A DNA stretch of 32,000 nt, taken from contig JAWOFX010000032.1 of assembly GCA_046497275.1 (NCBI GenBank), forward strand, positions 5,569 to 37,568, in the 5' to 3' direction. Source of the DNA: Promethearchaeia archaeon (GTDB lineage: Archaea; Asgardarchaeota; Lokiarchaeia; Sigyniarchaeales; SOKP01). The notes under the pieces were generated by a model, which saw only the letters and a program-made list of their open reading frames with translations, was not told the origin of the DNA and did no database searches. A program made the position numbers and the translations under genes. The number at the start of each line of letters is the position of its first letter. The first letter of the stretch is position 1. This document shows positions 1 through 32,000 of the stretch, piece after piece.

Positions 1-1
1 A

Positions 2-1615
2 GAAGGAGCTCAAAACGTAGCCGAAGATGAAATAAAATCTGCTGTTGCCCGAGCTGCATTACTTGAGAAAATAGAAATAAAAGAAGTAGATATAGAAAAA
101 CGAGTATTAATTATTGGTGCTGGTGTCGCAGGATTAACCGCGGCTATAGATTTAGCAGAAGAGGGTTACGAAGTTCATTTAGTGGAAAAGAAACCTACTA
201 TTGGTGGTAAAATGGCACAATTAGACAGAACTTTTCCTACAGATGATTGTTCTATATGAATCTTGGGACCAGTAATGCTCGAAGCAGCGAGAACTAAAGG
301 CTTAAACATTCATACTTATAGTACGGTCGAAGAAGTTGATGGTTTTGTAGGGAATTTCAAAATAAAAATTAAAGAAAAAGCTAGATATACTACTGAGGAT
401 TGTAATGGGTGTGGAGCATGTGAAGAAATCTGCCCCGCGATAGGAGCTAATGAATTTGATGAAGGAATGAGTTCACGCTCAGCTATATATACTGCCTTTT
501 CTCAAGCAGTTCCGCTAGTCGCTCAAATTGATATGGATAGATGCATTAAATGTGGTTTATGTATAGAAGCATGTGAAGTTGATGCAATTGATTTTGATCA
601 AGAAGATAAAATTATAGAGTTAAAAGTGGGATCAATAATCGTTGCGACCGGATGGGATGAATATGAACCACCAGAGGGATACTTAGGTTATAAAAAATAT
701 CCTAATGTTATCACACAATTACAACTGGAGAGAATTTTAAATCCTAATGGTCCTACGGTAAGTCATCTTGTCCGTCCATCTGATGGAAAAGTGCCGAAGA
801 AAATATTATTTGTTCAATGTGTTGGATCAAGAGACTTAAACAAGAATACCTACTGTAGTTCTGGTGTTTGCTGTATGACAACTATTAAGAACTCAAAATT
901 AATTAAACAACATGATCCTGATACAGAAATAACTGTTGCATATATGGATATAAGAGCAGCGGGTAAAGATTATGAGGAGTATTTCACTGCGTCTAGAAGA
1001 GAGGGAATCAGATATATTCGAACTAATATTAGTAAAATCGAAGAAGACCCTGTAACTCATAATTTAAAAATTGTTATGCAAAATACTCTTCGAGATTCTT
1101 TGGGACTTCAAGAGATGGAATTTGATTTAGTAGTACTCTCTTGTGCTATGGAACCATCACAAGAAATTCAAAAAATAGAAAAAATGCTTAAATTAGAGAC
1201 AAGTCAAGATGGTTTCTTTAAAGAATTTCATTCTCGGTTGAATCCCATCGATACAAAAATACCTGGAATAGTACTTGCGGGCGCATGTCAAGGTCCAAAA
1301 GCAATCAATGAGGCTATCTCTCAAGGAAGAGGAGCCGCATCCTCAATAGCTAAATTAATGAGTCATGATAAATATGAAATCATGCTTATAAGAGCTCATG
1401 TGGACAAAGAAAAATGTGCTAAATGTGGTTTATGTGAATTAAACTGCGCTTATAATGCGATAAGCCTTTCCGATGATGGAGCCGTAGTGGACGAAATTTT
1501 ATGTAGAGGTTGTGGATCATGCCTTGCTAATTGTCCTTCCGAAGCGATAACTCTTAAATATTATAGAGAACCTCAATATGAGGAACAAATAGATGCAATA
1601 TTAGAAGAGACGTAA
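2..1615 (+). CDS. hdrA: Heterodisulfide reductase subunit A (HdrA-like), selenoprotein; 5'-partial, begins upstream of the window
   Basis: The frame is open from base 2 and reads ...[16 protein letters not shown] (FAD-binding GxGxxG)...[21 protein letters not shown](257-259)-ILGPVMLE. It continues in frame into the 263..1615 ORF, which has CxxCxxCxxxC ferredoxin motifs, CVGSRD and YCSSGVCC. The TGA lies at the Cys/Sec position of the HdrA DCSxC motif, which is Sec in Methanococcales HdrA. Confidence 0.95.
257..259 (+). other. In-frame UGA predicted to encode selenocysteine in HdrA
   Basis: GAT GAT TGT TCT ATA TGA ATC TTG GGA CCA; HdrA-like sequence continues on both sides in the same frame. 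Confidence 0.92.
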
Positions 1616-1619
1616 AGAG

Positions 1620-2093
1620 GTGGGTAAAATATCAGAAAATAATTTTAAGATTATTAGTTTTATGTGTTGGAAGTGAGGTTACGGTGCTGGAGATATGGCA
1701 GGAACTATGCGAGCACAATATCCCGCTACAGTGCGTCCAATCCGAATTAATTGTACGGGAAGGGTCACTCCAAGTTTAATGATGCGTGCAATAGGAAAAG
1801 GTGCGGATGGTATTATTGTAGCAGGATGATATGCTGGAGAGTGCGATTTCGAAATCGGTAATTTTATAGCGGAACGCAATGTTAATTATGTCAGAGAGAT
1901 CTTAAAAACGATGGGGGTTTCTCCAGAAAGAGTTCAAATGTTTAATTGCAGTGCCGCTGAAGGAAAGAAATTCCAAGAAGAGGTGTCTCGTATTTCAGAA
2001 GAAATAAAAAAAATAGGCAGCAGTCCTTTAAAAGAATCTAAAGATAATAAAGAAAGTGATTCAAAAAAAGGAAAAAAGAATAAAACCGAATAG
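1620..2093 (+). CDS. mvhD: Methyl-viologen-reducing hydrogenase delta subunit (MvhD/VhuD, 2Fe-2S), selenoprotein with two Sec; start codon uncertain (GTG 1620)
   Basis: Reads VGKISENNFKIISFMCWK-U(TGA 1674-1676)-GYGAGDMAGTMRAQYPATVRPIRINCTGRV...GADGIIVAG-U(TGA 1827-1829)-YAGECDFEIGN...PERVQMFNCSAAEG. This is the MvhD signature with both UGAs at the 2Fe-2S ligand positions that are Sec in methanococcal VhuD. It is missed by the ORF track apart from 1911..2093. Confidence 0.93.
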
Positions 2094-2152
2094 GATGATT
2101 CTTTCGAACAAATTTTAGTCTAAAGATGACGACCTCGCATGGGTTATTCGGT
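2085..2152 (+). promoter_or_regulatory. Eukaryote-like (Loki-type) SECIS element candidate
   Basis: Core AUGA (2095-2098) with GA (2128-2129). Upper stem TCTTT/AAAGA (2100-2104/2122-2126), extended by GA/TC after a C.U mismatch. AAA at 2110-2112, 11 nt after AUGA. Lower helix ACCGAATAG/TTATTCGGT (2085-2093/2144-2152). It lies directly 3' of two UGA-containing genes. Confidence 0.78.
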
Positions 2153-2237
2153 ATGGTTTCAATATTTTTACTTTTACATTTTTTATGATTATAAAAAAAT
2201 GGTATTTTGTTTTTTAACTGAAGCTTTTCTTAATTTG

Positions 2238-3065
2238 TTATTCATGGGGGAGAACATATACTAGTAGGATAATTAGTAATATTCCTGCTATGAAAATTAA
2301 AGCTTGAATGACAGACTTTTTAAAATTTTTCTGTTTTAAGATTTCAGGCATTAATTCAGCACTTGCGAGATATAAAAATCCACCTCCAGAAAATGCTAAG
2401 AAAAATAGGTTAAATGTTTCAAGAATCCCAGAGAGAAATAACGCAAATAAACCTCCTAGTAATGCCACCATAGCACTTAAAAAATTAAAAAATAGCGCAG
2501 TTCTTTTTGAAAATCCACCGTATAAAAGGATACCGAAATCTCCGACTTCTTGAGGCAGTTCATGGAATAAAACAGCTAAAGTTATAACTATTCCATTTCC
2601 AATACCAGTTAAGAACGCGACGATTATAATTACACCATCTAAGAAATTATGTAAACCATCACCAATAAGATTTAATAGAGCGAAATTTCTAATTTTAGGT
2701 CCTTTCTCCGTTCTCTCTAAACCTTCGGTAATCGTATCATAGCAAACATATTCATTTTCTTGTTGGTGAGCATGTCCATGAAACCAATAAATAAAACGCT
2801 CTACAACAAAAAAAACAACATATCCTAAAAGAATGAAACCAAAAACCCAATATTCAGAAAGAATTCCTCCTAACTCTTCAAGATGATGGATAGATTCGGG
2901 AATAAGATCAAATAATGCGGTTGCAAGAATGGTTCCAGTAGCAAAAGCTACTAAAATAAAAAGAATATTATCAAGAGTTTTTTCCCTGAAAGAAATCATA
3001 AATATCCCTACTAAGCTAAGACAACCAATTAAAAAAATCGCAATAAATCCATATAGTATTTCCAT
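2238..3065 (-). CDS. ZIP-family divalent metal (zinc/iron) transporter
   Basis: Multiple hydrophobic TM segments, GDGLHNFLDG and HELPQEVGD metal-site motifs, and an HGHAH His loop. Confidence 0.92.
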   Translation of the reverse strand: MEILYGFIAIFLIGCLSLVGIFMISFREKTLDNILFILVAFATGTILATALFDLIPESIHHLEELGGILSEYWVFGFILLGYVVFFVVERFIYWFHGHAHQQENEYVCYDTITEGLERTEKGPKIRNFALLNLIGDGLHNFLDGVIIIVAFLTGIGNGIVITLAVLFHELPQEVGDFGILLYGGFSKRTALFFNFLSAMVALLGGLFALFLSGILETFNLFFLAFSGGGFLYLASAELMPEILKQKNFKKSVIQALIFIAGILLIILLVYVLPHE

Positions 3066-3212
3066 TTTAATCAGAATTCAAAATTAGTATTTTTTTAGAT
3101 CAATTAAAAGATTATATATGAGTAGTTATAAAAGATTTTTAAAATTTTTATTCATAAAACAAAAATACTCAAAATTGTTTTAATTTTTATTTATGGGTTA
3201 ATTTAGAATATT

Positions 3213-4532
3213 ATGTTTAGCTTTGGAAAAGATCCAGATGAGAAGGCGGAAAAAGACTTTAAAAAAGCAGAACAATTATTTGATGCCCTACAATACAAAA
3301 AAGCCGGGAAATATTATACATCAGCTGCAGAGAACTATTATGAGATTAAGAATTTTGTTTCTGCAGAAGAAGCTTATTTTAAAGCCGCCAATTCTTATTT
3401 ACAAGAAGAAAGACATATAGAAGTATTAGAATCTTTAAGAAAAGCTGCAAACGCTTCACTCAATCAAGATAAATATGAATATGCCAGGACTTTATTCAAT
3501 AAAGCATTAGAATATTTGAAGAATTTAAAATCATCTGGGCAGAAAGATCAATATTATGTTGAACTTTCCTTTTTATCTTATTTATGTTATTTTGTTTTGG
3601 GAGAATCAGAGAAAGGATTACAATTATTAAAGAAAATCCAAAAAAGAGTAGAAGCTAATTATTTTAAGGAAAATTCTTTAATTCATCTTGCAACAAACTT
3701 AACCCTCGCTCTTCGGGACAAAAAAGAAATCTATACTGAGAAAGTAATTAATAATTTCAAGAAACTTAATCTTAATGAGACAGAACAAAAGTTTGCGAAG
3801 ATTTTAATTCTATTAGCTAGCATCCAAGTCAATATTATTCCTGATTTAATTTTTGATCAAGACACTTATACAACTCGTGAATTAATTGGAATTGATGTAA
3901 AAGTTGATGGAAGTTTCTTAGGGGAAATAAATTCAAACTCATTTTATGAATTTCAAATTTCTGAATTCCAAATCTCAGAATATAGCCTTGAACAATCAGA
4001 AAATTTAACAATTCAAACCAAACCAGACTTACCCATTTCTTTAAAACCAAATGAAGAGATAATATTTGAAATTGTGATGAAACCACATTTTCAGGTTGAA
4101 GATTGTTTTATAGGTCCTTTAAAATTGACTTGTATTATAAATGGAAAGTATAAATGTTTTATTGATAATCGAGCTAAGCATAATGTGAATCTTACTGCTC
4201 CTCCCACATATCTGGAAGTTTCAGTCGAAAATCTAAAACCTCCTCTAATTGATCAAACCTTTCCTCTTGAGATTCTAATAGAGAATAAAAGTGATGGTGA
4301 AGCATCCAATCTTAAAATAAATGTTGAATTGCCAGAAAGTTTAAAATTAAGGAGGGGAACTATTGAAAAGCAGATTTATTCTCTTCGATCAAATGAAAAT
4401 ATCCGTTGGGAAATTAATGCTAAACCTGTAGAAGCTGGAGATTTTGAGATTAAAGTTAATTTAACGTATGAGGATCCTGATCAACAAAAAATTGAAGAAA
4501 CTAAAAAATTTGATATCTCAATATTATTATAA
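3213..4532 (+). CDS. Hypothetical protein: N-terminal SNAP/TPR-like helical repeats plus C-terminal Ig-like beta-sandwich domains
   Basis: The N-terminus has an Ala/Tyr helical periodicity (KKAGKYYTSAAENY, SAEEAYFKAANSY, ESLRKAANAS). The C-terminus is beta-rich with a CARDB/TRAPP-Ig-like pattern (FPLEILIENKS...ASNLKINVELPESL...AGDFEIKVNLTYED). Confidence 0.6.
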   Translation: MFSFGKDPDEKAEKDFKKAEQLFDALQYKKAGKYYTSAAENYYEIKNFVSAEEAYFKAANSYLQEERHIEVLESLRKAANASLNQDKYEYARTLFNKALEYLKNLKSSGQKDQYYVELSFLSYLCYFVLGESEKGLQLLKKIQKRVEANYFKENSLIHLATNLTLALRDKKEIYTEKVINNFKKLNLNETEQKFAKILILLASIQVNIIPDLIFDQDTYTTRELIGIDVKVDGSFLGEINSNSFYEFQISEFQISEYSLEQSENLTIQTKPDLPISLKPNEEIIFEIVMKPHFQVEDCFIGPLKLTCIINGKYKCFIDNRAKHNVNLTAPPTYLEVSVENLKPPLIDQTFPLEILIENKSDGEASNLKINVELPESLKLRRGTIEKQIYSLRSNENIRWEINAKPVEAGDFEIKVNLTYEDPDQQKIEETKKFDISILL

Positions 4533-4548
4533 ATATTAAATATTCATT

Positions 4549-5853
4549 CTACAGATTTTCTTTTATTACTTTTTTAAAAATACGACCTGTAATTAGAGAT
4601 TCAGCTAAAGAAAAAGCTGCATTTTTTATTGAACGCTTTCTAATAAAGGAATCAAGAAATCTTCTAAAGGAGGATTTAAAATCATTTAAAGAGATAATTA
4701 AATCATAATAAATTTCAAGTAATTGATGTACATTAAGATTTTTTGGCTTAAAAGCTATTAAAGGGGGAGGTTCTTCAAGCCAGAAGGAATTATTAAATAA
4801 TCTCTCTTGGGAATATAGTTTTTCATATAGTCTTGTTCCAGGATAGGGAGTAAGCATTGTTATATTAGGAATATCAATCCCAGAATCGTGAATAAAATCT
4901 CGTAATTCATAAATTGATTTTTTAGTGTCAAAATCAGAGCCTATAATAAAAGAGCCCATAACATCTATTCCATAATCGTGAATTTTATCTATAATATTTT
5001 TATATGATTCCACTCCTCTTTTTAGATTTACATTTTTATTGAATGAAGCAAGTGCTTTTTTATTAATTGATTCAAAGCCTAAAAATAGAAATGTACATCC
5101 ACTTTCCTGAGCTAATCGTAATACTATGTCCTCATCTGCTATGTTTAATGATGCTTGCGCCATCCATGTTAGATCATAATCTTTAATCAACCGCAATAAA
5201 TCTATTATTCTTTTTGAGGAGGTTGTTCCCGCACCAATAAGATTATCATCTACGATGAATAAATTCTTCCTGTTCAATGATTCTAATTCTTTTTCTATGA
5301 AATCTAATGGCTTGAATCTAAACCTACCGCCATGAAATCTAGTGACTGAACAAAATTCACAGTTAAATGGACAACCTCTCAATGTTTCGATTGATTCTAA
5401 AAAATATCTCTTCTGGAGTAAATCTCTTCTTGGCAATTTTGAATATTCGAAATTAAAAAACCCAGATTTATACCATTTTTTTAATCTACGTGATTCAAAA
5501 TCTTTAAGTATTTGCTTCCAGACAAGTTCTCCATCTCCTATAACGACTGCTGTACAATATTTTATTGCTTCATTAGGTACAATAGTTGGATGATTACCTC
5601 CTAATATTACTGGAATATTTCTTTCAAGAAATTTTTTCGAAATTTCATAGGCTATTCTAGCTGTGTACGTATTGACGGTTATAGCAACAAGATCAGCATT
5701 ATAATTAATTTTTTCAAGATTATTATCAACTATTTCTATATCATAATTTTGGGGTATGTATGCAGCTATAGTGGTTAAACTAAGGGGCGGCAATAATCTT
5801 TTATTGTATCGTGGATTTGATGGATTTATTAATAAAATTTTTTTTTTAACCAT
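4549..5853 (-). CDS. B12-binding-domain radical SAM protein
   Basis: N-terminal cobalamin-binding-type segment (PPLSLTTIAAY, VILGGNHPT) and CxxxCxxC in RGCPFNCEFC, followed by FIVDDNL, LGFES and PYPGT. Confidence 0.9.
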   Translation of the reverse strand: MVKKKILLINPSNPRYNKRLLPPLSLTTIAAYIPQNYDIEIVDNNLEKINYNADLVAITVNTYTARIAYEISKKFLERNIPVILGGNHPTIVPNEAIKYCTAVVIGDGELVWKQILKDFESRRLKKWYKSGFFNFEYSKLPRRDLLQKRYFLESIETLRGCPFNCEFCSVTRFHGGRFRFKPLDFIEKELESLNRKNLFIVDDNLIGAGTTSSKRIIDLLRLIKDYDLTWMAQASLNIADEDIVLRLAQESGCTFLFLGFESINKKALASFNKNVNLKRGVESYKNIIDKIHDYGIDVMGSFIIGSDFDTKKSIYELRDFIHDSGIDIPNITMLTPYPGTRLYEKLYSQERLFNNSFWLEEPPPLIAFKPKNLNVHQLLEIYYDLIISLNDFKSSFRRFLDSFIRKRSIKNAAFSLAESLITGRIFKKVIKENL

Positions 5854-6040
5854 TTTACTATGGTGAAAAAATATATTGAATTTTTAACTTACAAATAGAT
5901 TATTTATTATTAATTTATTATGTTTTGAAAATTAAATCTTCTCTGAGATAAATTAAGTTTAAATAATTTATTCCTCTGTCAATAAAATTATAAGTTTGTG
6001 TTGTTTTTATTCAAAATAATAAGGAATTTTACTATTAAAA

Positions 6041-7610
6041 ATGAGATTAAAAGTAAAGAAAATAAATTTTGAAACAGGTAATACAAAAGATATCGTTTTA
6101 AATCATAGAGATGCTGCCAAATTGGGCCAGAAAGCAGGAGAAAGAGTGAAAATCACTAATATGGCTAGCGACAAATTAAATGATAGATATTGGATTGCGA
6201 TTATTCAAATTGCACATTCAGACTCAATATTATCTAGTGGAGAAATTGGAATTTTTGTTAATACATTAAGAGATCATGAAGAATTAAAGGAAAATAATGA
6301 AGTTTCTGTAAAACCAGCAGAATCGCCGGATTCCTACAAGTTTATAAAAAAGAAAATAAATAGAGAGAAATTGAGTGGAGATGAAATAAATAGAATAATT
6401 AAGGATGCCGTTTCAGGGAGTCTGTCCAAGATAGAACTCTCTTCATTTATTACAGGTATTCATATTAATGGGATGGATAACGAGGAAATGACCGCTTTAA
6501 CTCTAGCAGAATCAGAGAGTGGAGAGAAATTTAACTTTGGACCGGAAGTCTTTGATAAACATAGTACATAAGTTTACAGAATTGTAAACTTAGCTAAAAG
6601 GTGGAGTTCCGGGCAACAAAGTTTCTCTGATAATTGTTCCCATTGTGGCTGCGGCAGGATTAACAATTCCAAAAACCAGTACAAGGGCAATTACTTCTCC
6701 TTCTGGAACTGCAGATTCAATGGAAGTACTAGCACCAGTGACTTTTACTTCAGAGGAAGTTGAAGAAATAATCTCTAACTTGAAAGCCTGTATAATTTGG
6801 GGAGGCAGTCTTGACATTGCTCCCGCAGACAGTGTTTTAATAGAAGTTGAACGTCCATTACATTTTGATCCGATTGGGTTGATGATACCATCTATTTTGG
6901 CAAAAAAACTCTCGATGGGTGTTAAAAAAATAGTATTAGATGTACCTGTCGGGGAAGGAACGAAATTTAAAACTCCTATGGATGGAAAAAAATTCGCTCA
7001 TCTTTTTAAGCAGATAGCAGATAATGTAGGGGTGGTTGCTGATTGTGCTCTCACTTTAGCTCATCAACCGATTGGTCATTGTATCGGCCCTGCTATAGAG
7101 GCCCAAGAAGCTTTAACATTGTTGCGTGATTATGCCGCGGGACCAAATTCTCTAATTGAGAAATCAACGTCTCTAGCGGGAATAATCTTAGAAATGGGAG
7201 GAAAGGCGAAGCCTGATGAGGGGCAATTAATGGCTAAAGAAATATTAAGATCAGGAAAAGCTTATAAAAAGATGAAAGAAATTATTGAAATACAAGGTGG
7301 TAATCCAGAAATTACTCCCGAAGAGATAAAATTAGGACCGCATAAAAAAGAGTTTTATTCAAACAAATCAGGGCATATTACAGAAGTTGATAATTCGATA
7401 ATAAATCAAATTGCGAAGGCAGCTGGATGTCCTTATTCTAAAACCTCAGGAGTTCAGATTTATAAAAAGCAAGGTGCTATGGTAAAGGAAGGAGATAAAA
7501 TATTTACAATTTATTCCAGTAGTAATACTAAACTAAAACGTGCAGAAAAAATCTATAATAGAACTGGTGGACCTATCATTCTTGGAGGAATGCTTATTGA
7601 AAGAATATAA
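6041..7610 (+). CDS. deoA: AMP phosphorylase (thymidine phosphorylase family, archaeal type) encoded in two parts: join(6041..6567,6599..7610), 512 aa if the 31-nt insertion is removed
   Basis: Part 1 ends ...KIELSSFIT...EEMTALTLA...VFDKHST. Part 2, in another frame, resumes GGVPGNKVSLIIVPIVAAAGLTIPKTSTRAITSPSGTAD...APADSVLIEVERPL...SILAKKL...DVPVGEG. The joined DKHSTGGVPGNK is the family's conserved motif. Confidence 0.93.
6568..6598 (+). other. Candidate 31-nt bulge-helix-bulge-type mRNA intron
   Basis: Perfect 10-bp stem TAAGTTTACA-GAAT-TGTAAACTTA (6569-6592), 4-bp central helix TAGT/GCTA (6562-6565/6593-6596), and 3-nt bulges ACA (6566-6568) and AAA (6597-6599). Cutting after the second nt of each bulge gives AGT ACA GGT GGA (S-T-G-G) in frame. 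Confidence 0.82.
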
Positions 7611-7780
7611 TCCAAATAATTCTTAATTTTTTAGTCTTTTTATTGTTCTTTCTGAAAATTAAATCCTTGAAAAAAAAAAAAAATCCTACATTTAATAAGA
7701 ACAAATTTTAATATTTTCAAATTATTGCTCTTATTTGTATTAATAATCATTAATCATTAATATTTTATACTTCAAAACCC

Positions 7781-9010
7781 ATGGATAATAAACCTTTTTC
7801 GCTATTAGTCAAGCCCGCTGGAGCTGATTGTAATTTACGCTGTGAATATTGTTTCTATATTGATCATTTGGAGAAGCAAGACTCCAACCCAAGAATGTCA
7901 GATAAAACTTTAGAACGGATGATATCAAGTTACATGAAAACTGAACAGAATCGAAATTATGCATTTGGTTGGCAAGGGGGAGAGCCAACTCTAATGGGTT
8001 TAGAATTTTTTAAAAAAGTTGTTAGATATCAGCAAGAATATGGAAAAACAGGAGATTTAGTAAGTAATGGTCTACAAACTAACGGAACTCTTATTACCGA
8101 CGAATGGGCAAGATTTCTTGCCCAATATAAGTTTCTGATTGGTGTAAGTCTCGATGGTCCTCCAGAACTCCATAATAGTTATCGAAAAACTATAGGTAAT
8201 CAAAATTCTCATTCTCTTGTGATGAAAGGCATTGATAATTTGAGAAAATATGATGTGCAGTATAATATTTTAATACTTGTGAATAATAAAACTGTCTCCC
8301 AACCAGAAAGAATTTATGATTATATGAAAAAAAATAGATTTTATTTCCATCAATATATACCATGCATCGAATTTGGTGAAGATAGTAAACTTCTTCCTTT
8401 TTCGATAAATGGAGAACAATGGGGAGACTTTCTATGCAAAATCTTTGATTTATGGATTCAAAATGATATATATCGAGTCTCTATTAGATTATTTGATTCA
8501 ATCTTAGAATACTTAGTATATGGAAATACTCATGTTTGTTTTATGAATAATAATTGTTGTCAATATTTTGTTGTTGAACATGACGGAAGTGTATATCCAT
8601 GTGATTTTTTTGTTAGAGATGATCTACTCTTAGGAAATATTAATACTGATTCTTGGAATCATTTTTTGGAATCTCAAAAATATAAGAAATTTGGAGCAAA
8701 CAAATCCACATTAAATGAAGAATGCAAAAGATGTCCATTTTTAAACATTTGTTATGGAGATTGTCAAAAAAACCGTCCAGGTGATACAAAATCCCCAAAA
8801 TCATTAAGCATCTTATGTAAAGGTTGGATGAAATTCTATTCTCATTCTTTACCATATTTTGCAAAGCTCGCAAATAGAATTCGTATAGAACGAAATCTTC
8901 CAAAAAAAGATATGAAAGTACCAACTAAATTTGGAAGAAATGATCCATGCCCATGTGGAAGTGGAAAAAAATATAAAAATTGTTGTGGATTGAAAATGAA
9001 AGATCTATGA
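7781..9010 (+). CDS. Anaerobic sulfatase-maturase-like radical SAM/SPASM protein with C-terminal SEC-C motif
   Basis: [28 protein letters not shown], the SPASM segment DGSVYPCDF...[12 protein letters not shown], and terminal [19 protein letters not shown]. Confidence 0.9.
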
Positions 9011-9077
9011 AAATTAGAAAAAGAAATGATATTATAAAAAAATTTAATTCTATGTTTATACAAGATATCCATAAATT

Positions 9078-10580
9078 ATGAGTTTAAAAGCTAAAGAAAT
9101 TTTAAGTAATTTTCAGAAAGGACATATAGATCATGATTCTATGAAGAATTCATTAATCTTTTTGGTAGAACATTCAAATAATATTACTGATAGATTAGAA
9201 AGTATTAAAATTATCAATAATCTAAATATAAAAACTGAGAAGATTTTCCAGACTTTCGAAAATATTCTTATTTCTGATTCAAGCGAAAAGATTCGAATCG
9301 TTTGTGCAAAAGTTCTTAAAGATCTTTTTTTAGAGAAGGCCATAGAGCCCTTAAGTTGGGCTCTTCAAAATGAAAAATCATTAAATTGTATAATCGCACT
9401 TATTTCATCTTTAGGGGAAATTGATAATGAGAAATCAAAAAAAATTTTACTTGCAAAAATTTCTCAAATTGATGAGAAACAATATAAATATAATTTAAAA
9501 GAGATTCTCGAAAAAAAATCCTTTAAAAATTATACAAATGAAGAATTAGCTGACATTTTAATTAATTATTACATAATATCTACATTAAAATTAAAATTGG
9601 GATATTTGAAATTTATACCGAATGAAAAAGGAGAAATCGTAAAATTAGATATTTCTGGTATAGATAGTCAAGGTTTACGTTTTAAAAAAGTTTCCAATTC
9701 TTTACAACAAATTCTTTGTCTTCCCTTATTAAAAAGTCTTGATGTAAGTAATAATGATCTATTGCAATTACCAATTCAGTTTCCTCAACAAAATTATTTT
9801 GAAATATTAGATTTAAGTTACAATAGATTGCGTTCTTTACCTTCCTCTATAGAATACCTTAAAAATCTTAAAATCTTAGTATTAAAATCAAATAAACTTA
9901 AGAGATTACCAGAGACAATTGGATTTTTGAAATCTTTGAATAAATTAATTTTAAGAGATAATTTATTGAATTCTATACCTAAATCTATTGGAAATTTACA
10001 TAAGCTTGCATTTTTAGATATATATCACAATAAATTAAAAGAATTGCCCGAAACCTTTAATACGTTAATATCCCTCCGTCATGTAGAATTAGGTTGGAAT
10101 CAATTTGAAAAATTTCCTTCATCTCTTAGAAATATAACTAAGTTAGAAAAATTAAGTCTTCTTCGAAATAATATTTCCAGAATGCCCATATGGATTAAAG
10201 AATTAAGATATTTAAAATATTTAGAATTATGTGATAATCATCTGGAAGATTTACCTTATTCTGTTGGAAAATTAAACATATTAGAACATCTGAATCTTCG
10301 TAACAATAATATTACAAACCTCCCAAAGAGTATAAAAAATCTCAAAAAATTAAAAATCTTAAATTTAAGCTGGAATAGAATTAATATAATTCCTGAGTGG
10401 ATTTCTGATTTAGAATCTTTGGAAGAATTAAATTTATGGAGCAATAACATAAAAAGAATTCCAAAATCCTTGACTTCTTTACCTAATTTAAAAAAATTAT
10501 ATTTGAATTTTAATAACATTTCACCCATTCCAGATTTTCTTAAAGAATTGGAGCAAAAGGGAGTCCATATTAAAATATAG
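9078..10580 (+). CDS. HEAT-like N-terminal domain plus leucine-rich repeat protein (paralog 1)
   Basis: N-terminal LISDSSEKIR...ALQNEKSLNC motif shared with its paralogs; about 12 LxxLxLxxNxLxxLPxxI repeats. Confidence 0.9.
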   Translation: MSLKAKEILSNFQKGHIDHDSMKNSLIFLVEHSNNITDRLESIKIINNLNIKTEKIFQTFENILISDSSEKIRIVCAKVLKDLFLEKAIEPLSWALQNEKSLNCIIALISSLGEIDNEKSKKILLAKISQIDEKQYKYNLKEILEKKSFKNYTNEELADILINYYIISTLKLKLGYLKFIPNEKGEIVKLDISGIDSQGLRFKKVSNSLQQILCLPLLKSLDVSNNDLLQLPIQFPQQNYFEILDLSYNRLRSLPSSIEYLKNLKILVLKSNKLKRLPETIGFLKSLNKLILRDNLLNSIPKSIGNLHKLAFLDIYHNKLKELPETFNTLISLRHVELGWNQFEKFPSSLRNITKLEKLSLLRNNISRMPIWIKELRYLKYLELCDNHLEDLPYSVGKLNILEHLNLRNNNITNLPKSIKNLKKLKILNLSWNRINIIPEWISDLESLEELNLWSNNIKRIPKSLTSLPNLKKLYLNFNNISPIPDFLKELEQKGVHIKI

Positions 10581-10642
10581 TTTATCTTAGATAAAATGTA
10601 AATTTAAATTACTTTCAAAACTTAATACAAAGAGATTATAAT

Positions 10643-12142
10643 ATGGATTTAAAACCACATAAAATATTAGAAAATTATAATTCTGATATTATTAGCAAAT
10701 CCATTGCTGTTCAACAATTCACTTCTCTCATAGAGAATAGTGATAATCTAAACTATAGAATAGAAAGCCTTAAATTTCTAATTAAAATAGATGCTAAAAA
10801 TACTAAAATTTATGATCTAATTGAAAATTTATTAATATCTGACTCAAATGAGAAAATTAGATGTACGGCAGCAAAACTAATGAAAGATCATTTTTTAAAT
10901 AAAGCATTTAGCGCGATGAAATGGTCTCTTGAACATGAAACATCAATAAATTGTTTAATTACCATAATTAGGGCATTAGGTGATATAAATACCAAAGAAT
11001 CTCTTTCTCTTCTAAATAACGATCTTGAAAAAATTGAATATTCTTCATTTAAGAGTCATATAGATCAGGTTTTTAAAAAATACCCTCAAATGCACCAAGA
11101 TGCAAAAATATTAGCTGAGATTCTCAATAACTATTATGTTATTAAGTTTTTAGAAAATAAATTCGATAAAATAAGATATAAACTTAAGCGAGCTAAAGTT
11201 ATTGAACTCGATTTATCAAATATCGGTAGTCACGTGTTTGAATATAATGTTTTGAAATCTTTACCCGATTTCGTGTGCTCGTTAAAATCTTTAGAGAAAT
11301 TAGATCTCAAGTTTAATCGAATAAGGAAATGTCCAAATAGTATTGGAAATCTTAAGCTTTTGAAATCATTAGATATGAGTTACAATAAATGTAAAACAAT
11401 TTCTAAAAATATTGGAGAACTTTCTATATTAGAATTTCTAAATATCAAAAATAACAATTTAAAAGAATTACCTTCCTCTATTGGAAATTTATCAAATTTG
11501 AGAAGTTTAAATTTACGCTCTAATAAATTAATGCAATTACCATCCTCTATTGGTTCATTATTTAATTTAGAAGAATTAATTCTTCATGGAAATTTATTAA
11601 AGGATTTGCCAAAAAGTATGAGTAATTTAAAGAAAATTAAGATTTTAGAATTAGGTTCAAATAGATTCAGAAATCTCCCAGAATCATTAAAAAGATTGAG
11701 ATCTCTTAATATATTAGGTTTAGGGGGTAATAATTTAACCAAAATACCCAGATGGATCGGAAATCTAAATAATCTAAAGGAATTACATGTTTATGATAAT
11801 TTCCTAGAACAACTACCTGAGAGCCTGGGATCTCTTAGTTCCTTAGAGGAATTAACTTTATGGAATAATAATTTGGAAACACTCCCGAGATCTTTTACAA
11901 AATTCTCATCATTAAAGCGATTAAACTTGAGTTGGAATAATTTACAGAAATTACCTGAATGTATCGAAAAAATAAAATCATTGGAAATATTAAGTTTATG
12001 GGGTAATAATCTAAAAGAAATTCCGGCATCAATAGAAAATTTGGAGAATCTTAGAATTTTAGATCTGAATTTTAATAAAAATATTAAATTACCTACAAAT
12101 TTGGCTGATTTAGAAAGAAACGGTTTAATAATCTACAAATAG
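10643..12142 (+). CDS. HEAT-like N-terminal domain plus leucine-rich repeat protein (paralog 2)
   Basis: LISDSNEKIR...KWSLEHETSINC, followed by regular 23-aa LRRs such as LPSSIGNLSNLRSLNLRSNKL. Confidence 0.9.
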   Translation: MDLKPHKILENYNSDIISKSIAVQQFTSLIENSDNLNYRIESLKFLIKIDAKNTKIYDLIENLLISDSNEKIRCTAAKLMKDHFLNKAFSAMKWSLEHETSINCLITIIRALGDINTKESLSLLNNDLEKIEYSSFKSHIDQVFKKYPQMHQDAKILAEILNNYYVIKFLENKFDKIRYKLKRAKVIELDLSNIGSHVFEYNVLKSLPDFVCSLKSLEKLDLKFNRIRKCPNSIGNLKLLKSLDMSYNKCKTISKNIGELSILEFLNIKNNNLKELPSSIGNLSNLRSLNLRSNKLMQLPSSIGSLFNLEELILHGNLLKDLPKSMSNLKKIKILELGSNRFRNLPESLKRLRSLNILGLGGNNLTKIPRWIGNLNNLKELHVYDNFLEQLPESLGSLSSLEELTLWNNNLETLPRSFTKFSSLKRLNLSWNNLQKLPECIEKIKSLEILSLWGNNLKEIPASIENLENLRILDLNFNKNIKLPTNLADLERNGLIIYK

Positions 12143-12157
12143 AGTGAAGATAATTTT

Positions 12158-13516
12158 ATGGAAAACAAAATTTTTGAAATTTATCAAAAATATAAGAAAA
12201 ATATTTTAGATAAAAATGGAGCTGTAGATAGAATAATATCTCTTATTGAAAATATCCAAAAACATAATGAGAGATATGAAGCTTTAAGGGTTCTTGAGAA
12301 AATAAACTTAAAAGATGAACACATCTTTCCTTTTTTAGAAAGTCTTTTTCTCTCTGATTCGAATGAGAAAATAAGAATTATTGCTGCAAAAATTATAAGA
12401 AAAGATTACATAGATTTAGCATATAATCCTATGAAATGGGCATTAAATCATGAAACCTCTCCCGAATGTTTAAAAGAAATACATGAAACCTTAATGCAAA
12501 TTTTATCTGAAATCAAAAATGATGATAACATTGATTATAGAAAATTTTTAATTGAAGAAATAAGTGATATTAAAGATAAAGAATTTAGAGTAGGCTTTGA
12601 GATTTTAAAAGAAAATAAAGAAATAGACACATTAAAAAAAGATATTTTAATTAAAATTTTAGTAAATTATTATACATTAGTATATTTAGAAAAAGTTTAT
12701 TGGCGTGTAAAATATTCTCTCAATAATTTAGAAATTGTTAAATTAGATTTCATTTTCAAGGGATTGAATTCTATTCCAAATGCTTTGAAATATTTAACTT
12801 CTATAAGTTCACTTATATTTAGATATAATCAAATAACTTCAATTCCGGAATGGATTGGGAGATTAAAGCTCCTTAAAACCCTAAATCTTAATGTTAATGA
12901 ACTTCATTCTCTCCCCGAATCCATAGGTCAATTAAAAGCATTAAAAGAATTTTATTTATGGAAAAATAATCTTGAAAGACTCCCAAATTCACTTGGAGAT
13001 TTGGAATATTTAGAAATATTAAATTTAAGATTAAACTATTTAAGTTATCTTCCTTTTTCGATTGGGAAAATGAAATCTTTAAAAGATCTAAATCTCCACG
13101 ATAATAAATTAACTGCTTTACCTCCCACAATTGGAAATTTAAATTCTTTACAAAAGCTAAATCTTAGTTGGAATATGTTAAAAGGACTTCCGGAGACGAT
13201 TGGAAGTCTTTTTTCACTAGAAACACTTGATATAGGAAGAAACGAGTTGAAAGTATTACCTGAAACAATCGGTAATCTGAATAAATTAAACACTCTAATT
13301 CTGAGCGAAAATCAATTGAAACATCTACCTAATAAAATTGTAGAACTTAAAAATCTAAAGCATTTAAATGTAGCTAGAAATCGTTTAGTTTCTCTACCTG
13401 AAGGATTAGATTCTATGCCAAAATTGGAAGAATTATATATAAGTGAAAATAGTATAGATTCTTTTTCTTCACTTATTACAAAGTTAGAACGTAATGGGGT
13501 TAAGATTTTCTTATAA
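12158..13516 (+). CDS. HEAT-like N-terminal domain plus leucine-rich repeat protein (paralog 3)
   Basis: FLSDSNEKIR...KWALNHETSPEC, followed by regular 23-aa LRRs such as LPETIGNLNKLNTLILSENQL. Confidence 0.9.
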   Translation: MENKIFEIYQKYKKNILDKNGAVDRIISLIENIQKHNERYEALRVLEKINLKDEHIFPFLESLFLSDSNEKIRIIAAKIIRKDYIDLAYNPMKWALNHETSPECLKEIHETLMQILSEIKNDDNIDYRKFLIEEISDIKDKEFRVGFEILKENKEIDTLKKDILIKILVNYYTLVYLEKVYWRVKYSLNNLEIVKLDFIFKGLNSIPNALKYLTSISSLIFRYNQITSIPEWIGRLKLLKTLNLNVNELHSLPESIGQLKALKEFYLWKNNLERLPNSLGDLEYLEILNLRLNYLSYLPFSIGKMKSLKDLNLHDNKLTALPPTIGNLNSLQKLNLSWNMLKGLPETIGSLFSLETLDIGRNELKVLPETIGNLNKLNTLILSENQLKHLPNKIVELKNLKHLNVARNRLVSLPEGLDSMPKLEELYISENSIDSFSSLITKLERNGVKIFL

Positions 13517-13540
13517 CAATAAATTCGGAATTATCGTTTT

Positions 13541-15298
13541 CTATTGTGTTTTATATAATTGTACAATCTCATCTATAGTTGTTACATCTCTTGATCCTTT
13601 ATCTTCTCTAAATCTTTGGAATACAGGGAATCTCATAGAATATCCTAAGGATGAAAACTTTTCGCTGATAGTAATCTCATCACCAATTATTTCAATAACT
13701 ATTTCTGGGCTCAACCAAGTGTCTGGATTATCTCCACAAATTACATTTTTTGGTTTATTTGATAATTCATATTGTTTAACTTCATCCATAAGATTAGTCA
13801 TAATCTCATCAGTCCATCCAGAAGCTATTCTTGTGAATGCTAAAAATTGATCTTTTTTTGGGTCATAGACAGCACCTATGTAGGTTCCATAGACTCCACT
13901 TCTCCTTCCCCTTCCAAAAAATGCTCCAACTAAGACAACATCAATAGTATCTTTTAATTTTCCTCCTTCTATTCCTTTTAATTTGATCCATAAAAACCCT
14001 CTATTTCCCGCTTGGTATATAGAATCTTTGTTAATGGATTTGGCTATAATTCCTTCAGTTCCTTGATCTCGTGCCTCATTAAAAAAGCCTAATAATTCTT
14101 CCGTTGAATTAATCAATTTGGATTTAACTAACTTTAATTCATCTCGTGGGATAATAATCTCTTCCAATTTTTCCCTTCTTTCTGGAAGAATTTCATTAAT
14201 ATATTCTTTTTCTTCATATTTAAGTAGATCAAATATAAATAAACATACTGGGACTTCTTTTATAGTTTCTTCCACATCATATTTTCTCCTACGTTTACTT
14301 AATACTTGAAAAGGAAGCATTTTTTCGTAAAAAACATCCACCGCAACAACCTCACCTTCAATAATAACATTCTCTGCTTTGATATTACTTCTTATGATTT
14401 GACAAACATCAGGATACTGTTCAGTTATATCTAATAATCTTCTGGAAAATAAAGTGATATTATCACCTTGTTTATGAATTTGAAGTCTTTCACCATCTAA
14501 TTTGTATTCTCCTATGAAGGGGGTCCCTAATTTTTTAATTATATCTGTATAAGGAACTCGAGAAGCTAACATCATTCTAATAGGAATACCATACGTAATT
14601 TTAATCTTCTTTACAGCTTCCAATCCTCTTTCGGCTAAAATTTTTGTGATATCCCCTAGATCTGGATGTAAATTATAGGAATATTCAATAATATCTCTAT
14701 TATCTTTCTTTCCGGTAAAACCAAGAGAAAGACCGTCGATGATTGTTTGAGTTGATACTCCAACTCGTAATGTAGAAGTAATTATTCTTAAGAGATATTT
14801 TGTTTCCAGAGGACTAATCTTACTTATCAATCCTCTCAAAATACCCAATTTGGTATCATGTGACCCAGATCCTTCTGTAATAGCTATTTTTTTTAGTTCA
14901 GAATATAATTCAGATATTTCTAGTGAATGATTATCATTATTTTGTTGAGTATGAAAATCAAATAAAGATCTTTGCTTTTTATTTGAAGAGAGTATAGTTT
15001 CAGCCGTAAGACCAATATCTCCTTTTTTGATAAGAATATTTTTAATCTTTTTTGCAGCAATTCCAGAATGAATAGATAAAGCCTCAATAATCATTTTTTC
15101 AGCAATTCCCATTTTCGGGAATTGTTTTATATTAGACACTAAATGACCTTGTAGAAGATATATAATCTTCTCTAAATCTTGGAAATCTTCGCTTTCCTTC
15201 AATCTCTGAAAGAAATTAGCGAGGATATCCGTCATTTCAAGACGTTTAGTCGTGTTTTCTAAATTATCAAATAGTTGTGCTAGCTGTTTGAACTTCAT
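13541..15298 (-). CDS. lig: ATP-dependent DNA ligase (archaeal LigI type)
   Basis: Adenylation motif EYKLDGER, plus EGEVV, FIFDLL, EGIIAK, WIKLK, FFGRGRRSG and MRFPVF..FREDK. Confidence 0.97.
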   Translation of the reverse strand: MKFKQLAQLFDNLENTTKRLEMTDILANFFQRLKESEDFQDLEKIIYLLQGHLVSNIKQFPKMGIAEKMIIEALSIHSGIAAKKIKNILIKKGDIGLTAETILSSNKKQRSLFDFHTQQNNDNHSLEISELYSELKKIAITEGSGSHDTKLGILRGLISKISPLETKYLLRIITSTLRVGVSTQTIIDGLSLGFTGKKDNRDIIEYSYNLHPDLGDITKILAERGLEAVKKIKITYGIPIRMMLASRVPYTDIIKKLGTPFIGEYKLDGERLQIHKQGDNITLFSRRLLDITEQYPDVCQIIRSNIKAENVIIEGEVVAVDVFYEKMLPFQVLSKRRRKYDVEETIKEVPVCLFIFDLLKYEEKEYINEILPERREKLEEIIIPRDELKLVKSKLINSTEELLGFFNEARDQGTEGIIAKSINKDSIYQAGNRGFLWIKLKGIEGGKLKDTIDVVLVGAFFGRGRRSGVYGTYIGAVYDPKKDQFLAFTRIASGWTDEIMTNLMDEVKQYELSNKPKNVICGDNPDTWLSPEIVIEIIGDEITISEKFSSLGYSMRFPVFQRFREDKGSRDVTTIDEIVQLYKTQ

Positions 15299-15403
15299 AT
15301 CTCTCTATTTGAATTTATTAAATAAAACTATAAAATCTTATCTAAATTTATATGAAATTCCTAAATTCCTTGCTATTAAAATGTAAAAAAAATAATGAAT
15401 AAA

Positions 15404-16225
15404 TTATTTTAAGAGTTTATTAAGCTCCACAAATTTTTTCTGAATTTCTGTTTTAATATTTTTTGAAACTCCTGAGAATGAACTAGAGCTAAATTTTAAA
15501 TTTCCATCATAAATAGAAAAAGTACATATCGGTCCATCCATCATTTCAACAGAATATGTTTCATCATCTTTCCTGGATATCCATATATCATCATAATGGT
15601 CTAAAATAGATATGAACACAAATGCAACTTTTGCTTCAGTTGTTAGATCTTGTGTCTTTTCCTTTTCCTCTTCTATTTTAGGTGCGGTTGCAGTTTTGGG
15701 AGAAGGTTTTGGTTTAGTTTCTGTTTCTATTTTTGGTTGGGGCTTTGGTTGAGGGGTAATTTTCGGTTTAGGTTCCGTTTTTAATTCTGGTTTAGGCTCT
15801 GGTTTAGTTTCTGGTTTAGGTATTGGTTTCGCAACGGCGGGTGCTCGTGCTTCCATATCAAAAGTGATTGCAAAATTATTTAACTCCTTATACTCTCTAT
15901 TCAAAATCGCTTGAAGTTCTTCATTCATTTCCGTTTCCTCTTGAACTCTTCCCACTTTGCGTGCATCAATCTCTTTTAATTGTTTAACATCTCTGCCGAT
16001 AATACTTTTCCCAATACTATATCCGTGTCCTTTAAGAGATTCTGCTTGTCTTAAAGCAGTTCGTCTAGCAACCAATCCCTGTTTTTGACCGTGCCATAGA
16101 TATATTGACATTGATGATTCATCAAGAATTATAACAGATCTATCAGGTTGGAGTTGATCTTTACTCCATTTAATTGGATCGAGAACTCCACCTTCGAGAC
16201 AATTGAACATTATAGCGTAATCCAT
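15404..16225 (-). CDS. Single gelsolin-repeat protein with Pro/Lys/Glu-rich linker and an uncharacterised C-terminal domain
   Basis: The N-terminal KDQLQPDRSVIILDESSMSIYLWHGQKQGLVARRTALRQAESL fits the gelsolin-repeat pattern (L....v.ilD....iy.W.G......r..A...A). Confidence 0.72.
   Translation of the reverse strand: MDYAIMFNCLEGGVLDPIKWSKDQLQPDRSVIILDESSMSIYLWHGQKQGLVARRTALRQAESLKGHGYSIGKSIIGRDVKQLKEIDARKVGRVQEETEMNEELQAILNREYKELNNFAITFDMEARAPAVAKPIPKPETKPEPKPELKTEPKPKITPQPKPQPKIETETKPKPSPKTATAPKIEEEKEKTQDLTTEAKVAFVFISILDHYDDIWISRKDDETYSVEMMDGPICTFSIYDGNLKFSSSSFSGVSKNIKTEIQKKFVELNKLLK
15695..15829 (-). repeat. Low-complexity coding repeat encoding a (K/E)P-rich linker
   Basis: Translates to KPIPKPETKPEPKPELKTEPKPKITPQPKPQPKIETETKPKPSPK; degenerate tggtttagg/tggtttagtttc units on the + strand. 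Confidence 0.75.
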
Positions 16226-16415
16226 TTTTTATTCCTTCTTTACTGTATAATGGTATAAAATTAAATTAAACTTGAAGATATTTATAATTTAAATAAAAAT
16301 GAACTAATTTAAGTTTTTTTAGCAAGAAAATGCATAGTAATCAAAAATTTCAAAACTCTTGAATTCTTTAAATACTTTATAAAATTACGTAATCATAAAT
16401 AAAAGGTTAAATATT

Positions 16416-17405
16416 TTGACTAAATCAGATAAACAATTAAAATTAACAATCCCAAAAGGCAGTTTGCAAGATATTGTCACCTCATTTTTTGAACAAGCTG
16501 GTCTAAAATTAAGATTTTCTTCAGATAGAGATTATAGACCTTCCATCAATGATCCTGAATTATATGTGAAATTATTACGTCCTCAAGAAATTCCAAATTA
16601 TCTTATAGGTGAGGATGAATTTGATTTAGGAATAAGTGGGAAGGATTGGGTAAAGGAAACTAATGCTGATGTTGAAATTATATTAGATTTAGAAATTGGG
16701 GACGTAAAGATTGTGTTTTGTGTTCCAAATACTTGGGAAGATGTTAAATCCATCGATGATATATTAAAACAACTCTATCGGGAAGATAAATCATTTCGAA
16801 TCTCTACAGAATATTTAACGCTCTCTTTGAATTATTTGAAGAATAATAAAACATATAAAGAATTATATGGAGATAAAATTCCTCTGGTAATCACTCCTTG
16901 GAGAACATGGGGGGAGAATGAAAAAGTCAAGATATTTTTATCATTTGGCGCCACAGAAGCGAAACCACCAGAAGAAGTGGATGCAATTATTGATAATACA
17001 CAAACAGGCTCAACTTTGCGGGCGAACAGTCTGAGAATTGTTGATGTGATAGATACCTCAACCGCTCTCTTAATTGCAAACAAAAATGCTTTAGAGGATG
17101 AGTGGAAACATGAGAAAATCAAAGATTTGAAAGTTTTATTAATGGGAGTTATCGAAGCTTCCAAAAAACTTCATATTTTTATGAATGTGAAAAAACAGAA
17201 TTTGGAAAAAATCTTATCAAAATTGCCAGCTCTAAAACGTCCCACAGTCTCAGAATTAGCAGGTGATAAAGATGGATGGTGTGCGATTAATACTATTATC
17301 AAAAAAGAGGAGTTTATTAATTTAATTCCTTTATTAAGGAAATATGCACAAGGTTTGGTAGTTCATGAGCCAAGACAAATTTTACCATTAGAAAAAATAA
17401 AATAG
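16416..17405 (+). CDS. hisG: ATP phosphoribosyltransferase, long form
   Basis: IPKGSL, LLRPQEIP, DLGISGKDW, SFGATEAKPP, DAIIDNTQTGSTLRANSL, and a C-terminal regulatory domain (LPALKRPTVSEL). Confidence 0.96.
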   Translation: MTKSDKQLKLTIPKGSLQDIVTSFFEQAGLKLRFSSDRDYRPSINDPELYVKLLRPQEIPNYLIGEDEFDLGISGKDWVKETNADVEIILDLEIGDVKIVFCVPNTWEDVKSIDDILKQLYREDKSFRISTEYLTLSLNYLKNNKTYKELYGDKIPLVITPWRTWGENEKVKIFLSFGATEAKPPEEVDAIIDNTQTGSTLRANSLRIVDVIDTSTALLIANKNALEDEWKHEKIKDLKVLLMGVIEASKKLHIFMNVKKQNLEKILSKLPALKRPTVSELAGDKDGWCAINTIIKKEEFINLIPLLRKYAQGLVVHEPRQILPLEKIK

Positions 17406-17416
17406 AAATAATGTGA

Positions 17417-18727
17417 ATGGTTTTAATGGCAACTATTAGAAAAATAAATTCAAAAGACATAACTAAGGATAATATCCAAGATTTTATAATTAGAAAATCA
17501 TTAAAACTGAAAGATATTCAATATGATGTTATGCAAATTATAAATGAAGTAATCATTAACGGTGATCAAGCTCTTGTTAGATATACAAAACAATTTGATA
17601 AAATATCATTAGACAAAGAAAATATAAAGATAACGACAAAAGAAATTCAAGAAGCATATGAAAAAATTGATGAAAGCCTTCTGGATGCGCTCAGATTTGC
17701 CAAAAAAAATCTAATTAAATTCCATGAAGCTCAAGTACATGAAGAATGGTTTATTGAGATTGTTGAAGGAGTAAAAGCTGGGCAGATAAAACGCCCTATA
17801 GAATCTGTTGGATTATATATACCAGCTGGGAAAGCTATATATCCGAGCACTGTATTAATGGCAGCAGCACCAGCAAGGGTTGCAGGAGTAAAGGATATAA
17901 TTCTATGTTCACCACCACAAAACAATGGAACAATCGCTCCAGAAATAATTGTAGCTGCAAAAGAATTTGGAATCGAGAAGATGTATAAGGTTGGAGGAGT
18001 TCAAGCCATCGCAGCTATGGCATACGGTACAGAAACAATTCCAAAGGTTTTAAAGGTTGTAGGTCCTGGCAATAAATGGGTAAATGCTGCCAAACAGTTA
18101 CTCTCAAATGTTATAGCTATAGACAGCCCTGCGGGACCATCGGAAATTTTAATTATAGCAGACGATTCAGCTAATTATGAATACATTATAGTTGATTTTA
18201 TCTCTCAACTGGAACATGATCCTGATAATATGGCTATATTTGTAACTAATTCTGAGGATCTAATGAAAAAAATAACTCAAAATTTGGAATATTTCGTAAA
18301 AAACTCCCAAAGGAAAGAAATCATTCAATCGGCGTTCCAAAATTCTCTATTAATAATCGCAGATGATATGATGGAATGCATTCGAATAAGTAATATTATT
18401 GCTCCAGAGCATCTTGAAATTCTCACAGAAAATCCTAAAAAAATATTAAATAATATCAATAATGCTGGAGCTATTTTCCTAGGTCCTTATTCACCTGTTC
18501 CTTTAGGAGACTATTCTGCGGGAACTAATCATATACTTCCTACGGGAGGATATGCTAAAACCTATTCTGGACTTAATATATTAGATTTCATCAAATTAAT
18601 GGATGTATTAGAATGTACAAAAAATGGGTTAAAAAATTTGAGCAGTTCAGCATTAACAATTGCTCAGTTTGAAAATTTATTTGCTCATCGGGAATCTATT
18701 AGAAAACGATTGGAAGATAAATCTTAA
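17417..18727 (+). CDS. hisD: Histidinol dehydrogenase
   Basis: VGLYIPAG, GGVQAIAAMAYG, GPGNKWV, IDSPAGPSE, QLEHDP, APEHLE, GDYSAGTNHILPT. Confidence 0.97.
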   Translation: MVLMATIRKINSKDITKDNIQDFIIRKSLKLKDIQYDVMQIINEVIINGDQALVRYTKQFDKISLDKENIKITTKEIQEAYEKIDESLLDALRFAKKNLIKFHEAQVHEEWFIEIVEGVKAGQIKRPIESVGLYIPAGKAIYPSTVLMAAAPARVAGVKDIILCSPPQNNGTIAPEIIVAAKEFGIEKMYKVGGVQAIAAMAYGTETIPKVLKVVGPGNKWVNAAKQLLSNVIAIDSPAGPSEILIIADDSANYEYIIVDFISQLEHDPDNMAIFVTNSEDLMKKITQNLEYFVKNSQRKEIIQSAFQNSLLIIADDMMECIRISNIIAPEHLEILTENPKKILNNINNAGAIFLGPYSPVPLGDYSAGTNHILPTGGYAKTYSGLNILDFIKLMDVLECTKNGLKNLSSSALTIAQFENLFAHRESIRKRLEDKS

Positions 18728-18774
18728 AACGATGTTTATTTAATTTTTACTAACTTTTATTATATGATATTGAA

Positions 18775-19851
18775 ATGGATTTACAAAAATTAATTAGAAC
18801 TCATCTTAAAGATTTTGAAGCATATGAACCCGGTGAACAACCCAGAAGCGGAGGATGGGTGAAATTAAATACTAATGAAAATCCCTATCCTCCAATACCA
18901 GAAATACTAAATGATATTAAAAATGCTGTTGGTGATAGAATTAAGTTATATCCAGATCCATTAGCTATCGAACTTAGAAAGAAATTTGTTAATTTATATC
19001 TAAAAGATTATGATACGGTAGATGATATCGATAATATTTTTGTTGGAAATGGAACTGATGATATATTAGAAGTTATCTTTAAATTATTCATTGAACCAGG
19101 TGATAATGTTATTTATTTCGATCCCTCCTATGGAATGTATAAAACTTTAACACAACTTTATGGAGGAAATTGTATTGAGGTTCCATTAGGTAAAAATTTC
19201 TCTTTTCCAGATGATGCGTTCAAAGTTAAAGGAAAATTATTTATAATTAACTCTCCAAACAACCCAACAGGTCAATCATTTAATAATCATTCAATTCAAA
19301 AAACTTGTGAATCTTTCCCGGGAATTGTTGTCGTCGATGAGACATATGCAGACTTTAGCGAAAAAACAGTATTAACCCTATTAAATAATGTAAATAACCT
19401 TATACTAACTCGAAGTTTTTCAAAAAGTTTCTCACTTGCTTCATTAAGAATAGGCTTGGCTATAGCTAATAAAAAACTTATTTCCTTAATGAATCGTGTT
19501 AAATTACCTTATAACGTGAATTATTTAGCCCAAATTGCTGCCATCTCATGTATTGAAAATAAAGAGAAAGTTTTTAGAAATAATGAAAAAATCATTTCTG
19601 AGAGAAAAAGACTCAGAAAAATACTAAATAAATATCCCAAAATTTCAGTGTTTCCTTCCGATTCCAATTTTGTATTAATTAAATTTGAAGATAAATCATC
19701 CGCAATTAAAATTTTTGAAAATTTAAAACAAAAAAAAATACTAGTCCGTTATTTTGATAAACCTTCGTTAGCTGAATATATTAGAATATCCATTGGAACG
19801 AAAGAGCAAAATAATAAATTTTTATGTGAATTTGAAAACTTTGTTAAATAA
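18775..19851 (+). CDS. hisC: Histidinol-phosphate aminotransferase
   Basis: KLNTNENPY, YPDP, GNGTDD, SPNNPTG, VDETYADF and the PLP-lysine motif RSFSKSFSLASLRIG; third gene of the his cluster. Confidence 0.95.
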   Translation: MDLQKLIRTHLKDFEAYEPGEQPRSGGWVKLNTNENPYPPIPEILNDIKNAVGDRIKLYPDPLAIELRKKFVNLYLKDYDTVDDIDNIFVGNGTDDILEVIFKLFIEPGDNVIYFDPSYGMYKTLTQLYGGNCIEVPLGKNFSFPDDAFKVKGKLFIINSPNNPTGQSFNNHSIQKTCESFPGIVVVDETYADFSEKTVLTLLNNVNNLILTRSFSKSFSLASLRIGLAIANKKLISLMNRVKLPYNVNYLAQIAAISCIENKEKVFRNNEKIISERKRLRKILNKYPKISVFPSDSNFVLIKFEDKSSAIKIFENLKQKKILVRYFDKPSLAEYIRISIGTKEQNNKFLCEFENFVK

Positions 19852-19920
19852 AAATTTGTAAAACTTATAAAAAAATATTTATAAAATTCCACTATTATTT
19901 TTTTATAGAGAAATTTTTCA

Positions 19921-21096
19921 ATGTTGGAGTTGTCAAGAATTTCTAATTTATTTTCAAAAGAAAGTACAATTAAATGTCAGAAGTGTGGCTATAAAATAAG
20001 TAGACCTTATCCAAAAGATAACCTTTGTCCTAAGTGTGGTGCATTTGTCCCAGCAATATTTCAGATTAATGAATTAGAAAAAGGACCGGAGCTTAAACCA
20101 AAAGAATTTGAAACTAAAACCTCGTCTCTTTCTACTAAATTAAAAGGAAAGGTAAAGGTAAAGAAATCTAATATAAAGCATAATTTAGAAGGAAAAAAGA
20201 TTGAGCTAAAAAAAGGCGAATTTGTTAAACTTTTTGGTATCACATCTGTTGAACGAACCCCTTTATTTTGTAGTAATGATGATTACTTTTATCTTCTTGA
20301 ATTGACTAATAATTTAGACTTTATTGCTACTGGCATTTTAGGAGGTGAATTGGATAAGATGTTGCTTATCCCAGAAGCCTTAGAGGGAAAGGAAAAATGT
20401 CAATTTTTTACAAAAGATGATCTTATCTTTCTTGTGTATGGAATGTTTCCAGATAAAAAGGGAAAATGGCTCTTAGAACAAATGGCAAAATATTATATCG
20501 AATTAATTGAAGAAAATGACGTTAATAGTTTGGATAAGTTTGATAAGTATCAAATAAACATGAAATTTGATACTATATTAAAATTTATCCTTGGAGAATA
20601 TCTAAAGCTTCAAGATGTCTTTTCTGATCAAGATATACCTTATGTGGAAGATAAACTCAGAATAGATTATATTGGATTATCATCTCAATCTATCGGAATC
20701 ATTTCTTCACTCTTAGATGATTCATTAAATATAGATTTTCCGGGAGAATTTGAAGACCCGGAAGAATTGAGAGAAATGCAAGAGTCGATGATTACCGCTA
20801 GAATCGAAGCTATTGCTGCAAACACTTTAGGTAATACAGGATCGGTTCCACGATGGATTGCTGTAAAATTAGGATATCAAAATTATCGTTTTCTAACATT
20901 TAAAGAATATGATAATGATTATTTTCTATATATGCTCTCTGAAGGAAATTTAGAAAAGATTGATCTCGTTGAGAAAAAAATAGAGCCTTATTTGAAAGAA
21001 GTAACTAAAAATCCATTTTCTGGAAATTTAAGACCCTTTAATGAGTTAAAATCAAAATTACAAGGCTTTTTTGAAAAAAGTAATGAATTTTCTTAA
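19921..21096 (+). CDS. Hypothetical protein: N-terminal Zn ribbon plus two predicted longin-like domains
   Basis: CQKC...CPKC Zn ribbon, then two segments with an apparent beta-beta-alpha-beta-beta-beta-alpha-alpha pattern (fold judged by eye). Confidence 0.5.
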   Translation: MLELSRISNLFSKESTIKCQKCGYKISRPYPKDNLCPKCGAFVPAIFQINELEKGPELKPKEFETKTSSLSTKLKGKVKVKKSNIKHNLEGKKIELKKGEFVKLFGITSVERTPLFCSNDDYFYLLELTNNLDFIATGILGGELDKMLLIPEALEGKEKCQFFTKDDLIFLVYGMFPDKKGKWLLEQMAKYYIELIEENDVNSLDKFDKYQINMKFDTILKFILGEYLKLQDVFSDQDIPYVEDKLRIDYIGLSSQSIGIISSLLDDSLNIDFPGEFEDPEELREMQESMITARIEAIAANTLGNTGSVPRWIAVKLGYQNYRFLTFKEYDNDYFLYMLSEGNLEKIDLVEKKIEPYLKEVTKNPFSGNLRPFNELKSKLQGFFEKSNEFS

Positions 21097-21223
21097 AAAA
21101 ATTATAGAAAATTATCTGTTTATTTCTTTTCCTTCTTATTCATATTTATAAAATCTATAACCAAATTATAAATACTATATAATTTTAATTTCATAATAAC
21201 ATCTAAATGAATATGGGATAAAT

Positions 21224-23701
21224 ATGCTTAAGATTTCTCAAGATAATGAAGACTTAATAGATTTAAAAAATCGAAATCTCCATTTTGAATATTTTAAAAC
21301 GGGCGAAAAAAAGGGAAGATTTAATATAAAATTTCAAGATTTTGATGGGACATTATGTTGTTTAAAAAATTGTTATTGTTCAATCAACTATTTTAAAAAT
21401 GGAACCAATATATTGGAAGAATATCCTTCATATCTCTTTAATTTTGTATCAACAATAGAAGATATTCATGATAAAAATGGTGAAGGCCTAAATATTACCT
21501 TTTCAAGAAAATTTCCAGAGGAAAACAAATTCGATTTTAAACTTCTTGTAAAAATTTATGATGAAAATGATTTTATACTTTTAACATTAATCGATTTAAA
21601 GGATCTAAGTGAGAATTCTCATAAGATACACAGCATATCTCCTCTTACAATCAAAAATGAAAAATTGTGGTTAACTGGAAATAATTCACCAACGAATCTA
21701 AGAAATATTACTTGGTTTAAGAATGGTTGGCAGAGTTGGAGTCCTTGTAAGTTATTTTTTGGAGAGGAAAAAGATAGAAAAGGACCCCCTCTAAAAGTAT
21801 TTAAGCGAACATTAGATAACCAAGATTATGAAATTGAAGGTAGATTTTATAGTGAATATAATACTGTCATAACAGAAAAGGATTCAAATAATTCCCTTCT
21901 TTTGGGTTTTACTACTTTAAATAACCAGTTTTCACGAGTTATTCTTGATTATAAAAACTATAATAATTTAAAACTTTTGACGGCATTCAGTTGTATGGAT
22001 GGTGTAAATTTTCACGACTCTACAATTGATTCGTCTGAAGAACTTTTTTTAACCATTAAAACAAAAAATTTAGCCTATTATGGATTAATTGATTATGCAA
22101 AAATCGTTAAAAACCATATTCAAGAAGAGAGAATTAATGAGATTCCCATAGGTTGGTGTAGTTGGTATTATTATTTTACTGATATATCCGAAGAGGAAAT
22201 GATTAAGAATTTTGAAATCTTTAAAAAAAATAAGGATACATTTCCGATTGATTTTATACAATTAGATGATGGTTATTTCACGAAAATAGGAGATTATAAG
22301 GAAATTAATGACAAATTTCCTCATGGTCTTTCTTGGTTATTTAAAAAATTAAAGCGTGCGGGATTTAAAGGCGGACTTTGGACAGCGCCTTTTCTTGCCG
22401 AGAAAGATTCTAACTTGCTTCAAACTCATAAAGATTGGTTCTTAACCAAAAAAGGCAAAGATAAACTGCTAAAAATTCACTTTAATTGGGGAAAATTTGA
22501 ATATGGTCTAGACCTCTCAAAAAAAGAAGTTCTAGATTATTTAAAAGAAGATTTTAAAAATTTTCTCTATGCTCTTGAAGATCCAAGTAAAACTGATGAT
22601 TCGATCGTAGATTATTTTAAAATTGATTTTTTGCATGCTGCTACTCCTTACGATGCGGATTATAAAGATAAATCTTTAACACGTGCTCAGCGGTATTACA
22701 ATGGTATAAAAGCTATACGAGATGGAATAACTAATGATTCATATTTGCTTGGATGCGGAGCTCCATTAGGTCCTTGTGTTGGATTAGTAGATGCGATGAG
22801 AATAGGAACTGATACCGCTCCGAAATGGAAAAATTTGGATTGGATTGGTGATAAACTTGGATTTAGTCTATCGAGTTTAAAGCGTGCCCTAATAAATGTT
22901 CTTTATCGTTCCTATATGCATACATATTTCTGGATTAATGATCCGGATTGTTTAATGATAAGAAGGAACGATACAGATTTAAATTTAAATGAAATCCAAC
23001 TACAATTAACCTTGTTTGGCTTATCTGGTGGACAAATACTTATTTCTGATGATATGACAAAACTATCAGAGGAGGAAATAAAGAATGCGAAATTAGTTTT
23101 ACCTCCATATAATTCTGAATTGACAGATCCAATTTTAACAGATGCATTTATTTCAAAACTTCCGACAATTTATTTTTTAGAATCTCAAGAATATTTTGGA
23201 AAACGATATCTCTCTGCAATCATTAATTGGGAAGATAATATGATAATTAAATCTATTTCTGTTTCTAAGATCATTCCTAATTTGTTAAAGGATGAGAAAT
23301 CATTTTTTATATTTGATTTTTGGAATCAACAATTTCTTGGCGAGGTTAAGAGAAATCAAAAAATAGATCTGGAAATTCCATCACATCATTGTGCCTATCT
23401 CTCTATTATATATACGAATGAATTAATTAAGGAAGAACCGATCTTGATATCATCGAATCTCCATATTTCACAAGGATGTTATGAAATTACTGATTTTGAT
23501 TATGAAGAAGAAGAGGATATGATTACAATAATTATAGATTTAATTGGTGAAAGAGAAGGAGATGTATTTATAAGATTACCTCCAGAAAAAGTTATTTCGG
23601 GATGTGAATGTCCTTTTTCACTTTTTGATAAAATAAATAATATTTGGAAGGTCAGAGTCAGTTTTATCGACAATACGTCTTTAAAAATCTCCCTTTCTTA
23701 A
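21224..23701 (+). CDS. Alpha-galactosidase, glycoside hydrolase family 36 (clan D)
   Basis: GWQSWS, GWCSWYYYF, IQLDDGY, GLWTAPF, nucleophile motif YFKIDFL, GCGAPL, DAMRIGTD, WINDPDCL. Confidence 0.9.
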   Translation: MLKISQDNEDLIDLKNRNLHFEYFKTGEKKGRFNIKFQDFDGTLCCLKNCYCSINYFKNGTNILEEYPSYLFNFVSTIEDIHDKNGEGLNITFSRKFPEENKFDFKLLVKIYDENDFILLTLIDLKDLSENSHKIHSISPLTIKNEKLWLTGNNSPTNLRNITWFKNGWQSWSPCKLFFGEEKDRKGPPLKVFKRTLDNQDYEIEGRFYSEYNTVITEKDSNNSLLLGFTTLNNQFSRVILDYKNYNNLKLLTAFSCMDGVNFHDSTIDSSEELFLTIKTKNLAYYGLIDYAKIVKNHIQEERINEIPIGWCSWYYYFTDISEEEMIKNFEIFKKNKDTFPIDFIQLDDGYFTKIGDYKEINDKFPHGLSWLFKKLKRAGFKGGLWTAPFLAEKDSNLLQTHKDWFLTKKGKDKLLKIHFNWGKFEYGLDLSKKEVLDYLKEDFKNFLYALEDPSKTDDSIVDYFKIDFLHAATPYDADYKDKSLTRAQRYYNGIKAIRDGITNDSYLLGCGAPLGPCVGLVDAMRIGTDTAPKWKNLDWIGDKLGFSLSSLKRALINVLYRSYMHTYFWINDPDCLMIRRNDTDLNLNEIQLQLTLFGLSGGQILISDDMTKLSEEEIKNAKLVLPPYNSELTDPILTDAFISKLPTIYFLESQEYFGKRYLSAIINWEDNMIIKSISVSKIIPNLLKDEKSFFIFDFWNQQFLGEVKRNQKIDLEIPSHHCAYLSIIYTNELIKEEPILISSNLHISQGCYEITDFDYEEEEDMITIIIDLIGEREGDVFIRLPPEKVISGCECPFSLFDKINNIWKVRVSFIDNTSLKISLS

Positions 23702-23756
23702 ATAATAAAACAAGTTATAATCTTTTTTTGCAGTTCTTATTTATTAATATTATATT

Positions 23757-25241
23757 ATGACTCATTTTTTAGAAGATTTTTTAACACCTAAGAGCGTTGC
23801 AATTTACGGAGCTAATAATAAAGGAGCTGGAATTGGATCAATTCAACTTATGGGTTTAATCATTTCTGGTTTTAAAGGAAATATTTATCCAATCCATTTG
23901 AAGTTGGAATCTGTGATGGGTTTTAAAGCTTATAAAACCATTTCAGATGTTCCTGAGACGCCAGATCTTGTTATTGTAATTTTACCTCCAAAAATAGTTC
24001 CTCAAATTTTTCAAGAATGTGGGGAGAAAGGTGTAAAGCGAATTGTCTTAATTTCAGGAGGTTTTCGGGAGTTAACAGGAGATCGGAAAAATACTCTCCG
24101 GGAAGAGATCCAGAAAATTGCGGAAAAATTTGGAATTCGATTTATAGGGCCTAATTGTTTGGGTATTTATAATAGCTGGATCTATCCAGAAGATGAAACC
24201 AGCGCTTTGAATACGGCAATTTGGGAGAAACAGCAAAGAGGTTATTTTTCAATTGCAAGCCAAAGCGGAACCTTAGCATCTCATATATTTTTTGATCCTG
24301 ATAATCTTGATTTAGGAATCAGTAGATCTCTTTCATTAGGAAATGAAGCGGATATTGATATCGTTGATTGTTTGGAATATTATAAAGAAGATGATAAGAC
24401 AAAAGTAATCGGTCTCTATATTGAGGAACTAAAAAGGGCAAAAGATTTTTTAAGATTAGCAAAAGAAATTACTCCTAGTAAACCAATAATTGCCATCTAT
24501 GTTGGAGGTTCACAAGCAGCTCAGAGAGCTGTGAAAAGTCACACTGGATCATTAGCGGGTAATGCAAAGATTTACGACGCAGCTTTTAAAGAGGCAGGAG
24601 TTATTAAAACGGAGTTGGTGTTAGAATTTTTGGATTTAGCAAGGGTATTAACTACGGAAATCTATCCAAAAGGTAATCGACTTGGAATAATAACAAATTC
24701 AGGAGGACCAGGCGTTATGATTGCAAATCATGCTGAAAAACAAGGAATAGTAGTCCCGAAATTTTCTGAAGAATTACAAAATCAGTTAAAAGAATATGTG
24801 ATCCCTACTGCAAGTTTAAAAAATCCTATTGATACAACCTTCGATATGAATTTTCAGAATTATTATATAAACATACCCAAAACTCTTATGCAATCAGGGG
24901 AAATAGATGCTATAATGATGTATGGAGTATTTGGATTTCAAGATGTGCTTAAAAACTTATTAAAACATGAGAGAGTAGCAAAATATGAAAACTTCCCTGA
25001 TCAAGTTAAAAAAGATCTCCCCTTAGAGAAGATGCTAGTCTCACCCCTCCTAAAATTATCAAAAAAATACTCAATTCCCGTTTTCTTGATAAATCCGCAA
25101 AATTATAATTCTCCTTGGTCTAAAAAAATAAGAAGTACAGGAGCAATACTCTTTCAATATTGGGATCGCCCAGTAAGATGTATGGCGAAATTGTGTGACT
25201 ATTCTCAATACAAAAAGAAATTATCTGAAAAAATCAAATAA
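23757..25241 (+). CDS. acdA: Acetate/acyl-CoA ligase (ADP-forming) alpha subunit
   Basis: CoA-binding N-terminus (PKSVAIYGA, PDLVIVILP), GPNCLG, SQSG, LGNEADID, phospho-His motif SHTGSLAG, TNSGGPG, NPID. Confidence 0.92.
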   Translation: MTHFLEDFLTPKSVAIYGANNKGAGIGSIQLMGLIISGFKGNIYPIHLKLESVMGFKAYKTISDVPETPDLVIVILPPKIVPQIFQECGEKGVKRIVLISGGFRELTGDRKNTLREEIQKIAEKFGIRFIGPNCLGIYNSWIYPEDETSALNTAIWEKQQRGYFSIASQSGTLASHIFFDPDNLDLGISRSLSLGNEADIDIVDCLEYYKEDDKTKVIGLYIEELKRAKDFLRLAKEITPSKPIIAIYVGGSQAAQRAVKSHTGSLAGNAKIYDAAFKEAGVIKTELVLEFLDLARVLTTEIYPKGNRLGIITNSGGPGVMIANHAEKQGIVVPKFSEELQNQLKEYVIPTASLKNPIDTTFDMNFQNYYINIPKTLMQSGEIDAIMMYGVFGFQDVLKNLLKHERVAKYENFPDQVKKDLPLEKMLVSPLLKLSKKYSIPVFLINPQNYNSPWSKKIRSTGAILFQYWDRPVRCMAKLCDYSQYKKKLSEKIK

Positions 25242-25249
25242 AGGAATTT

Positions 25250-25675
25250 TTATTCTAAATTCTTTATTTCCATTTCATCTTTTAATTCTGTTCTGCCTTT
25301 TATGAGAGCATGACTGATATCTAAATTCTTAAAGGTCAATTTACTATCTTCTGCGACGATACAATAATCAAGTTTAAAGATATCTCCCAGCTTTACATTA
25401 TCAAATATAATGGAATTGGAAATCTCATCATAATCTCCGATCTCACAATTATCACCAATATAGACATTGGGTCCAAGCAAAACATCATCCCCGATAATCA
25501 CATTCTTTCCTAAAACTACAGGTTCGATGAATGTAGGATAATCACCAATATATTCTTCTATATTGTTTTTTATAATATTTCTACTGAGAAAATCTATCAA
25601 TAAATCGGAACTTATTGCCTCTTGATTTTTTATTTTTTTTTTTATATTTTTTAAATCATTTTCCATTTTAATCAC
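25250..25675 (-). CDS. Stand-alone left-handed beta-helix (hexapeptide repeat) protein
   Basis: PVVLGKNVIIGDDVLLGPNVYIGDNCEIGDYDEISNSIIFDNVKLG resembles the C-terminal LbH of NDP-sugar pyrophosphorylases; no transferase domain is present. Confidence 0.8.
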   Translation of the reverse strand: MIKMENDLKNIKKKIKNQEAISSDLLIDFLSRNIIKNNIEEYIGDYPTFIEPVVLGKNVIIGDDVLLGPNVYIGDNCEIGDYDEISNSIIFDNVKLGDIFKLDYCIVAEDSKLTFKNLDISHALIKGRTELKDEMEIKNLE

Positions 25676-25722
25676 AAATAATATCGAATTTATATAAAAA
25701 GAATTTCATTCAATTAAAAAAC

Positions 25723-26439
25723 TTAAGATTCTAATGCTTCCAATAATTCATCCACTCCTTCATCAGTTCGAGCGCTTGTTAAGATTATTTTAGCATTAGG
25801 ATTAATATTTTTGGCATCTTCAACCATCTTTTCCACATCGGTTTCAAGCCGTTCAGCTAGATCGATTTTATTAATAACTGCGATATCTGACATTTTAAAT
25901 AAAAGCGGATGTTTCTCCACGACCCACTCCCCTTCAGTAACTGAAACAACTGTTATCCTTTTATCCATTCCAAGTATAAATTCTGAGGGGCAGATTAAAT
26001 TTCCAACATTTTCCACAAATATAATATCATAATCCGAGATTTTAATATTTTTCAAGACTTTGTCAATATGATATGCATTTAAAGCACATTCTCTCCCTGT
26101 GTTTATTTGAATCGCTTTAACATAATCCTTTTGAACACGATCAGCATCAACTCGAGTAGCAACATCTCCACAAACTACTAAAATCCTTTTTTCGGGTCCC
26201 ATTTTCTCACTTATCCTCTCTATCAATGCTGTCTTTCCCGCACCAATCGCTCCTACAAAATCATAAGACTTAATATTGTTTTTTTTGAGATTTTGATTGA
26301 TTTTTACTGCGATCAAATCATTATTTTTTTCCACTTTTTTCTGAGTCTCAACAACAAATTCTCTATCCTCTTTTTTTGCTAATTTTCTGCTTTCAAGCTC
26401 CATTACCCTATCAAACTTTTCTTCCTCTTTTTTACTCAT
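25723..26439 (-). CDS. hypB: Hydrogenase nickel incorporation GTPase HypB
   Basis: GAIGAGKT P-loop, GDVATRVDA, INTGRECAL, ENVGNLICP, SVTEG, EKHP, NKIDL, TSA. Confidence 0.95.
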   Translation of the reverse strand: MSKKEEEKFDRVMELESRKLAKKEDREFVVETQKKVEKNNDLIAVKINQNLKKNNIKSYDFVGAIGAGKTALIERISEKMGPEKRILVVCGDVATRVDADRVQKDYVKAIQINTGRECALNAYHIDKVLKNIKISDYDIIFVENVGNLICPSEFILGMDKRITVVSVTEGEWVVEKHPLLFKMSDIAVINKIDLAERLETDVEKMVEDAKNINPNAKIILTSARTDEGVDELLEALES

Positions 26440-26636
26440 AATATTTCCCGGTCTTTTAATGCATATAAATTATAGTTTTAATAATATGATTAGAAATTAA
26501 AAATTATTCTCTATTAAATAATGAATTTTTGGAAAAAATTAAAATATTTAATCTAATTTAGATTTTTAAATTTTAAAAGAAGTCTTTTTTCTAAAGAATT
26601 AGAGATAATAAAAATATAATACCTTGAAAATTTGAT

Positions 26637-27599
26637 TTGATGGAAAGTAGTGATATTGATCTAATAATTGAGAAATATAAGAATGAAGAATTGGATTACA
26701 CTCATTTAATTAATCTTTTAATTTCCTTAATCCAAACTAGCGATGATAGAAATATTAGATCTCAAAGTATTAATTTATTAAAAGAGTTTGATGCTTTTAA
26801 TATGAATTTATTTAAATTCATCGAAAATCTAATAATTTCTGAAGCAGATTGCTTTATTAAGAGAAAAGCAATAAATATACTTGGTAAATATTATAAAAAA
26901 TTTGCTTTAAAACCTTTAAAATGGGCCATAAAATATGAAAGGGATTATGATTGTTTAATTTCTCTAATTAAAGCATTAATTAAAATTGAAGACCGAGAAA
27001 TCAAAGAATTCTTGATTTTAGAGCTAAGAGAAAAAATAAATCAAAATAAAGAAGAGATAAATAACATTGGAATACAAAAATATAATTATGCAATTCAGCA
27101 GCTTTACCAAAAAGAAATTATTAGAAATTTCAATCCCATTCAAATTGCTAATATACTAATTAGCTATATTACAATTTCTGAATTAATAAAAAGATTCTAT
27201 TCTGTATATTATGAACTTGACCAAAAAACTTGTTTACCAATTAAACTAGATTTATCAGATATAGAATTCGAAGTTAGAGGATGGAAATCAGAATTCAAGA
27301 ATGAAATTAGAAAAATTTCTGATATTACTGGTTTGAATAATCTACAAAGCCTTGAATTTTTAGATTTATCGAATAACTTAATTCAAGACATTCAAAAATT
27401 ATCAAAATTAAAAAATCTGAAGTATTTATTCCTTTCTAATAATAAAATTAAAAATATTGAGAATATTACATTCTTGAAAAAGATAAAAAGTTTACAATAT
27501 TTGGACATTTCTGGTAATAATATCGCTCAATCTATAAATAATAAGCAAATAAATAATAAAGTTGAGATAAAAGTTCATAATCTAAATTATTTTAGATAA
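26637..27599 (+). CDS. HEAT-like N-terminal domain plus short LRR protein (paralog 4)
   Basis: Same N-terminal family motif (ENLIISE...KPLKWAIKYERDYDCL) but only about 3-4 LRRs of the SDS22-like pattern (LDLSNNLIQDIQKLSKLKNLKYLFLSNNKIKNI). Confidence 0.85.
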   Translation: MMESSDIDLIIEKYKNEELDYTHLINLLISLIQTSDDRNIRSQSINLLKEFDAFNMNLFKFIENLIISEADCFIKRKAINILGKYYKKFALKPLKWAIKYERDYDCLISLIKALIKIEDREIKEFLILELREKINQNKEEINNIGIQKYNYAIQQLYQKEIIRNFNPIQIANILISYITISELIKRFYSVYYELDQKTCLPIKLDLSDIEFEVRGWKSEFKNEIRKISDITGLNNLQSLEFLDLSNNLIQDIQKLSKLKNLKYLFLSNNKIKNIENITFLKKIKSLQYLDISGNNIAQSINNKQINNKVEIKVHNLNYFR

Positions 27600-27642
27600 A
27601 CATAAAATTAAGAAAAAATAGGAAATTATATTTTTATAAAAT

Positions 27643-29007
27643 TTAGACTGAGCTAAATTCCGTTTTCTTCGTTCCGAAGAGTCCTAAAGAAACACCAAGC
27701 TCGTGAGCATTTTTTTCTTTTGCATATTCTTTTACTGATATTCCTTGCATTGCAGCATCGATTGCTTGTCGGAAAGCTTTTGCCCCCGCGATAGGTCCTT
27801 CGGGATGGGCATGAATACCTCCACCGCTACCAATCATTATATTAGGACCAAGATCATTCATTATCTTCTCGACTAATGCGGGTGTTATTCCTCCACTAGG
27901 CATTGGCATTGTTCTTTTGATATGTGGTGCATTACGCATAGGCATAACGAGATTTCTCGCCACCTCTTTAAATTTATCTGCCATAGTAGGTGCTTTTCCA
28001 TATGGTGCTGGTTGAACAATAGTATCACATCCAGCTAATCTGCTAAATTTACCCAATATTATAGGACTACTAACTCCTCCCCATGGATCTTGATAGAGAG
28101 TTCCAGCAAAATCCATATGTCCTAAAATAGGCACCTTTACTGAAGGATCCTCAGCAAGTTTTCTCATGGCAGAATACCCTACTGAAATATGATTGACCAT
28201 TAATGCATTTGCGCCGTTTTCTTGTGCGATATCAGCTAATTCAAACATTCTATCTACTCTATCAGTAATATTTACAGTATATAATGTTTTCTCTCCCTTT
28301 TCTTCATCAGCACGGTCAAGGGCTTCCATAAATTGCGTAACTCGTTCATCTAAAGGATTAAAACCTACATCTGCGATTAATTCATCGTCTTTAATAACAT
28401 CACATCCCCCTACAGCGGCTTTATATGCTAATTCAGCAGCGGGAGTTTCACTTAGTGTATAAACACAAGGCTTAATCATATTATTAAGTAAAGGTCTTTC
28501 TGGAACACCTAATATTTTCCTAATTCCTTCATCGCCGAATTTTGGACCTTTAAACTCTTTTAAGAATTCTCTTGGGAATCTTACATCCACCATTTTAAGA
28601 GGACCTCCCATAGAAATATTTCCAAAAATAGTTGTAAACAACATTGGGAATTGAGGTTTAAAATTTAAAGGATAAGCAACTTGTACTACCCAATCTCTAT
28701 ACTTCGGATTATCAAAAAAATCTTCTACACCTTCATATTCATAATCTGGTACTGACCAGAGCCCAATTACTTTCGCAACATGCTTTCGTCTAGTTTCTGG
28801 TGTCTCAGCTGGAACTGCTACGAATGTTCCTGTTGATTGTTCAATACATAGTGATTGTGTCATGTAAAATGCGTCCATTTTTCGATGAAGCTTTGCGATA
28901 TAAGTCGCAATAATATGGGTCTCATAGTCGATATCTTCAGGAAGTGCATTAGGTTTACTTAAATTATCTAAGTCAAATTTGTCAAACTGATCTGGTAATT
29001 TAGACAT
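27643..29007 (-). CDS. RuBisCO-like protein (form IV)
   Basis: EQSTGT, GPKFG, IKDDE (carbamylated Lys motif), SGG and GGGIHAHP are present. It has MIKPCVY and GHMDFAG where carboxylating RuBisCO has IKPKLG and H-R-A-x-H. Confidence 0.88.
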   Translation of the reverse strand: MSKLPDQFDKFDLDNLSKPNALPEDIDYETHIIATYIAKLHRKMDAFYMTQSLCIEQSTGTFVAVPAETPETRRKHVAKVIGLWSVPDYEYEGVEDFFDNPKYRDWVVQVAYPLNFKPQFPMLFTTIFGNISMGGPLKMVDVRFPREFLKEFKGPKFGDEGIRKILGVPERPLLNNMIKPCVYTLSETPAAELAYKAAVGGCDVIKDDELIADVGFNPLDERVTQFMEALDRADEEKGEKTLYTVNITDRVDRMFELADIAQENGANALMVNHISVGYSAMRKLAEDPSVKVPILGHMDFAGTLYQDPWGGVSSPIILGKFSRLAGCDTIVQPAPYGKAPTMADKFKEVARNLVMPMRNAPHIKRTMPMPSGGITPALVEKIMNDLGPNIMIGSGGGIHAHPEGPIAGAKAFRQAIDAAMQGISVKEYAKEKNAHELGVSLGLFGTKKTEFSSV

Positions 29008-29190
29008 TTTTTATATGTTTGTTGTTTTATTTTTATGAATTAAAATACGTTAATGATATTTAATGTACTTGAGTTTTTAAATTTTTTTAGTAATTTTGTA
29101 TAAATATTTTTACAAAAAGAGTAAACTTAAATTAGATCGTCTAATAATAGAATATAATAGTATCTCAAAAAAAAAGATAAAATTTTAACA

Positions 29191-30177
29191 ATGAATGAAG
29201 AAGATGACCAATTTATCAAATATGCTAATTATCATAATATTTCAGATTTTGCAAATTTTTCAATAAAAGAAATTATTGCTTTGCAATTCCTTGTTCGATA
29301 TCGTGAACCTATTGTGAGACATTTATTATATACAGAAGTGAAACAGTTTATTGAATTTAAAGAAACAGCTCCTGAAAAGAAAGATGTCGCTAAAAGTCCT
29401 AATTATGAGAAAAAATACTATGAATTTATTACTGAAAAAAAACAATTGTATCCTCCAAGTTTCTATAATATGCTTAATAGTTTGGAAGAAAAAGGGTTGC
29501 TTCAATTTATGGAAAATGATTCAGGAAAAATTCCAAATATAAAAGCAACACCTTATACTAATTATGTGCCGCAATTATTACTAAAATTTTTGATTAATAA
29601 CAATATAATGGTCTCTGAAGAATATCGTCAAGAATTCTCAAATCGTATTATGGAAAAAATAGCAAATCAGCAATTTAGTAGAATACTTTCGATATGGTTT
29701 TCGGAGTATGTTATGCTTCCCATTATCAATCTTCTTTCAAAATACACAAAAGAACAATACATTATCCCAAAGAATGGAACTGAAGATGGATTAAATGGAA
29801 CGAAAATAGAGGGTGTAAAAATCACTGAGATGATTGCAAAACACATATCTGCTCCAGAAAATATTTTTGATGCTGTCATAATTCCTGTATATAAAAAGAA
29901 TCCAAAATTTCATGATATGACACCTATTGAAATTTTAGAAGAAACTGCTCGTATTATTAAAAAAAATGGACTCCTTATTTTAGTCGCTATTGCCAAAATT
30001 CCTTATACTGAAAATATATTTCTTAATGAATTAATCAAATTATATAATCTCTCTCTTGTGAATCGAATCTTCACTAAAAATGAATTGAGTAATGATATGA
30101 AAAAAGCTGGCTTCTTTAATATTGAGATTTTTGAACATCAAGGACTTTTAATAGCACTGGGTAAAAAAGAGACATAA
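29191..30177 (+). CDS. Putative regulator: N-terminal winged-helix plus C-terminal SAM-methyltransferase-like fold
   Basis: wHTH-like segment (SFYNMLNSLEEKGLLQF) and a class I MTase-like C-terminus (FDAVII...EILEETARIIKKNGLLILV...MKKAGFFNIEI); no clear GxGxG motif I. Confidence 0.55.
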   Translation: MNEEDDQFIKYANYHNISDFANFSIKEIIALQFLVRYREPIVRHLLYTEVKQFIEFKETAPEKKDVAKSPNYEKKYYEFITEKKQLYPPSFYNMLNSLEEKGLLQFMENDSGKIPNIKATPYTNYVPQLLLKFLINNNIMVSEEYRQEFSNRIMEKIANQQFSRILSIWFSEYVMLPIINLLSKYTKEQYIIPKNGTEDGLNGTKIEGVKITEMIAKHISAPENIFDAVIIPVYKKNPKFHDMTPIEILEETARIIKKNGLLILVAIAKIPYTENIFLNELIKLYNLSLVNRIFTKNELSNDMKKAGFFNIEIFEHQGLLIALGKKET

Positions 30178-30306
30178 ATTGAGATTCAATACGAAATCAT
30201 ATTATTGTGAAAACGTAAAGAGAATTTATTAATCGATTTCATTCAAATATTTGAGTAATATAAAAAAAAGAGTTAAATAAAAATTAAAAAAATTAATTGA
30301 TTAAAT

Positions 30307-31422
30307 TTATTCCTCTACTGCAGCTTTGGATTTCTCTTGTTCTTCTATAGTTTCATAAGTACTTTCTAATACATTTAAATATTCTACCAGTACTTCATTT
30401 GCTTTTGATTTCTGCTCATATTGCGTTTTAATGATATTCAAAAGATATTTTGGAAAGATGCGTCTAATAACAAAGTCCGATATTAAGGCATAATATTCAT
30501 TGTTTTGTTTGTCTTGAAACACTTGAATCATATTATTATTCCATAAGAGCTTCAAAACTTCGTCCAAATCATCAACCCCCTTTTTCTTCAGTTTTTCTAA
30601 GTCATTTTTAGTGACAATTGAAGTTCTGAGTAACCTCAAGGTTTCATAAGTCTGTGGATTGATGAAAAGTTCTATAACTCCTAAATTATCATCTTCAGTT
30701 GGGCTGTAATTTGCAAAATATTTTTTGCATTCTGTCCTATAATCTTCTGCAAGAGGGGCAGGTAGACCACGATCACTCGGATCTCTTAGTAGCTTTACCA
30801 GTGGACGTCTAAGCATAACAATATCATTTGTGAGAAATATAAGTGCAGAAGGCATTCCTTTTACAGAGGCTTCTTTTATAATTTCCCGTTTTACCATTTC
30901 GATCAAGACTCCGTCTAAATCTACAAATCCTTGCTTATATTTATCTTTTAACCACACAGATAATTCGGATCTGGAGACAACACCTTCATCGCGGAGTCGG
31001 TTGATAATCAATCGTTTTATCTCATCTTCATACGTCATTGCAAGTCTTTGTTCATCATTTAAAGTAGGATAAACAGAGATTCTTTGGAATAATGATGGGA
31101 TCATACTTCTATATGCATCATCCTCAAGATTTTGAAGAATAGTTCGGGATACATCCGCTAAGCCTCCTTCATACGCATCAGGATCTTCATCAACGTTAAG
31201 AAGGAGTAAGATGTAATATCCTGAGTCTGGTCCCGTATAATATGAAGCGATGTTTAACGATCCAACCATTAGACTTATCATTCCTGCTTCTCCACTATAT
31301 TCATGTGTGCTATAGACTTGCATTAAAGTTTTATCGGTAATAGTTACTTCTTCTGGATATTTAGCCAAGATTTCAGTACCTACTCTTTCATTCCATCGCA
31401 TTAATACTAATCCAACTGGCAT
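30307..31422 (-). CDS. Hypothetical protein: N-terminal longin/uDENN-like domain plus C-terminal winged-helix-like repeats
   Basis: The N-terminus GLVLMRWNERVGTEILAKYPE resembles the uDENN/NPRL2-type first hairpin. Later segments (EGVVSRSELSVWL, SIVTKNDL...LDEVLKLLWNNNMIQVF) look wHTH-like. Confidence 0.55.
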   Translation of the reverse strand: MPVGLVLMRWNERVGTEILAKYPEEVTITDKTLMQVYSTHEYSGEAGMISLMVGSLNIASYYTGPDSGYYILLLLNVDEDPDAYEGGLADVSRTILQNLEDDAYRSMIPSLFQRISVYPTLNDEQRLAMTYEDEIKRLIINRLRDEGVVSRSELSVWLKDKYKQGFVDLDGVLIEMVKREIIKEASVKGMPSALIFLTNDIVMLRRPLVKLLRDPSDRGLPAPLAEDYRTECKKYFANYSPTEDDNLGVIELFINPQTYETLRLLRTSIVTKNDLEKLKKKGVDDLDEVLKLLWNNNMIQVFQDKQNNEYYALISDFVIRRIFPKYLLNIIKTQYEQKSKANEVLVEYLNVLESTYETIEEQEKSKAAVEE

Positions 31423-32000
31423 TTAATAGACACCTCCTTCATTTGATTTATTAAGCGTTTTAGCCTTCTTCTCATGTGTTCCTAATTTATCTTTCAATGA
31501 AAGTCCAAGTTTTTCCCAGTCTTCCCCATACATTTCTGCTATATATTCTTCTTTAGAAGGATAGAGATTCTTGTCAGAAATTGATTTACCACCCTTAATT
31601 TCCTTCTTGATTGCCCTAGTTCTTTTGACGAATTCTGGTATTCGAGCGATTTGGATATATCTATAAGTTGCTAAAGCTCCGACAACGGCTCCAACACCTA
31701 TCACAATCAACAAGAAATAGAACATTGGAAATCCGGGGAATATTTCTGTCATACCTACAATAATACTAAATTCATAAGTTTCTTTTTCATAATATTGTCC
31801 TTTCTCAATGTTTAGTTCTGCTGATAAAGTATTCGGAATAAAGAATGCATCAATATTTCCTGTAGCGAATTGATATTCATATATTCCTGTTTGAATCTCA
31901 TCTAAAGGATAGCTGGTTCCATCAATGGTTAAACTCACATCTGCATTGGTTAATAATTGACTTCCATTGGTCGGATCTCTCAAGGTGATACGGATAGTTA
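31423..32000 (-). CDS. C-terminal part of a membrane-anchored (probably surface) protein; 5'-partial, frame open to the window end
   Basis: Beta-rich extracellular-like segment, one TM helix (PMFYFLLIVIGVGAVVGALATY) and a basic cytoplasmic tail; no stop between 31983 and 32000. Confidence 0.75.
   Translation of the reverse strand, partial: TIRITLRDPTNGSQLLTNADVSLTIDGTSYPLDEIQTGIYEYQFATGNIDAFFIPNTLSAELNIEKGQYYEKETYEFSIIVGMTEIFPGFPMFYFLLIVIGVGAVVGALATYRYIQIARIPEFVKRTRAIKKEIKGGKSISDKNLYPSKEEYIAEMYGEDWEKLGLSLKDKLGTHEKKAKTLNKSNEGGVY
31431..31437 (-). promoter_or_regulatory. Shine-Dalgarno site for the 30307..31422 gene
   Basis: The minus strand reads GGAGGTG-TCTATTAA-ATG: an 8-nt spacer, with the upstream stop TAA directly abutting the ATG. 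Confidence 0.7.

Follow-up and report, generated by a model that had tools for sequence, protein, structure and literature searches.

A bulge-helix-bulge intron predicted in the AMP phosphorylase pre-mRNA of a Promethearchaeota archaeon

In eukaryotes, the HAC1/XBP1 mRNAs undergo an unconventional cytoplasmic splicing, which is carried out by the endonuclease Ire1 and the ligases Trl1/RtcB. Among archaea, introns of the bulge-helix-bulge (BHB) type have reportedly been studied in the cbf5 pre-mRNA, in work said to be that of Watanabe in 2002 and of Yoshinari in 2006. To our knowledge, archaeal protein-only splicing of mRNAs has been demonstrated essentially for the Crenarchaeota cbf5 alone. 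The cut rule for these motifs places each cleavage after the second base of the bulge (Yokobori 2009, PMC2738675). Moreover, a Crenarchaea-specific loop of the endonuclease EndA confers the cleavage of relaxed motifs (PMC3241643), and Asgard archaea have been reported with (alpha-beta)2 EndA enzymes bearing that specificity loop (PMC5829648). A search of the literature gave no paper on BHB introns in Asgard mRNAs; subscription journals were poorly covered by this search, and a prior publication is not excluded.

We describe here a 31-nt insert in the AMP phosphorylase gene of a Promethearchaeia archaeon (GCA_046497275.1, JAWOFX010000032.1). All coordinates are positions in the window, that is, the whole 32,000-nt stretch of DNA that was analysed, and the features are collected in Table 1. 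In a profile search, the N-terminal half of the gene (6041-6568) matches positions 1-165 of TIGR03327 (E = 3.5e-35) and the C-terminal half (6600-7607) its positions 167-500 (E = 1.1e-134), with no part of the profile absent and a sum of 571 bits, above the 535-bit cut-off. Between the two halves, at 6554-6571, the unspliced frame reads GAT AAA CAT AGT ACA TAA. Excision of the insert, with 6567 joined to 6599 at the predicted junction (CAUAGUAC followed by AGGUGGAG), restores DKHSTGGVPGNK and leaves 527 + 1009 nt, or 512 codons, with profile matches that abut at 165/167, just as the first-pass annotation of this DNA had proposed for the motif and for a 512-aa frame. As in the cbf5 intron, the break falls among the codons of a catalytic or active-site motif, here the phosphate-binding one. 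Because this genome has a single copy of the gene, broken by an insert in such a motif, the enzyme can almost certainly be produced solely after the mRNA is cut and rejoined, although the splicing itself is unobserved.

We consider it very likely that 6568-6598 is a real endonuclease-spliced (BHB) pre-mRNA intron of the cbf5 type, whose cleavage and ligation are inferred in the absence of RNA data. One could suppose instead that the insert marks a split gene, with a first polypeptide of residues 1-176 that assembles with a separate C-terminal piece, and both halves are indeed conserved and open. However, the first in-frame start codon of the C-terminal half is a GTG at 6645, 15 codons past the junction, so a protein begun there loses the invariant GGVPGNK. 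Besides, the junction carries no conserved start codon, the break is internal to the phosphate-binding motif, and two polypeptides would leave the covariation of the BHB motif unaccounted for; we give this arrangement very little credence.

Table 1. Predicted features of the interrupted AMP phosphorylase gene (window positions)
Feature	Position	Strand	Basis
Exon 1, AMP phosphorylase codons 1-175 and AC of Thr176	6041-6567	+	TIGR03327, ORF list
Predicted BHB intron, 31 nt, with frameshift and in-frame TAA at 6569-6571	6568-6598	+	Sequence, ortholog inserts, covariance-model matches
Exon 2, third base of Thr176, GGVPGNK to stop at 7608-7610	6599-7610	+	TIGR03327 positions 167-500
Central helix H, 5' strand UAGU, exonic (third base of His codon and Ser codon)	6562-6565	+	
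Central helix H, 3' strand GCUA, intronic	6593-6596	+	
5' bulge ACA, predicted cut after C6567	6566-6568	+	
3' bulge AAA, predicted cut after A6598; A6599 completes the Thr codon	6597-6599	+	
Intron hairpin h', perfect 10-bp stem (6569-6578/6583-6592) with GAAU loop (6579-6582)	6569-6592	+	MFE folds
Minimal exon helix h, 5' strand AC	6559-6560	+	Pairs with GU at 6601-6602
Minimal exon helix h, 3' strand GU	6601-6602	+	Alignment A1 pairing
Distal exon pairing CCGGAA/UUCCGG	6542-6547/6607-6612	+	MFE fold of the source sequence

The anatomy listed by the first-pass annotation (in-frame TAA, frameshift, stem, GAAT loop, TAGT/GCTA helix, ACA and AAA bulges and CCGGAA/TTCCGG pairing) is present in full at this site, and the MFE fold of 6536-6620 reproduces that structure exactly (z = -3.55; 1 of 200 shuffles was equally stable). 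The fold of the 51-nt core gave z = -3.53, with none of 200 shuffles as good. Helix H is made of three Watson-Crick pairs and one G-U, and an opposition of A6561 and G6600 separates it from exon helix h. An ARAGORN search of the window detected no tRNA.

Taken alone, the motif carries little weight at a genomic G+C of 30%, where a scan returned 1391 structural candidates. This genome-wide search for BHB geometry, which the first-pass annotation had suggested, recovered the target as well as introns in the genes of RNA polymerase A' and of a UbiA-family protein, but showed no excess over its controls. When a strict BHB motif whose removal fuses open frames was demanded, there were 5-8 matches against 2-12 in the frame-shifted controls, and a looser version was swamped by gene-gene junctions, which makes the scan unusable for counting introns. 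Since the strict scan is unenriched, the significance of the insert rests on comparative data and not on the motif alone. A further candidate of the scan (C156), a 31-nt insert between ORFs with FAD-binding and Fer4/CCG domains, was set aside: the Pfam domains on either side of the junction do not abut, and the site may be no more than a pair of adjacent genes. In the RNA polymerase A' gene, the halves abut at Pfam positions 73/74 around a 30-nt BHB insert with a TAA. This gene is single-copy and, for that reason, the source genome must splice such introns regardless of AMP phosphorylase. With the like intron of the UbiA-family gene, the suspicion that the AMP phosphorylase insert was one of several hidden introns holds for this genome.

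Inserts of the same kind are found in related archaea, whose label, Promethearchaeota, agrees with the "Asgard-like" origin guessed from the sequence. In a first set of orthologs, 14 of 37 have an insert of 29-31 nt at the same site, and a covariance model extended this to 36 of the 135 genomes of the same family, in 10 of its 13 genera, always with one match per genome and at the identical position. No match was obtained in 24 genomes from six sister families. These genomes are metagenome-assembled, and the relatedness among them inflates simple counts. The 30 copies inspected are 30 nt (25 copies), 31 nt (three) or 29 nt (two) in length, all of them bring stops or a frameshift, and the spliced frames of the orthologs are all open, with 510-540 codons. 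That the insert could be an artefact of assembly or sequencing is a concern with a metagenome-type assembly of 188 contigs and 4.4% contamination, but diverged homologous inserts occupy the same site in dozens of independent assemblies from different projects, and we see virtually no chance that this explanation is right.

On the gene tree, the intron must have changed state at least 5-7 times. At the insertion site, the intron-less alleles read exactly AGY/TCN-ACN-GGN, that is, Ser-ACN-GGN, and they correspond to precise deletions at the predicted junction. In our interpretation the intron arose a single time, early in the history of one Promethearchaeota family, and was then precisely lost several times, a patchy distribution through one gain and secondary precise losses like that described for the cbf5 intron (PMC2738675). 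Within the source genome, the covariance model recognised only the AMP phosphorylase intron itself, plus one match of E = 1.5 beside a tRNA-Ala(CGC), and a search for the hairpin, either exact or with 3 mismatches, found only itself. In this genome, there is no evidence from such similarity searches for a sequence-related donor intron or repeat family.

In alignment A1, 97.1% of the cells are paired, 10 of the 15 pairs have changed on both sides, and none of 500 shuffles equalled this result; with the partners slid out of register, pairing fell to 26-43%. Sixteen further sequences, unused in deriving the structure, are also paired in 97.1% of the cells (100% for helix H), with the caveat that they lean toward the model because they were found with it. 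Helix H is paired in 100% of the cells in both alignments, which comprise 28 distinct orthologous sequences, and its U-A pair at the third position of the His codon has been swapped for C-G in three sequences of one alignment and four of the other. For the intron stem h', the nine conserved pairs are 96.8% paired, also in the independent set, and eight of the nine have changed on both sides. A comparison of orthologs, another of the checks proposed at the outset, has given same-site inserts in some relatives and none in others, together with compensatory changes in both helices.

On the exon side, the initial description had relied on the distal CCGGAA/UUCCGG pairing. It does exist in the fold of the source sequence, but only 77.8% of its cells are paired across the orthologs, in some of them with a different register, and it was rejected as an element of the conserved motif. 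The 2-bp helix h adjoining the 3' bulge appears better supported by the alignments: one of its pairs (25:66) is C-G in all 14 sequences, and the other (24:67) is A-U in ten, G-C in two and unpaired in two. Pairing of the Lys3:Gly3 positions is possible in 25 of 30 genes with the intron versus 8 of 23 without it. Helix h has no more than 2 bp, set off by an A/G opposition, and two of the 14 sequences are unpaired there; the motif accordingly does not appear to be a strict hBHBh' and fits a near-canonical, slightly relaxed HBh' class.

The exon half of the motif is moreover written in codons. The Ser codon is AGY in all 30 intron-bearing genes and in 9 of the 23 intron-less ones (Fisher p = 3e-7, phylogeny uncorrected), and the 5' bulge is ACA in 28 of the 30 copies and ACU in the other two. 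The third base of the 3' bulge can be A, G, U or C among the relatives, and the spliced codon is always ACN, hence Thr. Judging from these codon counts, there is constraint on the exon codons at the positions that pair with the intron. A different way of reading through the insert would be translational recoding, in which the ribosome skips over the 31 nt in the manner of phage T4 gene 60, or otherwise hops from ACA to GGU on an RNA that is never cut. The source sequence bears a loose resemblance to a take-off site, with a stop right after ACA and the start of a stable hairpin. However, a T4 gene 60 type element calls for matching take-off and landing codons and an immediate stop, a combination that the copies do not show: GGN is mostly preceded by AAA, also by AAG, AAU, AUU, ACU or AAC and rarely by ACN, and many copies, most of those from one genus (g11) included, have no stop directly after ACA. 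Bypass would also leave unexplained a conserved 4-bp helix between exon and intron, the two 3-nt bulges and the covariation at the His and Ser codons. We rejected this type of element, and recoding in general seems to us highly improbable.

Both exons are under purifying selection according to their pN/pS ratios, whose medians are 0.35 (exon 1) and 0.21 (exon 2), while synonymous differences are saturated at a pS of about 0.7. This bears on the possibility that a small palindromic insertion simply inactivated the gene, leaving a hairpin that is a relic without any RNA function. The insert does introduce a stop codon and a frameshift, and strong hairpins are common in an AT-rich genome, as the structural candidates of the scan attest. 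Against such a pseudogene stand the retention of the insert at one site in 36 genomes and 10 genera, exons that remain open and selected despite saturated synonymous divergence, compensatory changes that preserve the pairing of the helices, and the fact that the interrupted gene is the sole copy in the source genome. The pseudogene reading is strongly disfavoured, with hardly any likelihood left to it, and an intron excised from the mRNA remains the interpretation that we adopt.

The enzymes for such a splicing are encoded in the same genome. One EndA subunit (alpha; L041, 1168-1773) has the catalytic residues Y-H-K and aligns without gaps to the EndA alpha of A. pernix (3p1z_B), a match that extends to the K-P-R of the Crenarchaea-specific loop. 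A paralog (L042, 1216-1818) lacks the catalytic His and would be, as expected, the beta-like subunit. The source genome is thus predicted to encode a two-subunit EndA that belongs to the type cleaving relaxed motifs, and hetero-oligomeric EndA is shared with the hosts of cbf5 introns. There are also two genes for the ligase RtcB. The proposal of a BHB intron is in this way supported both by the comparative evidence and by the EndA and RtcB of the host.

In the mechanism that we propose, the exonic UAGU of the transcript would pair with the intronic GCUA to form the 4-bp helix H, flanked on opposite strands by the two 3-nt bulges, ACA and AAA, with the 10-bp hairpin h' on one side and the weak 2-bp exon helix h on the other. 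As for cbf5, each bulge is predicted to be cut after its second base. RtcB would then ligate the exons and probably circularise the 31-nt intron, yielding a mature mRNA for ...DKHS-T-GGVPGNK... and the 512-aa enzyme. The unspliced RNA would give nothing beyond a 176-aa fragment.

For all its similarity to the cbf5 intron, the present one resides in a different gene, AMP phosphorylase, of nucleotide salvage, and in a different phylum (Asgard/Promethearchaeota), and it is one of several in the mRNAs of its genome. Whereas cbf5 splicing was shown through cDNA and in vitro cleavage, that of AMP phosphorylase is only inferred. Membership of the cbf5 intron lineage, located at the catalytic Asp codon of cbf5, is excluded by the different gene, and the cbf5 of the source genome is itself uninterrupted (TIGR00425 positions 6-319, no stops, a 336-aa open frame). 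With the non-canonical pre-tRNA BHB introns of TACK and Asgard archaea (PMC5829648, PMC3241643, 10.64898/2026.10.13.758758), the AMP phosphorylase intron shares the motif, the presumed enzymes and the size range. ARAGORN predicted introns of 19-31 nt in 14 of the 26 tRNA calls of the source genome, among which the covariance model found no sequence relative. Unlike these introns, that of AMP phosphorylase sits in an mRNA, so the exon half of the motif has to be built with codons, a use made visible by the constrained synonymous positions. Like HAC1/XBP1 splicing, the proposed reaction is independent of the spliceosome and involves a protein endonuclease, two cuts, a tRNA ligase and a change of frame on removal of a short intron, but Ire1 and EndA are not homologous and recognise different motifs. 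Moreover, HAC1/XBP1 splicing is a regulated stress response, whereas no regulation is known for the AMP phosphorylase intron, for which any regulatory use is an inference. The idea that it couples nucleotide salvage to the activity of EndA is an untested speculation.

Gene callers will either split this AMP phosphorylase into two fragments or flag it as a pseudogene and, in consequence, metabolic reconstructions would wrongly drop its step from the AMP/ribose-1,5-bisphosphate/RuBisCO salvage. The source genome contains homologs of the RuBisCO large subunit, the pathway partner, one of them within the window. A conserved and covarying intron in a metabolic gene extends archaeal mRNA splicing beyond the Crenarchaeota cbf5 and, taken jointly, the AMP phosphorylase, RNA polymerase A' and UbiA introns indicate that core functions of Asgard archaea depend on mRNA splicing. 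This raises the questions of how splicing coexists with coupled transcription and translation, whether it is used for control, and how these introns are gained and precisely lost. We lean, without great assurance, towards the view that, in Promethearchaeota and other Asgard archaea, protein-coding genes regularly harbour BHB mini-introns of about 30 nt, even single-copy essential genes such as that of RNA polymerase A'. If so, many annotated Asgard "pseudogenes" would in fact be intact, and mRNA splicing by EndA and RtcB would be routine, and possibly regulatory, in the prokaryotes most closely related to eukaryotes.

The AMP phosphorylase frame of the window opens at the ATG in 6041 and runs as far as GAT AAA CAT AGT ACA, where it meets a TAA (6569-6571). 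The minimum-free-energy fold of 6536-6620 is exactly a bulge-helix-bulge (BHB) structure (-24.1 kcal/mol, z-score -3.55), matched by only 1 of 200 shuffles, and the 51-nt core adopts the same fold, with none of 200 shuffles equally good. The frame, the stem, the central helix (H) and the bulges are all present exactly as the first-pass annotation had read them. The two parts of the gene match the NCBIfam equivalog of AMP phosphorylase, TIGR03327, at positions 1-165 (6041-6568) and 167-500 (6600-7607), so that they abut, and their scores (121.5 and 449.7 bits) sum to more than the 535-bit cut-off. Taking out 6568-6598 leaves 527 + 1009 nt, or 512 codons reading DKHS-T-GGVPGNK, which agrees with the proposed excision and its 512-aa product with S-T-G-G. 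A two-piece enzyme could also be envisaged, but there is no start codon for it and the phosphate-binding motif would be cut. A family-model search of the source genome (G000) recovered these two halves as its only AMP phosphorylase matches, and the hairpin sequence is unique in that genome, without a second copy.

The window corresponds to C171:5569-37568 of a 3.85-Mb assembly of 188 contigs (completeness 98.9%, G+C 30.4%). In public data, the gene has its nearest relatives in metagenome-assembled genomes (MAGs) labelled Promethearchaeota (Asgard archaea, Lokiarchaeia type), in line with the Asgard-like host suspected initially. A RuBisCO large-subunit homolog lies 21 kb from AMP phosphorylase, and a stronger one occurs on contig C130; the two would fit an AMP / ribose-1,5-bisphosphate salvage pathway.

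Features of the AMP phosphorylase insert, of candidate introns and of related loci (unprefixed coordinates are window positions; G, genome; C, contig; L, extracted locus)
Feature	Position	Strand	Description
Intron stem	6569-6578 with 6583-6592	+	perfect 10 bp, closes GAAU loop
Central helix H	TAGT 6562-6565 with GCTA 6593-6596	+	one G-U pair
3-nt bulges	ACA 6566-6568, AAA 6597-6599	+	on opposite strands
RNA polymerase A' insert	G000:C83:1644-1673 (L064:345-374)	+	30 nt, carries TAA, splits GHFGH/IELARP
UbiA-family prenyltransferase insert	G000:C111 ~36425-36457 (L065:727-756)	-	30 nt, BHB-shaped, splits NDIYDVEID-K-INRPERPIP
C156 candidate	G000:C156 ~56179-56212 (L066)	-	31-nt strong hairpin, BHB geometry
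cbf5	G000:C32:3568-4512 (L062)		uninterrupted
RuBisCO large-subunit homolog	27706-28524 (G000:C171:33274-34092)	-	PF00016, E = 1.2e-41
EndA alpha	L041 1168-1773		catalytic Tyr, His, Lys kept
EndA second paralog	L042 1216-1818		without catalytic His
Paired AMP phosphorylase genes, sister family f2	G044:C1:3143743-3147900; G037:C45; G055:C1:5423513-5426673		full-length, intron-less

When the family model was run against 60 relatives, many orthologs either had ~30 extra nt and internal stops or were broken at positions 165/167. At the junctions, 14 genomes (9 genera) have 29, 30 or 31 additional nt at the identical place, after the Ser codon and before GGN; 23 orthologs show an unbroken Ser-ACN-GGN. 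A covariance model of the motif matched 36 of 135 genomes of the same family, once each and in 10 of 13 genera; it matched none of 24 genomes drawn from six sister families within the class. All 30 copies inspected carry an unreadable insert (30 nt long and with in-frame stops in 25 copies, 31 nt in three and 29 nt in two), and spliced frames are all open over 510-540 codons. An assembly error, which would have refuted the intron, is excluded by this comparison, since homologous inserts occur in dozens of independent assemblies. The compared genomes are MAGs related to one another, so simple counts overstate their independence.

Some orthologs differ in other respects. In those of genus g8 and family f7 (L037-L040, from G036, G013, G030 and G023 of g8, plus G059 and G060), the profile match begins only at about position 80-85 and just 84-96 open codons lie ahead of the junction, the N-terminal domain being either missing or separated; the G036 gene has one TAA within the match. 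Several genomes of sister family f2 contain two tandem or nearby copies, unlike G000 with its single interrupted gene.

The stems of the inserts co-vary, as anticipated for an intron with conserved pairing. In a first alignment of 14 intron-bearing sequences, H, the intron stem and a 2-bp exon helix are paired in 97.1% of cells, with both-sided changes in 10 of 15 pairs; none of 500 column shuffles reached these values, and pairing falls to 26-43% when partners are slid by 1-3 columns. H is paired in every sequence. In three sequences, the U-A pair that includes the third base of the His codon has become C-G: CAU turns into CAC, still His, and its intron partner goes from A to G. Another 16 sequences, taken from additional genomes, reach the same 97.1% (H, 100%) and show compensations not present in the first set, for instance UUUAC/GUAAA to CCUAU/AUAGG; they were retrieved with the model and are thus biased towards it. 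RNAalifold, unaided, recovers both H and the intron stem. The Ser codon within H is AGY in 30/30 intron-bearing genes versus 9/23 intron-less ones, where the others use TCN (Fisher p = 3e-7, uncorrected for phylogeny), and the third bases of Lys and Gly, which would form the small exon helix, are pairable in 25/30 versus 8/23. Of this helix, C6560-G6601 is invariant and A6559-U6602 co-varies, both behind an A6561/G6600 opposition. Such a minimal exon helix beside the 3' bulge places the motif in the relaxed class (HBh'); the distal CCGGAA/UUCCGG pairing suggested in the first-pass annotation does occur in the source genome, but is not conserved in orthologs. Orthologs have A, G, U or C as the last base of the 3' bulge, and the codon after splicing reads ACN (Thr) in every case. 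Translational bypass of the insert would leave the exon-intron helix unexplained, and there is no landing codon.

Among the 14 intron-bearing genes, synonymous divergence is saturated (median pS ~0.70-0.73) and nonsynonymous differences are low, with a median pN/pS of 0.35 for exon 1 and 0.21 for exon 2, indicating that both halves are maintained as coding sequence. At such divergence, a 30-nt hairpin free of constraint would not have survived. The view of the insert as a pseudogene relic is in practice excluded by this selection on both exons together with the covariation.

In a maximum-likelihood tree built from spliced protein sequences, all intron-bearing genes fall within one 29-sequence clade (98% support), and the intron state needs 7 changes, at least 5 of them forced by well-supported branches. 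As the inserts are mutually alignable, one gain followed by several losses would be the simplest history. The losses are base-exact at the predicted junction, the outcome expected if a spliced copy took the place of the interrupted one, an argument also made for cbf5 (PMC2738675). Within genus g2/g11 (G007, G019, G025, G026), the intron-bearing G007 (Ser AGT) groups with the intron-less G019 and G026 (TCA, TCG), so that close relatives with and without the intron also differ in their Ser codon family. This is a hint of gene conversion, or of a lateral replacement of this stretch, rather than simple deletion.

The AMP phosphorylase intron had been suspected to be one of several. A strict genome-wide BHB scan, although without statistical power, recovered two further inserts of this kind in the same genome, in RNA polymerase A' and UbiA-family genes. 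RNA polymerase A' has a single gene here, interrupted by one TAA; its pieces cover positions 2-73 and 74-312 of Pfam RNA_pol_Rpb1_1, and the BHB into which the region folds has GGGC/GCCC as its central helix, an AUA bulge and a 9-bp stem. RNA polymerase A' is indispensable, and the organism must consequently have a means of excising inserts of this kind from its mRNA. The UbiA pieces match their profile at positions 3-48 and 53-231, passing from 48 to 53 across the break. On contig C156, a hairpin lies between open frames of 500 (FAD_binding_4) and 406 codons (Fer4/CCG), and could represent an intron of a fused gene of the GlcD/GlcF type, or merely separate two adjacent genes. The classical archaeal mRNA-intron host gene, cbf5, is uninterrupted. 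ARAGORN found only 26 tRNA genes, 14 of the calls with an intron and several of them doubtful; the sounder calls have introns of 19-31 nt. Non-canonical or multiple introns, which have been described in Asgard archaea (preprint 10.64898/2026.10.13.758758), probably hid many further tRNA genes from ARAGORN.

The genome encodes two paralogs of the tRNA splicing endonuclease EndA, ~200 aa each, and two intact RtcB ligase genes. The alpha subunit aligns without gaps (E = 3e-38) to the catalytic alpha subunit of Aeropyrum pernix (3p1z_B), including K-P-R of the "Crenarchaea-specific loop" (K59 and R61 in our protein); the other paralog, lacking the His, is as expected for a structural beta subunit. 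In A. pernix, this loop and its Lys44 confer cleavage at non-standard intron positions and of relaxed bulge-helix-loop motifs (PMC3241643), and (alpha-beta)2 enzymes with the loop have been reported in Asgard archaea (PMC5829648). The host enzyme has the K-P-R of the specificity loop, in keeping with the early remark that some EndA types accept relaxed motifs. Beyond the observed anatomy, conservation and host enzymes, we propose that the transcript would be made and fold into the BHB, EndA would cut at AC/A and AA/A, following the rule of cleavage after the second bulge base (PMC2738675), and RtcB would join the exons, after which the 512-aa enzyme would be translated. That the RNA is cut, ligated and circularised, or that the intron has any regulatory role, is inferred, without RNA data.

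A full-text literature search turned up no description of BHB introns in mRNAs of Asgard archaea, which does not rule out prior publication, and the recent Asgard intron preprint covers tRNA genes only (10.64898/2026.10.13.758758). As a BHB intron in an archaeal pre-mRNA, the insert is of the kind known from cbf5 of Crenarchaeota, but it resides in the AMP phosphorylase gene of Promethearchaeota, adding both a gene and a phylum to those known for such introns.
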